This document shows positions 1-64,000 of a stretch of 64,000 nucleotides of DNA, piece by piece. This DNA comes from a virus (lineage: Duplodnaviria; Caudoviricetes): positions 1-64,000 of the IMG/VR virus record IMGVR_UViG_2868569063_000004; one strand, given 5' to 3'. Made by a program: the position numbers and the translations under genes. The notes under the pieces were generated by a model. It saw only the letters and a list, made by a program, of their open reading frames with translations. It did not search any database and was not told where the DNA came from. Within the stretch, counting starts at the first letter, position 1. The number at the start of each line of letters is the position of its first letter.

Positions 1-1236
1 TTATGCGGTCATTTCATAATATTTTTCTTTAATATCTTCATTAATAAAATTTAGATTATCTGATGATATGTCAGATGCAAATTTCCAATAATATCCACGT
101 TTGGTTAATCTATCTTTGTTTGAACTGTTTGTAATTGTTGATCGGCTTTCTGATGTTTCATTAGTTGCCATATTCATGTTATTAAATATATTTATAATTT
201 GCTTATTATTGTTAAGTTGAATAATAGGTTTCCCACGTTGTAATAGTGGTGGTAATTTATCATAATATGTATCGCACCATCTATATCCATGTGAAGAATT
301 TTTCCGAATATCAGCATAACAATTAGACACATCCAAATATGAACGATTAATTGGTATATTTAATTTTCTAACTGCATCAGAAATACTTTCATACTGATTA
401 ATAAATTGACCATCTAATGTATATACATAAATTGTTTTCTTATTAGTGCTATTATGAATATCTTTTATAATTCTGTCGTCGTTTTTATACTTCCATTGGA
501 ACCCAACAGCGGTAGGAGCCAGCTGCCTGCATGCATTTGATATACAATAAGTTTTATAATAATCAGATGCTTCTTTCAGGCTATCCCACTCTTTGATAAA
601 GTTACCATATAAATCATATTGTAAGATAGGAGTACGACAATCATAAGGTATATATGGCTCTATTTTTGGTATAGGATCTTCTTCATATTCTCTCCACATA
701 AATCCCTTCCATGTACGGCCTTCTTGAGATAGTGCCCAACGTATTCCACCACTCTCTTTATTTTGATTTATTTCTAATGCAGCGTTTCCTATGCTGGGAT
801 ATGATTTAATAAAATTTCCATCTAAGTCATATTGAGCAATTTTTACACAATGTCCACCAACAAACATTCCACCAGAAGCAATATTGTATCCATATTCTGG
901 TTGATTAGATTTTAAATATAAAATAATTTCTTTTTCCAATTCTTCAGCTTCGGTTTGGATTAAATTTGAGGCAATAATTTTATGTTCGATGTTATCCCAG
1001 CCATATTTTTCAATTGCTCTATAAAACATTTGTGTTTTATATCCAAGCCCGTTCATCCATCGTATTTTAGGATGTCTCGAAGTAATTCCTACATAATACT
1101 TATCATGTCCATATGAATTTATTTCTTTTGGGACAATATGTATATATAAGTAAAATTTCAGTGAATCAGTAATCGTATTTTTACAATAATCATAAATTTT
1201 TTGATTTATTTCAGGTGATAAAAATTTATTTTCCAT
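1..1236 (-). CDS. Free-standing GIY-YIG homing endonuclease with NUMOD1-type repeats
   Basis: YLYIH...YYVGIT...R motif and YGYNIASGG, then repeated 'QYDLxGNFIKxxxSxxxA...GFxWxY' units. Start taken at MENKFL (ATG 1236, GGGGAAGG upstream) instead of the track start at 1296. Confidence 0.85.
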   Translation of the reverse strand: MENKFLSPEINQKIYDYCKNTITDSLKFYLYIHIVPKEINSYGHDKYYVGITSRHPKIRWMNGLGYKTQMFYRAIEKYGWDNIEHKIIASNLIQTEAEELEKEIILYLKSNQPEYGYNIASGGMFVGGHCVKIAQYDLDGNFIKSYPSIGNAALEINQNKESGGIRWALSQEGRTWKGFMWREYEEDPIPKIEPYIPYDCRTPILQYDLYGNFIKEWDSLKEASDYYKTYCISNACRQLAPTAVGFQWKYKNDDRIIKDIHNSTNKKTIYVYTLDGQFINQYESISDAVRKLNIPINRSYLDVSNCYADIRKNSSHGYRWCDTYYDKLPPLLQRGKPIIQLNNNKQIINIFNNMNMATNETSESRSTITNSSNKDRLTKRGYYWKFASDISSDNLNFINEDIKEKYYEMTA

Positions 1237-1247
1237 GTAGCCTTCCC

Positions 1248-1282
1248 CATAAAAAATAATCCCTACATAAATGCAAGGATTA
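1248..1282 (-). terminator. Possible intrinsic terminator after the lysis cassette
   Basis: Imperfect AATCC...GGATT stem followed by a T-run on the minus strand. Confidence 0.35.
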
Positions 1283-1822
1283 TTTTTTAAAACCATTGTC
1301 CATTAAATCTTGATAGTTTTTTAATACGAATTCCATGGAAGCAGTAACACGACCATTAGTCATCCCATTCTGTTCAAGAATTTTTTCATATTTATCATAC
1401 AAATCAATAATATGTTCGTATTGTTCTTTATTATAGTCTCTGTCGTTCATAACAGTATTAGAGAATTCTAAAATAGTTGTTCTTATATCATCAATTTCTT
1501 TATTGATGAGAAGCGTCTTCAGTTCATTAATGCCATCCTGTAAGACTTTCTGATTATCTTCGAGTTTATCTCTGATATTAATGGACTGGTCATGATAATT
1601 ATGTTGAGACTGCTCAAAATCAGCAATTTTCTGTTCCATATCAGACAACTTCTTCTCTAAAGCTTTCTTCTGTAGAGATGCTTTTGTTTCGAGACCAAGA
1701 ACATCAAGAAGTTTCTCCCATCCAGCTTTTAAAGCTATAACAAGCATTGCACAAAGAAGTAAAGATATGATCACATTGATCTCACCAAACTCATGGATTT
1801 TCTGTATCTGTTCAATACCCAT
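1280..1822 (-). CDS. Membrane-anchored coiled-coil protein, holin-like or lysis accessory
   Basis: One N-terminal hydrophobic helix (VIISLLLCAMLVIAL) then coiled coil; directly downstream of the endolysin; GGAGG RBS. Confidence 0.55.
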   Translation of the reverse strand: MGIEQIQKIHEFGEINVIISLLLCAMLVIALKAGWEKLLDVLGLETKASLQKKALEKKLSDMEQKIADFEQSQHNYHDQSINIRDKLEDNQKVLQDGINELKTLLINKEIDDIRTTILEFSNTVMNDRDYNKEQYEHIIDLYDKYEKILEQNGMTNGRVTASMEFVLKNYQDLMDNGFKK

Positions 1823-1833
1823 GACGTACCTCC

Positions 1834-3504
1834 TTATGCCTTAATGATATATTTGGCTGATACATAGCCAACATATTCTTTTTTAGTAATTGATACTTTG
1901 TACCATCTGTCACCTTTAGTATCTTTTGTAACTCCGAGGACATTAACAAGATCGTCTTTATTTAACTGCGGATACTCTAATAGTAATGGATGCTTTGTGC
2001 CAGCCTTTTTACGAACATTCAATTTACTTGCAGTTACCTTTCCTACAAAAGGATATTTCTTTGTAGTTGTTGCAGCAGGAGTATTAGGATTTTTAATGTT
2101 AGATTTTTCTACATATCCTATATATTTTGCAGCGATACGAACCTGATATCTTGTACCAGATTCACCGATGATATCCACAAGATTACCTGCATTAAGTTTA
2201 GGATATGTACTTAGCTTAGAAGCTCCTGTAGCGTCTGAGAATACATCTGTTCCATTAGCTGTACAAGAACCTACCCATGCAGTATAAGATGGCTGTATAG
2301 GTGCAGGAGATGTTAAAATAGATGTGACAATAGAATAGTCTGGACGACAAAACTTTGTTCCAGGGAGATTTGAATTATAATAACTTTTAGCATAAACTCC
2401 ACCACCATTTGGAACAATAGAAGAGCCTCCTGAAGTGTTACCTTCAATAGTATAAAATTTATCTCCTTCGACTTTTGTTACTAATCCAGTATGAGCAAAT
2501 GTGCCATTACGATAGAAGATTACAATGTCTCCTCGCTGTGGATTTGCATACTTTGTGAAGAGATTTCCAAGAGTAGGACAGTATACATAAGGCCAATGTT
2601 TAAGGAGTTTTTTAGCTACATCAAGACCAAATGTTTTCATCATACACCAGCTCACAAATGCAGCACACCAAGCCTGTGCCTGATACTGAGGATATACGTC
2701 TCTCCAGTATTTAGTGTAGTTATTGTAACCTGCATTTGCAGTTTTATCATCAAGCTGAGAATTAGATTTCTTCTCTAAATATCCAACCTCATTTTCAGCG
2801 CAAGCAATAAGAGCATCAATAGCTTTATCTTTATTCATAGTATCACTTCCTTGTGTAGTTGTTGGTTTGAGAGAGTTTGTAGAAGTAGTAGAAGATTTAG
2901 AATAGTCTTTATAGAATACACTTCGATCGGTTTTTGTTGGAATACCAGGAATGTTTGCCTTACTAGAATATTGCCATCCAATAACACCAGTAGAAGCAGG
3001 AACTCTTAATCTTTCCTGTAATTCACCGGTATCATTATTAGGATATCGGGCAACCCAACAGTCATATTTCTTAGCACCTTTTGGTAACTGGTTCTGATAC
3101 CAAGAATACCCGCAATAAATACCAAATTTATATCCAGCTTTGACAATAATAGCTCTAAACGCTTCAATCATTTTCATCATTAAACTGTCAGATAAATTCT
3201 CCTGACATTTATCCTCTATATCAAGAAATACTGGATAATCCAGTTTTCTTTTATTCAATGTTTTAATAACTACATTTGCTTCATTTTTAATCTGAGCAAT
3301 AGTAGTAGCATAGCTGTATTTATAGGCTCCAACAGGAATTTTATTTTCAATGCAACCTTTGTAATTTGGTTCGAATGTGCTATCAACAATATTCCCTTTT
3401 TCTGTGATTCTTAGGATTGCGAAGCCCATTCCATAATTAGCAACAGTTTTCCAGTCGATTTTTCCATTCCATCTGGAAACATCAATTCCTTTAATTTCTG
3501 CCAT
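1834..3504 (-). CDS. Endolysin: GH25 muramidase + CHAP + two SH3b-like domains
   Basis: GIDVSRWNG, LDIED and WQYSS (GH25); WCAAFVSW, HTGLV and TIEGNT (CHAP); C-terminal LNVR...WYKV...GYVSAKY (SH3b). Confidence 0.92.
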   Translation of the reverse strand: MAEIKGIDVSRWNGKIDWKTVANYGMGFAILRITEKGNIVDSTFEPNYKGCIENKIPVGAYKYSYATTIAQIKNEANVVIKTLNKRKLDYPVFLDIEDKCQENLSDSLMMKMIEAFRAIIVKAGYKFGIYCGYSWYQNQLPKGAKKYDCWVARYPNNDTGELQERLRVPASTGVIGWQYSSKANIPGIPTKTDRSVFYKDYSKSSTTSTNSLKPTTTQGSDTMNKDKAIDALIACAENEVGYLEKKSNSQLDDKTANAGYNNYTKYWRDVYPQYQAQAWCAAFVSWCMMKTFGLDVAKKLLKHWPYVYCPTLGNLFTKYANPQRGDIVIFYRNGTFAHTGLVTKVEGDKFYTIEGNTSGGSSIVPNGGGVYAKSYYNSNLPGTKFCRPDYSIVTSILTSPAPIQPSYTAWVGSCTANGTDVFSDATGASKLSTYPKLNAGNLVDIIGESGTRYQVRIAAKYIGYVEKSNIKNPNTPAATTTKKYPFVGKVTASKLNVRKKAGTKHPLLLEYPQLNKDDLVNVLGVTKDTKGDRWYKVSITKKEYVGYVSAKYIIKA

Positions 3505-3533
3505 AATATCACCTCATTTTTCTATAAAAATAA

Positions 3534-3559
3534 AGAGCCTTGTTATCACACAAGACTCT
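3534..3559 (-). terminator. Intrinsic terminator between the fibre module and lysis genes
   Basis: AGAGcCTTG-ttatca-CAAGaCTCT hairpin, with an A-rich run on the + side giving a U-tract on the minus strand. Confidence 0.5.
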
Positions 3560-3694
3560 CATAATTTGCTTTATGTTATGAAATCTATCTTTCATTTACC
3601 AATTATTTCCATATTTACCAATCGTTTACTAATGAATCTGCTTTATATTGTATGTATAATTTCCATACCATGACTAGAAAGGAGGTGGAAAACA

Positions 3695-4054
3695 ATGGCA
3701 TTATATGAGATTAAAAACTACATCAAATTACTCTGTATAAGAATTGACCATATCGAAAGTTATGTAGTAGATGAACTCAACACTTCTGATGAAAAAGAAA
3801 TAAATGACTTTATTAAAATGTATAAACATCGAAAAGGTCTAAAGATTCTTATATTCGAAATGTCAGATGATGTACATATTATCACATATGAACAAATGCA
3901 AAGTTTCATACATACGTTACATGTGTTTGATTACATCAGGCAAATCATTGAAAATGAAACGAATAAGTTCGTAGTCGTCAACAATGATGATACATCACTT
4001 GATGTACTTCAAACGGATTCATATTTGCACAAATTGTTAGATTTGGGTAAATAA
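3695..4054 (+). CDS. Hypothetical protein, moron-like, antisense to the late operon
   Basis: Strong RBS GAAAGGAGGTGG, TATAAT at 3655-3660 and a downstream hairpin. Confidence 0.75.
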   Translation: MALYEIKNYIKLLCIRIDHIESYVVDELNTSDEKEINDFIKMYKHRKGLKILIFEMSDDVHIITYEQMQSFIHTLHVFDYIRQIIENETNKFVVVNNDDTSLDVLQTDSYLHKLLDLGK

Positions 4055-4062
4055 GATTTAGA

Positions 4063-4090
4063 GGTGAGAGAGTAGTAATTACTTTCTCAC
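4063..4090. terminator. Hairpin between convergent genes, likely bidirectional terminator
   Basis: GTGAGAGAGT-agtaatt-ACTTTCTCAC. Confidence 0.55.
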
Positions 4091-4109
4091 TTTAAGATAG
4101 ATAGAAATA

Positions 4110-4316
4110 TTATTTATTTTGTGTATCTTCTGTTATATCAGATTTAGAATTCTCAGTGATGTGATTTTCTTTAACTTTTTTCGTTACCGTCCCATCCTCA
4201 TTCAGCACATAGCCATCCTTTTGAAGTCTTTCAATTACCTTTGCATTCCATAACTCAGGAACATCTGTCCATTTTTTTAATCCATTAATAACTCTTTCCT
4301 CATAAAATTTAACCAT
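4110..4316 (-). CDS. Small tail-fibre-associated protein (CD1375/XkdX-like)
   Basis: MVKFYEERVINGLKKWTDVPELW...V pattern typical of small genes after Firmicute phage fibres; GGAGGTG RBS before ATG 4316. Confidence 0.6.
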   Translation of the reverse strand: MVKFYEERVINGLKKWTDVPELWNAKVIERLQKDGYVLNEDGTVTKKVKENHITENSKSDITEDTQNK

Positions 4317-4551
4317 TGTTTTTTTCACCTCCAATTGTCGAAACTAATGTAGCAAGTTCGTCAAGTGCTGAATCATGTGTTGATACAAGTTCAGCAAGAC
4401 CATCAATTCCATCACCATTAATTAAAATCTTGCGATTAGATTCTGCATTAAGCATCTGCATGACAAAATCCAATTTTTCAGACATCTCATTTAGCCTGTT
4501 TGAAACTCGATTGATGGCTTTGTAAATATTTGCAATTTCCTTTTTATCCAT
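4309..4551 (-). CDS. Hypothetical protein of the fibre module
   Basis: AGGAGGTG RBS; C-terminal 'GLAELVS...ALDELATLVS' repeats; overlaps the next gene. Confidence 0.65.
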   Translation of the reverse strand: MDKKEIANIYKAINRVSNRLNEMSEKLDFVMQMLNAESNRKILINGDGIDGLAELVSTHDSALDELATLVSTIGGEKNNG

Positions 4552-4684
4552 ATACACCTCCTGTTCTTAGCCATTCAGCTATAAATAATTCATTAATTTA
4601 CTTTCCCGATTGTCTGATACTGTTCATGAATATTCAGTTTCTTTTGACTTGATGGGAAAATTGTGTTTGCCGCAAATCCTTTTA

Positions 4685-4700
4685 ACCGCCTTACGGCGGT
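4685..4700 (-). promoter_or_regulatory. GC-rich hairpin ACCGCC-GTAA-GGCGGT, putative DGR target-recognition hairpin
   Basis: Perfect 6-bp stem with a 4-nt loop, 20 nt after the fibre stop codon; no U-tract follows on the minus strand. Confidence 0.6.
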
Positions 4701-4720
4701 AGATGGGATTTGTTAAGATT

Positions 4721-7700
4721 TTAGATGCATAAGCAGGGGGCAACACCATAAGTGCTGCTGGCATTATCGTAGCTCATACTCCCGTCTATGTTTACAACGC
4801 AGAAGCAATTGCTGTTGTTGGAGCGAGGCGAACGCTCCCAATAGCAGCCAGATGCGTAACCACTGCTATAACGTGGTTTCTTATAATTATTAGCAGTCGC
4901 ATTCTTAAAATACTGATACTGCTTTCCCTCTCCTGCGAAAGAATATCTTGTACTGTCAAAAACTTCAATTTCAGACGGTAAGAACGCATAGTCATTTGAA
5001 GTATTAATCGTACTACCTGCTGATGTCAGTTTCTTAACCTGTTTCATCATGTTCTGAATATAAGCAGGCAAGCATTGCTTGTACACATTATTACACCACG
5101 TACGCCTTGCACATCCTTCCCAACCACCACTATTCGTGTTTGAGCTATTCATATATCCACATTCATGTGGCGCATTATAAGAACTGTTATATTCTGTCGT
5201 AGTGTCCAAATACAGCATACGTTCTGTCTGAATTGTAATAGCAGCTTTGGTCTTGCCATTAATAGCAGTCACTAAGTCATCATGCTCAATTCCGATAATT
5301 ACATAGGCATAATCATTCGCTTTGTGTGACTCACTCACGCCTGTTGCATCCATGGCATTGTGATGGATGGTTCTCTTGTCGCCAACCGCCCAATAATCAC
5401 TGATATTGATTTTACCTGCGTAGTGCGCTTCAATCATCTTTGCGATTTCAGCATCCGTTCCGTCAGCGAATGTGACAATCTTCAAATCCTCTGGTTCGCC
5501 GAGAAGTCTGTTTCCTGCATCGTAGTTGTATACGCCATCAGTGTTGTATGGGAACAGTGTGAAGTAATATTTTTTACCGTTTGTCAGCCCTGTGACGGTA
5601 TAGCCTGTGGTTCTGTATTTGTCGCGAACTGTATTATTAACCACAAGTGTTCCGTCATCTGGATTTGCAGGATAGCCCGTTTCTTTCATTACGAGTTTTG
5701 TACCAGCCCAAGTAGAGAATGTTGAACCACTGATTACCGTATTCTCTGGGTCTTGCCATTTAATTGTGACTGATGCGTCTGCGTTCTCGATTGTTGGGTT
5801 GTTTACGGGCTTGGGAGTAACGGTCATACCGCCTTTTGCTCTTAAAATTCCAGTTTCATCTACAAATGTAGTTTTTCCATCAGGTTTAATACCACCTAAT
5901 GTTGTTGTTGTAGCGATAGGAATAGAGCCAATTTCGACTATACATTGTGAGCCTTTATATATTCCTAATTCACCAACATAATAATATGTATCTGAATTTA
6001 AAGTCCCATTTGCTTTTTTGGTTTCATATTCACCTTTTGTTAAATAGACAGGATTCACAACTCCAAGTTCTGAAAGTGTAACATCTGATGTACCATCAAA
6101 AGATGCATTTCCAATTTTTCTTGCAGTAGCTAATTTTACAGCTGCGTTCGCATTTCCTCCAACTGAAGATGATCCAGCATAATTATGTGTGTGTCCAGTA
6201 GCAGATTTTCCATTTAGAGCAGTTGTAATAGCATTTTGAGTCATGGTACCATCTGTAGCCGACCCTGTGGAAGTATAGAGTTTAGTTGTACCGGAATAGC
6301 TTGTAGTACCTACAGAATATGTCGTATTTGTAGGAATTACCCATGTACCATCTGCACGAAGAAATTTTAATTGTTCTCCTATATTAGGTGCAGGAACAAG
6401 ACCAGCACTTCCGGCGGAAGAAGAAGTAGCACCCTTCATGTTTCCATAAGTATGATCGGTAAATAATGCATCTGCAGGCACTGACTTACCAAGTGTATAT
6501 GAACAAGCTACTGGCTTACCACCTGAGAAATATACTGGCTGAGTTGATGATCCAGCATTAGAAGTAAGAGCAGCGGCAGATGATGCGCTACCTGCAGAAA
6601 TAGCATATTTAACACTTTTTGTGGCATCAGCAGTATTGTCAACGTTGCCTAATCCGACTTCACTTTTAGTATGCGTATGTACTTTTGTAGCTTTTTCATC
6701 TAATTTACTATTCATCTCAGTCTCGGTATAATAACGTTCATCATGATTATGAGACGCTGGTGGATAGCTGCTAGGCTTTTCAGTAACTCCAGACCATGGT
6801 ACAGAAGTAGCAGTTCCGGCAGTATATACTGAATAACCAGCCTCAGAAGATAATTTGCTCTCATCAACAACATAATACATTTTTTCAGTCTTAGTTACTT
6901 TTACGGTATCACCAAGCTGAATATTAGCAGTAGTAAGTTTAAAACGTGCAGTATCATCTTCAACAATAATCAGACGTTCTAATGCTCCATGGGGAAGCCT
7001 TGCAATATCAATTGTTCCAAAGAGTTTACTTGCGTTGAGAGAAGTAATAGTTGAATCATTATGATTATGCGCAGAAGGAGCATAGGTAGAAGGTTTCTCT
7101 GTAATGTTACCCCATGCGACACTACTTGCAGTCGCAGCATTTCCTGTAACATTTACCGTCAGATTATTAGTAACAGGATTATATTTAAACTTATCGCTGT
7201 ATGCTCGCTTTGTCTCTGTAGTAGAGTCAGAAAACCAAACATGTCTAGCTGCATCAGCAGTACCTTCTCCAGCAGATACATTTGTAGCTGTTCCTGCAGT
7301 AGTTGCACTATCAGCAGTAGTTGCATGTTTTACACTCTTATTTGCATCTGCTGTATTATCTACATTACCAAGTCCTACCTGAGCTTTTGTATGAGTATGC
7401 CCGGCAGAAGAGTAAGCACTTGAATTTGTATATGCAGCAGATCCTAATCCGTGAACAGGAACAGTAGTTTTATTACCATCTACAGTGAGTGTGATTTTTC
7501 CGTTTTCAGTACTTTCTGAGATAGCAACAGACTTTACGGCTTTTGCTAGAGTAATATAAGTTTTGCTTGAGCTATCCCAACGATAAATAGTATTCGTAGC
7601 AGTATTTATATAAATAGTATTTATATCTCCAACAGACGGAAATAACTTATTGGAAGCATATGGAAGTATTTCTTTATGATTAGCTATACTTGTCTTCAAA

Positions 7701-7750
7701 TAACCAACCAGTTCTGTTAATCCAGTGAGATTAAGAAATTGTTCTTTCAT
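4721..7750 (-). CDS. Tail fibre / receptor-binding protein with Fn3-like and C-terminal DUF6273-like (CLec-type) domain; probable DGR target
   Basis: HxH motifs and duplicated VGLGNVDNTAD repeats; Fn3-like TIKWQDP...YTVTGLTNGKKYYF; GGWEGCARRTW and YWERSP...GVAPCLCI end. Confidence 0.8.
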   Translation of the reverse strand: MKEQFLNLTGLTELVGYLKTSIANHKEILPYASNKLFPSVGDINTIYINTATNTIYRWDSSSKTYITLAKAVKSVAISESTENGKITLTVDGNKTTVPVHGLGSAAYTNSSAYSSAGHTHTKAQVGLGNVDNTADANKSVKHATTADSATTAGTATNVSAGEGTADAARHVWFSDSTTETKRAYSDKFKYNPVTNNLTVNVTGNAATASSVAWGNITEKPSTYAPSAHNHNDSTITSLNASKLFGTIDIARLPHGALERLIIVEDDTARFKLTTANIQLGDTVKVTKTEKMYYVVDESKLSSEAGYSVYTAGTATSVPWSGVTEKPSSYPPASHNHDERYYTETEMNSKLDEKATKVHTHTKSEVGLGNVDNTADATKSVKYAISAGSASSAAALTSNAGSSTQPVYFSGGKPVACSYTLGKSVPADALFTDHTYGNMKGATSSSAGSAGLVPAPNIGEQLKFLRADGTWVIPTNTTYSVGTTSYSGTTKLYTSTGSATDGTMTQNAITTALNGKSATGHTHNYAGSSSVGGNANAAVKLATARKIGNASFDGTSDVTLSELGVVNPVYLTKGEYETKKANGTLNSDTYYYVGELGIYKGSQCIVEIGSIPIATTTTLGGIKPDGKTTFVDETGILRAKGGMTVTPKPVNNPTIENADASVTIKWQDPENTVISGSTFSTWAGTKLVMKETGYPANPDDGTLVVNNTVRDKYRTTGYTVTGLTNGKKYYFTLFPYNTDGVYNYDAGNRLLGEPEDLKIVTFADGTDAEIAKMIEAHYAGKINISDYWAVGDKRTIHHNAMDATGVSESHKANDYAYVIIGIEHDDLVTAINGKTKAAITIQTERMLYLDTTTEYNSSYNAPHECGYMNSSNTNSGGWEGCARRTWCNNVYKQCLPAYIQNMMKQVKKLTSAGSTINTSNDYAFLPSEIEVFDSTRYSFAGEGKQYQYFKNATANNYKKPRYSSGYASGCYWERSPRSNNSNCFCVVNIDGSMSYDNASSTYGVAPCLCI

Positions 7751-7836
7751 TTTGCATTAGTCACATCCTTCCATTTTTATTTTTAAAATAGAAGAAGAGC
7801 ATTGCAGCTCTCCTCCCAATAAAATCAATTGTATTT

Positions 7837-8907
7837 TTACGCAGTAAATAAACCTTTGATAGACGCACTTGGAATTGCTTCATATCCATCTCCAACAAGC
7901 CCCTTAAGAGCGGTGATATCAGATGTGTTCTTAGCAATCTTCGGTTTTTCAGTAGCAAGATCTTTTTCTACAGCAGTAATTTTGCCTTCTGCTGTATCCA
8001 TTCTGCCTTTAACAGCAGTAATATCTTCTGCATTCTTTTTATCAGCAGCTTCTAATGTAGGTAATTTCTTTTCAATAGTATCAATTCTTCCTACAGCAGC
8101 TTCAAGATCAGCAGCTTTTGCATACTGAGAAAGATCAGAGTCTGCGAGAGCTTTAGATACATACTCAGCAATATAGCTTACAATATCTTTGGATGTAGCA
8201 GATTCTGGAAGAGTACCGATAAGAGTCTTCAGCTTTGTGATATCCTCTTTATTTGTTTTGATCTGAGAATTCATTGTAGCAGCATCAGATGTATGTGTAG
8301 AAATCCAATCAGAAATCTCTTTCAGTGTATCATATGCTTCTGGAGCATCTGCGACGATTTTAGCGACTGCATCTGCAACAGCTTTCTTTACTGATCCGTC
8401 ACCAGTTCCATTAAGAGTACTGATTGCTGCGGTATTAGCTGCAACACTGGATTTCAGAGCAGAATCATCATATGTGCCTGTTTTTACAGCTTCTTTAATA
8501 TAAGAAACTACATCTTTAGCTTTTGCATCAGCAGGAATAGTACCAACATAAGACATTACTTCTGTTTTTGCTGTGTTAGCAGCTCCGGCTGCATCGAAAT
8601 CTGTAGCTGCCTTTCCAGAATCTATCAGATTACCATTAGCATCAAGACCTGCAAGATGTCCGGAAATAGCTCCTTTTACTTTATCTGCCTTACCTGTTGG
8701 CTGAGGAATAGTAATAGTAAATGCTGCTTCATCAATAGTTACTGGAGCAGTTTTTGTGTAGAAATAAAGTGTGTATCCGTCTTCTGACTGAGATACTGTT
8801 TTAATTGAGTTTTTGACAGCCTCACTGATTTTAGAGTCGATCTGTACGTTATGCAGATTTAAAAACTCCTGAAGATTAGAAAGTGTAGCGAACTGTAATT
8901 TTGCCAT
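7837..8907 (-). CDS. Fibre/baseplate-associated coiled-coil protein
   Basis: GSVKKAVADAVAKIVADAPEAYDTLKEISDWI fibre motif; heptad-rich C-terminus. Confidence 0.65.
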   Translation of the reverse strand: MAKLQFATLSNLQEFLNLHNVQIDSKISEAVKNSIKTVSQSEDGYTLYFYTKTAPVTIDEAAFTITIPQPTGKADKVKGAISGHLAGLDANGNLIDSGKAATDFDAAGAANTAKTEVMSYVGTIPADAKAKDVVSYIKEAVKTGTYDDSALKSSVAANTAAISTLNGTGDGSVKKAVADAVAKIVADAPEAYDTLKEISDWISTHTSDAATMNSQIKTNKEDITKLKTLIGTLPESATSKDIVSYIAEYVSKALADSDLSQYAKAADLEAAVGRIDTIEKKLPTLEAADKKNAEDITAVKGRMDTAEGKITAVEKDLATEKPKIAKNTSDITALKGLVGDGYEAIPSASIKGLFTA

Positions 8908-8909
8908 AA

Positions 8910-9773
8910 TTAGTTTCCTCCTTGAAATATATTTGTTAAATCTTCGGAATCAATACCTCCGAGTTTTCGGTCTAAAGCAGAGTCAATATGTTCATCTAAA
9001 ACATCCAGAACAGTTTCTTCAATGATATTTGAAACATATTCTTTTACAGAATCAGCACTTGCAAAATTCTGTTCATTAATCCAGCTTTCAGTGACATAAC
9101 GATCAGTCGTATATTCACCATCTTGCTGAATGAAATACAATGTAATAGATTTTCCTTGCATTTTTGTGATTGTTGTGCTGGAAGTATCAGCATCATGAGA
9201 TACAAGATACAGAACATCGTCTGCAGAAGATTGAACAGTAGTATTGTTTCCGCCAATGATACATTGGCCTTTTACTTTATAAATACCATCATCGAGTGAT
9301 GATATCTTCACAGGAACAGTAAGTGTACCTATAAGATTTACAATAGGTACGTCAAATAATTTGTTATAAGATAAGCTGTTGATATAGTCTACAACAGTGG
9401 ACTTATCTTCAAGATTACCGATTATATTATCTAAAAGAGTAGAAAGCTCAGAAGACTTGACATAATTATCCAATCCAATTGTTTTCTTGACTTCTTCAAC
9501 AATATGACCTTTATCTTCGTCAGTCATAGATATGTCGTAAGAGAAAAGTAGTTTATCTCCAGAGAAAAACATAAGATTTGATCCGATGCATTTTACATCT
9601 GTAATCTGTTTATCTCCTTTGACATATTCTAATGTATTGTCGATGGTCACCCATGCTATACTCTTACTGTCTTGGATGTAACAAAGTCCTGGGTATTTTA
9701 GCACCCCTCTTTGTAAAGCCTTTTCTGCAATTTGCTTAGTTGATGCAGAATACCAGGTTGGAATTAACGCCAT
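8910..9773 (-). CDS. Hypothetical tail-region protein
   Basis: 287-aa ORF tightly packed in the operon. Confidence 0.6.
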   Translation of the reverse strand: MALIPTWYSASTKQIAEKALQRGVLKYPGLCYIQDSKSIAWVTIDNTLEYVKGDKQITDVKCIGSNLMFFSGDKLLFSYDISMTDEDKGHIVEEVKKTIGLDNYVKSSELSTLLDNIIGNLEDKSTVVDYINSLSYNKLFDVPIVNLIGTLTVPVKISSLDDGIYKVKGQCIIGGNNTTVQSSADDVLYLVSHDADTSSTTITKMQGKSITLYFIQQDGEYTTDRYVTESWINEQNFASADSVKEYVSNIIEETVLDVLDEHIDSALDRKLGGIDSEDLTNIFQGGN

Positions 9774-9780
9774 GCTGTGA

Positions 9781-10023
9781 TCACCTCTTCAATTTGTCAT
9801 ATTCATATTTTGAAATTTCTTTTATTACATAGATGTCATTATCAGGCGGAAAATTATAGAGACCTTCAATGTGCCATCCATATTTTCCGTCTGAACTTAA
9901 AATAGCCTGTGCTTCTGTGATATCACATAGAAGCAACAGACTATGTTTTTCCTGATATTTGATATACAGGATATGATTAAGGACATCTACGACTTCATCA
10001 TTTTTGATTACTTTATAATACAT
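9781..10023 (-). CDS. Hypothetical protein
   Basis: 80-aa ORF with AGGAGG RBS. Confidence 0.65.
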   Translation of the reverse strand: MYYKVIKNDEVVDVLNHILYIKYQEKHSLLLLCDITEAQAILSSDGKYGWHIEGLYNFPPDNDIYVIKEISKYEYDKLKR

Positions 10024-10052
10024 GTGATATCCTCCTTATAAGAGGGGAATAG

Positions 10053-13000
10053 TTACCCCTCGCATGAAATTGAGAACATAAGTAAAATTCCAGAATTCTG
10101 TCCTGGATAAGAGAATCCATATGTTGCACCAGATTCATTAACCGTATACAACCAGTTTGCAACTGTAGCATTTGGAGATCTGGTCCAATAAGATTTATAC
10201 TCTGCAGGAATAGAAGAGTTTGCTTTCTTTCTGGTATCATCATCTGTGAAATAAGCAATAGGTGCATTTGTTTCAGAGATATATGGTTCAGAAGTAGCAG
10301 TAGGATCAACTTCGTACAGAGATGGAACATAGAATCTGCAATTAGATACGGATGTATCATTTGATTTATTACCAATAGAAGAGTATACTTTTACAGGTTT
10401 GATCAGGGCTTTCCATAAAGGAGAAATAGCTTTAAGGAGACGTGTATTCAGCCATGTGTTCAGAGAAGATTCAGCCCATCCACCTGCATTTGTGCTCTTA
10501 TTATTATAAGGCTTTTCAGTACCTAACAGGTTTGAAGCAACAAATGTAATGTTAGCTCTCTTTGAAGCAACGTCAGACAGATAATATCCTTTAAACTTAG
10601 CCACTTCCATAGGGATTATTTCGTGGATCCATGCAGCAATATCCATACATTGTTCTTCACCAAGATCTGCGTACCATACTTTAGCCCAATGTATAGTGCC
10701 TTTTGCAAAGTTTTCATATGCTCCGTCGTCAGCTTTAGAACATCCAAATACGAGAGTGGAACTATGCTCTGGAATCCTGATCGCATTCAGAGTAGTAGAA
10801 GATACTTCTTTCCCAGTCATGTTTGAATTGTACACATAAAGCTTCTGACTTCCAGCTTCATGACGGAATACAATAATCTCTCGGTTTGTTCCAGCAGATG
10901 GAGTTATACTATCAGTATTCCATGAGAAACGAGGTTCCTGAGAATACCAAAGTCTGAATCCATTTGAACCATCACCTTGAAAACACTGAGCAAGAGTGGA
11001 GTTTACACTATTTCCTGAATCAAATTCAAAGTCAATAGCAATTGTAAAGTCTCTGTCTTTTTCCATAATCTTTAATCCGGTGTCAATATAGTTTGTTCCA
11101 TCAAATTTAGTCGCAGCTGAAATAACTTCATGCTCTTCAATGTCGCCATAGCTATAATCAACACCAAGTTTGAAATCTAATGTATCTTTTAATGATAATG
11201 ATTTTGCTTCAAGTCCCATTTTCATAAGAGTATAAAGCTCAACCTGTGTCATATTGGCCAGATCCTTACCATCAAAGTATCCATCTACATATTCGCAGGT
11301 TTCATATACTGCATTGATTGTTTTATTTCCATCGACAAATCCTGACTTATCCCATCCTTTAAACAGATTGTACTTATAAGCAGATTCCTCAGCAGTATAT
11401 ACAGGAGTATCACCTGTATATTTTACATAAGAACCATACTGGGCAGTAGATTCTTGAAGAGATAATCCTTTAGAAACATATTTTACAGTATATTCACGAA
11501 TTTTGCTATTGTATACAGCTTTGATAGTTCTGTCAGCGAAGATTCTAGTTAGAGATCCATCCCAGCCTTTGAATGTATAATCAAGTTTGATTGTGCTTTC
11601 TTTGGTAGGAATAGGAATCGGATCAATTTCTCTTGTAATAGGATCAACTGCATTTGCACCTTTATCAACGTACTGGATATCAAGAACTGTATTTTCTTCA
11701 TCGTCGTTGACGAATGTTACTTTGAACTGAGTGATAATTGAATCGTAGGTAATCTCTAAATCTGGCCATAATTCAGCGAATTCATCCAGCCTTTGCTGTC
11801 TCATAACAGGAATGTGTACAGTTCCTATAAGAACAGAATGTACAGAGTTATATCCGTTATCATCAATACCAGTCATTTTTGCTAATCTGTCAAGCAGAGT
11901 AGTATCGTCCAGTTCCCAATTGATGCCAGTTACACGAACTCTGGTTAATCCAGTAGCTTTATTGATAATGTCTTTTGCATCCAAAGTATTGCAGTTATCA
12001 AGAGACAGAGTAGTAAGATTTGCATAACTTGCTATAGTAAGATCGGTCAATCTATACAGGTTCTTTCCGGTAAGAGATGCGATGGCAGGAAGATGAGCAG
12101 TTTCAATCTTTCCGCCAGGAGCAAAGATAACACCTGTAATACCAGATCCTTCTGCTAGAAACTCTTCGAGATTTTTACAGTCAGAAAGGTCGATTGTCTT
12201 TTTCAGGTTTGGCAGATTCTCAAGATTCAGTCGTTCCAGAAGGACATTCTGTCCGATTGAGAAATCATTCATATTTGTATTCTGATATCCTTCAACATCA
12301 GAACCAATAAGAATGTCTGTCATTTTTACACCCTGATTGAAATTTGTATATCCCGGATAGAATGGCGCAATATCACCAATGGATTGCATCAAAGATGCAT
12401 TATATACATAGACCTCTGTATCGTTCATAGCAGCAATAGGAGATTTGACTGTATAAGTCTGACCTCTCTTAGCTCTTTGACGAACAAGGTTAGAACCAAA
12501 TCTTACATCAACATAAGAATCAGCATAAGGAACAATATGGAATGTACCGTCCGGTTTTACACCAGTCCAGTTTGTTGGAGTGTAACCACGGATTGTGATT
12601 ACATCTGAGGTAGTAGTAGAACCTACATATTTAGATGCAATATATTTCTCTTGATATTTCTGGAACTGTCGTCTCTGCTGTTTCTTGCTTCCGTTCATCA
12701 TTTCCAGATAAGAAGTCGTACCTTTATCCTCGTAAGGTCTGAAATACTTTCTTCTCATATCAGCGATCCAAAGACGTTCCGGTTTATAATTCTGAAGAGT
12801 TTCGAATTTATTTAAGATACGGTTTGCAGACCATGTAAGTTTGGCCTCCATCTGAAGGAACATACTCTGCAGATCATCAAACATGTAATCTCTGATATAA
12901 CAGAACACTTTACTATCAGATGCATTAAAGACTGATTTTGTTCCAATAGTATCAGTATCTTCATATCCGTAAGTAAGAGTTAATCCACCTTCATTATCAT

Positions 13001-16000
13001 TACCCATTGCAGTATCGTTATCATAATCCATACATAAATCCCAGTGAACCAAATCTTCTGTATGCCAGAAAGTATTTTTTGCTCTGTTATCTACCATAGT
13101 ATGTCTTTCGGTAAATAAGTAATAGAAGAGTAATGAGTCTTTAATAAAGTGCTGTTCAAACTCTTTTACAAATGTTTCAGAATCAGCATTTACAACCCAA
13201 GTCAAAAGATCGTTCCAAGCCTGTCTGCCAGCCTGAATTTCTTCTTCTGTACAATTTGGATTCTGATATCTCATTTCGAATGAAGTATCTCCACCCCATT
13301 CTTCATTTGATAAGTCATCAGATAAGAAACGGCACTGAGGATCAGTATTATTTGACACTTCAACAATGAATTCTTTGTGATTCTCTGGATCCATTCCCTG
13401 TGCAACTGTATTCTTCTTACTGTTACCAATATCACCTGCAGCATAGAAGTGCCACTGACCATCTTTGAACTCTACAGCATTATCTACATCTGTTTCTTTT
13501 AAGAATACAACACAAGGATAGAACTGCATAGTATCACGTACACGAGGATCTTTCTTTCTAGCAGGACGGATATATGGGTTGAATTCCTGATATTCTCCTT
13601 GAAGACCTGCATTATTGATATTCTCAGAAGAAGCAATATTTACTTTGACATTGAAATAGTTGATTCCAATAGCATTTTCATCCATAGAATAAACATCGGC
13701 AGTTGTATCATCTGCGAATGTAAATCCATTCTTACAGTTAATTTCCAGATTTCGACCAGAATCACCATAATATTCAGAAGAGGTTCCCTGTCCATTATGA
13801 ATACCATCACGAGAGATCCAGTTATCAACAGGACGACCATTCTTATAGATCTGCTGTACAGATGTAAATGGTACTTTATTTTTCTTACCAGTTGTAAATA
13901 CTGGTACTTCCAGTTTAATGATTCTCAAGTCTGGACATTTTTCGGCCAGTACATCAGGATCAAGTCCACCAGAAGAATCAAGAATATCATTGCGGTTGTA
14001 TCGGTTGATAATTTCATTTGCATTTTTTGCATCAGCAATGAAGTTATCCAGAATCTCATCATCAGTGAGGTTCATTGTATAAGCTTTTATTCTGTATACA
14101 ATAACGTCGCAGTCATCAGAACCGATTGTAATACCTACAGGATTTGTCTGCGTGAAACTATCAGAAGTGGCATACAGTTTTACTCTTGTAGGAATGCCAT
14201 CAACCCACATAACCATTTCTGTATATTCACTGTCCGGCAGAATATTAAATTCCAGCTCCATATAGTAATCTTCACAATATGGGACAGAGATTTCGTTCTG
14301 TTCAGATTTCAGTGTTGCTTCCTGAGCTTTTACAGTATAACCAAGATTATCTGCAAAACAGGAGAGTACTTGAGCTTCATAGTTCTTTACATTTGTACAT
14401 TTATAAATGAATTTAAAGTTCTTGCCAGTTTTCTTTGCATCATCAGCAAATAACTGATATGGGATAGTAGCAGCAGTTCCTGCTTTTACGCAGAAATAAG
14501 TATCTCCATCTTCATCGACCTGATAACCACCATTTGTTGTATCAAAGTTATCTGACACTTCAATTGTAAGATTATCATTAATCTTCAGCCAGTCAGCTTC
14601 ACCATTGTTTTTACCAGATGGATTAAAGTCAAATGCAAGGTTTGTAGTTACCGGAGATACATTGATATCCAGTTTCTCAATAGTAGCAGTAAGAATCTTT
14701 GTGATTCTACGACAACTGATAGTAAGAGACTGTTTGCCTATTGCGGTAGACTTGTAGCTCCAGATCTGAGCAGTTCTTCCAACAGTAAGAGTAGAAGCAA
14801 CTTTGCCATCAACAGAGAGTTTTACAGTAGCAGGATTATGTTCTGGATCATATACAACATATTTGATGCTTGTTGTATTGTACTGTTTTGCAGTAAATTC
14901 AACCATAGAACATCCAATAATAGGAGTAGTATTTCCTTGTTCAACCCAGATAATATCTTTATATACTGACTCAGAAGTTACGTCCTGATTATTGATACTT
15001 GCAGTCATATACACTTTCAGAAGGTGAGCACCATGACTCTGTTTTGCCAGAGTATAAGTCATCTGTCTACCAGAAGCAGTTGTTTCAACTCCTGCAATTT
15101 CTTTTCCATCAAGAACAAAATGTACAGTCTTATTAATATCATCATATGGAGTATATCTAAATGTTACCTCGTCTGAATAGAAGAGTGTATCATCAAAAAT
15201 ACTCTCAATTTTAAAGTCAACAATTGTAATGGTCCAAGTCTTAGTAGCGATTGTACCAAAACTGTCAGTGATAGAAAGTCTGATAGAGTTTGCACCATTT
15301 TTCAGATATTGTGTAATATCAAAACTATTCTTACCCTGAGCAGCTACAGTAGTAGCAACTGTTGTACTTCCGACACGCCATGTAGCAGTACCATTACCGG
15401 TTGTATCTCCTGTATTATCTACAGAGGTAAAGTTATACTCGATCACTGCAGAGTTTCCTGCTAAGAAGATTGCATCAGAACTTGTAATTCTCTCGATTGT
15501 GACCGTAGTAGTGTCAGATGGTCCAGAGCCACCAGTGATTGTAAACTGTTTCTTAATTACATCATCTTCATACAGAGTAAAAACATTTTCTTCATAAGAA
15601 ACGTCATACTCATGACCTGTATTTTTACCTAAATCCTTAATAGATTCATTGATCGCAGTAATGTCACTATTGATGGATTCAAACTGAGAATCATAACCAG
15701 AAACATTCTGCTTCAGAATATCTACCGTATTTTTGGTTTCTGTAGTAGTAGCAGAAATTGTTTCGTTAGATTCTTTTAATCCAGCTACATCTGTTTTCAG
15801 ACCTGAAATATCAGTTGTATTTGTTTCAACTTTGCCTGCCAGGTCATCTTTTGCAGTCTCAAGAGCAGACACACGATCTACAACAGGAGAGAGCTTTTCA
15901 TCTGTACTCTTAGAAATGTCCTCTTTAAGAGCAGAAGTCCATGCGGCAGACGGTTCAATAGAACTAAGTTCTACAGTCTGGATCTCTGTTTCTCCATTCT

Positions 16001-16931
16001 TGAATACGAGAGAACCTTTGCCATTCACTACAGAATATTCAACAACAAGATTTGAAAGACTGTTAATAGTGATTTCACCAATCTGTTCTTCTTTATCTTT
16101 AAATACAAGATGTCCAGAAGTATTATCATATTCAATTTTCAGATTTTTCAGACTATCAATACCTGAGATAGCAGTGTTCAGTTCCTCAACAGTCTGGTCA
16201 ATCTCTGTTTTTGTATAGTAATCTTTTAGAGAAGCAGCTACAGTCTGATTTAAATTTGCTGTTACAGAAGCGGTTACATCTGCTTTTATATCATCTACAT
16301 TAATAGAAGCAGCGGAAGCTTTTGCTTCATCTGCGTATTGTTTTGCTTCGGCTACATGACCAAGAATCATATTTACAAAACTTGTATACCAATCTTCAGA
16401 AGGTTCAATGATTCCGTCATAATTTAATCCTTGAAGAACAGTAAACTTACCATTTGGTCTGGTTCTCCAAATATAATTGTTTCCTTTTTCATTTACACCA
16501 GTAGCCATAATTTCAAAAATTATATCTCCGGCATTTGCTGTAACAGCAGCATCAATCAGCCAACCAAATCGAATATAAGTATTGTTGGAAGCTACATTGA
16601 TAACTGTTGCTACTTTACCTTTTTTCTCAGCTACAGATTCATATCTTATCTGGATGAGCATATCCATAAGATCCATACCATCCCAATATCTTTGAATCCT
16701 AAATGGCATATACTGGCTGTTTTCTTCCTGCATAATATTAATCTGTGTAGCATCAACGGCAATATTTTTTAAGTTATCCACTGTTGAATATGCATTGTCT
16801 TGATATTTGGTATATACTTCATAACGACCATCAGTACATAATGTATATTCCTCAGTATCTACGGCTAACTCAGCACTCAAAGTCATTGCCGAATTAGCCG
16901 CAGCAGCAATTTTAGAATCTTTAAATGACAT
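10053..16931 (-). CDS. Giant multidomain baseplate/receptor-binding protein (BppU-like N-terminus, coiled coil, CotH-kinase-like, LRR-like, LamG-like, DUF6273-like C-terminus)
   Basis: N-terminal IRFGWLIDAAVTANAGDIIFEI; VDNRAKN...YDNDTAMG; LxxLxLxNxxxL repeats; GGWAESSLNTWLN...YWTRSP. Confidence 0.7.
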   Translation of the reverse strand: MSFKDSKIAAAANSAMTLSAELAVDTEEYTLCTDGRYEVYTKYQDNAYSTVDNLKNIAVDATQINIMQEENSQYMPFRIQRYWDGMDLMDMLIQIRYESVAEKKGKVATVINVASNNTYIRFGWLIDAAVTANAGDIIFEIMATGVNEKGNNYIWRTRPNGKFTVLQGLNYDGIIEPSEDWYTSFVNMILGHVAEAKQYADEAKASAASINVDDIKADVTASVTANLNQTVAASLKDYYTKTEIDQTVEELNTAISGIDSLKNLKIEYDNTSGHLVFKDKEEQIGEITINSLSNLVVEYSVVNGKGSLVFKNGETEIQTVELSSIEPSAAWTSALKEDISKSTDEKLSPVVDRVSALETAKDDLAGKVETNTTDISGLKTDVAGLKESNETISATTTETKNTVDILKQNVSGYDSQFESINSDITAINESIKDLGKNTGHEYDVSYEENVFTLYEDDVIKKQFTITGGSGPSDTTTVTIERITSSDAIFLAGNSAVIEYNFTSVDNTGDTTGNGTATWRVGSTTVATTVAAQGKNSFDITQYLKNGANSIRLSITDSFGTIATKTWTITIVDFKIESIFDDTLFYSDEVTFRYTPYDDINKTVHFVLDGKEIAGVETTASGRQMTYTLAKQSHGAHLLKVYMTASINNQDVTSESVYKDIIWVEQGNTTPIIGCSMVEFTAKQYNTTSIKYVVYDPEHNPATVKLSVDGKVASTLTVGRTAQIWSYKSTAIGKQSLTISCRRITKILTATIEKLDINVSPVTTNLAFDFNPSGKNNGEADWLKINDNLTIEVSDNFDTTNGGYQVDEDGDTYFCVKAGTAATIPYQLFADDAKKTGKNFKFIYKCTNVKNYEAQVLSCFADNLGYTVKAQEATLKSEQNEISVPYCEDYYMELEFNILPDSEYTEMVMWVDGIPTRVKLYATSDSFTQTNPVGITIGSDDCDVIVYRIKAYTMNLTDDEILDNFIADAKNANEIINRYNRNDILDSSGGLDPDVLAEKCPDLRIIKLEVPVFTTGKKNKVPFTSVQQIYKNGRPVDNWISRDGIHNGQGTSSEYYGDSGRNLEINCKNGFTFADDTTADVYSMDENAIGINYFNVKVNIASSENINNAGLQGEYQEFNPYIRPARKKDPRVRDTMQFYPCVVFLKETDVDNAVEFKDGQWHFYAAGDIGNSKKNTVAQGMDPENHKEFIVEVSNNTDPQCRFLSDDLSNEEWGGDTSFEMRYQNPNCTEEEIQAGRQAWNDLLTWVVNADSETFVKEFEQHFIKDSLLFYYLFTERHTMVDNRAKNTFWHTEDLVHWDLCMDYDNDTAMGNDNEGGLTLTYGYEDTDTIGTKSVFNASDSKVFCYIRDYMFDDLQSMFLQMEAKLTWSANRILNKFETLQNYKPERLWIADMRRKYFRPYEDKGTTSYLEMMNGSKKQQRRQFQKYQEKYIASKYVGSTTTSDVITIRGYTPTNWTGVKPDGTFHIVPYADSYVDVRFGSNLVRQRAKRGQTYTVKSPIAAMNDTEVYVYNASLMQSIGDIAPFYPGYTNFNQGVKMTDILIGSDVEGYQNTNMNDFSIGQNVLLERLNLENLPNLKKTIDLSDCKNLEEFLAEGSGITGVIFAPGGKIETAHLPAIASLTGKNLYRLTDLTIASYANLTTLSLDNCNTLDAKDIINKATGLTRVRVTGINWELDDTTLLDRLAKMTGIDDNGYNSVHSVLIGTVHIPVMRQQRLDEFAELWPDLEITYDSIITQFKVTFVNDDEENTVLDIQYVDKGANAVDPITREIDPIPIPTKESTIKLDYTFKGWDGSLTRIFADRTIKAVYNSKIREYTVKYVSKGLSLQESTAQYGSYVKYTGDTPVYTAEESAYKYNLFKGWDKSGFVDGNKTINAVYETCEYVDGYFDGKDLANMTQVELYTLMKMGLEAKSLSLKDTLDFKLGVDYSYGDIEEHEVISAATKFDGTNYIDTGLKIMEKDRDFTIAIDFEFDSGNSVNSTLAQCFQGDGSNGFRLWYSQEPRFSWNTDSITPSAGTNREIIVFRHEAGSQKLYVYNSNMTGKEVSSTTLNAIRIPEHSSTLVFGCSKADDGAYENFAKGTIHWAKVWYADLGEEQCMDIAAWIHEIIPMEVAKFKGYYLSDVASKRANITFVASNLLGTEKPYNNKSTNAGGWAESSLNTWLNTRLLKAISPLWKALIKPVKVYSSIGNKSNDTSVSNCRFYVPSLYEVDPTATSEPYISETNAPIAYFTDDDTRKKANSSIPAEYKSYWTRSPNATVANWLYTVNESGATYGFSYPGQNSGILLMFSISCEG

Positions 16932-16943
16932 ATCATGACTCCT

Positions 16944-17651
16944 TTACTTTAATAATTTATCCAGATCGACAACCTGATCAAGATGAACAACTCCATCCTG
17001 TGTGCCATCAGGATCTTTACCTGTCATATCTTCGGCTACCATAGCAGAAAGATTTTTTACAACGATACCATTTCCGGTATCTTCACCATTTCTGTCTGTT
17101 AAAGTGATTTTTCTGTCTTCCGTATTAAGACGAATATCTTTTACCATACCTTCATAAGTTGCTTTATTCTGAGCATTGAGATCTTTAATCATTCCTTCCA
17201 TAGCAAGGAGTCTCTGATCAATTTCAGTAAACAATTCAGAAGGTTCATATTTATCAAATTGTACAAGTGGAGTAATATGAATAACACCTGATGTGGTTTT
17301 TCGAATATAAGAAGTGTACGTTCCATCTTCATTAGCAACAAGTTTTAAGAACGTGAAAGATACTTCGATATCCCCGGCTTCAGCAGTAAGTGCTGCATCG
17401 ACAGGAATTAAATACTGAATATAATTCTGTTCATATTCAAGATTATTTATAATAAGTTGTGTCATTTTAATTTTGTCTGACACCGGGAGCTTATACTTCA
17501 TATAAACAGTTGTATCTGACATATCAATCTGTTCCCGATACATTTTACTTGTTACAATCTGAATCTTATCTACATAATTACTTCTTTCCACAATTGATTC
17601 TTTGACTGTTGTTACAACAGTATTTTCATCTGTAATTTTTAGTGTATACAT
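16944..17651 (-). CDS. BppU-like baseplate upper protein
   Basis: YLIPVDAALTAEAGDIEVSFTF resembles BppU N-terminal domains. Confidence 0.55.
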   Translation of the reverse strand: MYTLKITDENTVVTTVKESIVERSNYVDKIQIVTSKMYREQIDMSDTTVYMKYKLPVSDKIKMTQLIINNLEYEQNYIQYLIPVDAALTAEAGDIEVSFTFLKLVANEDGTYTSYIRKTTSGVIHITPLVQFDKYEPSELFTEIDQRLLAMEGMIKDLNAQNKATYEGMVKDIRLNTEDRKITLTDRNGEDTGNGIVVKNLSAMVAEDMTGKDPDGTQDGVVHLDQVVDLDKLLK

Positions 17652-17665
17652 AACTGCCTCCTTCC

Positions 17666-18115
17666 TTATTTAGTCTGAGTTTTTTCTAAAGCTTCAATTC
17701 TAGTCTGTAGTGACTTAATAGTTTCCTGCAGTGTTGTGACTGATGAATTCGCATTATCATCAGCACTTTTCTTGATCTCAGCAGTATTCTGAGTCAAAGT
17801 AGTAATATTGTTCTGTATTGTTTCGATATTATTGGTCATGCTAAGTAATGATGTATTGATCTGTTCAATTGAAGTGTTAGAAGAAGAATCTGCAGACTGC
17901 AGATCAGAGATAGACTTCTGTACGGCAGTCATAGATTCTTTCAATTTATCCACATCAGCTCCCAGCTGAGTAAGTTTTCTTCCAACAACAAGGGCATCAG
18001 CGAATGCACCCTGTTTAGATAATGTCATATCTGATTCAGGGAGATTAGCCAGATAATTGTAATCATACTTAACAACACCAACAGAGGTTTGAATTCCCTG
18101 AATATATGTTGCCAT
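17666..18115 (-). CDS. Coiled-coil fibre-like protein
   Basis: DMTLSKQGAFADALVVG motif followed by long heptad repeats. Confidence 0.6.
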   Translation of the reverse strand: MATYIQGIQTSVGVVKYDYNYLANLPESDMTLSKQGAFADALVVGRKLTQLGADVDKLKESMTAVQKSISDLQSADSSSNTSIEQINTSLLSMTNNIETIQNNITTLTQNTAEIKKSADDNANSSVTTLQETIKSLQTRIEALEKTQTK

Positions 18116-18117
18116 TA

Positions 18118-18561
18118 TTACTCACCTTTTTCTACAAATTCATATAGTACTGTCATATCAAGCATAGACAGTTTGTCTTCATTAGATTTAAGCATTTTCT
18201 TGAGAGATTCCTCTGGAATCATCTCAACATCAAGTTCACATGTTTTATCATAAATTTTCTGCAGACTTTCTTGGATTTCAGGGATGATTTTATCTTTTAT
18301 GTCATCATTAAGAACACGATTTCCTGTTTCATTACCGTTTTCGTCAACAATAGGATGTGAGTTTTCCTCTGTAAAATAAGAATCAACTAACTCCTGCTCG
18401 ACCTCTGAGATTTTATCTACCTGCGCCTTAAGAGCCTTTAGATTCATTGTATTCGCCCAGAATACATCAACATCTCCTGCGATTAAATCCGCACGACTCT
18501 TCATAGAATTTAATGTTTTATACATTGCCATAATGTCTGCATTTACAATAACTTTTTTCAT
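18118..18561 (-). CDS. Hypothetical protein
   Basis: 147-aa ORF with AAGGAG RBS. Confidence 0.65.
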   Translation of the reverse strand: MKKVIVNADIMAMYKTLNSMKSRADLIAGDVDVFWANTMNLKALKAQVDKISEVEQELVDSYFTEENSHPIVDENGNETGNRVLNDDIKDKIIPEIQESLQKIYDKTCELDVEMIPEESLKKMLKSNEDKLSMLDMTVLYEFVEKGE

Positions 18562-18582
18562 AATCCTTGTACTCCTTTTATA

Positions 18583-18981
18583 TTAATATGTAACTTTATT
18601 TTCTCTGACGAGTTCTTCAATAGCATCATTTAGATATGCTTCAAAGTCAGAATATAATGTTTCGATAGCCGCTTTAGAATCTTCTGTAATCAACGCCTTA
18701 GCTTTATCAATAGCCATCTGTTTAGCAGTTTTCTGAGCTTCTGCGTCAAACTTACCTTCCTTTTTCAAAGCATCTACATAAGTCTGATTAACTGTGAGCA
18801 CTGCTTTACTAATAGCATCAGTAGCAGCGTCTATATATTTTACGAGCTGATCATTCTCCAAGTTCTTTTCCTGTTCTTTAATCTTTACTTTTAGGAAGAG
18901 GATTCCATAAGTAATAAGAAGTGGAAGAATACCAGTAATGATCAGATATAATACGTCCTGAATACCCTGTTTAATATTCAT
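18583..18981 (-). CDS. Holin-like protein (LL-H type)
   Basis: N-terminal TM helix; AVLTVNQTYVDALKK; terminal AIEELV. Confidence 0.7.
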   Translation of the reverse strand: MNIKQGIQDVLYLIITGILPLLITYGILFLKVKIKEQEKNLENDQLVKYIDAATDAISKAVLTVNQTYVDALKKEGKFDAEAQKTAKQMAIDKAKALITEDSKAAIETLYSDFEAYLNDAIEELVRENKVTY

Positions 18982-18990
18982 AATTTCCTC

Positions 18991-19398
18991 CTAACCGACA
19001 GCTTCATCATTTTCTGAAGATGACTGTCTAAGTTGTTCCATTGCAGAATCATAAGTAATGCCTCCTGTGCAGTTTTCTGCACGAGCCTTTGCATAATAAG
19101 CCCAAACTGTAGGGACGAGTGTTGCTGGAATAGCAATGAGAGCGTAGAGAGCAGATAAATCTCCATAGGTCATGATTGCTTTTTCTACAAAATGAATAAT
19201 CTGTAGATTAAGTAAAAGTACAGCAACAAGTATCAATTTACTTGTAGAGACTCTTGGAATATTGAATCTCTTAACCTTTGCTGCCTTCAGATTTCGTTTC
19301 ATTTCAATCTGCCGATTTTGGGCTTTAATTTTCTTTAATTCAAGTTCATATTCTCGACTGGTCAAATATTTCACCTTCTTTACATAATAAAAGACCAC
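18991..19398 (-). CDS. Two-TM membrane protein, holin-like
   Basis: TSKLILVAVLLL and LYALIAIPATLVPTVWAYYAKARAENCTGG; start uncertain. Confidence 0.6.
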   Translation of the reverse strand: MVFYYVKKVKYLTSREYELELKKIKAQNRQIEMKRNLKAAKVKRFNIPRVSTSKLILVAVLLLNLQIIHFVEKAIMTYGDLSALYALIAIPATLVPTVWAYYAKARAENCTGGITYDSAMEQLRQSSSENDEAVG

Positions 19399-19418
19399 GA
19401 TTGCTCATGGCCTCTTAT

Positions 19419-19643
19419 TTATTCAGGAATAATTCCATATACGTATGTTTCAAACTCTGTAAAGTCTTTCAGAACTGATTCTTTATTAGCTTTGAATGCT
19501 TCACCATCTTGAATAGATTTATTAATAGAAACGTCACCGTTTTTACTTACAGATGCGTTTGCATAAGCTACATTCTTTTGATTTTCTGCTTCACCAACAT
19601 AAATATTTGCACTTACATTAGTTGTTGTATTAATTTTAATCAT
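19419..19643 (-). CDS. Small hypothetical tail protein
   Basis: 74-aa ORF with GGAGG RBS, overlapping the Tal stop. Confidence 0.65.
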   Translation of the reverse strand: MIKINTTTNVSANIYVGEAENQKNVAYANASVSKNGDVSINKSIQDGEAFKANKESVLKDFTEFETYVYGIIPE

Positions 19644-22600
19644 GCTAATTCCTCCAATTTTTGTTTTATAATTGCAATTTCTCCTTGTAATGAGAGAATA
19701 GTGTTTTTGAGTTTTTGGTTTTCTTGTGTGAGAGAGTCAATACGATGGTGGGCTTTCTGAGTCATGTGAGTATTGAGAGCAATAAATTCGCCATATCTTA
19801 ATGCGTATTCAACAATATTACCTGCTTTATTTGGTTTGAGTAAAATGTCTTTACAAATCAATCCATAATCACTTGTATCTAAATTATTATCATTGAATAT
19901 TTTTTCAGTTTCTCTTGCTCCAAATCCAAAATGAAATCTATCATGATCTTCTTCTGAATCAAAATTTTTATATTTATATTTTATTGGATTTAATTTCATA
20001 TAAATAGATTCTATATTTGGAATATCGTTAATTTTTGACATTTGTGTTTTTAACTCTTCATCAGAGCCTGTTATATTTCCATTTTTCCCCCAAATATTTT
20101 TCCATTTACAATTTGCGTCTCCTAAATTCAAACTTTGATCATAATTACAACCAAAATATCTTGCTGCGTTAGTTGTAACTTCTACATATAACGAAGTATC
20201 CGAACTATGATATATTTTTTTTACATATAAATCATTATAATCAACAGAAATAGTAGCTCCAGAAATAGAAATACCTGAGCCAGCAGAATAAGTTGTTCCC
20301 CCACCACCAGAACTTGTTGGTAATTGTACAGAGCTTAATTGAGAACCATTATTGTTATATAAGCATAAATATCCATTAGAAACATCTATTTTACTTCCAA
20401 ATTCCCTTTTAACCCAACTTGTAGTAGCAGCTCCAATACTACTTGCCGTTATGTTTACAGATGCATCTGATGCACCTTTCCATGAACTTATCTGAGGAGT
20501 TCCATCTAGTTTAATAGTTAATCCACCTGTAATAGAAGAACCTCCACCAGAAGATGAAATTGTTTTCCAACCTATATTCCCGTTACCATCATCTACAAGA
20601 TATTTTGACGCAGATGTATAATTTGGCAAATATGGAATCTTAACAATTGTGTTGCTGTTTCCTAATTGTATAGATGAGCCACGTAATATGGTATCATAAT
20701 CTTTTTCACTTATTATTACTTCATTACTACCATTACAGTAAATTCCTGTAACTTCTTTATTATCTGTATTAACAAGATCCCATCCACAACCATTAGACAT
20801 ATGAAGTGTTCCATCAATAGGATTTCTGACATATCTATAATTATCTTTAGAAGTCCCAGTTAAACTAATTTGATTGTTTACAATTTTAATACCAACGCCA
20901 GCAGTATATCCACCACCACTTGTATCAATAGCATCAATAGCAGCTTTAATAGCAGCTTGCGTCATAGTACCATCAGTATTAGATCCTGTACTAGAATACA
21001 ATTTCATAATACCAGCAGTAGAACTCGTAGCCTGATTTACAGTTGGTGATGTGTTTAATGTATAAACTGTTCCATCTTCTAGTGTAATTTTATATGATCC
21101 AGTTTTTCCACCAGAATAAGTATATCTCCATAATTGATTTATATTATTTCCATAACTACCATGTGAACTTTCTGGATAATTACTCCCTGATAATTCTGTT
21201 ACGGAATAACTTGGGAAAGAATCTGATGTTGTAGAAAGAGAAGGAGATGATACATTTGCTGGTGTGATAGAATCAATTGAGAATCCATAAAAAGAATCGC
21301 TTGAAGAATCTGTTTTCCAATATAACCAAAATGTTGTAGATGGGATACTAACAGTAGTTCCACCAAATGAACCACCTAATTTTGAAAGAGCTATTTTTCT
21401 TCCATTCGATTCATAGAAAATTTGAACCCAGTCATAGGTTGTGGATTCTGTTTGACAATTACTATTAAAAGTAATTTTAAGTCCATTCGCAGATGTCCCA
21501 CCAGAAGTGATAGAAGCTATTCCTCGTCCAGATGATCCGCTAGTGGTAAACTGTTTCCCGTTTAGCCATAGTTCACTTGCATATATTTTATTCCAAGGAG
21601 CAGATGTACTTCCTAAATTACAAGTGCCACCAGCACTTACCATATAATTATCAATATTGGTATATGATGTAACATTATAAGGAGTGAATGCAGGAACACT
21701 ATCATTACTAATGGCAACACACATATTTTTATCACTATTAATAAGAACCGTGTGGCAATGACCAAATCCTTTATATCCCAATATAGTACTCCAATTAATG
21801 TCAGAACTTGAATGGGAATGTGATCGTGCAGCGATCCCTAAATTAGATAATGTATTATTTCCGCTTGCCAATTCAACATTATTAATTTTAGGTTTATTTG
21901 TAAGTCCATTATAATTAGTTGTGCCGCCTTCACCTAAATTAGCCAGTGAAGTATAAGTTTTTTTATCACCAGTAAGATAAATAGCATCTACATAAATACA
22001 TGCATATGGATTAGCTGTTGCTCCAATGCTTATCTGAGAAGTAGTATCTTTAGTTTTACTTACTGTAATATTACCATATGCATCGGTTTCAGTTGATAAC
22101 AAATATGGTAATAAACTAATAGATAACATTCCTGTAGTCGTACTTTCCATACCTACTGCAAAGTTACCGTTTTTATAAGGAAGAATAGTGTGATGATGAT
22201 TATAACCATTAAAGTCAAATGTGTCTGTTGGTTTCCACATAATTGATTTATATGGCACTCCTTTATACTGTCCGAATGAATCAGTAATATTAAGTTTATT
22301 AACATTTAACCATCCATTTGTATTAATATCATCTGCAATTAATGTTAGAACTCTTGCGCCTTGTTCTTTTATCAGAAGCATTCCATGCATTTTTGAAGAG
22401 TCTAAAGATGAATCTATCAACCCAAATCCAATTTGAGTTGTATTAGTTCCCCAGTCAAATGCAGTAATTACTTGTACTGAATCAGTTGGTTCACCAGTTC
22501 CAACATCGTTATAATAAATAGAATATGATTGCTTTGCAGTAATAGATGTAGCAATAACACTACCTGTAAAACTTCCAGTTGCACCAGAAAGTTCTCCTTT

Positions 22601-25600
22601 AAAACTACCTCTTGCAGCTTTTAATTCTCCAGAAAAGCTACCTGTTGCTGCAACTAATTCACCAGAAAAACTTCCGGTAGCAGCTGATAGTTTACCACCA
22701 AAAGTTGCATTCCCTTGATTATCTATATTTAACTGATTGCCAAGTTTTAAACCATCTGGATTCAAACTTATGGATCCATCTCTGTTACTTAATGAATTTG
22801 CAGATATATTCCAACCGCCAATAGTTCCTCCATCAGCGTAAATAGTTCCTGAAAATGTACCAGAGTTAGCATAAAGCTTACCATTTGAATCAACTCTGAA
22901 GTTTCCACTACCAAGAGCAATTCCGTCTGTACCAATATATACATTTTTATCTTTTGATACTGATGTTGGTTGTTCAGGCAAGCTATCCATGCCAGAATAC
23001 AATTTCCCAGCTTCAATAGTAAAACCACCAATACCACCAATATAACCTTTATTAGCAGTGATGCTACCTTCAAATTCACCATTGCCTTTAAAATAAGCAT
23101 TTCCTTTATCATCAATAGCGAAGTTCTTTGCTGTCATAGCACCAGTTTCCATATTAACCTGGAGTCCAGATTGTGCATAAATTCCGTCAACCGCAGAGGG
23201 TCCCTGATAATTCTTAGATTGCAACAACTGAGCAGCAATTAACATAGCATTTACTGTGTTAGTTTCAATAATACCACCGTCGATTTTAGTTTTACCTGGT
23301 CCAGTGTGTGTATTCATTGCAGTGATAATACCATTAATGTCAATGGTGCTGGCATCAATGCTAATATGGTCAGAAATCATCTGAATAAATTTATCAGTAA
23401 CTGTGAACTCAGACTCTTTGTCACCAGTTACCATAAAACTGATTTTATCTGCATTCTGAGTAATAGAAGAGGTGTTTGCTTTAATTTTTTCTTGAGCTTC
23501 AGAAAGATCTGTTTGCATACTGCTTACAGTAGATGTAATCCCAGAAACATTTTGTTTGATATCAGAAAAATCTGTTCGGATAGATTCTTGATCTTTAAGA
23601 TATTGAGTATTACTAACCTTAGTTTCGATTTGTCCAGTCAGAGTATCTGTAACATTCTTAATCTGTTTTGTGTAGTCATCGGTAATAGTCGTCTTTTCTA
23701 TTCCCCACCATTGATTTCCTTTACCATCATAAATATTAGTGATATCAATACCACCTTGTTCATTTGGTTCTATGATTTGGAATCCAAGTTTGTCTTTGGT
23801 AATGGTGGCGTTATTAATCATGTCTCCAAGAATTGTATTATCTGGAATACCTGTCTGGGTAATACCATTTTCATCAAATAAAGCGGCTCTGTCTCCATTT
23901 TTAACAATAAAGTTGAAATCCCCTTTACCGTCCATACCAATCTGCACACGAACATTTCCTTTGGAATCATAAAACTGTTGGGTACTTTCTTGAAATGCAA
24001 TAGTAGGTTTATTGTCTTTAGAGATAAGTACAATTTGATTTGCAAGAGCATTTTGAGCCATTAAATCTCCAACTGCAATTTTCTTTGCGATGAGATTAGT
24101 AATAACAGCCTGATCAATTTCTGCATTTTCTACAGTAAGATGAATTGTATGTAATTCTCCAACTCCTGCATGACCTGCAAGAAGATTTTTTACATTAATC
24201 ATATCAGCATTAATCTGATTAGATTCTATAATCTTAGCTGACAGCTTTTCAATATTTGCCTGTTCCGCTTCGAGAATACGAGTTGTGATCTTATCTGCGG
24301 AAATAAGTTTTACATCGAGATATTTCATGAAAGCAGTATCAACAGTAAGCTTATCAAATACACCTTCTTTTGCTTTCACGAGTTCTGCAATAATTGTATC
24401 AGCGGTAATGGTTCCGCCAGATCCGGTTCCTCCAGTGACAGTTCCACCTAACATTGAATTGAATAGAGGATTTGAAAAGATTTGTTTGATAGCTTCTGAT
24501 GTGATGACATAATCAGAAGTAGAAGATTTGTTGACTGAATTAACACGACCACCATTACGGTTGGAAGTATTAAGGGCATCGTTTAAAAGAGTATTATAAT
24601 CATTCCTTTTAGCTTTGTACTGAATCATATTGCTAAAAGTAACTTCCATAGATTCATCTAAATCACAAGGATTATATGTGATTTCAATTACTCTTAGTTT
24701 AATATAATTAGTATCAGTGATTCCTACACGCACAAAATCATTTACCGCAAGCTGTTCATGGTACTCCTTAAATTCTGGAAGAGCGTATACATTCTCTACA
24801 TCATCAGTATATGTATATTGTGGATGTGATTCCACATACAATTCTTCCAATGCATCGTCATAAAGAACTTTAGACTTATCTACGGCATCAGCAGTACTGT
24901 CAAGAGTAGTAACAATAATATTTTCATTTGTATAAGTGGATTGGCTATATAAACTCTTAATAATATATGTTTCTTTATCAGTAAAAGCTGAGTATTTGTT
25001 CTGTACTTTACCAAAATTTTCAAGTAATACATCTTTTGCAATCTGGTTTCGTTTCTCTTGAATTTCAGGTTTCTTAGCCGCATCATATTCAGCCTGGCGT
25101 TCTTTTAAAGCAGCCTCAGCCTGATCTTTTAAATTCAGATAATCCAGATATTTTTGATGCATCTGAGTAAAATATGCTTCTTCATATCCAGAAAGAGGAT
25201 TATAACCATCTGCATAACCACTCTTTTTTAATTCTTTAATACAGCTATCGTAAGTTGAAATCTTTACTTTTAATTCTGAGATTCCATATAACTTCCAATC
25301 AGTTTCATAAGCTTTTATAATATTTTCAGATTGCGTGAAATACCCAAACTGGCTAGGTGAATCGCCCATCTCTAATTGCATACCGCATATAGTGAAATCA
25401 TTAGTTCCAGCGAATGCTACATCAATTAAACGAGAAGAAAGATTAAAAGAAGTATAAACTCTTGTCCAAGAAGATGTAATGTTATAAGCAACATTCTTTC
25501 TATCTTCTCCAGTGTTATTATAACCAAGATAAAATGTACCGGATCCTTTTACAAAACAACTAAGAGTATATCTCTGAGATGGTTCAATACTAATATTGTG

Positions 25601-27025
25601 TTGATAAATTCCTCCATTAGTACCAGTTACTTTAACTCCACGAGTGATTCCATAAGCAGGAGCATCATCAATTTGTATAGTTTGAAAAGAAGAAGTTCCA
25701 GGGTTTACCATATACCAATCTTGGCCCAACACAATCGGATTTACACATGAAATAATATTTCCTTTACCGAATCCTTCTACGGTTTCGTCTTGAGCTTGTA
25801 ATGCAGCTACAATAGATGGAAGAGTGTAGTTCATAATTGATTCATATAAAGGCCAATCATGTGACTTTTTTAAAGCTTCTAAATCAAAATTCTTTTCATC
25901 ATCAACATATAGAGCTTCTAAACCCTTAATGATTGCCATGTTAGCATTATATGCATCTTTTAAATCTTCAACTTTTTTCCCGAACCAATTTGTTTGAGCA
26001 GTATCAATTGGGACTCTATTCATTAATTCAGTAAGAACTTCCAAATTTTTATTATATTCTTTGGATAAATTAATAAACTCTTCTCTGCGGGACTCCCGGT
26101 AGCTTTGCCATGCATTATATTTTTCTTGTAGTGAAGTATCCATGTAAGGCTCACATATAAAATAGGAAAGATCAGTAATTACAGAATCACCAAAATTGAC
26201 TGCATCAATATTATAATCATCTAAGCCTTCAACATAAAATTGTGTAACTAAATTTTCATCTCTGGAAATAGTTATACTATTCTGAATGTTTCTAAAACCC
26301 AAAACTACATTTGTATCTTTACCTAAGCTGTCAGGTCTATAAACATTTATGGTCATATTTACAGTATCAAACTCAAACACACATTTATAGGCTTGTGCGG
26401 CCTCTTGTGTTAAGAAAGCATATACATTTTGATCGTCTACTTCAAAGTTACATATATTATTAGGGAGTAATTTTCCATCGTCATCAGGAGTAATATTATC
26501 CACATAACCTATATGCCAACCAGGAACATCTGCATGTTTTAATACTAAATGTAAAAAACTTAGATCTTCATTTTCTGAATCATAAAACTTAATCTGATAA
26601 AACTTATTTGTATCATGAGTTGCCTGATACATCATTTCATAGGAATCTTCTTCGCCCATATTAATTTTAAAGTTTTTCAGTTTATATTGAGTAAGCATGA
26701 TTTCATAAGACTCAGCAGTAATCTCTTTAGTTTCACGCAAACCATCATTATTAATAGTTGGCGGATCTACTATTTTGAACCAAATGCCATCACAGTATAG
26801 CTCCATTAACTCATCAAGTTCTTCATACCCGTCAGTAACAGTATTGTTTATGTATTTATCAACAGTAAATGTTAATTCAGCTGTATTATTAGTTTTTAAC
26901 GACAATGAAGCGGTAGATGTATCAATGCCTCCTAGCGCACAATATAATCTTTTGCCAGGTTTAGCTAAATAAATAATAGAAGGCTCAGTACGTCCATAAA
27001 TATCATACTTATGATTTATTTTCAC
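19640..27025 (-). CDS. Tail tip (Tal-like) protein with CBM-like domain, CUB-like domain and C-terminal peptidase S74-like intramolecular chaperone
   Basis: Follows Dit; YTLSCFVKGSG...WTRVYTSF...QLEMG (CBM4/9-like); SDEELK...LNPIKYKY...FGFGARE...LRYGEFIAL plus coiled coil (S74-like). Confidence 0.8.
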   Translation of the reverse strand: MKINHKYDIYGRTEPSIIYLAKPGKRLYCALGGIDTSTASLSLKTNNTAELTFTVDKYINNTVTDGYEELDELMELYCDGIWFKIVDPPTINNDGLRETKEITAESYEIMLTQYKLKNFKINMGEEDSYEMMYQATHDTNKFYQIKFYDSENEDLSFLHLVLKHADVPGWHIGYVDNITPDDDGKLLPNNICNFEVDDQNVYAFLTQEAAQAYKCVFEFDTVNMTINVYRPDSLGKDTNVVLGFRNIQNSITISRDENLVTQFYVEGLDDYNIDAVNFGDSVITDLSYFICEPYMDTSLQEKYNAWQSYRESRREEFINLSKEYNKNLEVLTELMNRVPIDTAQTNWFGKKVEDLKDAYNANMAIIKGLEALYVDDEKNFDLEALKKSHDWPLYESIMNYTLPSIVAALQAQDETVEGFGKGNIISCVNPIVLGQDWYMVNPGTSSFQTIQIDDAPAYGITRGVKVTGTNGGIYQHNISIEPSQRYTLSCFVKGSGTFYLGYNNTGEDRKNVAYNITSSWTRVYTSFNLSSRLIDVAFAGTNDFTICGMQLEMGDSPSQFGYFTQSENIIKAYETDWKLYGISELKVKISTYDSCIKELKKSGYADGYNPLSGYEEAYFTQMHQKYLDYLNLKDQAEAALKERQAEYDAAKKPEIQEKRNQIAKDVLLENFGKVQNKYSAFTDKETYIIKSLYSQSTYTNENIIVTTLDSTADAVDKSKVLYDDALEELYVESHPQYTYTDDVENVYALPEFKEYHEQLAVNDFVRVGITDTNYIKLRVIEITYNPCDLDESMEVTFSNMIQYKAKRNDYNTLLNDALNTSNRNGGRVNSVNKSSTSDYVITSEAIKQIFSNPLFNSMLGGTVTGGTGSGGTITADTIIAELVKAKEGVFDKLTVDTAFMKYLDVKLISADKITTRILEAEQANIEKLSAKIIESNQINADMINVKNLLAGHAGVGELHTIHLTVENAEIDQAVITNLIAKKIAVGDLMAQNALANQIVLISKDNKPTIAFQESTQQFYDSKGNVRVQIGMDGKGDFNFIVKNGDRAALFDENGITQTGIPDNTILGDMINNATITKDKLGFQIIEPNEQGGIDITNIYDGKGNQWWGIEKTTITDDYTKQIKNVTDTLTGQIETKVSNTQYLKDQESIRTDFSDIKQNVSGITSTVSSMQTDLSEAQEKIKANTSSITQNADKISFMVTGDKESEFTVTDKFIQMISDHISIDASTIDINGIITAMNTHTGPGKTKIDGGIIETNTVNAMLIAAQLLQSKNYQGPSAVDGIYAQSGLQVNMETGAMTAKNFAIDDKGNAYFKGNGEFEGSITANKGYIGGIGGFTIEAGKLYSGMDSLPEQPTSVSKDKNVYIGTDGIALGSGNFRVDSNGKLYANSGTFSGTIYADGGTIGGWNISANSLSNRDGSISLNPDGLKLGNQLNIDNQGNATFGGKLSAATGSFSGELVAATGSFSGELKAARGSFKGELSGATGSFTGSVIATSITAKQSYSIYYNDVGTGEPTDSVQVITAFDWGTNTTQIGFGLIDSSLDSSKMHGMLLIKEQGARVLTLIADDINTNGWLNVNKLNITDSFGQYKGVPYKSIMWKPTDTFDFNGYNHHHTILPYKNGNFAVGMESTTTGMLSISLLPYLLSTETDAYGNITVSKTKDTTSQISIGATANPYACIYVDAIYLTGDKKTYTSLANLGEGGTTNYNGLTNKPKINNVELASGNNTLSNLGIAARSHSHSSSDINWSTILGYKGFGHCHTVLINSDKNMCVAISNDSVPAFTPYNVTSYTNIDNYMVSAGGTCNLGSTSAPWNKIYASELWLNGKQFTTSGSSGRGIASITSGGTSANGLKITFNSNCQTESTTYDWVQIFYESNGRKIALSKLGGSFGGTTVSIPSTTFWLYWKTDSSSDSFYGFSIDSITPANVSSPSLSTTSDSFPSYSVTELSGSNYPESSHGSYGNNINQLWRYTYSGGKTGSYKITLEDGTVYTLNTSPTVNQATSSTAGIMKLYSSTGSNTDGTMTQAAIKAAIDAIDTSGGGYTAGVGIKIVNNQISLTGTSKDNYRYVRNPIDGTLHMSNGCGWDLVNTDNKEVTGIYCNGSNEVIISEKDYDTILRGSSIQLGNSNTIVKIPYLPNYTSASKYLVDDGNGNIGWKTISSSGGGSSITGGLTIKLDGTPQISSWKGASDASVNITASSIGAATTSWVKREFGSKIDVSNGYLCLYNNNGSQLSSVQLPTSSGGGGTTYSAGSGISISGATISVDYNDLYVKKIYHSSDTSLYVEVTTNAARYFGCNYDQSLNLGDANCKWKNIWGKNGNITGSDEELKTQMSKINDIPNIESIYMKLNPIKYKYKNFDSEEDHDRFHFGFGARETEKIFNDNNLDTSDYGLICKDILLKPNKAGNIVEYALRYGEFIALNTHMTQKAHHRIDSLTQENQKLKNTILSLQGEIAIIKQKLEELA

Positions 27026-27966
27026 CCAAACGCACCCACCTTTCTTGGTTCTCTATAAATAAGCTCAAATGTAGCATCACCAGTGAATCTTAATTCATTT
27101 TCACCGTAAGCCAATCTAAGCCAGTATATATTATCTATATCTTTTACACCCAAATCTTCAAAACTTATAATTGAATTAGTAATGTCATATATTTTTAAAT
27201 GCTGGCAATCAATATAAAAGTCATCATCTTTTAAAGCATTTATTTTCATTGTTCCGTTATTGTCTGTTACATTTTGGATTGTAATAGTGCCATGGCTTTT
27301 AGGGGAAATTTTAATAAGAGGATAGATGTAATCTTCATGACAGTCAGAAGTGTTGTTAATTATATAAGTTTTTGGAAGAGTAGAAGAAGAGGTGATATTA
27401 TGCGTAATCTCAGGAGTGTAACCATATGGACTGTCGCAAGTGACTGTAAAATTCATTTCATATGGGAACACAACATGATCAGTAGTAATTTCTGTGAATG
27501 TAGCAAAGAACTCTATATCTTCGTAGAAGTAGTCACCACCAAGTATCTTAAATAATTTTGGTGTTTGTGGAGAAGTTAACCAGCCATTAATAATACGGAT
27601 ATTGCTTGAAGAAAGGTAATCAGTATCATTCATCTGTATAACACCTAATTTAACATCTGGTATGTACTCCAATGGGAAAGTAATAATACCATTTTTCAAT
27701 ATAGGAGTACATTTTTCTGGGTATGTAATGATTCCACTAGATAATTCAGGTGTCACATTTATATTGTGACAAGGATTTTTCATGATGCTAAGTGTAAAGC
27801 TATAATTATCGTCGTACACTGTTCCGAAATGATTTTCTCTTGCTCTATATCTATTCTTTTCTCCTAACTGTAAAGATCTGCTTTCAAGATTATCATTGTC
27901 TGTGATTCCAGTCATTATAATCCCGTATTCACTAGAATTATGTCCATCAAATTCAAATTGTAACAT
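27022..27966 (-). CDS. Distal tail protein (Dit)
   Basis: Directly after the tape measure gene; FEFDGHNSSEYGII, INGWLT, FTVTCDSPYGY, WLRLAYGENEL. Confidence 0.8.
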   Translation of the reverse strand: MLQFEFDGHNSSEYGIIMTGITDNDNLESRSLQLGEKNRYRARENHFGTVYDDNYSFTLSIMKNPCHNINVTPELSSGIITYPEKCTPILKNGIITFPLEYIPDVKLGVIQMNDTDYLSSSNIRIINGWLTSPQTPKLFKILGGDYFYEDIEFFATFTEITTDHVVFPYEMNFTVTCDSPYGYTPEITHNITSSSTLPKTYIINNTSDCHEDYIYPLIKISPKSHGTITIQNVTDNNGTMKINALKDDDFYIDCQHLKIYDITNSIISFEDLGVKDIDNIYWLRLAYGENELRFTGDATFELIYREPRKVGAFG

Positions 27967-28001
27967 TTATTCACCTCTTTCATTTTATAATTTCATACAA
28001 T

Positions 28002-28027
28002 AAAAGAACTGCCGAAGCAGTCCTTTT
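28002..28027 (-). terminator. Intrinsic terminator after the tape measure gene
   Basis: Minus strand AAAAGGACTGC-TTCG-GCAGTTCTTTT. Confidence 0.75.
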
Positions 28028-28028
28028 A

Positions 28029-31000
28029 TCATCTAAGCTTTCTCCAGTCTCTAGTCATATTTTTGTTAATAATTGTAGAAACTTTGTTTGCGACATCTTG
28101 GATGTCTAAATCATTACTCATATTTGCTACATTAATGTTCACTTCGTTGTTGATAGTATAATCATTATTTGTTGCAGTAGGAGTAACCGGGTTAAACATA
28201 TTGGTAAAGTTATTCATTGCAGCAATAGAAGGTTTGAGCAGACGAGTAAATTCTTCGGTCATTACTGATTCGCCAACTTTTGCACCAATGAATCCATGAT
28301 CTCCATTACTAATAATAGCCTTACCTAAAAGAGTGCTCATGTCAGCAGGTATTAGTTTATTTATTATTCCACCAGTAGCAAAACCATATGATTTATACTT
28401 TTGAAGTATCTGATTTTTTAAAGCAGAACCCCATGAATCATATTTTTTAACACCTGGAGTACTAATTCCAAGAATATCTGCAAGCTGTTGCATTTCTTTT
28501 GGTCCGACTTTTTTACCTTTGGAATTGAAGTAACCTACTAACTGACTAACACCAGATGGAATATCAGTTGCTCCATCTGGACGATTAGGTAGAGAGCTTG
28601 TCCAATCCTTCAGATATGCCTTTTTGAATCCTTCAACTGCGACATCAGACTGGTAGCTATGATTAGCCCCATTTTGATATGCATATTGCATGGCGGCTCT
28701 TAAGTTATCTCCAGAAGTAACATCAATCCCTGCATTAGCTGCATAGGATTTAATTGCTTCGTAATGAGCGTTTGGCATTACATGAACGGTACAAGTAGCT
28801 TTAGCAAGACCACCACCGCCAATAGCAGTAATGATACATTTTCTTGTTTTAGACTCATCACGCGCCATTAAACCGTTCTTATTAAGACCTGAAGACACAC
28901 CACGAACTGTACCATCAGAAGAAACTTTCGCAATAGATTCATCAGAACTTTTCCATTCAATATCAGAGTGCTCCGGTTTGCTTGGTGACCATGTTGCTTT
29001 AAGCTGCTGTTTAATATGGTCATAAGTTAAATAAATATCAGTAGCGTTTAGTTTTAAACTGTATTTCTTGTTATTAACTGTACCTGGAGTTTCATTTCCA
29101 GCACCAGTGGAGTCTTTATTGCTATTAAATGTATTGTGAATACCATTCTCAGCACCGGTATATGTATTATTACCAGTTGTAGAACCACCTTGCCCATTGC
29201 TTGTTCCATATGGAAGAGTAACTTTCATATTAGAAATGGTTTCTAATGCTTTTATCTGTTGAATCAAACTTGTATTGAAATCAGCAGACTTACCTATCAT
29301 AGTATCAAATGTGCTAGACACCTTAACACCATACTGATCCATCACAGTATGTAAATGTTTATATGTGTTATCATAATTAGTGGTTACATTGGTAAGCATT
29401 CCACTAATAATAGCTTCCTGAAACGAAGAATTTTTCTTTACTGCATCAAGTGTATTATCTAATGCCTTATTTGCCTCATCTGAAAAATTCTCATAGCCGG
29501 TATTTTTCATATCGACTTCATGCTGATGCATTGTATCGGCCATATCGTCTTCTGCATCTGCAAGTTCCGCACGTAATTTCTCAAGACGAGCTTTGGCGGC
29601 AGCATTACTGGTTCCTTCAAGGGCAGCTATCTGGGATTTAAGAGTATTAATATCTTTAGACTTCTTTTTTAAAGTTTTGTCATAATCGTAATATTTCTCT
29701 TTAGCAGAAAGAGCGTCTTTACGCTTATCAATATTTTCCTGAAGTAAATCATTCTCTTTCTTAATTTGAGTCTCATACATATCAAGCATATTCTGTTTCA
29801 GTTCAGAAAGAGCAGTAGATTCTTGTTGAATACCATCAAGAAGTTGTTTGCTTTTCTCATTGTATTCGTCTAAGCTGTAACAACCATTTTTATATTGTTC
29901 TTCAAGCTTATTAAGACCTTCCCTATAGTTAGCAATCTTTTGTTTTGTCGCATCTATAGATTCTTGAGTTAATAAAATGTTAGTTAATCCATTTGTAGTA
30001 AATGAACCATCATCATTGTAAAAACTTTCAGCGTCACCGAGAAGTTTTTGCATAGTCTGATATTCAGTGATAACATTTGATAGTTTATCTTGTGCATCAT
30101 CAAATGGTTTCCAGCGAAGTTCCATGATTTCATTTTTCAGATTTTCTATATCACTGCCGATTTTTAAAATTTGTTCGTCAATCTGTGCTATAGAATTAAG
30201 ATATTTCTGGGCTTCTTCATTATTCATAGAAGAAAAATGAGTATCATAGTATTCGGCTTTTTCTGCACGAAGTTTTTGAAGTGCATTGATCTGTCTCGCA
30301 TTAGATTTAATGCGCTCCTGATAAATCTTTTCGTTAATCTGATATTCAGGATTATCATTTGCTTTTGCGTAATCAATTACTGCATCCTGCTTGGAACCTG
30401 CACGATCCCAGCGGTCAACAGCCCATTGTTTTATCTGTTCACGATTATCTTGTAAAGCCTGAACTAATTCAGCAGCTTCATTTTCTAACTTAACAGCCTC
30501 TGTCTGGAGACTATAAAGCTGTTTCTTCATCTTTTGGTATTCTGGATCGACAGTTTTATGTCCATTTACCTTAAGATATTCTTTCATCCTACCTTTATAT
30601 TCTTTTATTTCTTTATCAGTAAGACGTTTCTGTTCATTGGTATAATAGAGTTCCTTTTTCATGTATTTTTCATATTTAGAACCAGGTTTCTGATTATACC
30701 CTTGTGAGACTCTCAATTCCTGTTTAGCGTTGTAATAGTCAGCTTTATTCTCACGTTTACCTATGACGGTGTCATAAGCTTCAATAACACGTTCGACCTT
30801 TGCTTTAGCTAAATCTTTCTGTGACTTAGTGAGTTCACGAATCGCTTTGTCACAATCCAAGATTTTTTCATACCATTCCTGATATGCGTCAACACGTTTC
30901 TTATCATCTTCGGATAAACTTTCAATATTGATTGTACCATTCTGGACTTTCTTTTTCAGTTCGTCAGATAAACCAACAGCAGAAGCAACTTCATTTGCTT

Positions 31001-34000
31001 TAGCTACGTATTTTGCTCTGGAATCTTTTTGTGTCTGTAATTGTTTATTTAGATTTTTAAGTGCTTTATCATAATTCTTCTCAGAAGACTTATAATTACT
31101 ATAATCGCTTTCAGCGATATCTTGATACTTTTCAACGATTCTCTCTAAACGATCAAGAGCAGTTTCTATCCAGTCTTTAGCTTGAGTACTTGCTTTTTTA
31201 ATTGTATCATCTAATTCTGATGTACCGTCTGCATAGGCAGGAGCAAGGGTTACACCAGAAGCAGTGCCTTGTGCATATGCTCTAGCATGACCATGTGTAG
31301 CACCATGTTTTAATAAATCCTCTGTTTGAGTAGCTGAAAAGATGATGTCACCTTTTTTCAAATTCTCAATATGAGCACCACCAGGAATAAGTGACCATAC
31401 ACCATCACGCACTATGGATTCAGAATGACCATTGATACCTACTTCGTTAACAATGGCCTGTTCATCATGTTTAAGTGCTACATCACCTTTTGCATGAGCA
31501 GAAGAGAGAGGCCTCATATTAAGAACGTTATAAGCTGTTCCAGAAGCGTGGGCAACTGAAGTCATTGTACCCGAAGCAGTTGCTATGGCACCACCAGATG
31601 GAGCACCTATAATATGAGCATAATAATTAACTGTGCCAGAAATAGTAGGAGCTGAGGTAGGAAAATCTCCTTCATAATGAGCAACTCCGTATGCATCATC
31701 AGCCACATGTGGGAAAATGCCTTCATAATTTGCTATTCCTTCAGCATCTGGGACAGTAGGCGCTTCATCTACATGAGCTGTAGCTTTAACGGTTGTATCT
31801 GGTACAGTGGGAGCTTCTGTTACATTAGCTTTTGCATTTAAACTTACTTGTACTCCTTCTCCACCAGTAACACCAGTGATATTGGCCTTAGCGTTGACTT
31901 CAACAGCATCTCCAGAATAAGGCTCGATTTCAAGTTTACCTTTGACAGGAACTTCAGTATCAGCAGTAGCGGCAGAATCAACATCTACCCCTTTAATAGA
32001 AGCGTGTACTTCTACATTTGCTCCTTTAGAATTTGCTGTACTTTGAGCTTGCATAAGCTCATCAAATTCTTCTTTATTGTTTACTTCGCAATCAACAACT
32101 AATTTAGCTCCATTGGTAGGGGCAGATTCAATTAATTCGGTGGCCTTCTCAACATCCTCTTCACCATTAACTTCCATATCAATAGTAGCTGTAGTATCAG
32201 ATGGCATAGATTCAATTGTAGATTTTGCTTGTTCAAAACTACCTTCATTAGAAACATCACAGTTTAAAGTTACAGTGGATCCAGAAACGTTTTGTAAGTT
32301 TTCAATATCTGATTCTGCTTCACTGGTATCTGCTTCAACATCAACTTTTGCCGTTATGTCGTCATTTGACATTTTAAGCAATTGGTCTTCTGCAGTTTGT
32401 ATATTATCAGTATCTACTAATTTAACTTTAGAATCAGTCTGAGCTTGCTGTAAAGTTTCAAAAGCTGCATTAGCATCTTGAGTAGCTTGATCCAGAGTGT
32501 TATCCATGCCTTTTTGGTATAATTGGGTCTGGACATCCATTTCATTCTTAGCTTGCATAAAGTCTTGAGCAGCTTTTACAATACTAGAACTAGAATCGGC
32601 TTGAGATATATCAGAGGAGTTATATTCTACGTCTTGCTCATGCGAAATAGCTCCTGTATACACAGTCTGGAGTTCTTCGCCACCAGTAATCTCTGGATGG
32701 TATTTACCATCCCGATCTCTATACTTATCTACTTCTGTTCCTAAATCAGTTACTTGCTGATGAATAGAATCTAAATCAGTTGAATCAAAATCAAATTTAT
32801 AAGTTTTTCCTGTGAGATCAGTTAATTCATTTTGAGCTTCTTTCGCTTCGGTAACTACAGAATCCAGATTTTTTGTTGCATCAGTAGTATCCGTATTAAC
32901 CTTTAAAATACCTAAACCTTCAAGAGCAGTAAGAATCTGGTCTTTAGACAACTGAGTCTTATCTGCTAACTGTTGTATGGCATCTTCAGCCTGTTCCATA
33001 CCCTCAACATTATAAGCACCATCATTTAATTTGATGCCATCTAATTGTGTACGGTTATATTTAGAAAGGGTTTCAAATGACTTTTCAGTAGCGGCATCAT
33101 TTTCCTTATGTGCAGCAGTAAGAGCTTCTAATGAGTGTGTGTATTCAGCAACTCTGTCAGGATCATCACCTAATCCCATCTGTTCAGCAGTCTGTGGTTT
33201 CTCCCAAGACCCCTTAGTAGTTTCTTTAGAGGAATTACTACTTTTCTCAGAATCTTTTAATTTACCAGCTTCTTTTAAAGCCTCAATAACAGAACGAGCT
33301 TGGTCTTTAGTTAAACCGAGTTTTTCACATAAAGATTCAACAGCTTTTTCTGCATCACCTAATTCAGTGTCCCATTTACCATCATTGAAATCTATACCTT
33401 CTAACTGTTCAGAAGTATATTTTCCAAGAGTGTCTACTAAAGAAGTAACATCTGTGTTCTGTTCTTCATATGCTTTATTGATACCATCAAGAGCTGTAGT
33501 AACAGAAGCAGAATCTGTTATGATGCCATCCATTAATGAAGATACATCTGTTCCTAAAAGAGCTTCAACAGTTGTACCGGCAGAAGCAGCTAGCTCTTCT
33601 TGTTTAGCTTTTAATTGATTAATAGCTGCATTTCGCTGATCATTTGTCAATTGATCATTTTTTTGAACTCTTTTTATCTCTTCTTCGTAGGCTTGCGCTC
33701 CCATGGCAGATGAATTGAAATTATCAATAGCATTTTGAGCAGCATCTTCTGAATAAGACTCCATGTTATCATAGGTTTCTTTTAAATCCTGTTTATATTT
33801 ATTAACTTTATCCTCAGAAGCAGAAATAGCAGTAGTGTTAGTACTATCTGTATTTTTCAGTTCTTCGAGTCGTTTCTGTTCATCTGAAAGGGCAGAAGTA
33901 AGTTCTTGAGTTCTGTCTATACCTTCCTCTATAGATGATATAAAGTTATTATCAATACCATAATCACGAAGACGACCGAAGTTAGCACTCATGAATTCTT

Positions 34001-36740
34001 TGCTGATTCCCATTGATCGAGCGGCTTTACTCATATCATCTATGTCAAATGACCATCTTTTACTTGCATCATCATAAGATGCCATACCCTTAGATTTAAG
34101 ATCAGCTAAGAAATTATTAACACCTGTCTTATCTTCTGTGAGATATCTTACAGCTTTACCATAGTTCTCTGCAAAGTTTGCTCTATCATCTGAACCTGTA
34201 GGAGAAATAAGAGCGGCAAATGATTTAAAATCATCTGTACCTACAAGACCTTTATCATATGCATCTTTAGCATTCTTTAGTCCGGCGACAATGTTATTAT
34301 ATTTATCTCCGGCATTCTCCGTACTCTGGGCACGTTGCCACTGAGAATAATAGGAAAGAAGTTCCTGTTGCTGTTTCTTAGTTGCTTGCCATTCAGACTG
34401 AGATTGCATATAAGATAAATATTCGTTTCTAGCATCTTTTAATTTATCTTTTTCAGAATCATAGGCAGCTTTTTTATCATCTTCGTCTTCAGTTCCTTTA
34501 GCTTCTTTCCATGCTTTTTTTGCTTTATTTGTTACATCTGTTTGATCCTTAATAGCTTTGGTCTGTAACTTAATACCCTTTTCGAAATCTCCATCAGTGG
34601 CTTCAGCCTGATATTCCGTAAAGGTTTTCAAAGCATCTATGTTTAGTTTGATACCATCAGAAGTAGTGGTGAATAAATCATTAACATTTTGCTCAATGCC
34701 ACGAGGATCTTTCACATCTTTGAAAGCAGTAGAAAGGATCTTAACATTGTCTTTAGAAATTCCACCTGCAGAAGTAGTCTCTGTAAGAATAGTTCCCATA
34801 GAAGAAAGAGTAGACTTAGCAGTTGATACTTTCGTTTCCATTGAATCTAAAGAAACGGCTGCTTGATCACTCATATTTTTAGCTGCTTGTTTAGCCTTTT
34901 CGAATGCCGTATAAAATTCATCAATTGAACTTAAATCTTTATTATCAGTGATAACCTGTACAGCTATTTCAAGTTCATCTTGTGTAGCATTTTTTAGATC
35001 TTCTCTTACTTTTTCGGCATCGCCTTTAGTTTTGCTAGCCTTTGCTCCTTTCAGAGCATCTCTAACCCTATTAAGACTATCTTGATTCTCCCAAACAGTA
35101 TAAGCCTTATCATTGTCATCGTATTCAGTATGAGCAAAACCAAAAGCTTCGGCTAAAGTACCTTTAGTCCAGAAGTCGCTTTGAGAAATATCTGCTATAG
35201 ACTCAAGGACATCATCTCTTCTTGCAGCAAATTCTCTTACAGTTTCCTGGTCTTTAGGTTCCATTTCAAACAGTTGAGACCAAAGCTTTTGTTGATCTGG
35301 AGTAGCAGTAGCCATAGGGTTGACTACATTGTTACGGAGCCATGTGTCCATGTCTTTGCCGGATTCTTTAAAATTATTAAGCAATCTGGCATTGTCCGTA
35401 GAATTAAGCATATTATTCAACTGTGATTGAAATTCTGATGCTTTATCTTGATCGTCCCAGCTATCAAAAGAATCAATAGTACTTGCCATTGATTTGATAG
35501 AAGAAACCATTTCTCTTTTAGAGGCATCTATAGATTCTTGAGTATTAACTAAATTAGTATGAGCTTCTTGAAGTTCGCTATTATCTGAGTTTAAAACACT
35601 GGCAGCTTCACTATTAAGAAAATCTAACTGTTTACCATCAAATTCAAGAGTTATCTTTTGACCATCCGCAGATTGCTTATAACCTTTTATTGCTTTTCCA
35701 AATGTATTACCAAGTGCATCATATGCAGTTTGATCCAGTGTATAGGTGATGGTATCTTCTCCTTTTGTATGCTTTTTAAGCATGTCGGAAAATTTTTGTA
35801 CAGAATCAACTTTATATTTAGCTGCATCATATGCATTTTTGTATTCGTCTTGTTTGCCCTTATTCTCTCCTAAAGCAGTCTCATACCCTTTATACTGATC
35901 GCTAATATTTTTCTTTGTATCATAATAAGTAAGATTCCTCTGTAGCTTTAGATAATCATTGACCTGAGTGTTTAAATCCTCAGCATTAGTTCCTGCATTA
36001 AGAATAGCATTACCCTGAGAATCCCATGAACGTGTGAGACTAGGAGCAGCGGCAGCAATCTGATTACTCGTATCTAAGAAATCCTTATATTCATCATCTG
36101 TAAGACTAATATTTTTAATAGAATTACCGGATATTTTTACACCTTTGGACAATTCTGTGTATTTGGAAGTAAGTTCTCCAAGAGAAGCTTTCTGATCCTC
36201 ATAGGCTTTAGTTTGGGATTGAATGGATTCTTTTGCTTCTTGGCCTTTAGCAATTAAGTTCTCATTTTTATGAACGAAAGCGTCAATGCCTTTACCAAGC
36301 AATGAGAAAGCTCCTTGTACAAGCATTCCAACACCAGCAGAAATAAAAGCATTGCCAATCATTGAGAGACCAGCAGATGCCATACTTTTTAGACCATCGG
36401 ACCATTTGCCTTGTTTCTGTTGATCAGGTTTCTCCACCTCATTCTCTCTTTTAAAATCAGTGAGAGTCTTAGCATTAGTAGCTATTTGCTTGCCATAATC
36501 TTTGGCTCTTTGACTAGCATTCTTCGTTACTTCATTCGCTTTAGCCATACGTTGCTCGTTGTCTGTAATGGCCTGACCATTGTTATCAAGTTGCTTGTTA
36601 AGGTCTTTAAGAACTTCTAAATCATCTGAATATGCTTGATAATTTTTATTGGCTTCTGCATAGCCTTTTGCTATAGCAGCATTACGTTGAACTCTTCGTG
36701 ATTGTGGTAAAATTCCTCCATCTTCATTCTTGGCGAAAAC
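28029..36740 (-). CDS. Tape measure protein, exon 2 (2,903 aa, starts VFAKNEDGG)
   Basis: Very long helical ORF between tail genes and Dit with no credible start of its own; joins exon 1 in frame after intron removal. Confidence 0.88.
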   Translation of the reverse strand, partial: VFAKNEDGGILPQSRRVQRNAAIAKGYAEANKNYQAYSDDLEVLKDLNKQLDNNGQAITDNEQRMAKANEVTKNASQRAKDYGKQIATNAKTLTDFKRENEVEKPDQQKQGKWSDGLKSMASAGLSMIGNAFISAGVGMLVQGAFSLLGKGIDAFVHKNENLIAKGQEAKESIQSQTKAYEDQKASLGELTSKYTELSKGVKISGNSIKNISLTDDEYKDFLDTSNQIAAAAPSLTRSWDSQGNAILNAGTNAEDLNTQVNDYLKLQRNLTYYDTKKNISDQYKGYETALGENKGKQDEYKNAYDAAKYKVDSVQKFSDMLKKHTKGEDTITYTLDQTAYDALGNTFGKAIKGYKQSADGQKITLEFDGKQLDFLNSEAASVLNSDNSELQEAHTNLVNTQESIDASKREMVSSIKSMASTIDSFDSWDDQDKASEFQSQLNNMLNSTDNARLLNNFKESGKDMDTWLRNNVVNPMATATPDQQKLWSQLFEMEPKDQETVREFAARRDDVLESIADISQSDFWTKGTLAEAFGFAHTEYDDNDKAYTVWENQDSLNRVRDALKGAKASKTKGDAEKVREDLKNATQDELEIAVQVITDNKDLSSIDEFYTAFEKAKQAAKNMSDQAAVSLDSMETKVSTAKSTLSSMGTILTETTSAGGISKDNVKILSTAFKDVKDPRGIEQNVNDLFTTTSDGIKLNIDALKTFTEYQAEATDGDFEKGIKLQTKAIKDQTDVTNKAKKAWKEAKGTEDEDDKKAAYDSEKDKLKDARNEYLSYMQSQSEWQATKKQQQELLSYYSQWQRAQSTENAGDKYNNIVAGLKNAKDAYDKGLVGTDDFKSFAALISPTGSDDRANFAENYGKAVRYLTEDKTGVNNFLADLKSKGMASYDDASKRWSFDIDDMSKAARSMGISKEFMSANFGRLRDYGIDNNFISSIEEGIDRTQELTSALSDEQKRLEELKNTDSTNTTAISASEDKVNKYKQDLKETYDNMESYSEDAAQNAIDNFNSSAMGAQAYEEEIKRVQKNDQLTNDQRNAAINQLKAKQEELAASAGTTVEALLGTDVSSLMDGIITDSASVTTALDGINKAYEEQNTDVTSLVDTLGKYTSEQLEGIDFNDGKWDTELGDAEKAVESLCEKLGLTKDQARSVIEALKEAGKLKDSEKSSNSSKETTKGSWEKPQTAEQMGLGDDPDRVAEYTHSLEALTAAHKENDAATEKSFETLSKYNRTQLDGIKLNDGAYNVEGMEQAEDAIQQLADKTQLSKDQILTALEGLGILKVNTDTTDATKNLDSVVTEAKEAQNELTDLTGKTYKFDFDSTDLDSIHQQVTDLGTEVDKYRDRDGKYHPEITGGEELQTVYTGAISHEQDVEYNSSDISQADSSSSIVKAAQDFMQAKNEMDVQTQLYQKGMDNTLDQATQDANAAFETLQQAQTDSKVKLVDTDNIQTAEDQLLKMSNDDITAKVDVEADTSEAESDIENLQNVSGSTVTLNCDVSNEGSFEQAKSTIESMPSDTTATIDMEVNGEEDVEKATELIESAPTNGAKLVVDCEVNNKEEFDELMQAQSTANSKGANVEVHASIKGVDVDSAATADTEVPVKGKLEIEPYSGDAVEVNAKANITGVTGGEGVQVSLNAKANVTEAPTVPDTTVKATAHVDEAPTVPDAEGIANYEGIFPHVADDAYGVAHYEGDFPTSAPTISGTVNYYAHIIGAPSGGAIATASGTMTSVAHASGTAYNVLNMRPLSSAHAKGDVALKHDEQAIVNEVGINGHSESIVRDGVWSLIPGGAHIENLKKGDIIFSATQTEDLLKHGATHGHARAYAQGTASGVTLAPAYADGTSELDDTIKKASTQAKDWIETALDRLERIVEKYQDIAESDYSNYKSSEKNYDKALKNLNKQLQTQKDSRAKYVAKANEVASAVGLSDELKKKVQNGTINIESLSEDDKKRVDAYQEWYEKILDCDKAIRELTKSQKDLAKAKVERVIEAYDTVIGKRENKADYYNAKQELRVSQGYNQKPGSKYEKYMKKELYYTNEQKRLTDKEIKEYKGRMKEYLKVNGHKTVDPEYQKMKKQLYSLQTEAVKLENEAAELVQALQDNREQIKQWAVDRWDRAGSKQDAVIDYAKANDNPEYQINEKIYQERIKSNARQINALQKLRAEKAEYYDTHFSSMNNEEAQKYLNSIAQIDEQILKIGSDIENLKNEIMELRWKPFDDAQDKLSNVITEYQTMQKLLGDAESFYNDDGSFTTNGLTNILLTQESIDATKQKIANYREGLNKLEEQYKNGCYSLDEYNEKSKQLLDGIQQESTALSELKQNMLDMYETQIKKENDLLQENIDKRKDALSAKEKYYDYDKTLKKKSKDINTLKSQIAALEGTSNAAAKARLEKLRAELADAEDDMADTMHQHEVDMKNTGYENFSDEANKALDNTLDAVKKNSSFQEAIISGMLTNVTTNYDNTYKHLHTVMDQYGVKVSSTFDTMIGKSADFNTSLIQQIKALETISNMKVTLPYGTSNGQGGSTTGNNTYTGAENGIHNTFNSNKDSTGAGNETPGTVNNKKYSLKLNATDIYLTYDHIKQQLKATWSPSKPEHSDIEWKSSDESIAKVSSDGTVRGVSSGLNKNGLMARDESKTRKCIITAIGGGGLAKATCTVHVMPNAHYEAIKSYAANAGIDVTSGDNLRAAMQYAYQNGANHSYQSDVAVEGFKKAYLKDWTSSLPNRPDGATDIPSGVSQLVGYFNSKGKKVGPKEMQQLADILGISTPGVKKYDSWGSALKNQILQKYKSYGFATGGIINKLIPADMSTLLGKAIISNGDHGFIGAKVGESVMTEEFTRLLKPSIAAMNNFTNMFNPVTPTATNNDYTINNEVNINVANMSNDLDIQDVANKVSTIINKNMTRDWRKLR

Positions 36741-36802
36741 CAAACTGTGTGATATAATATAGCAAATCTTAATTACTATATATAATAAAAAGAAGGAACA
36801 AT

Positions 36803-37309
36803 ATGGAAGAATTATTATTTTGCAATAAATGTGGAAAGACCAGTACATCTTCTTCTTATAAAATAGGGGATAGATGTTATACCTGTGAAATTGGAACCTA
36901 TATAGGCACTGGTATTGATTGGTCTACAGCATATATGGAGTTATCAAAAGAATATGAGAAAACTCATGACGGTCATTGTCCCAGTCATTTGGAATCATCT
37001 GAGATATTTAGGCAAAAATATTTTTATGGAAAGTTAGACAATGAAGTAGATTACTCTGCCGTTAAAAAAAGAAAATATAGTGAATCTCCTGAAGGAATAG
37101 AAGAGCAAAACAGGATAACAGATAGATGGTATGCCAAACAGAATGCTCAGAAATTCTCTACTGGGCCTAAGTGTCCAATCTGCGGCAGTACAAACCTTAA
37201 GAAAATCACTGGAACAAGAAAAGCAATGAAGATAGGTCTGTTTGGTCTTTTTGGAGCTGGTGACCTTGGTAAGACTTATCAGTGCTGTAAGTGTGGAGCT
37301 AGATTTTAA
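36803..37309 (+). CDS. Intron cargo: zinc-ribbon protein with C-terminal CPxCGSTN...GLFG...CxxCG domain
   Basis: Four CxxC pairs; AGAAGGA RBS; TATAAT boxes at 36755 and 36781. Confidence 0.8.
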   Translation: MEELLFCNKCGKTSTSSSYKIGDRCYTCEIGTYIGTGIDWSTAYMELSKEYEKTHDGHCPSHLESSEIFRQKYFYGKLDNEVDYSAVKKRKYSESPEGIEEQNRITDRWYAKQNAQKFSTGPKCPICGSTNLKKITGTRKAMKIGLFGLFGAGDLGKTYQCCKCGARF

Positions 37310-38226
37310 TGAACATACCTGTAAATGCTAAAAGACAATTAGATAAAAGAGATATATATTGTATCTACCGGAGACCCAAAAAAGATAAAGATATATGCAC
37401 TTTACCTGATAGGCATTATTGTCAAATGTGTACGGCTAGACCACAGACAACATGTCGCTTAAAGGTTTCTCAGTATCGAAATGAACTAAATGCTCGCAAT
37501 AACAAAAAAGAATATCTTTTTGGTGTAGAAGTAGAACATGTTAGTAAAATTGATAAGAAGCTGAAACCAGCACAACATTCATTAAGCTCATTTACGGAAA
37601 GTTCTTCAAAAAATGCCAGTACAAGAACGTACAACTTGAATCATAATACTGTAGGCTCATATATTGATTATGGACCCAAATGGGATATTAAAAATTGGGC
37701 TGATTTTAAATATAAAGAAACCGTATATGTATTTAAGGGATTTTTGTATTGTGCAAAACATCATTCTGATTCATTGAGTCATGGACAAGTTATTATAAGA
37801 AATTTAAAAGGTACTAAAGAAAAGCATAGAGTAAATTTAATTTATTGTGCTAAGTGTAAAAAGTATTATATTGATGAAAGCCATTATAAAGATTTTATAA
37901 GACAGAAAGTATTGCTTGATTTTAGGATTAGGGCAAGCCATTCTCGTGGATATGGCTTTGGCGGATTCAAATCTGAATCTGAGTTACATCTTTATGGATA
38001 TAATGCACAAAGCTCTACACCTAAGTCGGTACGACAACAAGTTTTGTATGATGTTGTTTCCAATAGGTTAATGCGTGTAGAGGTTGTTATTTCACACTTA
38101 CAAGGACTCATTTCAATAAATGAATCAAGAAATGATAGAGCTACTGTTATCAAGCGCTACCGAGAAGATATGGATTTTTTATATGAGAAATTTCCAGGAG
38201 TAAGTATGGAATATAGAACCTTATAA
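37309..38226 (+). CDS. Intron cargo: hypothetical Cys-rich protein (305 aa)
   Basis: Translationally coupled (TAATG); CxxC motifs; C-terminal SELHLYGYN...RQQVL...VISHL helical region. Confidence 0.75.
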   Translation: MNIPVNAKRQLDKRDIYCIYRRPKKDKDICTLPDRHYCQMCTARPQTTCRLKVSQYRNELNARNNKKEYLFGVEVEHVSKIDKKLKPAQHSLSSFTESSSKNASTRTYNLNHNTVGSYIDYGPKWDIKNWADFKYKETVYVFKGFLYCAKHHSDSLSHGQVIIRNLKGTKEKHRVNLIYCAKCKKYYIDESHYKDFIRQKVLLDFRIRASHSRGYGFGGFKSESELHLYGYNAQSSTPKSVRQQVLYDVVSNRLMRVEVVISHLQGLISINESRNDRATVIKRYREDMDFLYEKFPGVSMEYRTL

Positions 38227-38863
38227 CAAGAGCTTTAAATGTAATACGTGCGGATATACATAATGATAGTTTATGAGCAATTTAATCATAATCTGCCGGA
38301 AGTGCGGTTACACATGGTGGCTAAGAAGATAATTATGACAAATAAAATACTCTATCATCAATAATATCACATAATTTTTGTGTTTCAATTTCATTTTTTA
38401 ATAGGAAACATTTTCTTTTATCAAATATAAAGTAAAAGATTGTTTTAACATACAAGACAAAATATTTAAATTTTCTTGTAATAAATCTTTTATTCATATA
38501 AAGAGATGTTTTTATGAAACGAATTTTGCATTTGGAGGAAATATTTTTCATGGATGAATTCTTTCGTAAAATATTAAATGATTTTGTAGATGAGTATAAT
38601 CAACAGAATATATAAAATTTAATGAACTCACGTTCTGGATATACAAAGTTGTCGAATATTGTTATTATACTACTAGGTATATTATGGTTATAGGTGCTGC
38701 ATTATAACTCGCTGCACGATAATATACTTGATCATTTCTTTTGATCATGCAGAAGTGTTGGCATACATTCTGTATTGTTGATGCGGACGAAGAATCTGCC
38801 CGTTCTGGGCAATACACTTCCCCAATAAAGAAATTTATAAGGGAAGGGGGTGAAAAGAAGAAT

Positions 38864-39049
38864 ATGAATACTGGAATAATAATATCTCTTGGTAGTCTTT
38901 TACTTGTTGTAATATTAGCTGGTCTATATTATAACTCGAAAAATCATACCGTTGATCAAATTTGCAACCATCCAGAATTATCTGATGAGAAAGTCAAATT
39001 TATCACCGGAATGATGAAAAGACAATACAAGAATAAAAAAGTTGACTAA
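38864..39049 (+). CDS. Intron cargo: small single-TM membrane protein (61 aa)
   Basis: MNTGIIISLGSLLLVVILAGLYY; GAAGGGGGTG RBS; terminator downstream. Start moved from the track's 38741. Confidence 0.7.
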   Translation: MNTGIIISLGSLLLVVILAGLYYNSKNHTVDQICNHPELSDEKVKFITGMMKRQYKNKKVD

Positions 39050-39119
39050 TCGCTAATAATGTTCTACTTTATCATTTAATTACTTCGTCATATGTATTTC
39101 TCTTTTTAAAATTTTTAAT

Positions 39120-39152
39120 AGAAGGAGAACTGTCACAGCAGTTCTCCTTTCT
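39120..39152. terminator. Strong hairpin between convergent cargo genes
   Basis: AAGGAGAACTG-tcacag-CAGTTCTCCTT, 11-bp perfect stem. Confidence 0.75.
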
Positions 39153-39224
39153 GTGCACCAACACTTTGCATAATACTATAGGAAAGTTAACAATCTCGAC
39201 TGCATTGAATACAACCGAAAAAGA

Positions 39225-39395
39225 TTATTCGTATAAGTCATATCCTGGGAGTTGATTAGCAATTTCTTTTGGGTAATTACTGATAAATTTTGTTCTGCCA
39301 ATATCACTGATTTCTATAAGTAAATCTGTAATTTCGTTTGAGCTTAGATTTTGAATATATTCAGGAACTAATCTATCAAAAATGTTTTTATCCAT
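39225..39395 (-). CDS. Intron cargo: 56-aa hypothetical protein (MDKNIFDRLVPEYIQ...GYDLYE)
   Basis: Translated by hand (below the ORF-track cutoff); AAAGTAGGTG RBS. Confidence 0.55.
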   Translation of the reverse strand: MDKNIFDRLVPEYIQNLSSNEITDLLIEISDIGRTKFISNYPKEIANQLPGYDLYE

Positions 39396-39440
39396 TAAAT
39401 ACACCTACTTTCAAAACTATATTATGGAGGTTTAAAGATT

Positions 39441-39551
39441 ATGGAAATATTAGAATGTCCTCTTTACAAAGAGTGTAAAGAAGAGGAATGTCCGTACTTT
39501 GAAAATGAAGATTGTACGTATTATACTAAGAAAGAGCAGGAGACTGAATAG
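39441..39551 (+). CDS. Intron cargo: 36-aa acidic four-Cys miniprotein (MEILECPLYKECKEEECPYFENEDCTYYTKKEQETE)
   Basis: GGAGG RBS at 39426-39430; terminator overlaps the stop codon. Confidence 0.6.
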   Translation: MEILECPLYKECKEEECPYFENEDCTYYTKKEQETE

Positions 39552-39566
39552 TCTTTTGCTCTTTTG
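39531..39566 (+). terminator. Intrinsic terminator
   Basis: AAGAGCAGGAGACT-gaat-AGTCTTTTGCTCTT followed by TTT. Confidence 0.65.
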
Positions 39567-39659
39567 ATGAATTTTGTAAGTATGTTTTATAAGTATCACA
39601 AGTAATACCTCTTATAACAGGAGAATCAATTATCTGACTTTTCTCTTTGCTAATAAACA

Positions 39660-40124
39660 TTAGCTCCAATTTACTCCCCATGATGTTACCTCCTCGAAAG
39701 TTATTTCTGGGAATATTTTCTGAACAACAGAAAAAGTAGTTAGTTTGACTTTTGTTTCATTTGTTTCTTGAAAATAGTAATGCACTAATTCTTCAATAAA
39801 TGCGAATAGTTGCATGTGTTGATTGTTAGATGTAATTATCCGTTCCATGGAGTATACTAAAAAAGACATACATCTTCCATAAGTGGTTGCTTCATTTTCG
39901 GTGACAGAAAAACTGCCATCTTTTGTAAATATTAGACTTACAGGAAATAATTTAGTAGGATCAATATTTTTTTCATATAAATGTTTGCTTAAGGATTCTA
40001 ATCCTTTAGTAAACAAATTGGCCAGTTCCTTTGACATTTCATAAGTTGCATTCATAAATAAGCATCCGTCAAAATATGGCGGAGCAATTGGTGCATAAGT
40101 TCTGATAGAATTATTTATTATCAT
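39660..40124 (-). CDS. Intron cargo: possible ImmA/IrrE-like zincin metallopeptidase-fold protein
   Basis: AGGAGG RBS; QLFAFIEELVHYYF resembles the (H/E)ExxH motif. Confidence 0.5.
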   Translation of the reverse strand: MIINNSIRTYAPIAPPYFDGCLFMNATYEMSKELANLFTKGLESLSKHLYEKNIDPTKLFPVSLIFTKDGSFSVTENEATTYGRCMSFLVYSMERIITSNNQHMQLFAFIEELVHYYFQETNETKVKLTTFSVVQKIFPEITFEEVTSWGVNWS

Positions 40125-40586
40125 AGTTTTACCCTCCTATGTGAAATATAGCATAGAAGAATAATAAAGTAAAGATTTGTGCTTACATCACCTTTGCACA
40201 TAAGGTAAGATTGCTCACAAGAATAAGATGTATTTACCCTTTAATTTATTCGGCGTAAGCTGCCTAACAGTCCTGACTATTCCTTCTTGATCCGGAGACC
40301 AAGTTCCCATTATAGTCGATGAACGTTCTTCTCTATAAAATAAAGAAGCTTCGCTGCAGACCACCCATATATATACATTGTTACTATATCTATTACATTA
40401 CTGTAGTAGGGGAGTAGTATATACTTCGGTTCACCCTGAATGCCAAATTAAAAGCATTTCTCTATTCCTTCGAATAAAGACAGTTTCGGTTGTTTGCTTA
40501 GTAACCCCTTTCTCATATGAGATCGTTCCGTGTCACCACCAGGTTACATGGGGCGTTTTCTAAAGGACCAACTGATAATTTGTCCC

Positions 40587-43118
40587 ACCCCAGTTCATAG
40601 CATGGCTAACAAGCATACCGCCGACTCCGGCTAAGGATTTATTAAGTCCCAAACCATTTAAGAGCCCTACAGCGCCGTTGCCAACATCAAGCAATCCTTT
40701 AAAAGTATTAGTACTACCTTCTGATTGCCATAACTGTGACCAAGATTCTTTAATTTTAGTTGTTTTTGCTTCGATAGAATCAAGGTATGTATTAAGCTCG
40801 TTCTGAGCTGAATTTTGATAATTATTTGCGGAATCATTATAAACATCTGTAAGCAATTCAGGATGCTGCAATATGGATGCAAGAATATTACTTCTATTTT
40901 TTCCTGCCATCATTTCAAGCAGAGCAGCCTGTCTATTCTGACCATCTGCCAAATCTTGCTTACCAATATCATCCCAAACCTGAGAGATATCTTTTAAAAT
41001 ATCATAAGTATCTCTATAGTTTCCATTCATATCAAGAATAGAAACTCCAGCCTTACCGTTAACGGCAGTAAGAGATTTAATATTTGAATTAAGTTTAGAA
41101 GTGGTCTCTACAAGACCTTCTGTATCTTCACCCATAGAAGATAATTCTTCAGCAGAAGTGCCTCTAAGTCGTAATGCAATTGTTCTAAGACCAGCACCTA
41201 CCTTCGATGGATCCTGCACTACACTATTTGCTGCCGTAACAAGAGCAACTGACTTGTCAAAGTCGTTCCCCGCTGCTACCAATGCTGAACCTGAATCCTG
41301 TAAAGCAGTGGCAATTCCGTCTGTAGAAATTGCATAGTTGTTACCAACAAGATTCATTTTATCAACGAGATCCATAGAATCATCAACTTTTACGTCGTAT
41401 GCTTTCATCATGGAAATCATAGCGGTTGTTGCATCATCTATAGATCCGAATTCTGATACATTTTTTAAAATACCTGTATTTTTAGCTAAAGTCTGAGATT
41501 CATTTAAGCTATATCCAAGACGAGAAAAATCAGCAGCACTACTAGTAATCTGAGTGGTTGTACTACCAATGTCTTTGGCATCAGTTCTAGCCTGAGTAGT
41601 AAAGTCTCTATATTCTTGTTTTGTACCATCTGATGTTTTCTTAAGTTCAGTCATCGCTGAATCTAATTCTTTTATTGATTCGACACCGGATCTGACACCT
41701 GTTGTTAATGCTTGGAATCCAAAATTACTTACAAGATACTGGCTAAGACTACGGAACTTTTGTCCCATTTCAGAAATATAACTAGATAAAGGTTTTACAC
41801 TTTGAGTAACTTTAGTAAGAGATTGGTCAATATTACCTGGACCATTTTTATATGCTAATTGATATTTTTCAAATACACCAGACCCTCTATCAATAGTAGC
41901 ATACATTTTACCTTGTGCTGCATTAAACTCTGTTGTGTATTTGCTTCCTTTTGCCAGATCTGCTGACATTTGTTCCATCTTAAGACGGACCTTATCAGAT
42001 GCTGGATCTAAATCTGTACCAATATATTCTGAACGGCTATATTTATTTGGAATACGTGAGAAAAACTGATTAGTATTACCGAGATACCTAGCTTGACGAT
42101 TGGCTTCAGAGCGAAGAGCAGCAAAACGTACTTGCTCAGTGTCTCTTTCGTCTCCAGTAAGAGTCGCAAGACTATCACGAGATTTTTTTAATTGCTCATA
42201 TGTATCATTGAAAGATTTTAATCTTTCATCATAACCTTGTCCTAGAGTTTTATCTAATGGTTTACCATTGTTAGGATTATATACTTGAGCCATTTTATTG
42301 AATGTCTTCTGTTTCTCACCCAAATTAGTGATAACTTTGTCGTATTCTGAAGCACTCTGAGTCATTGCTTTGTATGCTTCTTGATTCTTAGCCTGTGCTC
42401 CTCGAATGTCAGATGCAGAAGTAACCCAATCAGAAGCAGTACCTTGATTTTGTATCTGTCTAGCCAGCTGAGAATTTCTATGTCCTATAGTTCTCTTTGA
42501 CTGTTTATAAGTACTTTCATCAATAATCCCACTTACATACTGTTCCTGTAGGGTTCCTATTGTCTTCATATTTCTCTTAATTTCAGCTTGAGCTTGTCTA
42601 AGAGTAATGCCTGTAGATCTTGCAGTATTAGAAGAACTAGTGGTTTCTCCAACAACTATTTTACCGTCTTTAGTTTTTATATTGTCTCCAACAGTAAGCT
42701 TAATAGAGCCCATGTTTTTAGCTGTAGATTTTATTTCATTAAGTTTGGCTAAAAGTCCATCAAGCTCCCCCATAATACCTTGATTTACGGAAAGTTTTAC
42801 TTCTCCTAGATCAAGCTTGTCCTGGTACCTTGACAGCTTACTGACTGTATTAGCCATAGATTTTAAAGCTTCTTCAGGATTTACCATCTGTTCTACAAGA
42901 TTAGATCCTTTAATAACAGGAGTATTTTTAGCGGCTTTGGCAGTTGCTTTACTTATTGTTTTTACCGCTGTCTGTGCATTTTTAGTTAACTGTTTAGTAT
43001 TACCTAATTCCACACCTAGTTTAATGTGCTTCTCTTTTAAAGAATTAATTCGTGTTTCTAATGCATTTAGCGCACTGTCTTCAACTTCTACACCAACGTT
43101 TATTATATAATCAGCCAT
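40587..43118 (-). CDS. Tape measure protein, exon 1 (844 codons, ends ...HAMNWG)
   Basis: TP901-type TMP core (ELDSAMTELKKT...ADFSRLGYS...DKMNLVGNNYAIS...GAGLRTIALRLRG). Confidence 0.9.
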
Positions 43119-43132
43119 TTTCTCACCTCACT

Positions 43133-43588
43133 TTATAAACCAACAGAATGTAATCCGCTGATAACAAATTTTGTTGCTTGCCCTTTGGCATGCATTTTTC
43201 TAGCACGAAAATATTGTTCCCAATAATTTCTGATAGGAGTTATTTTTTTACGAAATCCATGATTACCTGTTTCAAATCCCCAAGAAAAAACTATTTCTGG
43301 ATCACCTTCCAATGGTTCCCATATGCCATGTCCTCCAGACATATGGCTTGAATCAAATCGTGCTCTAAGCTCTGCACTTCGACTATAAGCAAAGCCTGTA
43401 ATTGTATGAATATTTTTTAAATCATAAAGTCTATAACCATCCGCCCAAGAGGAATAGTCATTATAATATTTTTCTTCTGACTGTTGTGCATCTTTTTCCA
43501 TCTTAGGCTTGTAGTCATTAACAAACTGCTGTAAACCAATAGTTATTCCCTGGTCAATCAGCTTTCTTAACTGTGGAATTGTCCCCAT
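43133..43588 (-). CDS. Tail-region protein (possibly tail completion, HK97 gp10-like)
   Basis: Position before the TMP; YYNDYSS...YRLYDL motif. Confidence 0.5.
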   Translation of the reverse strand: MGTIPQLRKLIDQGITIGLQQFVNDYKPKMEKDAQQSEEKYYNDYSSWADGYRLYDLKNIHTITGFAYSRSAELRARFDSSHMSGGHGIWEPLEGDPEIVFSWGFETGNHGFRKKITPIRNYWEQYFRARKMHAKGQATKFVISGLHSVGL

Positions 43589-44069
43589 CTTTTACATCAG
43601 CCAACTTTCGTAAATAATCTAACTGTTCCGGAGTAGCTTCTTTAAAAACATTTTCTAATATTCCAAATAATGCACTTAATCTATTAGACATAGAGTTAGT
43701 AAATGAAATACGAGCGGAAAGTGTTTCTTCAAACATAGCAACCATATCTCCATAATCAACACCAATCATTTCAATAATTTTATCTAAAAGACCAGAAGAT
43801 ACTAAGGCATCATAAGCATCAAGACCTTCTTCGTCTTCGTAGGTGAGATTAGTATAGATAACCACACATGTCAGAGAAAAGTTTAAATGCTTATTCATTG
43901 GCTCATATGTAAGAAGAGAAGTATCATATTCAATAATACTTTCAATAACTGTATCTATAAGTGCTCGTTTAGTAGCAAACGGCACATAATTTTCAACTTC
44001 AAGTTTTTCTAAAGCCCCTACTGGGTTCTCTTTATATTCTTTTACAAATTCTAAAATATTAATTTCCAT
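43554..44069 (-). CDS. Putative tail assembly chaperone
   Basis: Acidic; YVPFATK and YDALVSSGLLDKII; lies between major tail and TMP genes. Confidence 0.55.
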   Translation of the reverse strand: MEINILEFVKEYKENPVGALEKLEVENYVPFATKRALIDTVIESIIEYDTSLLTYEPMNKHLNFSLTCVVIYTNLTYEDEEGLDAYDALVSSGLLDKIIEMIGVDYGDMVAMFEETLSARISFTNSMSNRLSALFGILENVFKEATPEQLDYLRKLADVKDGDNSTVKKAD

Positions 44070-44541
44070 CCTTTTTTCCCTCTTTCTTCCTTGCTCTTTT
44101 TAAAGCTTCATTTTCATCCCAATCGATCCAACCAGTAGACTTAGTATGAGTGATCCATACATAATCCAAATCAGGATAGATATAATACATCAGTTTTCGT
44201 TTAATCTTGGCAGAAGGATCAACCATTCCACCTTTAGTGTCGTAGACACGTTCACTTCCATCTGAGTATTTAACCCAAAAGTCAGCAACATAATCTATTG
44301 CACGTATAGTCTTTCCATTATGCTTGAAAGACGGTTGTAATTTATATTTTTTTTGTAGTTCATAGTCTATAATTTCGCCAGAGTCCAATCCAGTGCATAC
44401 GATGTCTTCATAAAATCTTTTCTCTAATAGAGAATCGAAACATACTTCTTTTTCTGTTTTCCTATCTATAACAGTACGATTCTGTTTACCTTTAGTAGTT
44501 TGATCGACACCATATTTAGATCTTTTTTTATAGTTCCTCAC
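44059..44541 (-). CDS. DUF1064-like PD-(D/E)XK nuclease-fold protein
   Basis: SKYG...FDSLLEKRFY...LQKKYKLQ...YVADF...DTKG...IKRKL; probable GTG start at 44541. Confidence 0.75.
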   Translation of the reverse strand: MRNYKKRSKYGVDQTTKGKQNRTVIDRKTEKEVCFDSLLEKRFYEDIVCTGLDSGEIIDYELQKKYKLQPSFKHNGKTIRAIDYVADFWVKYSDGSERVYDTKGGMVDPSAKIKRKLMYYIYPDLDYVWITHTKSTGWIDWDENEALKRARKKEGKKDGN

Positions 44542-44545
44542 GTTA

Positions 44546-44755
44546 TCACTCCAAAGTATAATTTTGATATTCTTTGTAATACGGATAACTTTCTTTTTTA
44601 TCAAACAACATTACAATCACATCTGGACTATAATAAACATCTAAAGGTTTTAATCCATGTTTGAGGTAGAGTTTCTGTTGATTTGGATCAATAATTTTTA
44701 CTGCTTGAACAGGATCATAAGGAACTCCTTTTAAGTTAGGTATTACAATCTCCAT
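44546..44755 (-). CDS. Hypothetical protein
   Basis: 69-aa ORF with GGAGG RBS. Confidence 0.65.
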   Translation of the reverse strand: MEIVIPNLKGVPYDPVQAVKIIDPNQQKLYLKHGLKPLDVYYSPDVIVMLFDKKESYPYYKEYQNYTLE

Positions 44756-44822
44756 TTAATTCCTCCGAAAAAAAATAAGGGGAAACTGCAAAAATAGTGC
44801 GGCTTTCCCCTCAATAAAATAT

Positions 44823-45128
44823 TTAATTTTCCGTCACTATTTTTTTAGTTTTTGCTTTAGGCTGTTCTTCTTTCATAATTTCATTTACTTTATCCTGAAT
44901 AGGTTTAGTAAATTTTGTTTTATGAGTAACAGCATCAGCCAATTCTTTTTTTGCATCCTCTTTGGTCACATCACCAGTATTGTATTTAGCAATAATGTTA
45001 TATACTTTTCTACATTCTTCTGTATGAAAAGCTACCATCCAAACAGGTTTATCTGCATCTTTAGTGCACTTAGGACAATACTCATAAGTAGTGCCACAAG
45101 TTACACAAATTCTTGGTTTTGATTTCAT
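44823..45128 (-). CDS. Zn-finger hypothetical protein
   Basis: CxxC-x5-CxxC...HxxxC; GGAGG RBS. Confidence 0.7.
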   Translation of the reverse strand: MKSKPRICVTCGTTYEYCPKCTKDADKPVWMVAFHTEECRKVYNIIAKYNTGDVTKEDAKKELADAVTHKTKFTKPIQDKVNEIMKEEQPKAKTKKIVTEN

Positions 45129-45156
45129 TGAGTATTCCTCCTTTTTCTCATTAGAA

Positions 45157-45179
45157 ATACCCCGGATGAACCGGGGTAT
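45157..45179 (-). terminator. Hairpin terminator after the major tail protein gene
   Basis: ATACCCCGG-atgaa-CCGGGGTAT. Confidence 0.65.
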
Positions 45180-45192
45180 AACAACTTAAGGA

Positions 45193-45993
45193 TTACTCCT
45201 CTACGTCGTCCTCTGTCATTACAATGTAATACAGCGGAGAACCTGTCTGACAATAATCTCTCTGAGCTACACCAGAGAATGTAATTGTGCTATCTGTTTC
45301 AAGTGTCAGATCGCAATCTGGTGCTACCTGGAAACTTGGGAATACGATATAAGCTGCACGAACTACATCTACAGAACATGTGTCTGCAACAAGAACTTTC
45401 ATTGTAATAGAAGAAGTAGTCGGGAACTTATCAGACTCATTAGTAACCTTAACACCACTTTCTGTCTCATATTCATATTTAGCAATAAGAGTACCTGTTA
45501 CTCCAGTAGGAAGAGTAATTTTTCCGCTATCTTCAGTGTATACAAAAGTATCAGCAGTAGGAGCAGCAGTAGTAGAAGCAGTATAAGCTTTTCCTAATGT
45601 GCCGTTTGCTTCCAGAGCATAAAGCTTTGTAAGTGGAGCTTTCGGTTTCAGCTTTTCAGGAATTGTATATTCCTTAATGCCAGTTGTATCAATATGTAAG
45701 ATTTTTGGTGCAAGAATCTTAGATTCTTTTGAAGCAATAATCTTATCTGTGCCAAATGTCTGAGACAGCATAGAGAATGAAAGTAAGTTACAATCAGCAG
45801 ATACTTCTACAGATTTGGATGTATAGAATCTCTTAATCAGTACACCAAGAGCATCTGTTTTATCTTTACTTTCAGAAGTTGTATTAATAGAAACATTAGA
45901 TAAATTGTTTAACAGATAGAGTAAATCTCCATCGCTATTTTCACCAACAATTTCTAAGACTCTATCAATAACCAGAGAATCAAAATTTGCCAT
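45193..45993 (-). CDS. Major tail (tube) protein
   Basis: Synteny, strong RBS, own terminator, beta-rich 266 aa. Confidence 0.75.
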   Translation of the reverse strand: MANFDSLVIDRVLEIVGENSDGDLLYLLNNLSNVSINTTSESKDKTDALGVLIKRFYTSKSVEVSADCNLLSFSMLSQTFGTDKIIASKESKILAPKILHIDTTGIKEYTIPEKLKPKAPLTKLYALEANGTLGKAYTASTTAAPTADTFVYTEDSGKITLPTGVTGTLIAKYEYETESGVKVTNESDKFPTTSSITMKVLVADTCSVDVVRAAYIVFPSFQVAPDCDLTLETDSTITFSGVAQRDYCQTGSPLYYIVMTEDDVEE

Positions 45994-46014
45994 AATATTT
46001 TCCTCCTTGATTTA

Positions 46015-46806
46015 TTATTCGGTTTTAGTGACTCGTACATTGCTCGAAGAGGAGTACTCATTAGATAAGTCACGCAACCAATTTAATTGTTTAAGTAGAT
46101 TTGGATTCTTAGACATATCAACCATTCCGCTGTACATTCCTGCAGAGATGGAGGCAGCAGTATTAATGGCCTGAATCCTTTGAACAGAATCTAAAAATGC
46201 ATAGATTCCAAGACTTTTAAGACTGTTAATGTCATATTTAAAACCAGGACTATTTACCATAGATGAAATTAAAGGCAATAAAAAAGAACCCGGAGAGGGT
46301 TCTTGAGAAGCTTCTTTTACTCTTTGAATTTTTTTTCTTCTATCTTCATCTACTAATAGCTGTAAGGTTTCTTTGTTTGCAGCTCGTTCACGCTTAGGAT
46401 GAATATTGTGCATCTCACGAATGAAAGATATCATTTCTATGTATATATCACGAGTAATTATTAATTCAGTATTTTCATCATAAAGCATTATATTATGAGT
46501 TTCCGGATCGACTAAAGGTGCCATATCTTTCAATGAAATAGTATCACCTAAAAGAAGACAGGTATCTTCAACACCTATATCACGAGTAAGAAGTATGAAT
46601 AAATCAAAATCATCCAACTTACTATAGTTATAACCAAGATCCCACAATTCAGACTTATAATCAGAAGGTATAGAACATATTTTATAAACTACATTAAAAT
46701 AATGATTTTCTCCATATTTAGCTATATCAAGAATAGAAGGTTGATAAATAGTAATCTGATCATTAATTTTAAGGTTCTCACCTAAATAAATGAGAAGTTT
46801 ATCCAT
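46015..46806 (-). CDS. Conserved tail-region hypothetical protein
   Basis: ITIYQPSILDI...LIS...GMYSGMVD pattern; synteny. Confidence 0.6.
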   Translation of the reverse strand: MDKLLIYLGENLKINDQITIYQPSILDIAKYGENHYFNVVYKICSIPSDYKSELWDLGYNYSKLDDFDLFILLTRDIGVEDTCLLLGDTISLKDMAPLVDPETHNIMLYDENTELIITRDIYIEMISFIREMHNIHPKRERAANKETLQLLVDEDRRKKIQRVKEASQEPSPGSFLLPLISSMVNSPGFKYDINSLKSLGIYAFLDSVQRIQAINTAASISAGMYSGMVDMSKNPNLLKQLNWLRDLSNEYSSSSNVRVTKTE

Positions 46807-47365
46807 AATAATCACGACCTAACTTATCTAAGCGATTACTCTTAAGCCTATTTTGAATATCATTCGGAGCAGTCTGTTCAAAATACATATTCCTATAGTA
46901 ATAACCATTTTCAGCCACTTTGCCAGAATCATATGTTTTTATTAACTGCGTACCTAATATGTTTGACCATTGAAATCTTTCTTTAACTAAAGCTGCTAGT
47001 AAATCCTGTCGATCAATACCCCAAATAGTACTGACATCATCCTGGTGAGCTATAGTTCTAAAAATAATTTGTTTAGAAACCATAATATTATTTGAGTATA
47101 CAATTTCAGTGTCATTTACTTCAAAACAAATAAAGTTTTTGACTTTACTTTGTGCATCTGGAATCTTTAAAAAAGAATAAATATTTACATTATAATAATC
47201 TTCCGGACACGCATTAACTGCTTGAAGTTCTTTATTATTTAAGATTTCAATAATATCTGAATCTTTGTATAAATCCTCTAAGATTTTTCTCTTATCATAA
47301 GAAATACTGTCAAATCCCTGTTCATTTCTACAAGAAAATAATCTATCAATACGCTCTTGATTCAT
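46799..47365 (-). CDS. Putative tail terminator/completion protein
   Basis: Synteny; 188 aa. Confidence 0.5.
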   Translation of the reverse strand: MNQERIDRLFSCRNEQGFDSISYDKRKILEDLYKDSDIIEILNNKELQAVNACPEDYYNVNIYSFLKIPDAQSKVKNFICFEVNDTEIVYSNNIMVSKQIIFRTIAHQDDVSTIWGIDRQDLLAALVKERFQWSNILGTQLIKTYDSGKVAENGYYYRNMYFEQTAPNDIQNRLKSNRLDKLGRDYYG

Positions 47366-48420
47366 CGCATCACCTCCAATTCAATAGAAGATGGTTGCTT
47401 ATTTGGAAGAGTAGCAATAATCTTTATTACTTTTCCTAAATTATTATAATTTAACAAAGCTTTGATACTTAACGTATTCTTACCTTCAGAGATTTCAAAG
47501 TCATTAGATAATTCTTCTACAGATAATTTGTTTCCATTGAACTCATAAGACCAAATGACAGATTTATCTTTAATATCACTCGCAACTGAAATAGTTCTTT
47601 TAGAGCCTCCAACACGTAAAGCTCTATTAGTACCTGAACATGATAAAACAATGTCCTCTATTTCTGGCTCTTGAGGAATAACCGGAGAGTCATAATAGTC
47701 ACATATTTTTAATTCAACATTATCTGTAACTTTATTAAAATGATCCTGTTTAAGCGTTACTTTAGTTACTCCGCATGGGAACGTATCTTCTAGTTTTGAC
47801 ACTTCAAAAACTAAAGGTCTAATCATAGAATCACTCAACATGAAACGATCATTATAATCAATTGTTTGCGTAGTTGGAGTAGTAGGGACAATAAACTGTG
47901 ACTGATTATCTACTGATGTAAAGAAACCATCGCTCCATACGCCACTGTTGTAGTTGTTGCGGTTTCTTAATACACCAAAACAACTATAAATTTGTTTATT
48001 CTTTATCCATTTAAACATCCAATTACATTTAAGAATGTTATATCTTATGAAAGAGTTTTTATCATTCTTCCCTAAAATAAGCCATAGCTCATGAACACCT
48101 GTGTTCTTATCCGGTATTTCAAGATAAAAACCAAAACGTTCAATACTATCTTGGTCCATATATTTCTTTTCAGGGAAATAGCCAGGTCTGAATTGAGCCA
48201 GATACTCAACCTGGTCCTTATTGATTGTATAGGTTTGAGAATACTGATATTTGATTTCAACATCTTCTAAGTATTCCATAGTCCTAGAATATAGCTTACA
48301 TTGTCTGTAACCTAAGTCATTGGTGAAAGTTTTCTGCATGATTTCGTCTGACTGAGTACGAATACTGTCTGATACAGTATTACCGCATAAAGCCATTCTT
48401 TTTTTGAAAATATCACTCAT
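47362..48420 (-). CDS. Putative head-closure protein
   Basis: WLILG...ILKCNWMFKW motif; synteny. Confidence 0.55.
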   Translation of the reverse strand: MSDIFKKRMALCGNTVSDSIRTQSDEIMQKTFTNDLGYRQCKLYSRTMEYLEDVEIKYQYSQTYTINKDQVEYLAQFRPGYFPEKKYMDQDSIERFGFYLEIPDKNTGVHELWLILGKNDKNSFIRYNILKCNWMFKWIKNKQIYSCFGVLRNRNNYNSGVWSDGFFTSVDNQSQFIVPTTPTTQTIDYNDRFMLSDSMIRPLVFEVSKLEDTFPCGVTKVTLKQDHFNKVTDNVELKICDYYDSPVIPQEPEIEDIVLSCSGTNRALRVGGSKRTISVASDIKDKSVIWSYEFNGNKLSVEELSNDFEISEGKNTLSIKALLNYNNLGKVIKIIATLPNKQPSSIELEVMR

Positions 48421-48727
48421 GGTTATCACCTATTTTATCTATGATAGAATGAGCATCAAAAATTATTTTTCTATATTTTTGATGGTTGAAATTAGGATTA
48501 TTAAATTCAAGTTTGGCGCATTCTATTGTATTAGCCAAATCAATTATATAAGGTGATGGGATTAATTCAGCTAATGCTGCAATATATAATTGCAAGTTAT
48601 TAAAATAATTGTTAAGTTTTGGATAAGAGTTTTCTTGATAGATTAAAAGCCAATGAATTTTATTATGTAGTAATTCTATATAATCAGAGAACTGATTGTC
48701 ATTAAAAGTTCCATATTTATACTTCAT
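48413..48727 (-). CDS. Hypothetical head-tail region protein
   Basis: Start MKYKYG; overlaps both neighbours. Confidence 0.6.
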   Translation of the reverse strand: MKYKYGTFNDNQFSDYIELLHNKIHWLLIYQENSYPKLNNYFNNLQLYIAALAELIPSPYIIDLANTIECAKLEFNNPNFNHQKYRKIIFDAHSIIDKIGDNHE

Positions 48728-49166
48728 TCTGATCACCATCCAGATAAGAATTACTTCTGGAAGAGTGATTCCTAAAATATTTTCTGGCTTCCTTTTTATA
48801 TTTCTTTTGAATACTCATAATATAATTGGCATGTTCTTTTTGGCTGGTCCATTTTTCATCTTTCGAACCATAAAACATATTAGTATGCTCTAAAGAATTC
48901 AAACGAATATCATACCAAGCAACGACCATATATAAAGCAACGACTTCTATTTCACCATTAGTAAGGGTGTCCTCGAATTCGAACAGAACATCATTTTTTT
49001 TCGTTAAATCATGTTCTATTTTTAACTGGTCTAATTCAATCATTGCAATAGCACTATTTAGCCATTCTAAGCACAATTCAGTCCAGTCATCAGACGCTAA
49101 TTTTAATACTTTTATATCTTCAACTTTATTTTCAAATCGTTTAAATACTGTTTCATAAGAGGTCAT
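48717..49166 (-). CDS. Putative head-tail adaptor
   Basis: MTSYETVFKRF...LTNGEIEVVALYMVVAW; synteny. Confidence 0.6.
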   Translation of the reverse strand: MTSYETVFKRFENKVEDIKVLKLASDDWTELCLEWLNSAIAMIELDQLKIEHDLTKKNDVLFEFEDTLTNGEIEVVALYMVVAWYDIRLNSLEHTNMFYGSKDEKWTSQKEHANYIMSIQKKYKKEARKYFRNHSSRSNSYLDGDQNEV

Positions 49167-49176
49167 AGAACACCTC

Positions 49177-49713
49177 CTAAATCATTTTTTCTAACTCTGT
49201 ACCACAAATTTCATCTACAGCACGTACTTTCTGAATAGAATCAAATGTACCATTATCCAGTCTAGTTGCTACCTCAATTTTAATTGCTGTTTTAAGCCCC
49301 TTAGGAACTTCAGCAAGTGCTTTCTTAAACTGAGCTGGTGAGAGAGCAAGAAACTGATTAATATCAGAAGCATCATAAAGATTATCATAAAGATCTTTTA
49401 CATCTTTCCATCTAGGATCCTCTAATAATTCATCATTCTCAATCTGGAAACATGGATCATAAATATATGGGGATCGGCTAGATTTAAGAGAGTACAAATC
49501 TCTATATTCTACTTCACGAATATCTCCATATCCATCCCAACGGTATAGAATATCACTTTGTTTACCAGGCATAAATAATGTTCCCTGCACTAAAGAACGA
49601 CATTCAATAAGTTCGTTCTGTTCAAACTTTTTAGTAGTTTTAACAGGAGCTGTTTCCTTTGTAGTATTTTCAGTAGTAGCAACAGTTTTTGTTGCAGCTC
49701 TTCTTGTTGCCAT
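49177..49713 (-). CDS. Hypothetical virion morphogenesis protein
   Basis: Directly after the capsid gene; AAGGAG RBS. Confidence 0.6.
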   Translation of the reverse strand: MATRRAATKTVATTENTTKETAPVKTTKKFEQNELIECRSLVQGTLFMPGKQSDILYRWDGYGDIREVEYRDLYSLKSSRSPYIYDPCFQIENDELLEDPRWKDVKDLYDNLYDASDINQFLALSPAQFKKALAEVPKGLKTAIKIEVATRLDNGTFDSIQKVRAVDEICGTELEKMI

Positions 49714-49735
49714 GTTATTACTCCTTTTTAATCAG

Positions 49736-49764
49736 TTAAAGAGGTGGTAATTCCACCTCTTTAA
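49736..49764. terminator. Terminator after the major capsid gene
   Basis: TTAAAGAGGTGG-taatt-CCACCTCTTTAA perfect stem. Confidence 0.7.
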
Positions 49765-49772
49765 ATAGTTTT

Positions 49773-50852
49773 TTATTTAAGTGTCCAAACTCCGAAACGC
49801 TTTCCAATAATTGTGGCCACACCCATTTTAATCTGATATTCATACTCAATAGTTTTATCCATATTTGTATTTCCATCAGATACTTCTTTAATCTGAGCGT
49901 CGCCTTCATTGTAGATCTTGATAAATTTGTTATCAGCTACTGGCATAATCAGAAGTTTAGTATTATCTACTAACTTTTTACTTGTGTCATTGTTAGCAAA
50001 TCTCTGTGGAATTTCAACAAGACGAATACCTTCAAACATACCTAAACGGCCTGTAGTGTGTCTTTCATCTTTCATTGCATTAGATACCCAAGTAATATCT
50101 TCCATAGCAGAAAGTTTTGCAAGAGCAGATTTGGTACCCATAACAACTACTTCATCACCTGTAGCCATCTGTACATCTTCAATCAGAGTCATAAACTCAT
50201 CTTTTGTAGCTGCTGCAAGTGTACCTGTCTTATTAAACTGTGTAGACGGGAGAACCTTCTCACCTGCTGCCATTACAGCCGCATATACCATATCGTTAAT
50301 TTTCTTGTCAAAAGCTTCATAGATTTTCTGTACGAATCCAGCCCAGTCAATACGACCTGCCATAAACAGCTCATATTCTGCGTAAATTTTAATTCCATAC
50401 CATGAGGTTCTAACAGAGAATGTCTGTCCTTCTGCCAGACGCTGTCTAATAATATCATGGTGATTACCGGAAAGCTCAGACACTGTCAGAATAACTTCAT
50501 CTGGTACATAAAATTCATTAGTATCACCGTCAGCCATAGATTTGATTTCTACAAATTCATTGAAGAATGGGTTTTCTCCCCAACCAGAAACAAGCAGATT
50601 CTCTACTGTCTCTTCGATAATTTCAAATACATCAATTTTATGTCTACGAATAGCTTTTCTAAGTTCTTTTCTTGAGCAGTTTTCATCTACTCCAAGTACA
50701 GAGAACATAATCTCTCTGATTTTATTATTAGCATCTTTTGTAGATACTTTTTCTTCTCCCTTAGCTGTGTCAAACATAAGCTGGGAGTACTCTGCATAAT
50801 CATTTTCAGCAAAAATATTTCTTACTTCATTACTTGAAAAATTAAGTTTCAT
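49773..50852 (-). CDS. Major capsid protein
   Basis: 359 aa; synteny after scaffold and decoration genes; strong RBS; own terminator. Confidence 0.8.
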   Translation of the reverse strand: MKLNFSSNEVRNIFAENDYAEYSQLMFDTAKGEEKVSTKDANNKIREIMFSVLGVDENCSRKELRKAIRRHKIDVFEIIEETVENLLVSGWGENPFFNEFVEIKSMADGDTNEFYVPDEVILTVSELSGNHHDIIRQRLAEGQTFSVRTSWYGIKIYAEYELFMAGRIDWAGFVQKIYEAFDKKINDMVYAAVMAAGEKVLPSTQFNKTGTLAAATKDEFMTLIEDVQMATGDEVVVMGTKSALAKLSAMEDITWVSNAMKDERHTTGRLGMFEGIRLVEIPQRFANNDTSKKLVDNTKLLIMPVADNKFIKIYNEGDAQIKEVSDGNTNMDKTIEYEYQIKMGVATIIGKRFGVWTLK

Positions 50853-50870
50853 TATGTATTCCTCCTTTCA

Positions 50871-51344
50871 TTAACCAATTGTCAGCTTTTTGTCTGCTAC
50901 AGTTACAGTTGCACCTTTAGTAGGAGTACCACTAAATCCTTCAGATGATACTTCAAACACATCACCTACATAAAGCTCATATGCTCGAACGATGTCACCA
51001 TTTGCGTTATAGAAATTACTTTCATGTTTAAGAGCGGTAGTATATTCTTCGTATAACATTGGTACCTGGAGCAGTAACAGAGCATCTCCTGGTGTTTTAA
51101 CTTCTACATACCAATTTCCGTTAGCTGCTTTATCCAGTACTACACCAGCAAAACCAGTAGATTCTTTAGCTTTATAAGTCTCCGGTTTGATATAATCGCC
51201 TTTTGCAACAATTGATCCGTTGTCCAGATCTTCTTCAATCTGAATGTTATAAATATGACCTGCAATAGTAGCTTTCAGCTTAGAGCTACCAGCAACAGCG
51301 TGTTTTTCAGCAGTGGCCATAAATTTCTGAAAATTAGATGCCAT
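50871..51344 (-). CDS. Capsid decoration / minor head protein
   Basis: DLDNGSIV...FYNANGDIVRAYELYVGDVF; lies between scaffold and capsid genes. Confidence 0.65.
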   Translation of the reverse strand: MASNFQKFMATAEKHAVAGSSKLKATIAGHIYNIQIEEDLDNGSIVAKGDYIKPETYKAKESTGFAGVVLDKAANGNWYVEVKTPGDALLLLQVPMLYEEYTTALKHESNFYNANGDIVRAYELYVGDVFEVSSEGFSGTPTKGATVTVADKKLTIG

Positions 51345-51377
51345 TTTTATTTCCTCCTTTAAATATTTTTAGGCAAT

Positions 51378-51400
51378 AAAAAAGAGCTATTTGATAGCTC
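51378..51400 (-). terminator. Intrinsic terminator
   Basis: Minus strand GAGCTAT-caa-ATAGCTC-TTTTTTT. Confidence 0.6.
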
Positions 51401-52991
51401 AATCCTTAAATAAACTTCCATATGGTTTCTTAGCTTTCTTAGGTTCAGTAAAACCAATAGCACTAGGTTTCTGCTGATAGTTGAAAGTGCCTTTTTCTTT
51501 AACATATTTACCTAAAATAGCATCGGCTCTTGTCTGTACTTCTTCTACACTGTAGATAGCCTGATTTTTGATCAGTTCTTTAAAATCTTCTCTATTTTTC
51601 AGTTCAGTGTAAATTTCAGCACCAAGAACAGCTTCTTTATCTTTTGATTCGTACTCATTAATTCTATTCTGAAGAGCAGCATAGTTACTTCTGAGTTCTT
51701 CTAATTCACTTTTTTCTGAAAGTGTAAGATACTCTTTAAATAATTCTGTTCTTTCATCTGAGAGAGATACTGCATCGCCATCTTTTGTATAGCCCTGACG
51801 GAAAATTTTACTTTCATCCCAGTTGCTATATACAAAATGGTCATCATATGTAGCATTAATAAAATACCATTCATTATCATTTTCTTCCCAAGTAGACAGA
51901 AGAGTATATAATGCACCTCTTACATCTTCATGACTAATTTCAAAAGTAACTTCAGTATTACCATTTTCTTTTTTTGTATATCTTTTTTTATTGCTAAACT
52001 CTGAATTGTCATTTGATTCTGGATCAGCTTCCGGATCAGCAACTGGTTCTTTTACCGGTTCGTCTGGATCTTCTGTACCTTCGAATAATTCAGCAAACTT
52101 AGCCTCTAACTCTTCATCGGACATAGACTCATAATCAAAGTCAAGGTCTTCAACAGTTTTAGAGTATTTCTCTAATAATTCATTGAGTTTCAACGTTTGG
52201 TTTCCTCCTTTCGTTGGTTCTTCAATTTCAAACTTAGCAAGAGTCTCCTGCAAAGACTGAATAACCTTTAGTAATTTTTCTTCTGTATTAGTAAAAAGAC
52301 TATTATTCTCTTCACTGAAATCAGCAATATCTAATCTGGCACCCTCCATACCTTCTTCAACGGGTTTCTCGGTGATAGGATCAGTGCCTAAACAAGTTAC
52401 ACCATTATATCTGAATTTATCTAAGTGAAGCACTTTGTCCTTAGTGTCAAAAGAGAGTTCTGAGATACTTAATTCACAACTTACTTTACTTCCTTGTTTA
52501 CGCTGAATAATTTCACATGCTGGAGCACAATAATCGTTATAAATTACCGCATCGGCAATAACATATGTTTTATCATGTTCTTTATCATACTCAAGATGAT
52601 ATCCTTCAGGATTGACAAAAACACCAATAGGTTGCTCAATGTATGTAATGTTTCCTTCATCATCAAATTCCATAGCATGAGAAGTAAAATCAGTAGTTCC
52701 ATCAGATAAAGTGGTAATAGCGGCCAGAACTGGTCTATAGTGTAAAGACGGTAAAGCTTCTAACTGAGCTTCTTCAGATATATAAGATTTATTTCTATTT
52801 TCATATAAATGATTTACTTTGAATTTAGTTCGTAAAAAACCATCATCTTCATCAGAATCTTCTAATTCAAATTTTGCCGGAACCTGAACTGCAATATTAT
52901 ATCCAGACTCTTTGGCACTGAATACAGTTGTCTGATTCCTCTGTTCAAAAAAAGAATAGAGATCATCTAATGTAAGTACTTTTTTCTTCAT
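51399..52991 (-). CDS. Prohead protease / scaffold protein
   Basis: H...NRNKS...KVSCEL...GVTCLG N-terminal domain and acidic coiled C-terminus; start MKKKVL. Confidence 0.7.
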   Translation of the reverse strand: MKKKVLTLDDLYSFFEQRNQTTVFSAKESGYNIAVQVPAKFELEDSDEDDGFLRTKFKVNHLYENRNKSYISEEAQLEALPSLHYRPVLAAITTLSDGTTDFTSHAMEFDDEGNITYIEQPIGVFVNPEGYHLEYDKEHDKTYVIADAVIYNDYCAPACEIIQRKQGSKVSCELSISELSFDTKDKVLHLDKFRYNGVTCLGTDPITEKPVEEGMEGARLDIADFSEENNSLFTNTEEKLLKVIQSLQETLAKFEIEEPTKGGNQTLKLNELLEKYSKTVEDLDFDYESMSDEELEAKFAELFEGTEDPDEPVKEPVADPEADPESNDNSEFSNKKRYTKKENGNTEVTFEISHEDVRGALYTLLSTWEENDNEWYFINATYDDHFVYSNWDESKIFRQGYTKDGDAVSLSDERTELFKEYLTLSEKSELEELRSNYAALQNRINEYESKDKEAVLGAEIYTELKNREDFKELIKNQAIYSVEEVQTRADAILGKYVKEKGTFNYQQKPSAIGFTEPKKAKKPYGSLFKD

Positions 52992-53039
52992 GTTAGCCTC
53001 CTTTCTATTGTGTATTTTTATCCTCATAGAAGAGGAGTA

Positions 53040-53225
53040 CTAACTTGCACAATAAATATCGGTATAAGTTAGCTTGTTTATATCTATATTTACATTTGCA
53101 AAAGAAAGAGATGAACAATTTGCAAATGTATAGATACCTTTAGTATAGCCGACCTGAGGAAAGCCAATAGATTTTAAAATATTTGCTGTTTCCTGGTCAG
53201 CAGTTCGGATAAAATGTTTGTTCAT
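53040..53225 (-). CDS. Small hypothetical protein
   Basis: 61 aa; GGAGGG RBS. Confidence 0.6.
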   Translation of the reverse strand: MNKHFIRTADQETANILKSIGFPQVGYTKGIYTFANCSSLSFANVNIDINKLTYTDIYCAS

Positions 53226-53228
53226 CTA

Positions 53229-54773
53229 TTATCCCTCCTGTTCACTGGACTTTTCTGATTCTCTACTTTTTTCACCTTCATCTGTAAGGTTGTCGGATTG
53301 AGGTCTTCCACCTTTTGTATCATCTGTTTTACCATCAATAACTTGCTGTGAGGCAGATCCACTCAATGTGAAAGAAGTACTAAAAGGAATCCATGTTTCG
53401 TGAAGTTTTAGAACAGTATTTTCAAGATAATCCATAGATAAAGCTTCAAGAGGTGAGATACCATCAAGAGCAGCAACGGCTAGCTTTACTGGCACACCTC
53501 GTTCTCCAGATTTCATAAGTTCTTCTTTTTTAGAAGCTTTTGTATAAGGAGATACCTCAAAATATTTTACTCTAGCATGATCATCACCAATAGCAAAAGT
53601 AAGATATCTATTAACTCGTTCTTCTATCTGTGGAAGGACAGTTTTAATAGCCATCATTGTGTCACAAAGAATAGCAGCAGTAAAAGCTGTCGTACCTGAG
53701 ACTTTGTTATTATCAAGAATCTGTGCACCACCAGAATTTTTAAATAAATTCGAAGTAGCAGTAGCAATTCTATTAACATCTTGAGTCTGGTCACCTTGAA
53801 ACTCTATAGGTTCAATTTTAAGAGGGGAGATAGCTGCAGATACACAATCTGGAAGAGATTCAACTAGTCTATTATAATATTCAATGGCTGTATCAATATC
53901 TACTGAGAAATCATCTGGTTCGTCAGAGTTAGTAAGTGTTTCTAATCTTGCAACCAGAAGTTTATAGATTGATAAGTCATCTTTTACCGACTGAATACTT
54001 TGGAGATCAATAAGATCAATAAGTGGTTCGAACAAACCAGAAAGAGGTGGCATGTTAAGTGTTGGATCATCAATGTTAACTTTAATTACAAAAGTTCTTT
54101 CTGGATCCAACTCTTGCCAACGAAGAGTATTGTCACTTTGAAAGGAATTGTATTTAGAATTAAATTCAGAATCCCAGTATTCTAAGTCGGCAGTATGACT
54201 TCTGAAATAACTGAAATCAAAGGCACAATTAAGAGTGCCATCATAATTGACAGAAGATACTTTACAATAATCTCCATCAAGAGGGTAAATGAAGAATCCA
54301 GAATCATCTTCATATGTATAACCATAAAATGTATCTTCACGCCATGCAATCAATAGGCATTTTAAAATCTCTGACTGCATATTCATCTTATCAAGTTGTA
54401 CTAAAGTATTAAAATAACTAGTCTTTATTTTTTCATCGTCATGCGCATCCTCAGTAAAATCTATCTGAGGTATAACATTAAGAGCTGTTAAATCTACCAT
54501 TTCTGCCTGATAGGAGATAAGTCTTCTGTAATTATGAGAAACTCTATATAAGAATCTGCTCAAATTACGAAGGTTAGATTCATTGGTTTTAGGGTTTTGC
54601 ATATATTGACGTAATTTATCTTTACTAAATACAGTAAATGTTCTTGTTTCTGTTTTAGTTAAATCAATAAGCTGTACAGCTTGCTTTACTTGAGCGAATT
54701 TTTCTTGTAATGCCTGTTGTTTAAGAGCATAATTTTTTATCTCTTGAGTTGTTTTTTCCTCTTTAATAGCCAA
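53229..54773 (-). CDS. Portal protein
   Basis: 514 aa directly after TerL; LRNLSRFLY; C-terminal KGGRP. Confidence 0.8.
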   Translation of the reverse strand: MAIKEEKTTQEIKNYALKQQALQEKFAQVKQAVQLIDLTKTETRTFTVFSKDKLRQYMQNPKTNESNLRNLSRFLYRVSHNYRRLISYQAEMVDLTALNVIPQIDFTEDAHDDEKIKTSYFNTLVQLDKMNMQSEILKCLLIAWREDTFYGYTYEDDSGFFIYPLDGDYCKVSSVNYDGTLNCAFDFSYFRSHTADLEYWDSEFNSKYNSFQSDNTLRWQELDPERTFVIKVNIDDPTLNMPPLSGLFEPLIDLIDLQSIQSVKDDLSIYKLLVARLETLTNSDEPDDFSVDIDTAIEYYNRLVESLPDCVSAAISPLKIEPIEFQGDQTQDVNRIATATSNLFKNSGGAQILDNNKVSGTTAFTAAILCDTMMAIKTVLPQIEERVNRYLTFAIGDDHARVKYFEVSPYTKASKKEELMKSGERGVPVKLAVAALDGISPLEALSMDYLENTVLKLHETWIPFSTSFTLSGSASQQVIDGKTDDTKGGRPQSDNLTDEGEKSRESEKSSEQEG

Positions 54774-54784
54774 TGTCTCACCTC

Positions 54785-56791
54785 CTAACTAAACATTTTT
54801 CTTACTACACCTTTACGAATAGGCATAGCAGCAGCTATATTTTCTTTTTTGGGACGTTTCTTATTTTTAATATGTTCTCTACGAAGTTCTGAGAGTCCAT
54901 AACAGAGCATTGAGAAACAATACGAACGATCATCATGCAATTTGTTTTGCTTCTCTGTAGACAGTTCAAAACCATCTTTACCAGATTCTCGTTTCTTTCG
55001 TACCATATTAACCATTTCCTCCTTTAGCGAGTCGATCTGTACTAGACCAAGTTCCTCATCAGGAGATAGTTTATAAATTTTAGTTGAGGCCAAATTTCTT
55101 TCTTGAAGTTCTTCTTCAACTAAACGATCTAATTCACTTTTAGACATAGATTTATCTTTATACTTAGCAATTAAATCTTTTTTTGCTTTTGCCATTTCTT
55201 TTTCGTCTATATCTAGCATTGTTAAATATCCTTTATTATCATACTCAGCAGTGAAATCTATGAGATCAAGTCTCATCATTTCAATAGCAGCTTCATAGAT
55301 AATAGATTTATACATAGTAGGCGGTAATAATTTAATTTTATCTACAGCATTAGGAAATTTTTTGACATAATCAGACGACTGTTCTTTATCTATAAGACCT
55401 CTATGTAAATATTTCTGTTCACCTTCATGTCCTTCTTCATACCAATCTTCCATAAGATAATCTGCAATATTAACACCGGCACCACCAGAACCAGCATCTA
55501 TAAAGATATTACTTATGTTTGTATAGTCATCGACTCCATCACCGTTATAGTCAAGGATCAGTTGTTTCAGTTTCTTGACCTGTTCAGGCGTACGCATAGG
55601 AGTTTTATTCTTTTTACTAAGATCCATAAAATTAATACCATTAGCAATACGCATTCTCCAATTGTCTGAAGAATCTTTATAATATTCTCCAACAAGGACA
55701 AAAGAGTTATCCATAGATCTAGCTGGATCATATGCTAAGGCAAAAAGTCTGTCTTTTGTATCATTAAACATAATTGGGGGACGGATAGTAGAATTTTTTA
55801 CTATCATAGAACGTTTGAAGATGGCATCTGCACCGCCATCAGAAGTGAATATATTGTAATACTCACGAAGAGCTTTTTCTTTATTTTCACGCATTGCATT
55901 GTCAACCTTTTCTTTGGTTAACAGAGATGCTGGATAAATCTTACCTCTATATGTAGCATTAAACATAATCTCACAGTTGATGTCTGCTACAAAATGGTCT
56001 TTGGAACCCCAGATCATAGCTTTACTGTATTCTTTATACTTTTTATAAAAGTAAGAATCAGTAGTGCTGGCGCTTGAAGTGTAGAGTAATTGGTTAGGCA
56101 ATTCTTTAGGAAGAGTAGTTACATTTACACTTCCACCCATTTTAAAGTTCTTATCCTGAGCTGTATATGGTTCAATAACCTGAAATACTTCTTCGTCCAG
56201 GAAACCAGATTCATCAAAACAAACTGCTTCCGCACGTTTTCCTCTTTTCGCGTTGACGTTACTGTTAAGTGTTTTAACGAAGCTACCATTATACAATCTA
56301 TAAGTAAAACCTGCAGGATTTCTTATAAAACCATCATTATTGGTCATATTAATGACAACTTCATTCCTAAATACATCAGTTAATCCAGTAAATGACTCAA
56401 TTTCATTTTTAGCGATAGATACAATCTTTTCAAAAGTTTCTATGGACTGGTCACTGGTGCCAGCGCATATATAACATCTACAATTATTAAGAAGCATACC
56501 TCTTGTCATGTAATATAATGCAAGCAATGTCGATTTTCCATAATTTCTGGTACATAACCATAGAGCATACATCTTATCCCAAGAATTCATAAATGTATAG
56601 GTCTGCACATCAAGAAGGTCAACGCCTATGAATCTTTCCATAAATTTGGTTGGATTTCTTAATCCCCATTGTTTAATTTCAGAAAGTTTCTGCATTCCTT
56701 CCATTTTTCGTTGAGAAATGATTTCTTCTGTAGGCTTAACAAAAATAGTAGGTGTATCTGGAACCCATATACCAGAATCAGTCTGTTTCAT
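54785..56791 (-). CDS. terL: Terminase large subunit
   Basis: Walker A TRNYGKS, RGKRA, Walker B VCFDESG, AYDPARSMD, IDAGSGG, HDDRSY. Confidence 0.9.
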   Translation of the reverse strand: MKQTDSGIWVPDTPTIFVKPTEEIISQRKMEGMQKLSEIKQWGLRNPTKFMERFIGVDLLDVQTYTFMNSWDKMYALWLCTRNYGKSTLLALYYMTRGMLLNNCRCYICAGTSDQSIETFEKIVSIAKNEIESFTGLTDVFRNEVVINMTNNDGFIRNPAGFTYRLYNGSFVKTLNSNVNAKRGKRAEAVCFDESGFLDEEVFQVIEPYTAQDKNFKMGGSVNVTTLPKELPNQLLYTSSASTTDSYFYKKYKEYSKAMIWGSKDHFVADINCEIMFNATYRGKIYPASLLTKEKVDNAMRENKEKALREYYNIFTSDGGADAIFKRSMIVKNSTIRPPIMFNDTKDRLFALAYDPARSMDNSFVLVGEYYKDSSDNWRMRIANGINFMDLSKKNKTPMRTPEQVKKLKQLILDYNGDGVDDYTNISNIFIDAGSGGAGVNIADYLMEDWYEEGHEGEQKYLHRGLIDKEQSSDYVKKFPNAVDKIKLLPPTMYKSIIYEAAIEMMRLDLIDFTAEYDNKGYLTMLDIDEKEMAKAKKDLIAKYKDKSMSKSELDRLVEEELQERNLASTKIYKLSPDEELGLVQIDSLKEEMVNMVRKKRESGKDGFELSTEKQNKLHDDRSYCFSMLCYGLSELRREHIKNKKRPKKENIAAAMPIRKGVVRKMFS

Positions 56792-57990
56792 TCCACAATC
56801 ACCTCATCATTTTCATCAATCAATTTCTTATCTCTGAGGAAATTTTTTAGATCATCGTTCTCTCTACGAAGAATACGTGCTTCTTCAACCGCAGCATCAC
56901 ATTTATTTTCTAATTCCAACACCTTCTGACGTTGGGTAGATATCATTTCAGTATAGTCATTTTCATCTAAAGCCAACTGTTTCATGATTGCAGCAGTACT
57001 GGCTTCCGCAACCTGAAGCATACCTTGAGAAGTTCCTATATCAAAAGCATTTACTTCCTGTTCACGAAGCTTCATTTCCTTAAGCTCTTTTACTTTCCCG
57101 GTCCAGGTATTAGCACCTTTAGTATTATGATTGCTATGCTTAATACTAATTCCATTATCACGAGCCAAATCAAGAGTAGTTTTCATAATGTCTTTTTTAG
57201 TGGCTTCGAGAGCTTTGATAGTAGCAGAATTTTTTATAATAGATTCTGGAGTTTTCTGCAGAGCATTAATTACAGTATTGATTTTTTCAGATTGGTTAAG
57301 ACTATGTACAATCTCTACACAGGCACCTAACTTCAATTCATCGTCTTGCGTACTTTCATCGAGGAAACCTACTAATTTTCCATACATTAATGGTTTATCT
57401 GCATCAGCAGCAGATTCGAATGGATCATAACCAAGAGCTGAAATAACAGTTCTTTTATTGGTTTTATACATTTTTTTTACTTCATCAGAGTTATCTACAG
57501 ACCCAATAGACGGTAGAAGAGTAGAACTATTGCCACAATCACCATCTTTCCAAGTTAATGTATTATATTGTGGCATAGATATATTTTTTATATAACTAGT
57601 CCAGGTATTATTTTTGGGCCGACCAGACATAGTGTTAGCAGCTTCAAGAATAGATTCATCATAAAGCTTTTGAAAGAAAGGTTTGTCTAAATATCTGAGC
57701 GCTAACTGGACACTCTGCTCATCTGGGGCTTTCTTATTGCCTTTTAAATCTTCAGAATATGCCAACTTTGCTGCACACATTTTACATATTCTTGTCACAC
57801 CAGTAGTACATAGAGGATCTGTACTTTTATAAAAGTCGGAAGCATCTTTCAGCTTTCCACACATATTACATGTAAATTTAGTACGCCCTACTTCATAGAG
57901 AGCTTCATCAATAGCACGATCAATAACTTTTTGAGCAGGTGCTTTAGGTTTTGCTCTTGGTACAGGCTTTTTTTCAACTTCTTGTGCCAC
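56788..57990 (-). CDS. Putative terminase small subunit (Zn-finger N-terminus)
   Basis: CNMCG...FYKS...ICKMC; directly upstream of and overlapping terL. Confidence 0.6.
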   Translation of the reverse strand: MAQEVEKKPVPRAKPKAPAQKVIDRAIDEALYEVGRTKFTCNMCGKLKDASDFYKSTDPLCTTGVTRICKMCAAKLAYSEDLKGNKKAPDEQSVQLALRYLDKPFFQKLYDESILEAANTMSGRPKNNTWTSYIKNISMPQYNTLTWKDGDCGNSSTLLPSIGSVDNSDEVKKMYKTNKRTVISALGYDPFESAADADKPLMYGKLVGFLDESTQDDELKLGACVEIVHSLNQSEKINTVINALQKTPESIIKNSATIKALEATKKDIMKTTLDLARDNGISIKHSNHNTKGANTWTGKVKELKEMKLREQEVNAFDIGTSQGMLQVAEASTAAIMKQLALDENDYTEMISTQRQKVLELENKCDAAVEEARILRRENDDLKNFLRDKKLIDENDEVIVE

Positions 57991-58015
57991 TAGAGCACCT
58001 CCTTTTTATCCAATT

Positions 58016-58038
58016 AAAAAAAGATACCGAAGTATCTT
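58016..58038 (-). terminator. Terminator at the end of the tRNA cluster
   Basis: Minus strand AAGATAC-TTCG-GTATCTT-TTTT. Confidence 0.7.
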
Positions 58039-58043
58039 AGTAA

Positions 58044-58116
58044 TAGCAGGTATGGGAGTTGAACCCATCTACAAGCCCTATGAAAGCTCCGAGGAACCGA
58101 TCCTACGTAACCTGCG
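58044..58116 (-). tRNA. Atypical tRNA with CAT anticodon (Met or Ile2)
   Basis: Acceptor GCAGGT/ACCTGC; T-arm ATGGG-TTCAACT-CCCAT; loop TT-CAT-AG; irregular D arm. Confidence 0.55.
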
Positions 58117-58257
58117 GTATTTGTAGACTCAAAAGGCTCATTATCTGTTGCAATCAGAGACAAAACCTTCTAATAAACCTAATCCATGCGTATACACATC
58201 TCATAGTAAAACTTATCTACTTGTTTTATGGAATTTTGATTTAATTTGTCAACCTCA

Positions 58258-58339
58258 TGGGAGAAGAGTGATTCGAACACTCAAAGCAATTGCAACGGTT
58301 TTACAGACCGCCGTAGATCTCCATCTCTACCGTTCTCCC
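58258..58339 (-). tRNA. tRNA-Tyr(GTA)
   Basis: GGGAGAA/TTCTCCC acceptor; GCGGT-CTGTAAA-ACCGT; long variable arm; GTTCGAATC. Confidence 0.8.
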
Positions 58340-58342
58340 GGA

Positions 58343-58426
58343 CGTTGCGTTAGGGATTCGAACCCCAGAGGCTTTTACACCCAGACAGTTTTCAGGACTG
58401 CACCCTCGACCTACCGGACACGCAAC
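58343..58426 (-). tRNA. tRNA-Ser(TGA)
   Basis: GTTGCGT/ACGCAAC acceptor; GCAGT-CCTGAAA-ACTGT; long variable arm; GGTTCGAATCC. Confidence 0.75.
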
Positions 58427-58637
58427 ATTAATCTGTCTTTCCAGATTGTCAGGCCGCCCCGCAGCCATTTCCTAATTATAAGTAAAAGGCAGGAGAGTAA
58501 TCCTGCCTTTCAACCGGAATCAATCCGGTTATCTTTATATTCATGATATGCTACAATCACATAACCAAGAGTTACATGGTAGGATTTTCACCTACGAATT
58601 CCCACAGGAGGTGGGCTGTAATCTACATATCTTGTAA

Positions 58638-58720
58638 CGCAAAGCAGAGTAATCGAAACTCAATCCTGTCGGATCACACGACTTAGCAGGTCGGTTCCAC
58701 ACCTTGTGAATTTACTTTGC
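58638..58720 (-). tRNA. tRNA-Ser(GCT)
   Basis: GCAAAGT/GCTTTGC acceptor; CGAC-CTGCTAA-GTCG; long variable arm; TTCGA T-loop. Confidence 0.7.
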
Positions 58721-58811
58721 AGAATAGGAGGGGGGAGTTCCAGTTCTCCCCAAAGAAACAACTATACGGAAACTGACATTTGAGATTACCCACAACTCTC
58801 AAATATACAAA

Positions 58812-58883
58812 CATCCGGTACGGGAATTGAACCCATGTTACTGCATTGAAAGCGCAGTGTCTTAACCGCTAGACTAACCGGAC
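58812..58883 (-). tRNA. tRNA-Glu(TTC)
   Basis: GTCCGGT/ACCGGAT acceptor; GTCTAGCGGTTAAGAC D arm; CTGCG-CTTTCAA-TGCAG. Confidence 0.85.
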
Positions 58884-58924
58884 AAATCGCCAACCTGGAA
58901 TTCACCAGGTCAGCAATTTAATAT

Positions 58925-59197
58925 TTATTTCACTGCATCTTTTAATGCTTTTCCAGCTTTGAATTTCGGTGCAAGATGAGCTTCTGTCATCATAGTTTCT
59001 CCCGTCTGCGGATTACGACACTCTCTAGCAGCTCTTTCAACAACTGAGAAAGAACCGAATCCTGTGAATGCTACTTTTCCTCCGCTTGCCAGTTCATTAG
59101 TGATAACCTGAAGAAATGCGTCAACCATTGCTCCAGTATCTTTCTTTGTGATTCCTGTTGTTTCTGCTACTTTTGTAATAACTTCTGCTTTTGTCAT
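58925..59197 (-). CDS. hup: HU family DNA-binding protein
   Basis: MTKAEVI...GFGSFSV.ERAARECRNPQTGE...PKFKAGKALKDAVK. Confidence 0.95.
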   Translation of the reverse strand: MTKAEVITKVAETTGITKKDTGAMVDAFLQVITNELASGGKVAFTGFGSFSVVERAARECRNPQTGETMMTEAHLAPKFKAGKALKDAVK

Positions 59198-59214
59198 AAT
59201 AATTATTTCTCCTT

Positions 59215-59988
59215 TTATTCTTTATTATTTACTACGGCATATCTAAATTTATAGCCGTGAGTTTGTTTTAGTTTTCCTTTACACACCTTGCTTATAGAAG
59301 ATGGATCTAAATTTAATTCTTTAGCTGCTTGACTAATACTTTCATAATTATTGATAATTTCTCCAGAAGAGGAGATTCGATCTATAGATTTTAGGGTAGA
59401 ATCTTTATAATTCTTTCTTTGATGTAATCTATAAGAAATAATTTCATCAGTGGTCATATCCTTAATGTCATTGAAATACATAAAAATATATCCATGACAT
59501 GTATTGTTTTTCCCTGATGCCGTTTTAGAAATGTTTGTGGAAGCTATGCCATTAGCTCTGGCACAGTCTTGAACACTTACATAATACTCCAACACTTCAT
59601 AGTCAGTATCTAACTTTATAATGGGCACAGTTTCATCTATATTGTTAGAAAGCATTCCAAAATTTTTAGGAATACAATTTCTATTATAAGCTTTGTAACC
59701 TGCCAAGCCTGATCCACCAAGAGTCATATTATACCCATAATTATATGTATCTAATGTAGCTATCCAATAAATTTCTTTAATATCTAACTCGTCAGGTTGG
59801 CATTCTTCAAGTATATAAAAATCAAAGTTCTCAACACCGTATTTATCCATTGCTCTATAAAGAAATGTATCTCTTACTAAAGAACTTGTATGTCTATGCT
59901 GAGTCCATCGTGATTTAATATCAATAGATTGACCAACATACTTTTTGTGATTTATTTTATTCTCAATGCAATATATACCACAGGACAC
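59215..59988 (-). CDS. Free-standing GIY-YIG homing endonuclease with NUMOD1
   Basis: GIYCIENKINHKKYVGQS...R...GYNMTLGG; YESISQAAKELN...ISKVCKG...GYKFRY. Confidence 0.9.
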   Translation of the reverse strand: MSCGIYCIENKINHKKYVGQSIDIKSRWTQHRHTSSLVRDTFLYRAMDKYGVENFDFYILEECQPDELDIKEIYWIATLDTYNYGYNMTLGGSGLAGYKAYNRNCIPKNFGMLSNNIDETVPIIKLDTDYEVLEYYVSVQDCARANGIASTNISKTASGKNNTCHGYIFMYFNDIKDMTTDEIISYRLHQRKNYKDSTLKSIDRISSSGEIINNYESISQAAKELNLDPSSISKVCKGKLKQTHGYKFRYAVVNNKE

Positions 59989-59994
59989 TCAACA

Positions 59995-60186
59995 TCAGTC
60001 CTCTACAGGGACCTCTGTTTTTTCTGTGACAGCTAAATCAAAAATACAGCCTTCAAATGTATTCTTCAGTGCATTGATAAGATCAACTACCTCGCCATCT
60101 ACGTAAATAGATCCCTGTTCATCAATTGTAGCCTTCTTGATTTTCATCTGGGTAGTAGTTGTTGTTTTAATTTCTACTCCATTCAT
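59995..60186 (-). CDS. Small protein, possibly SPbeta YonK-like
   Basis: Size, position among HU genes and the DLINALKNTFEG pattern. Confidence 0.45.
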   Translation of the reverse strand: MNGVEIKTTTTTQMKIKKATIDEQGSIYVDGEVVDLINALKNTFEGCIFDLAVTEKTEVPVED

Positions 60187-60527
60187 CCTTTTCTTCCTTT
60201 CACTCTTTCCCACAATTTTAAAGCTTCTCTGTACTCTTTAATATTATCTTTCCTCCAACGAGCACTGTAACGTGCAGAGAATTTTAAAGTAGGTTCTATT
60301 GTTTTAATTTCTCCGTCAGGCATCTTTTTCTCATGACTTGGTACTAATTTACTAAACATACCAAATCCTGTGAACAGTCGAATTTCTACATCCTTATGTT
60401 CATTTGCTGACAGGAGTAAATCATACACAGTTTCTTCTAAAGCTTCATATATTTCAGCTATATTTTCTTCTTGATAGCCTGTTTTTTCTGAAACCTTAGC
60501 AATCAATTCTTTTTTGGAATATTTCAT
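60183..60527 (-). CDS. Divergent HU/IHF-like DNA-binding protein
   Basis: SKKELIAKVSEKTG...IRLFTGFGMF...P.GE...KFSARYS. Confidence 0.7.
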   Translation of the reverse strand: MKYSKKELIAKVSEKTGYQEENIAEIYEALEETVYDLLLSANEHKDVEIRLFTGFGMFSKLVPSHEKKMPDGEIKTIEPTLKFSARYSARWRKDNIKEYREALKLWERVKGRKG

Positions 60528-61141
60528 AATATTTCATCAATAGGGCAGTCAACGCCAACAATAGTATCAACAATTCCCAATTCTTTAGCTTCTTCTGGGA
60601 ACATATAATATTCTCGATCAGCAATACCGTCTAAAAAATCTTTGGTAATAGAAGTATTGGCATATACAAGTTCGGCTAATCTTTCATCACATTTATTATA
60701 AAAATTCATGATGTCATTTGCTTTTCTGGAAGTCTGCATAATACCGGTTTGTCCGTCATGAATACAAATTGTACTATTAGGAAAGATATATGATTTATCA
60801 CAGACCATTGGAATATAACTTGCCATACTTGCAGCCATTCCAATTATTAAGCAATAAACAGGTGTGATACTATGTTTAATACAATCAATGAGTCCCATTC
60901 CGAAGTTTACGACTCCACCTACTGAATTTAAAATAATCCAAATAGGCTTTCTTTTATCTTCAGGAACATCTTTATCTTCCTGATTATATTTCAAAATATA
61001 TAAACAGATGGACTCTAATAGATTGTTATTGATTTCATCGTTAATGATTAATCTACGATTGTCATAGTTGCTTTTGATGATATCAGCAACTAATTCATCT
61101 ACTCCACTTTTCATAATTGGAAAATCAAATAATTCTTCCAT
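60524..61141 (-). CDS. clpP: ClpP-like protease
   Basis: PIWIILNSVGG, GMAASMAS (Ser), ICIHD (His), DREYYMFPEEAKELGIVD. Confidence 0.85.
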   Translation of the reverse strand: MEELFDFPIMKSGVDELVADIIKSNYDNRRLIINDEINNNLLESICLYILKYNQEDKDVPEDKRKPIWIILNSVGGVVNFGMGLIDCIKHSITPVYCLIIGMAASMASYIPMVCDKSYIFPNSTICIHDGQTGIMQTSRKANDIMNFYNKCDERLAELVYANTSITKDFLDGIADREYYMFPEEAKELGIVDTIVGVDCPIDEIL

Positions 61142-61168
61142 ATGTTTCTCCTTGTAATCCTTATATTT

Positions 61169-62380
61169 TTAGAAGTGATCCTTTTCGAAAAGATCAGCGA
61201 AGAGCTTACTGGTTTCTGATCGCACATCTTCTCCAAGATAGATACATCCAAATTTTTCATTTCCTTTAAACTCATTACACATTTTAATGAGAGGATTATT
61301 AATCGTTTTACTTAACAGGGATTGTTTATAATCACCTGCAAGATAAATTTTACTGTTCTCTCCAAGTCGTGTACCAATAAGTTTAATTTGACTTTCTGAT
61401 AAATCTTCTGCTTCATCACAGAGAATAACAGTGTCATTATAAGTAGTACCTTTCATAAAGAACGGTACATTAGTATCTAACACACCAGATACTTTCAAAC
61501 TCTGTAATTCGAACTCTCCGCCATTAAGAGACTGAGAGAGTGGTTCAAAGAATCTCCCAACTTTATCTTCCATGTCGCCTGGAAGGAATCCGATCTCTTT
61601 ACCTTCACCAGAAACTTCTCGTACACCTAAGATTTTACTATTTCTGCCTTTCTCCTTTACATTGTATAGTGCCATTTGCATAGAAAGGTAAGTTTTTCCG
61701 CTGCCGTAACCACCGAGAATAGCCGCAATAGTGATATCTGGGTTATTCAAAATATCTAATGCACAACGTTGTAAGGAGTTTTTTGCCTTAATAAATTTGG
61801 AAGATGGCAGTTTTAGTGCCACAAACCCCTGACCATCATAGCGCATTTCTTTAGTAGTGCCATCGTCAGTATTTTCAATAATGAGATACTCATTGGTGTA
61901 CCAAGTTGAATAATCTAGTTCAGCCATAGCCTGATTGATAGCATTAGTATCACCTTTAATTACTTTATATCCTTTATATATCTCGTTAGTAGGCTCTACG
62001 ATTCCGTACACTGGCAGGTTAAAGACTTTCCTTGCAATATTTTTGCAGCACAAATCATCTGAAATGAATTCAATATCCTGAACTTTAGATAGAGTATAAG
62101 CACTAAAAACAATCCTGTTGTCTGGTCTAACTGGATCCAATTCAAAATTTAACAGTTGTTTTTCCATTTCAAAATTATAATTTATTACGGAATACTGATC
62201 ATGATTCTGATCTAAAAGACGAGCTATATGTCTAGCTTTGTATTTGATATCCTCATCTTTTCGAGAGGATGTTTTGATATTTTCGATTTCTCTAAGAGTT
62301 TCATCAGAGATGAAGAATCTTTCTTTGAATGCTGCCTCCTGGAGATTCAGGAGAGCATTGGTATCATAAAATTTAGTAAT
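61169..62380 (-). CDS. phoH: PIN-domain PhoH-family ATPase (403 aa, probable ATT start)
   Basis: GGYGSGKT, GFLPGD, DEAED, TRLG, GDYKQ. An in-frame upstream extension of 71 codons reads ITKFYDTNALL...REIE (PIN), with AAAGGAG 9 nt before ATT. Confidence 0.85.
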   Translation of the reverse strand: MTKFYDTNALLNLQEAAFKERFFISDETLREIENIKTSSRKDEDIKYKARHIARLLDQNHDQYSVINYNFEMEKQLLNFELDPVRPDNRIVFSAYTLSKVQDIEFISDDLCCKNIARKVFNLPVYGIVEPTNEIYKGYKVIKGDTNAINQAMAELDYSTWYTNEYLIIENTDDGTTKEMRYDGQGFVALKLPSSKFIKAKNSLQRCALDILNNPDITIAAILGGYGSGKTYLSMQMALYNVKEKGRNSKILGVREVSGEGKEIGFLPGDMEDKVGRFFEPLSQSLNGGEFELQSLKVSGVLDTNVPFFMKGTTYNDTVILCDEAEDLSESQIKLIGTRLGENSKIYLAGDYKQSLLSKTINNPLIKMCNEFKGNEKFGCIYLGEDVRSETSKLFADLFEKDHF

Positions 62381-62394
62381 AGTTAGGCACTCCT

Positions 62395-62574
62395 TTACAG
62401 TGATTTTGCTTTATCAGCATAGTAGTCCTCAATATATCTGTTGTTGCCTGAGGTCTTGTAATATCCTACATGATATCCTTTTTTGTTAATGTAACCTTTG
62501 TGCGTGTTTCTAATGATACCTTTGTCCATTAGTTTTTCAATTTCTTTCTTAGAAATCGGTTTAATAATAATCAA
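62395..62574 (-). CDS. Small basic hypothetical protein (IKPISKKEIEKLMDKG...DKAKSL)
   Basis: Translated by hand; fills the gap between neighbouring genes; TTG or ATT start. Confidence 0.55.
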   Translation of the reverse strand: MIIIKPISKKEIEKLMDKGIIRNTHKGYINKKGYHVGYYKTSGNNRYIEDYYADKAKSL

Positions 62575-62587
62575 CTCTTTCTATAAT

Positions 62588-62818
62588 TTATTTTTTATTA
62601 AATAGATGTTCGTAGATTTCCATACCCCTGTCATTCAGCATCCTGTAGTAAGGTTCCTGAGAAGACTCCCCATTTCTTCTCACAGTCACACCGGAACAGG
62701 CTGCGTTGTCACAGCGGAGGATATTTACTCCATCTACTTTTTTCAATGTTTTCCCACAGACAGGACATTTTCCTAAAAATTTCTGTCTGGCAAAATAAAG
62801 TCTATTATTGTTTTTCAT
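62588..62818 (-). CDS. Zn-ribbon hypothetical protein
   Basis: CPVCG...CDNAAC; GGGAG RBS. Confidence 0.65.
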   Translation of the reverse strand: MKNNNRLYFARQKFLGKCPVCGKTLKKVDGVNILRCDNAACSGVTVRRNGESSQEPYYRMLNDRGMEIYEHLFNKK

Positions 62819-62914
62819 CTCTATATCTCCCTTTCATAATATGCAGAATTTAAAGAATCTCGCAAACGCGCCTGTAGAGCGCATTTGCGGAAACTGAGGT
62901 CTATTTTGATAGCG

Positions 62915-63793
62915 TTACATATGCCTTTTTTCTCTATGTTTAGCGACTCTTTGACGAGTTTTTTCTAAATCAATAATATTTTGGCATTCAGAACAAAGCG
63001 TAGAACGATTATTCTTGGACATTGTAAAAAATTCTTTGCCACAACAATCACACGTAATAAGTTTTGTTTCATCTTTAGCATTTTTACTCTGGCAGTCGGT
63101 ACAATAAGGATTCCTTGCTTTGGAACTTTTCACCTTGTACGGCTTCCCGCAGCGTTTACACAGCTTTATCTTAGACTTCGGACCCAAGTTCTGATATTGA
63201 TAGCCCAATTCACGCATATCTGTAATTTTAAGTACCGGATCAGACTCATTATCAACAAATGTGATTCTTATATTGAAGCGAGTTATCTTCTTGCTCACTT
63301 CAACCAAACCAACTTCTTTTAAGTCGTAGATCATATGTGGACGATCATCCACTTTACAGGCAACTCTGGCGAGCTTAAACCACATTTCCATAGGATAGTT
63401 GATCCAATTATTGTTAGTTTCAGATTTCAAATTATTGAACTTTGCAATGACCAAGAGTGTGAACACAAGTCTTTCCCTGGCGGGGTTTTTGATTTCCTTG
63501 ATAGTATCTAACTCTTTCTGCGTAATAGGTATATAGTCAATGTTCAACAGGTCTCTTTTTTTGGCTTTACTGATACATTTATCTATAAATGAATACCAAG
63601 CATTAATATCAAATTCTGGTACGACTTTTGATACAAATTCTTCTATATTATTATATATTTCTTTCTGTGTATACTTTTCCTGATACATATATCTTGTTAG
63701 AAGCGCTATGACTGAACCTAAGTCTTTAGGATTAAATTCACCTAGCTCTAACATCCTTTCAACATATTCTTTCTCATTGAGTATTAAATCCAT
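62915..63793 (-). CDS. Conserved phage protein with C-terminal Zn fingers (possible DNA-binding/regulatory)
   Basis: Start MDLILNEK with GGAG RBS; RLVFTLLVIAK; CKRCG...YCTDC...CDCCG...CSEC. Confidence 0.7.
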   Translation of the reverse strand: MDLILNEKEYVERMLELGEFNPKDLGSVIALLTRYMYQEKYTQKEIYNNIEEFVSKVVPEFDINAWYSFIDKCISKAKKRDLLNIDYIPITQKELDTIKEIKNPARERLVFTLLVIAKFNNLKSETNNNWINYPMEMWFKLARVACKVDDRPHMIYDLKEVGLVEVSKKITRFNIRITFVDNESDPVLKITDMRELGYQYQNLGPKSKIKLCKRCGKPYKVKSSKARNPYCTDCQSKNAKDETKLITCDCCGKEFFTMSKNNRSTLCSECQNIIDLEKTRQRVAKHREKRHM

Positions 63794-64000
63794 TCTCTTT
63801 CTCCTTCCATGTAAACTTTTTTCATAGTAAAATGTTCTCCGCAATATTCTATATCCCCAGATGGATCCTTTACTGGTATTTGAGCATATCCTTCAGTACG
63901 TGAGAGAAGATTTTTGATAATAGTATCTCCTGACATTTCCCAGATAAAAGATTTTCCTTTTTTAGAACTGTATCCTAAATCAACAAGGATATTGCAGAGT
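63784..64000 (-). CDS. 3' end (partial) of a probable YonO-like single-subunit RNA polymerase
   Basis: Hand translation LCNILVDLGYSSKKGKSFIWEMSGDTIIKNL...IPVKDPSGDIEYCGEHFTM resembles YonO-family C-termini as I recall them; synteny with SPbeta-like late genes. Confidence 0.5.
   Translation of the reverse strand, partial: LCNILVDLGYSSKKGKSFIWEMSGDTIIKNLLSRTEGYAQIPVKDPSGDIEYCGEHFTMKKVYMEGEREWI

Follow-up and report, generated by a model that had tools for sequence, protein, structure and literature searches.

The giant tail tape measure (TMP) gene on the minus strand of this phage is split by 3,846 nt, which raises the question of whether its two parts are separate genes or exons of one gene. 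In the window, that is, the whole 64,000-nt stretch of DNA analyzed, the N-part (exon 1, 844 codons, minus strand, 40587..43118) matched PF10145 (1.4e-18) and phrog_4211 (1.5e-64, at profile positions 172-922 of 2625), while the C-part (exon 2, 2,903 codons plus stop, minus strand, 28029..36740) contained a Big_2 domain and matched phrog_167. We consider it highly probable (about 88%) that a group I intron of 3,846 nt (40586-36741, minus strand) splits the TMP gene of this SPbeta-like temperate phage, since this is the sole reading that explains together the covariation of the guide, the invariant terminal G, 43 compensated base pairs, the conservation switch at the 5' splice site, the lack of a conserved start codon in exon 2 and the collinear uninterrupted TMPs. 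A group I intron with exactly these splice sites had been proposed by an earlier sequence-only reading; comparative sequence data now support it, with splicing as a prediction, and these data are much stronger support than the Rfam score.

Exon 1 ends with AAC TGG GGT at 40587, its final six nucleotides being UGGGGU, and in the unspliced message its frame runs on for 8 codons to a TAG at 40562-40560. Exon 2 opens with GUUUUC (V-F) at 36740-36735. Both intron ends fall on codon boundaries, so that the joined TMP would have 844 + 2,903 = 3,747 aa with the predicted joint ...HAMNWG|VFAKNEDGG.... Gene callers annotated the TMP as two ORFs or proteins in every record seen. In 36 uninterrupted TMPs (2,100-4,200 aa), both exon ends were matched in one chain and in the same order, and in the three that were checked (P0012, P0018 and P0021) the two matches abutted within ~5 residues; the comparison with uninterrupted homologues that the sequence-only reading had called for thus gave collinearity across the junction. 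A conserved start codon or ribosome-binding site of exon 2 was looked for across the relatives and not found, and in two alleles the open stretch upstream of exon 2 was free of any start codon. The 3' splice site is the exact point where protein conservation begins.

The internal guide (40549..40560, minus strand) consists of the P10 strand GAAAAC and the P1 strand GCCCCA, and covaries with both exon ends. In the window, GCCCCA pairs with UGGGGU through 6 bp with the U.G at the splice site (P1), and GAAAAC pairs with GUUUUC through 6 Watson-Crick bp (P10). Four P1 exon/guide combinations were found (UGGGGU/GCCCCA, UUGGGU/GCCCAA, CGGGGU/GCCCCG and GUGGGU/GCCCAC); P1 was paired 6/6 in all lineages, with the U.G invariant and positions -5 and -6 covarying. 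P10 likewise occurred in four guide/exon 2 combinations (GAAAAC/GUUUUC, GAAAAC/GUUUUU, GAAAAU/AUUUUC and GAAUAU/AUAUUC), with compensatory changes and with 6/6 bp in 7/8 lineages and 5/6 in the other, and intron nt 1 (G or A) covaried with the same guide nucleotide. Just 3' of P7, GGACUGU (40267..40273, minus strand) supplies the 5' strand of P9.0 (GGA) and of a helix closing the cargo loop. Its partner is the intron 3' end (36741..36748, minus strand), made up of ACAGUUU (36748-36742; 3' strand of P9/P9.0) and the terminal G36741. GGA was paired with the three nucleotides preceding the terminal G in 6/8 lineages, the ACUGU/ACAGU pairing was kept in window-type alleles, and the terminal G was invariant in every lineage whose 3' end is known. 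The exon ends, codon-boundary junctions and protein lengths of the earlier proposal were confirmed on the sequence, and its positions and pairings for the guide, P1, P10, GGACUGU/ACAGUUU and the terminal G all hold.

An intervening sequence was present at the same site in 20 IMG/VR relatives and in 8 more distant metagenome contigs, with lengths from 1,197 to 3,846 nt, of which the window copy is the largest seen. The TMP N-parts of the relatives were 53-99% identical, and the 90%-identity cluster of this N-part held 1,665 member sequences; the family occurs in many gut-type metagenome assemblies. The RNAalifold consensus of the 411-nt structured region had 104 pairs with 98% of cells paired. 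Compensated pairs (both sides changed) numbered 43, compared with 14.5+/-2.7 in shuffles (0/500) and 2-8 when the partners were slid, and covariation was seen in P2, P6, P8 and the P9 helices. Among close relatives, comparison of the core with synonymous sites was uninformative at 97-99% identity, therefore distant loci were needed for the conservation test. At L082 the core was 97.7% identical and the adjacent coding exon 68.6%, and at L080, L084 and L085 the values were ~80% and ~60%; the jump in identity falls exactly on the 5' splice site. No near match was found in public phage records, the distant search giving 50-60-nt core matches only, and a DNA-pattern search for diverged cores returned the same relatives and one small intron (L077) and nothing further. 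Homing is undocumented, since an intron-less close relative was looked for and none was found.

The ribozyme part (intron nt 1-411; 40176..40586, minus strand) was present in every relative and comprises P1 with an extension hairpin, P2, two P2.1-type hairpins, P4, P5, P6, P7, P8 and a three-helix P9 domain. The core elements are Q = UCUGCAGCGAAG, R = GUUCAUCGACUAUAA and S = GAAGGAAUAGUC; P7 is GACUA/UAGUC and invariant, and P4, P5, P6 and P8 are backed by covariation. When RF00028 was searched alone against the 122.9-kb genome, it matched exactly this place and strand with E = 0.0034, at 17.1 bits, far below the gathering threshold of 50; this E-value and the covariation of P1 and P10 in relatives make chance an insufficient explanation of the match. 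At gathering thresholds Rfam gave nothing on the window, a 5.2-kb search at E<=10 was without a group I match, and among the short-region searches the match surfaced only with a 471-nt query. The RF00028 check suggested by the sequence-only reading therefore succeeded in place and strand but stayed sub-threshold in score. The same reading had called the core complete, which is too strong: P6, P7, P8 and Q/R/S are present, but the assignment of P3 in the window's version is uncertain. The best P3 candidate of the window type (intron 174-178 x 279-283) has 4-5 bp with one C/A mismatch, which is repaired in L081, and P3 was marked unpaired in the Rfam alignment of the window intron. In L083 and L087, UUGCC/GGCAA and UCAUC/GGUGA covary by eye, and the window is without a counterpart: in the window type, CAACC at the homologous position fails to pair with GGGAA, and this candidate was rejected. 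For P4, comparative folding gave CAGG (intron 149-152) x UCUG (227-230), which has only 4 bp and covaries; it replaced an initial candidate, CUACAG (181-186) x CUGCAG. The P4 aligned by Rfam (UGUA, intron 210-213) was discarded, as the C found at position 210 in most relatives disrupts the pairing. P7.1 and P7.2 are absent, the gap from P7 to the P3' strand being only ~3 nt (GACUA-UAA-UGGGAA).

Taken as a mechanism, a single late transcript would cover both exons and the intron, and the first 411 nt of the intron would fold as the ribozyme. The guide GCCCCA would pair with the end of exon 1 (P1), placing the U.G at the cleavage site, and once the first step is complete GAAAAC would pair with the start of exon 2 (P10), while P9.0, formed by the three nucleotides before the terminal G and the GGA after P7, would position G36741 in the G-binding site. 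Ligation of the exons would then give a single TMP. From the sequence we infer that splicing occurs and that tail assembly needs it.

The 3.4 kb that extend from the P9 domain to within ~10 nt of the intron's 3' end are exchangeable, mosaic cargo. The cargo begins past intron nt 411, where conserved structured RNA stops, and across the intron family it measures 0.8-3.4 kb with genes on both strands; the intron had been called unusually large and multi-gene, and this is right, the family spanning 1.2-3.85 kb. Nearest the 3' end is an antisense gene for a double zinc-ribbon protein of 168 aa (36803..37309, plus strand; alignments A1 and A3; model pLDDT 82.8), the only cargo gene common to every intron variant and always adjoining the 3' splice site. 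This protein belongs to an atlas cluster of 1,768 members; as a query it returned the same contigs and nothing else, and its fold search gave no structural match and no nuclease match. It is followed by a 1.3-kb module (37311..38619), which is absent from most relatives, including L003-L021, and present in L082 and a contig of run X1; the run X1 contigs represent another cargo variant at the DNA level and contain no spliced joint, a result that bears neither way on splicing. Within this module, an antisense ORF of 305 aa (37309-38226, plus strand) had no family match and could conceivably encode a novel nuclease. Further along are an antisense ORF for a small membrane protein (38741..39049, plus strand; 61-102 aa by the start used) with a hydrophobic segment and sub-threshold Pfam hints only, a small sense-strand ORF of 59 aa (39225..39404, minus strand) conserved in many relatives, and a sense-strand ORF of 154 aa (39660..40124, minus strand) with a GGAGGG ribosome-binding site and a match to phrog_33355 (2.6e-8, function unknown), the module of which varies in presence among relatives. 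Other variable modules encode a HEPN protein in one relative and a TnpB in L087 (NF040570, 320 bits); HEPN-domain families are found among toxin and defence RNases. In the window intron, Pfam, PHROGs, NCBIfam and PADLOC revealed no homing endonuclease (LAGLIDADG, GIY-YIG, HNH, His-Cys or PD-(D/E)xK), and no TnpA/TnpB or transposase was matched among the cargo ORFs. Pfam and NCBIfam gave these ORFs no family assignment, PADLOC found nothing in the cargo, neither sequence nor fold comparison with the PDB yielded a significant match, and in the atlas the cargo proteins fell into unnamed clusters only.

The best-scoring promoter of the region is a sigma-70-type site for the antisense cargo genes (36730..36758, plus strand), with its -35 TTGGCG in exon 2, a 17-nt spacer that crosses from exon into intron, and its TG-n-TATAAT within 20 nt of the intron's 3' end. 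This arrangement recurred in 9/9 lineages examined. The cargo genes are presumably expressed from this antisense promoter, probably in the prophage state. A 16-bp hairpin (39530..39565) is followed on the plus strand by a T-rich tail, is weak and without a T-run on the sense strand, and is likely the terminator of the antisense cargo operon; no strong sense-strand terminator was found within the cargo. The convergent promoter and the 3.4 kb of cargo ahead of the 3' splice site could reduce splicing efficiency. More tentatively, and with less than even confidence, we propose that the intron family may offer a protected site, within an essential late gene, to accessory or defence cassettes that can be exchanged. 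Each cassette would combine the zinc-ribbon protein with variable modules (for example HEPN RNase-like or TnpB genes), and its promoter, to which exon 2 and the last nucleotides of the intron each contribute a part, would be active in the prophage. During lytic growth, convergent late transcription would silence the cassette and splicing would then strip it from the TMP message, and three roles would overlap in the 12 nt that open exon 2: codons, P10 partner and -35 box.

Could the TMP instead truly be two genes around an accessory island, with the ribozyme-like stretch a decayed, non-splicing relic and the two polypeptides made separately and then assembled? The sub-threshold Rfam score, the unassigned P3, the two ORFs given by gene callers and the 852-aa ORF that ends in its own stop would fit this, but a relic would not keep P1 and P10 via four compensatory combinations each or retain an invariant terminal G, would not show 43 compensated pairs and would not outdo the coding exon in conservation. 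The absence of a conserved start codon or ribosome-binding site for exon 2, and of any upstream start in two alleles, also speaks against separate polypeptides, and we regard two genes as very improbable. A comparably small chance is given to a real intron that is not removed as one 3.8-kb unit, either with interrupted transcription and trans joining or with a phage or host protein cofactor being needed. Transcription might be interrupted by collision with the antisense operon, as the conserved convergent promoter at the 3' junction would allow, or at the hairpin inside the cargo, and the window-type ribozyme has a weak P3 and P4; yet the hairpin lacks a sense-strand T-run, no conserved sense-strand promoter is present just upstream of the 3' tail, and the conserved 3' intron elements of ~10 nt are too little for stable trans association. 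Moreover, IStrons splice in cis across ~1.5 kb of cargo (PMC4227781).

An IStron, in which a group I ribozyme and an IS200/IS605 transposon form one element that spreads by transposition, would have this same layout (5' ribozyme, cargo beyond the P9 domain and a 3' splice site at the opposite end), and a TnpB gene is present in the L087 cargo. Against this identity, the P7.1/P7.2 hairpins common to IStron ribozymes (PMC4227781) are absent here, the window cargo is without TnpA/TnpB, there is a single copy per genome at one conserved site, and the L087 TnpB looks like just another inserted module. We therefore hold an IStron to be the least probable of these explanations.

The group I intron preferred here can be placed among known systems. 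Phage group I introns usually do not exceed ~1 kb and carry no more than one endonuclease ORF or remnant, and classical examples with a homing endonuclease are T4 td, nrdB and nrdD/sunY and the SPO1 and SPbeta introns. In nrdD/sunY, as Michel et al. reportedly described in 1992, a long ORF lies between the core and a distant 3' splice junction. The window intron resembles the classical ones in its P1/P10 guide, terminal G, peripheral-loop ORF and stop soon after the 5' splice site, and differs in that no endonuclease was detected and that several genes, some of them antisense, make up a modular cargo. In implying that a TMP intron would be new, the sequence-only reading went too far, as TMP-IVS1/2/3 were described as group I introns in TMP genes of Bacillus cereus-group prophages (Tourasse and Kolsto 2008, PMC2504315). 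These also interrupt the TMP gene of temperate Bacillota phages with P1/P10 fitted to the insertion site, and several are likewise without a functional homing endonuclease. However, they are IA1/IA2 ribozymes, whereas the window intron lacks P7.1/P7.2, and the introns here reach 1.2-3.85 kb with up to ~7 ORFs on both strands and their own antisense promoter. The IStrons CdISt1 and BcISt1, with IA2-like ribozymes bearing P7.1/P7.2 (Tourasse et al. 2014, PMC4227781), share the 5' ribozyme, long non-endonuclease cargo past the P9 domain and a 3' splice site kilobases off. In IStrons a defined transposon (IS200/IS605 or IS607) with multi-copy spread makes up the cargo, whereas here it is a mosaic of unrelated modules with an antisense zinc-ribbon gene as the constant element. 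The Tha defence system of S. aureus prophages (PMC11087260) was considered as an analogue for antisense control and set aside as a conceptual parallel only, because Tha sits in the lysogeny module, outside any intron.

TMP introns and IStrons are thus already known, and what is new here is the cargo-container variant. In the usual view, phage group I introns are ~1-kb selfish elements with one homing endonuclease, whereas here a whole family is a gene container. If splicing is confirmed, ribozymes can let an essential structural gene host accessory genes cost-free, an IStron-like layout can arise by a second route that needs no transposon, and the locus offers a tractable case of a ribozyme reaching a 3' splice site 3.4 kb off despite a convergent promoter firing at it. 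A practical effect is that TMPs of this intron family appear as two proteins in gene-caller annotation.

The small ORF-less intron of L077 (IMG/VR contig 3300018425_000067) shares the core strings CUGCAGCGAA, ACGUUCAxCGACUAUAAUGGGA and GGAAUAGUC with the window intron, is also without P7.1/P7.2, and scored 81.8 bits with RF00028, above threshold. It differs in its canonical P3/P4 and local P9 hairpin, and seems compact, as the flanking ORFs leave no obvious space for cargo. The genome of the window carries a second group I intron (43 bits) with an HNH ORF, and in relatives L019-L021 a second intron lies within the same TMP gene.

The two tape measure protein (TMP) open reading frames were read as the halves of one gene, probably split by an intron at 40586-36741 (minus strand, 3,846 nt). 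The N-terminal part is an 852-aa ORF (43118-40560, minus strand) with the tape measure domain PF10145 (1.4e-18), and its profile match is limited to the first third of the long TMP phrog_4211 (positions 172-922 of 2625). Downstream of it lies a 2,939-aa ORF (36848-28029, minus strand), which opens with 36 codons of AT-rich filler lying antisense to another gene. The sequence-only reading had predicted an exact in-frame splice, and each of its elements was confirmed in the sequence: exon 1 ends with AAC TGG GGT at 40587 (codon 844), exon 2 opens at 36740, likewise between codons, with GUU UUC, giving 844 + 2,903 = 3,747 aa, and the guide GAAAAC-GCCCCA (40560-40549), GGACUGU (40273-40267), ACAGUUU (36748-36742) and the terminal G (36741) are all in place.

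Comparison with uninterrupted TMPs agreed with this joint. With the C-terminal 200 aa of exon 1 and the N-terminal 300 aa of exon 2 as queries, 36 uninterrupted TMPs (about 2,100-4,200 aa) matched both exon ends in one chain and in the same order, so that homologues are collinear across the joint; in the three checked (P0012, P0018 and P0021), the two matches adjoin within about 5 residues. Conservation of the C-terminal protein starts exactly at V/I-F, the first codons past the proposed 3' splice site. A conserved start codon for exon 2 was looked for across the alleles and none was found. The open stretch 5' of exon 2 varies from 9 to 61 codons by allele; it holds no start codon in the relatives L018 and L020, and the start codons of the other alleles are non-homologous and lack a Shine-Dalgarno sequence.

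The same TMP was found in 20 IMG/VR contigs (85-100% identity), all with an intervening sequence at identical boundaries, in 17 different internal arrangements of 1,711-2,540 nt. By protein search, TMP N-parts of about 850 aa with the same end point formed a ladder down to 53% identity; eight contigs from this ladder were retrieved, recognised as SPbeta-like phages from matches to YonB, YomW and YomU, and 8/8 are split in the same way, by 1,197-3,640 nt of intervening sequence. Among these 20 contigs and the protein search with its eight retrieved contigs, no insert-free close relative turned up. The sole sequencing run with part of the sequence, X1, holds assembled contigs with one further DNA-level variant.

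Covariation among these relatives is the decisive evidence for a group I intron. In P1, the exon 1 end and the guide pair at 6/6 positions as UGGGGU/GCCCCA in the window, UUGGGU/GCCCAA in L080, CGGGGU/GCCCCG in L084 and GUGGGU/GCCCAC in L083 and L087, and the U.G wobble is invariant in all four combinations. In P10, the guide and the exon 2 start are GAAAAC/GUUUUC in the window, GAAAAC/GUUUUU in the L003 type, GAAAAU/AUUUUC in L085 and GAAUAU/AUAUUC in L083 and L087, while L080 keeps 5/6 pairs. One guide nucleotide (C or U) pairs first with intron nucleotide 1 (G or A) and later with the first nucleotide of exon 2, as the exchange from P1 to P10 requires. The last intron nucleotide is G in every lineage, and the three nucleotides 5' of it pair with GGA just past P7 (P9.0) in 6/8 lineages.

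An RNAalifold consensus built from 12 diverse cores, with no group I rules supplied, yielded P1, P2, P4 (CAGG/UCUG), P5, P6, P7, P8 and three P9-domain helices. Both sides had changed in 43 of its 104 pairs, versus 14.5±2.7 in column shuffles (0/500) and 2-8 when the partners were slid. The non-coding core is more conserved than the adjacent coding exon, at 97.7% versus 68.6% identity in L082 and about 80% versus about 60% in L080, L084 and L085; in L082, the 5' splice site is the exact point at which identity rises, from about 55% to 100%. P3 is clear and covarying in the L083/L087 type (UUGCC/GGCAA versus UCAUC/GGUGA). In the window, the homologous strand reads CAACC and was rejected as P3 since it cannot pair with GGGAA; the best candidate in the window type joins intron nt 174-178 with 279-283, where a C/A mismatch is a U-A pair in L081. 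P4 of the window ribozyme is short.

The Rfam model RF00028, by which the sequence-only reading had proposed to check the intron, was weakly positive and not decisive. Rfam gave no group I match on the window with curated thresholds or on 5.2 kb with E<=10; on 471 nt, RF00028 matched 40253-40432 (minus strand) with 17.1 bits, below the gathering score of 50, and alone over the whole 122.9-kb phage record it gave this intron E = 0.0034. The alignment has good Q, R and S elements, an unpaired P3 and a truncated P4/P5. A small canonical intron (L077, IMG/VR contig 3300018425_000067) scored 81.8 bits with the same model and has core strings in common with the window intron.

The P1/P10 covariation, the invariant terminal G, the uninterrupted TMPs and the lack of a conserved exon 2 start together argue for a functional group I intron with these splice sites (probability about 0.88), from which we infer splicing. 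An IStron has to be weighed against this. IStrons have the ribozyme at the 5' end, a long cargo other than an endonuclease downstream of P9 and a 3' splice site far away (PMC4227781), a layout common to the window intron; however, they have an IA2-like ribozyme with P7.1/P7.2 and carry an IS200/IS605 or IS607 transposon as cargo (PMC4227781), neither of which holds here, and for these reasons the element is not filed as an IStron. It is filed as a group I intron because all defining pairings that could be tested were found, with P3 at the level of a candidate and a score below the Rfam cut-off. TMP is not new as a host gene, since group I introns in prophage TMP genes of the B. cereus group have been known since 2008 (PMC2504315). 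New within group I introns is the combination of large size, a mosaic cargo of several genes that uses both strands, and a predicted antisense promoter spanning the junction. The element is no new category but a widespread and unusually clear example of exchangeable genes sheltered by a ribozyme within an essential structural gene.

Conserved structured RNA stops at intron nt 411 (window 40176), and the remainder is modular except for about the last 10 nt ahead of the 3' splice site. The window cargo comprises sense-strand ORFs of 154 aa (strong ribosome-binding site; phrog_33355, function unknown) and 59 aa, a 16-bp hairpin resembling a terminator of the opposite strand, and an antisense operon that encodes, besides a small membrane protein, a 168-aa double zinc-ribbon protein and a 305-aa protein; none of these ORFs matched a nuclease family. 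The 305-aa ORF belongs to a 1.3-kb module that is missing in the IMG/VR relatives and present in L082 and run X1. The zinc-ribbon gene is the sole cargo gene found in every variant, always antisense and adjoining exon 2; its structure model was confident (pLDDT 82.8) and matched no solved fold. Further modules in relatives are a 225-aa ORF and a HEPN-domain protein (PF18736, 1.7e-16). The latter (183-198 aa) is antisense and directly downstream of the zinc-ribbon gene (L007:9923-10474, minus strand; also L003, L011, L012 and L017), with which it may form a toxin or defence pair. In L087, a distant relative, the homologous intron carries a gene for the RNA-guided nuclease TnpB (NF040570, 320 bits), full-length, of IS200/IS605 type and in sense orientation (L087:9885-10928, plus strand), and this copy resembles an IStron.

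A predicted sigma-70-type promoter for the zinc-ribbon gene (36730-36758, plus strand) was kept at the same place in all nine lineages examined, the others being L003, L012, L018, L020, L080, L083, L085 and L087. Its -35 hexamer lies within codons 2-4 of exon 2, the spacer of 16-17 nt bridges the splice junction, and the last 20 nt of the intron contain a perfect -10, TATAAT, in most cases preceded by TG. The first 12 nt of exon 2 appear to serve at once as codons (x-F-...), P10 partner of the guide and -35 hexamer. Around this junction (window 35998-37185), two or three alleles were seen on comparison with L003, L005, L011, L012, L016 and L018. The block covers the first ~740 nt of exon 2 and most of the zinc-ribbon gene, and its alleles share only about 67% DNA identity and 52% protein identity (exon 2) between flanks 93-99% identical, so a recombination block spans the 3' splice junction.

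The same phage has a second group I intron (43 bits, RF00028) in another gene just past the window end (G000:C1:64877-65300, minus strand); at this locus (L001:1501-2450) it splits a large gene and holds a 241-aa ORF, HNH-like by eye. L019 (8862-10821), L020 and L021 have a further intervening sequence, about 1.96 kb long, inside TMP exon 1, where it replaces window 41039-40856. It was not reported by Rfam at E<=1; it contains group I Q/R/S-like strings (UUGCAGCGAAG, GUUCAACGACUA, ACAUAGUCU), an insert of P7.1/P7.2 size and a 377-aa HTH/HNH-like ORF. The end of the Logan contig L086 (7820-7840) is the Nextera adapter CTGTCTCTTATACACATCT, and its last bases are therefore not phage sequence. A tRNA gene was found at window 58812-58883 (minus strand, 63.6 bits).

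Follow-up and report, generated by a model that had tools for sequence, protein, structure and literature searches.

Group I introns are usually described as empty or as bearing a homing endonuclease gene. In the nrdD (sunY) intron of phage T4 the open reading frame (ORF) lies after the catalytic core and is a single sense-strand endonuclease gene (I-TevII). Morons are small genes that have a promoter and a terminator of their own, run against the late operon and vary among close relatives; classical morons sit between genes. The tape-measure introns TMP-IVS1, 2, 3a and 3b of prophages in the Bacillus cereus group are described as having no ORF or encoding endonucleases of the GIY-YIG or HNH type (PMC2504315). 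The closest published analogue of the locus reported here is the IStron, in which a group I intron is joined to genes of IS200/IS605 or IS607 (PMC4227781; bioRxiv 10.1101/2023.11.20.567912). No paper describing a multi-gene accessory cargo in a group I intron of a tape-measure gene was found in the literature.

The window analyzed here, a stretch of 64,000 nucleotides, probably belongs to an SPbeta-like temperate phage, present as a prophage, whose host is a bacterium of the rodent gut. The segment separating the two parts of its tape-measure gene is very probably a group I intron, although splicing is inferred from sequence alone. The original prediction of at least six ORFs in the P9 region, four on the plus strand and two on the minus strand, was borne out, and all of them lie 3′ of the catalytic core (end of P7′ at 40275). 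The coordinates of the features are collected in Table 1.

Table 1. Features of the tape-measure locus and of the intron cargo, in positions of the window.
Feature	Position	Strand	Remarks
Tape-measure exon 1	40587..43118	−	844 codons, end ...AMNWG; PF10145 PhageMin_Tail, E 1.4e-18
Group I intron holding the cargo	36741..40586	−	3846 nt
Conserved ribozyme part (P1 to P9 and extensions)	40176..40586	−	non-coding, ~410 nt, 96-99% identity across relatives
Catalytic core	40253..40432	−	Rfam RF00028 match, 17.1 bits
Core element Q	40350-40362	−
Core element R	40310-40324	−
P8	40286-40303	−
P7′	40275-40280	−
154-aa EELVH protein	39660..40124	−	sense strand; GGAGGG ribosome site; phrog_33355
36-aa four-Cys protein	39441..39551	+
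56-aa protein	39225..39395	−	sense strand; 59 aa from upstream GTG
61-aa single-pass membrane protein	38864..39049	+	N-terminal helix, judged from sequence
1.3-kb block	37311..38619	+	305-aa gene and decayed relics (38227-38619)
305-aa protein	37309..38226	+	inside 1.3-kb block
Zn-ribbon protein	36803..37309	+	168 aa, two zinc ribbons; first antisense gene, adjoins 3′ splice site
Terminator-like hairpin	39530..39565	+	after 36-aa gene; 16-pair stem, then T run
Promoter-like site TTGGCG-17-TGaTATAAT	36730..36758	+	straddles 3′ splice site and first exon 2 codons; consensus match only
Tape-measure exon 2	28029..36740	−	start GTTTTC = VFAKNEDGG; Big_2 domain

The splice sites were placed by an internal guide of 12 nt, GAAAAC-GCCCCA (40549..40560, minus strand), which pairs with both exon ends at 12 of 12 positions. 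Its GCCCCA part forms P1 with the end of exon 1, UGGGGU, leaving a U.G pair at the 5′ splice site, and GAAAAC, directly 5′ of the P1 part, forms P10 with the start of exon 2, GUUUUC. With 60 in-frame junction pairs tested, 2 of 2000 shuffles matched this pairing; if G.U pairs were allowed, 12% of the shuffles likewise scored 12/12. The terminal intron nucleotide, preceding the 3′ splice site, is G36741, and the G-GTTTT junction is retained in the diverged relatives L017 and L019, in which third-position changes begin at the first codon of exon 2 and mark it as coding from there on. In relative L102 the divergence of exon 1 extends as far as CTGGGGT and gives way to conservation throughout the part 3′ of it, which puts the exon/intron boundary at the P1 site.

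Two other junctions were considered. A 5′ splice site beside the stop codon (CUU/UAG or CUUU/AG, guide GAGAAAGGGG) was dropped because the site at 40587 gives contiguous Watson-Crick P1 and P10 helices and because the divergence of L102 reaches CTGGGGT. A junction after ACACAG would create a stop codon in L017 and was rejected.

Continuous tape-measure genes exist in Sundance (2528 aa) and CB473P3 (1510 aa); a scan of the genome contigs with exon 1 found nothing. A second intron in the same phage carries an ORF of the HNH type, as do other interruptions of the tape-measure gene in relatives. An intron-less allele was seen neither in the relatives nor in the contigs of four runs. Mobility of the intron remains unproven, and the absence of an intron-less joint from the four contig runs proves nothing.

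To compare the cargo we used 19 IMG/VR relatives, further contigs and the four runs (all contigs). Throughout this set the intron, about 1.7-3.8 kb long, occupies the same tape-measure site. Conservation extends to the ribozyme part, the guide and the 3′ tail, and the cargo changes module by module, just as the original prediction had it for the core, the guide and the 3′ end; a cargo invariant across relatives, which would have refuted it, was not seen, since modules come and go. The 36-aa gene occurs in every relative examined (19/19 IMG/VR, plus L102 and L111-113), and the Zn-ribbon gene in all 19 IMG/VR relatives. The 56-aa gene is found in 14, the membrane-protein gene in 12 and the 154-aa gene, whose present/absent module spans about 39544-40175, in 10 of these 19. 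The 1.3-kb block is in none of them: 38620 there joins 37310, and the same joint exists in run X18. The 305-aa gene recurs inside the same intron in L102, L104, X1, X19 and X20. Modular presence and absence is also seen in L102, L104 and L111-113, and X18, X19 and X20 represent new combinations. The presence of cargo thus differs among otherwise near-identical phages, one criterion for a moron or accessory island.

The cargo of the relatives includes a HEPN family absent from the window. A 183-aa protein of L003 (L003:10230-10781) is a HEPN protein of the pEK499_p136 family (PF18736, E 2.6e-16, 60.2 bits versus a cut-off of 26.6) with RNAVCH as its Rx4H motif; HEPN is also annotated in L111-113. 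In relatives the HEPN protein and one with an HExxH motif occupy the same slot, and a membrane protein is a further cargo family. Judged by family membership, these genes fit moron-type or defence-type accessory genes, their function being inferred. The idea that the intron serves as a landing pad for moron-type genes is therefore supported as far as the variable cargo and domains such as HEPN are concerned; splicing, an expression of the cargo on its own and a role of the defence, exclusion or toxin-antitoxin type are inferences without RNA data.

As far as substitution patterns can tell, four cargo genes evolve as protein-coding sequences under purifying selection, and dN/dS of the cargo genes among relatives ranges from 0.07 to 0.4. 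These are the 36-aa gene (dN 0.054, dS 0.75, dN/dS 0.07, with third-codon-position changes at 16 of 24 variable sites), the Zn-ribbon gene (0.2-0.4), the 305-aa gene (0.1-0.2 across diverged pairs) and the 154-aa gene (0.22). The value for the 56-aa gene is about 0.28; the membrane-protein gene is invariant among relatives and selection on it cannot be judged. The Zn-ribbon family comprises 117 clusters, and 38224-38285 in the window matches the end of the Zn-ribbon gene in L003. Proteins related to the Zn-ribbon and 305-aa proteins are also encoded next to a serine resolvase in small integrative elements, as is expected of exchangeable accessory genes. The 36-aa protein is too short for a homology search.

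Homing endonucleases of the LAGLIDADG, GIY-YIG, HNH, His-Cys box and PD-(D/E)xK families were considered, and none of their models in Pfam, NCBIfam, PHROG and PADLOC matched any of the six cargo ORFs. This is in agreement with the earlier statement that no GIY-YIG, HNH or LAGLIDADG motif was recognisable. No PADLOC model of any kind matches a cargo gene, and models of transposases (IS200/IS605, IS607 TnpA) or of TnpB matched none of the intron ORFs tested from the window and its relatives. One could still suppose that one of the cargo proteins (the 305-aa, Zn-ribbon or 154-aa protein) acts as a homing endonuclease or mobility factor that went unrecognised, the other content of the insert being secondary. 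The intron part is indeed far more conserved than the flanking exon (divergence from L102 of 0.044 in the ribozyme part versus a synonymous divergence of 0.86 in exon 1), and in L015 the last 100 exon codons were co-converted (dS 0.08 versus 0.64 overall), which resembles homing. The Zn-ribbon gene is near-universal and adjoins the 3′ splice site, but it is missing from L102 and its family occurs outside introns too. The fold of the 305-aa protein is not known, yet the 19 IMG/VR relatives keep the intron without its gene. The 154-aa ORF has the classical position of an endonuclease and the present/absent pattern typical of such genes, but its predicted fold is zincin-like and one of its relatives is an ordinary tail-module gene. 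We regard this explanation as unlikely, although a hidden nuclease is not excluded for the 305-aa protein.

Structure searches of the cargo, proposed with the original prediction, were informative for the 154-aa protein. Its AlphaFold model (pLDDT 96) has similarity to M1 aminopeptidase domains and to YbeY, with Z scores of 8.1-7.4 and rmsd values of 3.1-4.0 over 108-130 aligned residues, and its zincin-like matches overall have Z scores of 8.1-5. The model thus points to a zincin-like fold, with the reservation that such Z scores can arise from a common arrangement. The HExxH metal-binding motif on the active-site helix is missing; the protein has EELVH, and the family consensus is EELxHH. 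For the 305-aa protein the model (pLDDT 40) was too poor for a structure search and no fold could be assigned; tblastn against phages found nothing, and searches of the ESM Atlas, with this protein among the queries, returned no named family. A sequence search of solved structures found nothing for either the 305-aa or the 154-aa family.

The relatives of the 154-aa protein raise the possibility that the cargo serves the tail gene, either with this protein as a tail-assembly or processing factor or through antisense transcription that silences the tape measure in the lysogen. A relative with 32% identity is encoded by an ordinary gene lying after the tape-measure gene and ahead of the next tail gene, and one with 61% identity occupies the same position in a distant lineage; the overlap of the promoter-like site with the splice site and the opening codons of exon 2 could be read in the same sense. 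Against this, the 154-aa module is dispensable, being missing from 9 of the 19 close relatives and from runs X19 and X20, and no expression data stand behind the reading, so that we consider it less likely still.

Four promoter-like sites matching 10 of 12 positions occur in the region, and the one at the 3′ splice site is the only one on the plus strand with TG before the second hexamer. The hairpin terminators of the original prediction are there insofar as a terminator-like hairpin follows the 36-aa gene and a second hairpin (~39121-39152) lies between convergent gene ends and is followed on the minus strand by a partly U-rich tail. Over the whole region, however, promoter-like and terminator-like counts were not above those of shuffles, and only the single best promoter therefore carries weight. 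The second hairpin could stop part of the late transcript. If the late transcript ended at the cargo hairpins, exon 2 with the intron tail could be transcribed separately, pair with the ribozyme part and be spliced in trans. The hairpins between convergent cargo genes would allow for this, as would a possible 8-bp “clamp” of CAAAUCUU with AAGAUUUG, reaching from the end of the conserved 5′ part across the cargo to the 3′ tail. Yet no U run follows the hairpin at 39530-39565 on the minus strand, a convincing minus-strand promoter before exon 2 was not found (best 9 of 12), and the clamp, neither kept nor compensated in L102, remains a possibility only. We find splicing in trans very improbable.

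The ribozyme core has recognisable elements. Its RF00028 score (E 0.06 in 521 nt, 0.003 for the genome) lies far below the gathering cut-off of 50 bits, and the model recovers P6, P7, P8 and P9 but not P1-P5. The UCUGCAGCGAA of the Q element is identical in the introns L085, L091 and L081 (66-82 bits), with R and S nearly identical; the P6 and P8 helices differ from theirs in sequence and still preserve the pairing. By hand analysis we obtained weak candidates for P4 (UUCAGG with UCUGCA, one mismatch) and P3 (GCUUUU with GGGAAC, three G.U pairs and one mismatch). The change of C157/G202 (numbering from 40562) to U/A in relatives fits no single consistent P4-P5 model. A MAFFT alignment of the four cores was out of structural register, and no pair count was taken from it. 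The Q element could also pair over 11 bp with 36920-36930, a stretch of the Zn-ribbon gene (−21 kcal/mol), but L017 and L019 lack this pairing, which was taken as chance. No match was returned by an Rfam search of the analogous gap in L105, by blastn of the intron region against phage records or by blastn of the core against plasmids. That there is no intron at all, and that a two-protein tape measure flanks an ordinary intergenic accessory island with a decayed ribozyme relic, would agree with the sub-threshold Rfam match and the ill-defined P3-P5 region, but can hardly be upheld against the guide pairing, the strong conservation of 410 non-coding nt and an exon 2 that has neither start codon nor ribosome site, yet is open for ~2,900 codons in relatives (first 300 residues down to 52% identity).

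We consider it likely that the locus is one group I intron with a 5′ ribozyme and a swappable island of independently expressed accessory genes, of which splicing, expression and role are inferred. In this organization the ribozyme would occupy the first ~410 nt, followed by an accessory-gene island of 3.4 kb and a 3′ tail of ~60 nt. Late transcription would cross the entire intron, and the guide would align the exon ends such that ...AMNWG is joined to VFAKNEDGG, yielding a tape measure of ~3,750 aa. As splicing would restore the tape measure, insertions in the island would cost the tail gene nothing. The plus-strand genes (Zn-ribbon, 305-aa, membrane and 36-aa Cys protein) probably form one transcription unit of their own, running from the sigma-70-type promoter overlapping the 3′ splice site to the hairpin at 39530-39565, and may be expressed in the lysogen in a moron-like manner. 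The sense genes for the 154-aa and 56-aa proteins could be translated from unspliced or excised intron RNA. Cassettes would be gained, lost and replaced via recombination among related phages.

A more far-reaching version, which we put forward as a speculation with a rather small chance of being correct, sees the intron as a dedicated vehicle that carries defence or counter-defence cassettes from one tape-measure allele to another through homing-like co-conversion. The ~45 bp at its 3′ end would be of dual use, providing the splice signal, codons of the tape measure and a host-type promoter, and cargo expression in the lysogen and lytic tail expression would be coupled and mutually exclusive.

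The layout is recurrent in many gut phages, and one of its arrangements appears in 87 blocks of the collection. Provided that the intron is shown to splice and the cargo to be expressed separately, the intron with its exchangeable island would be a new kind of accessory-gene hotspot in phage genomics and would account for “split” tape-measure genes in metagenome annotations. As a natural ribozyme that tolerates multi-kilobase, antisense-transcribed inserts, it would moreover be of use in intron engineering. The Zn-ribbon, 36-aa Cys and 305-aa proteins are uncharacterised candidates for defence or exclusion functions.

Compared with known systems, the small variable genes and the defence-type domain (HEPN) resemble morons and the hotspots of temperate phages, but in contrast to classical morons the hotspot interrupts the coding sequence of an essential gene and relies on RNA splicing. 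With the T4 nrdD intron the locus shares the long insertion 3′ of P9, so that recognition of the 3′ splice site must rely on P10 and P9.0 pairings remote from the core; it differs in having six or more genes, mostly antisense, none of them for a recognisable nuclease. The B. cereus TMP-IVS introns are similar in host gene class, in residing in prophages, in having several insertion sites per gene and in mostly lacking an intact endonuclease gene, whereas no multi-gene accessory cargo was reported there (PMC2504315). Like IStrons, the intron has a 5′ ribozyme, several protein genes between the core and a short 3′ tail, and Firmicutes hosts, and splicing would render the insertion harmless. Unlike IStrons, it has no tnpA, tnpB or guide RNA, its cargo is a changing accessory set, mostly on the opposite strand and probably with its own promoter, and it is fixed at one site of a phage gene instead of being spread by transposition. 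IStrons showed that group I introns can shelter transposase genes; here the load consists of changing, ordinary accessory genes within an essential virion gene.

The intron in the tape-measure gene was found at the same site in all 19 IMG/VR relatives, which match a query of the C-terminal 346 aa of exon 1 with 97-100% identity in 16 cases and with 56% over a shorter part in the remaining three. The 5' portion of approximately 410 nt is 96-99% identical in the relatives, and the insert behind it varies. If counted between the point where the exon 1 reading frame stops, 24 nt into the intron, and exon 2, the intron is 1,687-2,516 nt long in the relatives compared to 3,822 nt in the window. The Zn-ribbon gene and the 36-aa Cys gene occur in every relative, the 56-aa gene in 14, the membrane-protein gene in 12, the 154-aa gene in ten and the 305-aa gene in none. 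Six relatives carry a gene for a 183-aa HEPN protein (pEK499_p136, PF18736, E 2.6e-16) and two a 225-aa gene with a HEITH motif; the commonest arrangement elsewhere is Zn-ribbon, HEPN and 36-aa gene. A conserved intron with variable cargo modules, which the original prediction had put forward as a check, is therefore what the relatives display.

The 1,309-bp block with the 305-aa gene is missing from all 19 relatives. It is nevertheless genuine, and further samples have it in this intron, e.g. at locus L104. A contig from an isolate run (X1) contains the whole stretch, contigs from two further runs (X19, X20) possess the 305-aa gene and lack the 154-aa module, and one (X18) is without the block. 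At locus L102, the antisense genes begin with a 305-aa homologue, and a Zn-ribbon gene was not called. Directly 3' of the 305-aa gene in the window, a short stretch matches the final part of the L003 Zn-ribbon gene and is a remnant of an earlier cassette. A distant lineage (L105-107) shows this layout again, with exon 1, a gap of approximately 450 nt, a sense gene for 153 aa (61% identity to the 154-aa protein), antisense genes for 425 aa, an SprT-like protein of 224 aa and a Zn-ribbon protein, in this order, and exon 2. An Rfam search of this gap gave no ribozyme match; it may contain a ribozyme of another kind or one that went unrecognised.

The window covers the initial 64 kb of an IMG/VR provirus of 122,874 bp, with the virion operon on the minus strand at 19-53 kb. 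Between the two tape-measure ORFs the GC content drops to 24-33%, with a change of sign in the GC skew. In related large siphophages the gene is continuous (Brevibacillus phage Sundance, 2,528 aa; Enterocloster phage CB473P3, 1,510 aa), and both proteins have more than 1,000 further residues beyond the domain matching exon 1. The spliced gene of the window would encode approximately 3,750 aa. Two overlapping ORFs immediately upstream stand in the usual place of tail-assembly chaperones with a programmed frameshift.

Coordinates of features in the window and in related loci
Feature	Position	Strand	Remark
Tape-measure 5' ORF, 852 codons	40560-43118	-	Domain PF10145
Tape-measure 3' ORF, 2,939 codons	28029-36848	-	3.7 kb downstream of 852-codon ORF
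Overlapping ORFs, 171 aa and 151 aa	43133-44069	-	
RF00028 match	40253-40432	-	17.1 bits
Promoter-like site TTGGCG-17-TGaTATAAT	36730-36758	+	10/12; straddles 3' splice site; consensus match only
Block with 305-aa gene	37311-38619		
Match to end of L003 Zn-ribbon gene	38224-38285		
Exon 1 to exon 2, distant lineage	L105:3855-6843		
Further exon 1 interruption	L019:8750-10476		After about residue 750; sense ORF matching PHROG annotated HNH endonuclease
Further exon 1 interruption	L023:6664-8001		L023/L024 breaks at residues 643 and 653-658; sense ORF matching PHROG annotated HNH endonuclease
Further exon 1 interruption	L024:8435-10381		L023/L024 breaks at residues 643 and 653-658
Second group I intron candidate, same phage	G000:C1:64877-65036 (= L001:1501-1660)	-	RF00028, 41.8 bits; ~900 nt past window end
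Small integrative elements with resolvase	L103:1059-3122; L114:4128-6397		

An Rfam search of the window gave no match at its cut-off for the intron region; RF00028 matches if the short stretch is searched alone. The low score is probably caused by P3 and P4, which are weak in our hand-made structure model. The UCUGCAGCGAA of the Q element is identical in three viral introns scoring 66-82 bits, R (GUUCAUCGACUAUAA) and S (GGAAUAGUC) are nearly identical to those of the same three, and the P6 and P8 helices keep their pairing with different sequences in the window intron and in each of them.

A 5' splice site at the stop codon of the exon 1 ORF was dropped, as 40587|40586 is much better, with a guide pairing with both exon ends. 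In the guide GAAAAC|GCCCCA (40560-40549) the half GCCCCA pairs with UGGGGU at the end of exon 1, with U.G at the splice site, and GAAAAC pairs with GUUUUC, the six bases that open exon 2; G36741 lies just before the 3' splice site. This is the canonical layout, in which the P10 guide immediately precedes the P1 guide on its 5' side. The observed pairing of 12 out of 12 positions was matched in 2 out of 2000 shuffles (60 in-frame junction pairs; Watson-Crick only, except U.G). If G.U pairs are allowed, 12% of the shuffles also reach the score, and the pairing alone is therefore suggestive, not conclusive. The end of exon 1, TGGGGT, recalls the reported insertion of IS607-type IStrons next to TGGG (bioRxiv 10.1101/2023.11.20.567912), which may be coincidence.

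Independent support comes, beside the core elements above, from exon 2, which has no start codon and no ribosome site and would need splicing. In two diverged loci (L017, L019) the nucleotides preceding G|GTTTT are different, with third-position changes from the first exon 2 codon on. In L102, the exon 1 sequence is not related to that of the window until CTGGGGT is reached, and from there on in the 3' direction all is conserved. Between the window and L102, positions 40176-40586 diverge by 0.044 per site, compared to a dS of 0.86 in the whole adjacent exon and 0.77 in its last 100 codons; this non-coding stretch is either constrained or recently transferred. We hold with high confidence that 36741-40586 is a functional intron.

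All six predicted cargo ORFs are present as described, and where substitution patterns could be judged they are those of real genes. Purifying selection on the 36-aa Cys gene is strong (dN 0.054, dS 0.75; 16 out of 24 variable sites are third positions). For the Zn-ribbon gene the dN/dS comes to 0.2-0.4, for the 154-aa gene to 0.22 and for the 56-aa gene to about 0.28; diverged pairs of the 305-aa gene give 0.1-0.2. The Zn-ribbon gene shares bases of its stop codon with the start codon of the 305-aa gene (TAATG). The promoter-like site is the only one on the plus strand with 10/12 and TG before the second hexamer. Behind the 36-aa gene stands a hairpin of 16 pairs and a T run, as a consensus match only. 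Promoter-like and terminator-like totals in the cargo region equal those of shuffles. Without a U run on the minus strand, this hairpin should not stop the late transcript.

No cargo ORF matched a nuclease in Pfam, NCBIfam, PHROGs or PADLOC, in agreement with the lack of such motifs first noted. The 154-aa gene occupies the classical endonuclease position; its protein is modelled as a zincin-like domain (pLDDT 96) with structural matches to M1 aminopeptidase domains and YbeY (Z 8.1-7.4) and a variant motif, EELxHH. A relative with 32% identity is encoded by an ordinary gene right after a tape-measure gene. The same domain also occurs in tandem, with 13-14 copies in two giant proteins (P0006, 2126 aa; P0009, 2502 aa) and four in a third (P0047, 1929 aa). 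The nature of the 305-aa protein is left undecided, since it has relatives in three clusters only and no usable structure model.

Endonuclease-type ORFs do occur in other insertions of this gene in relatives and beside the second intron candidate of this phage. Exon 1 of some relatives is interrupted by a further 1.3-1.9 kb at other places than the cargo intron site, and the tape-measure gene is a multi-intron target. The ORF beside the second intron candidate has 241 aa and an HNH_3 domain (E 7e-8), the ordinary intron-plus-endonuclease layout. Proteins related to the Zn-ribbon and 305-aa proteins are encoded next to a 189-aa serine resolvase (PF00239 and HTH_49), of the same kind, in small integrative elements. 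This fits exchangeable accessory genes, and points to a shared pool of cassettes.

Our preferred reading is that the region 3' of P9 tolerates insertions because splicing removes them, and that accessory cassettes gather there and are swapped by recombination. The last 100 exon codons of locus L015 look co-converted (dS 0.08 compared to 0.64 overall). Splicing, cargo expression and cargo function are all inferred, as there are no RNA data.

In a full-text literature search, no description of a phage intron with a variable multi-gene accessory island turned up, in line with the novelty originally supposed. In IStrons the genes behind the ribozyme are transposon genes (PMC4227781; bioRxiv 10.1101/2023.11.20.567912), whereas the cargo here consists of variable accessory genes. 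Prophage tape-measure genes are already known to contain group I introns, which either lack ORFs or encode an endonuclease (PMC2504315), in contrast to the multi-gene accessory island of the window intron.
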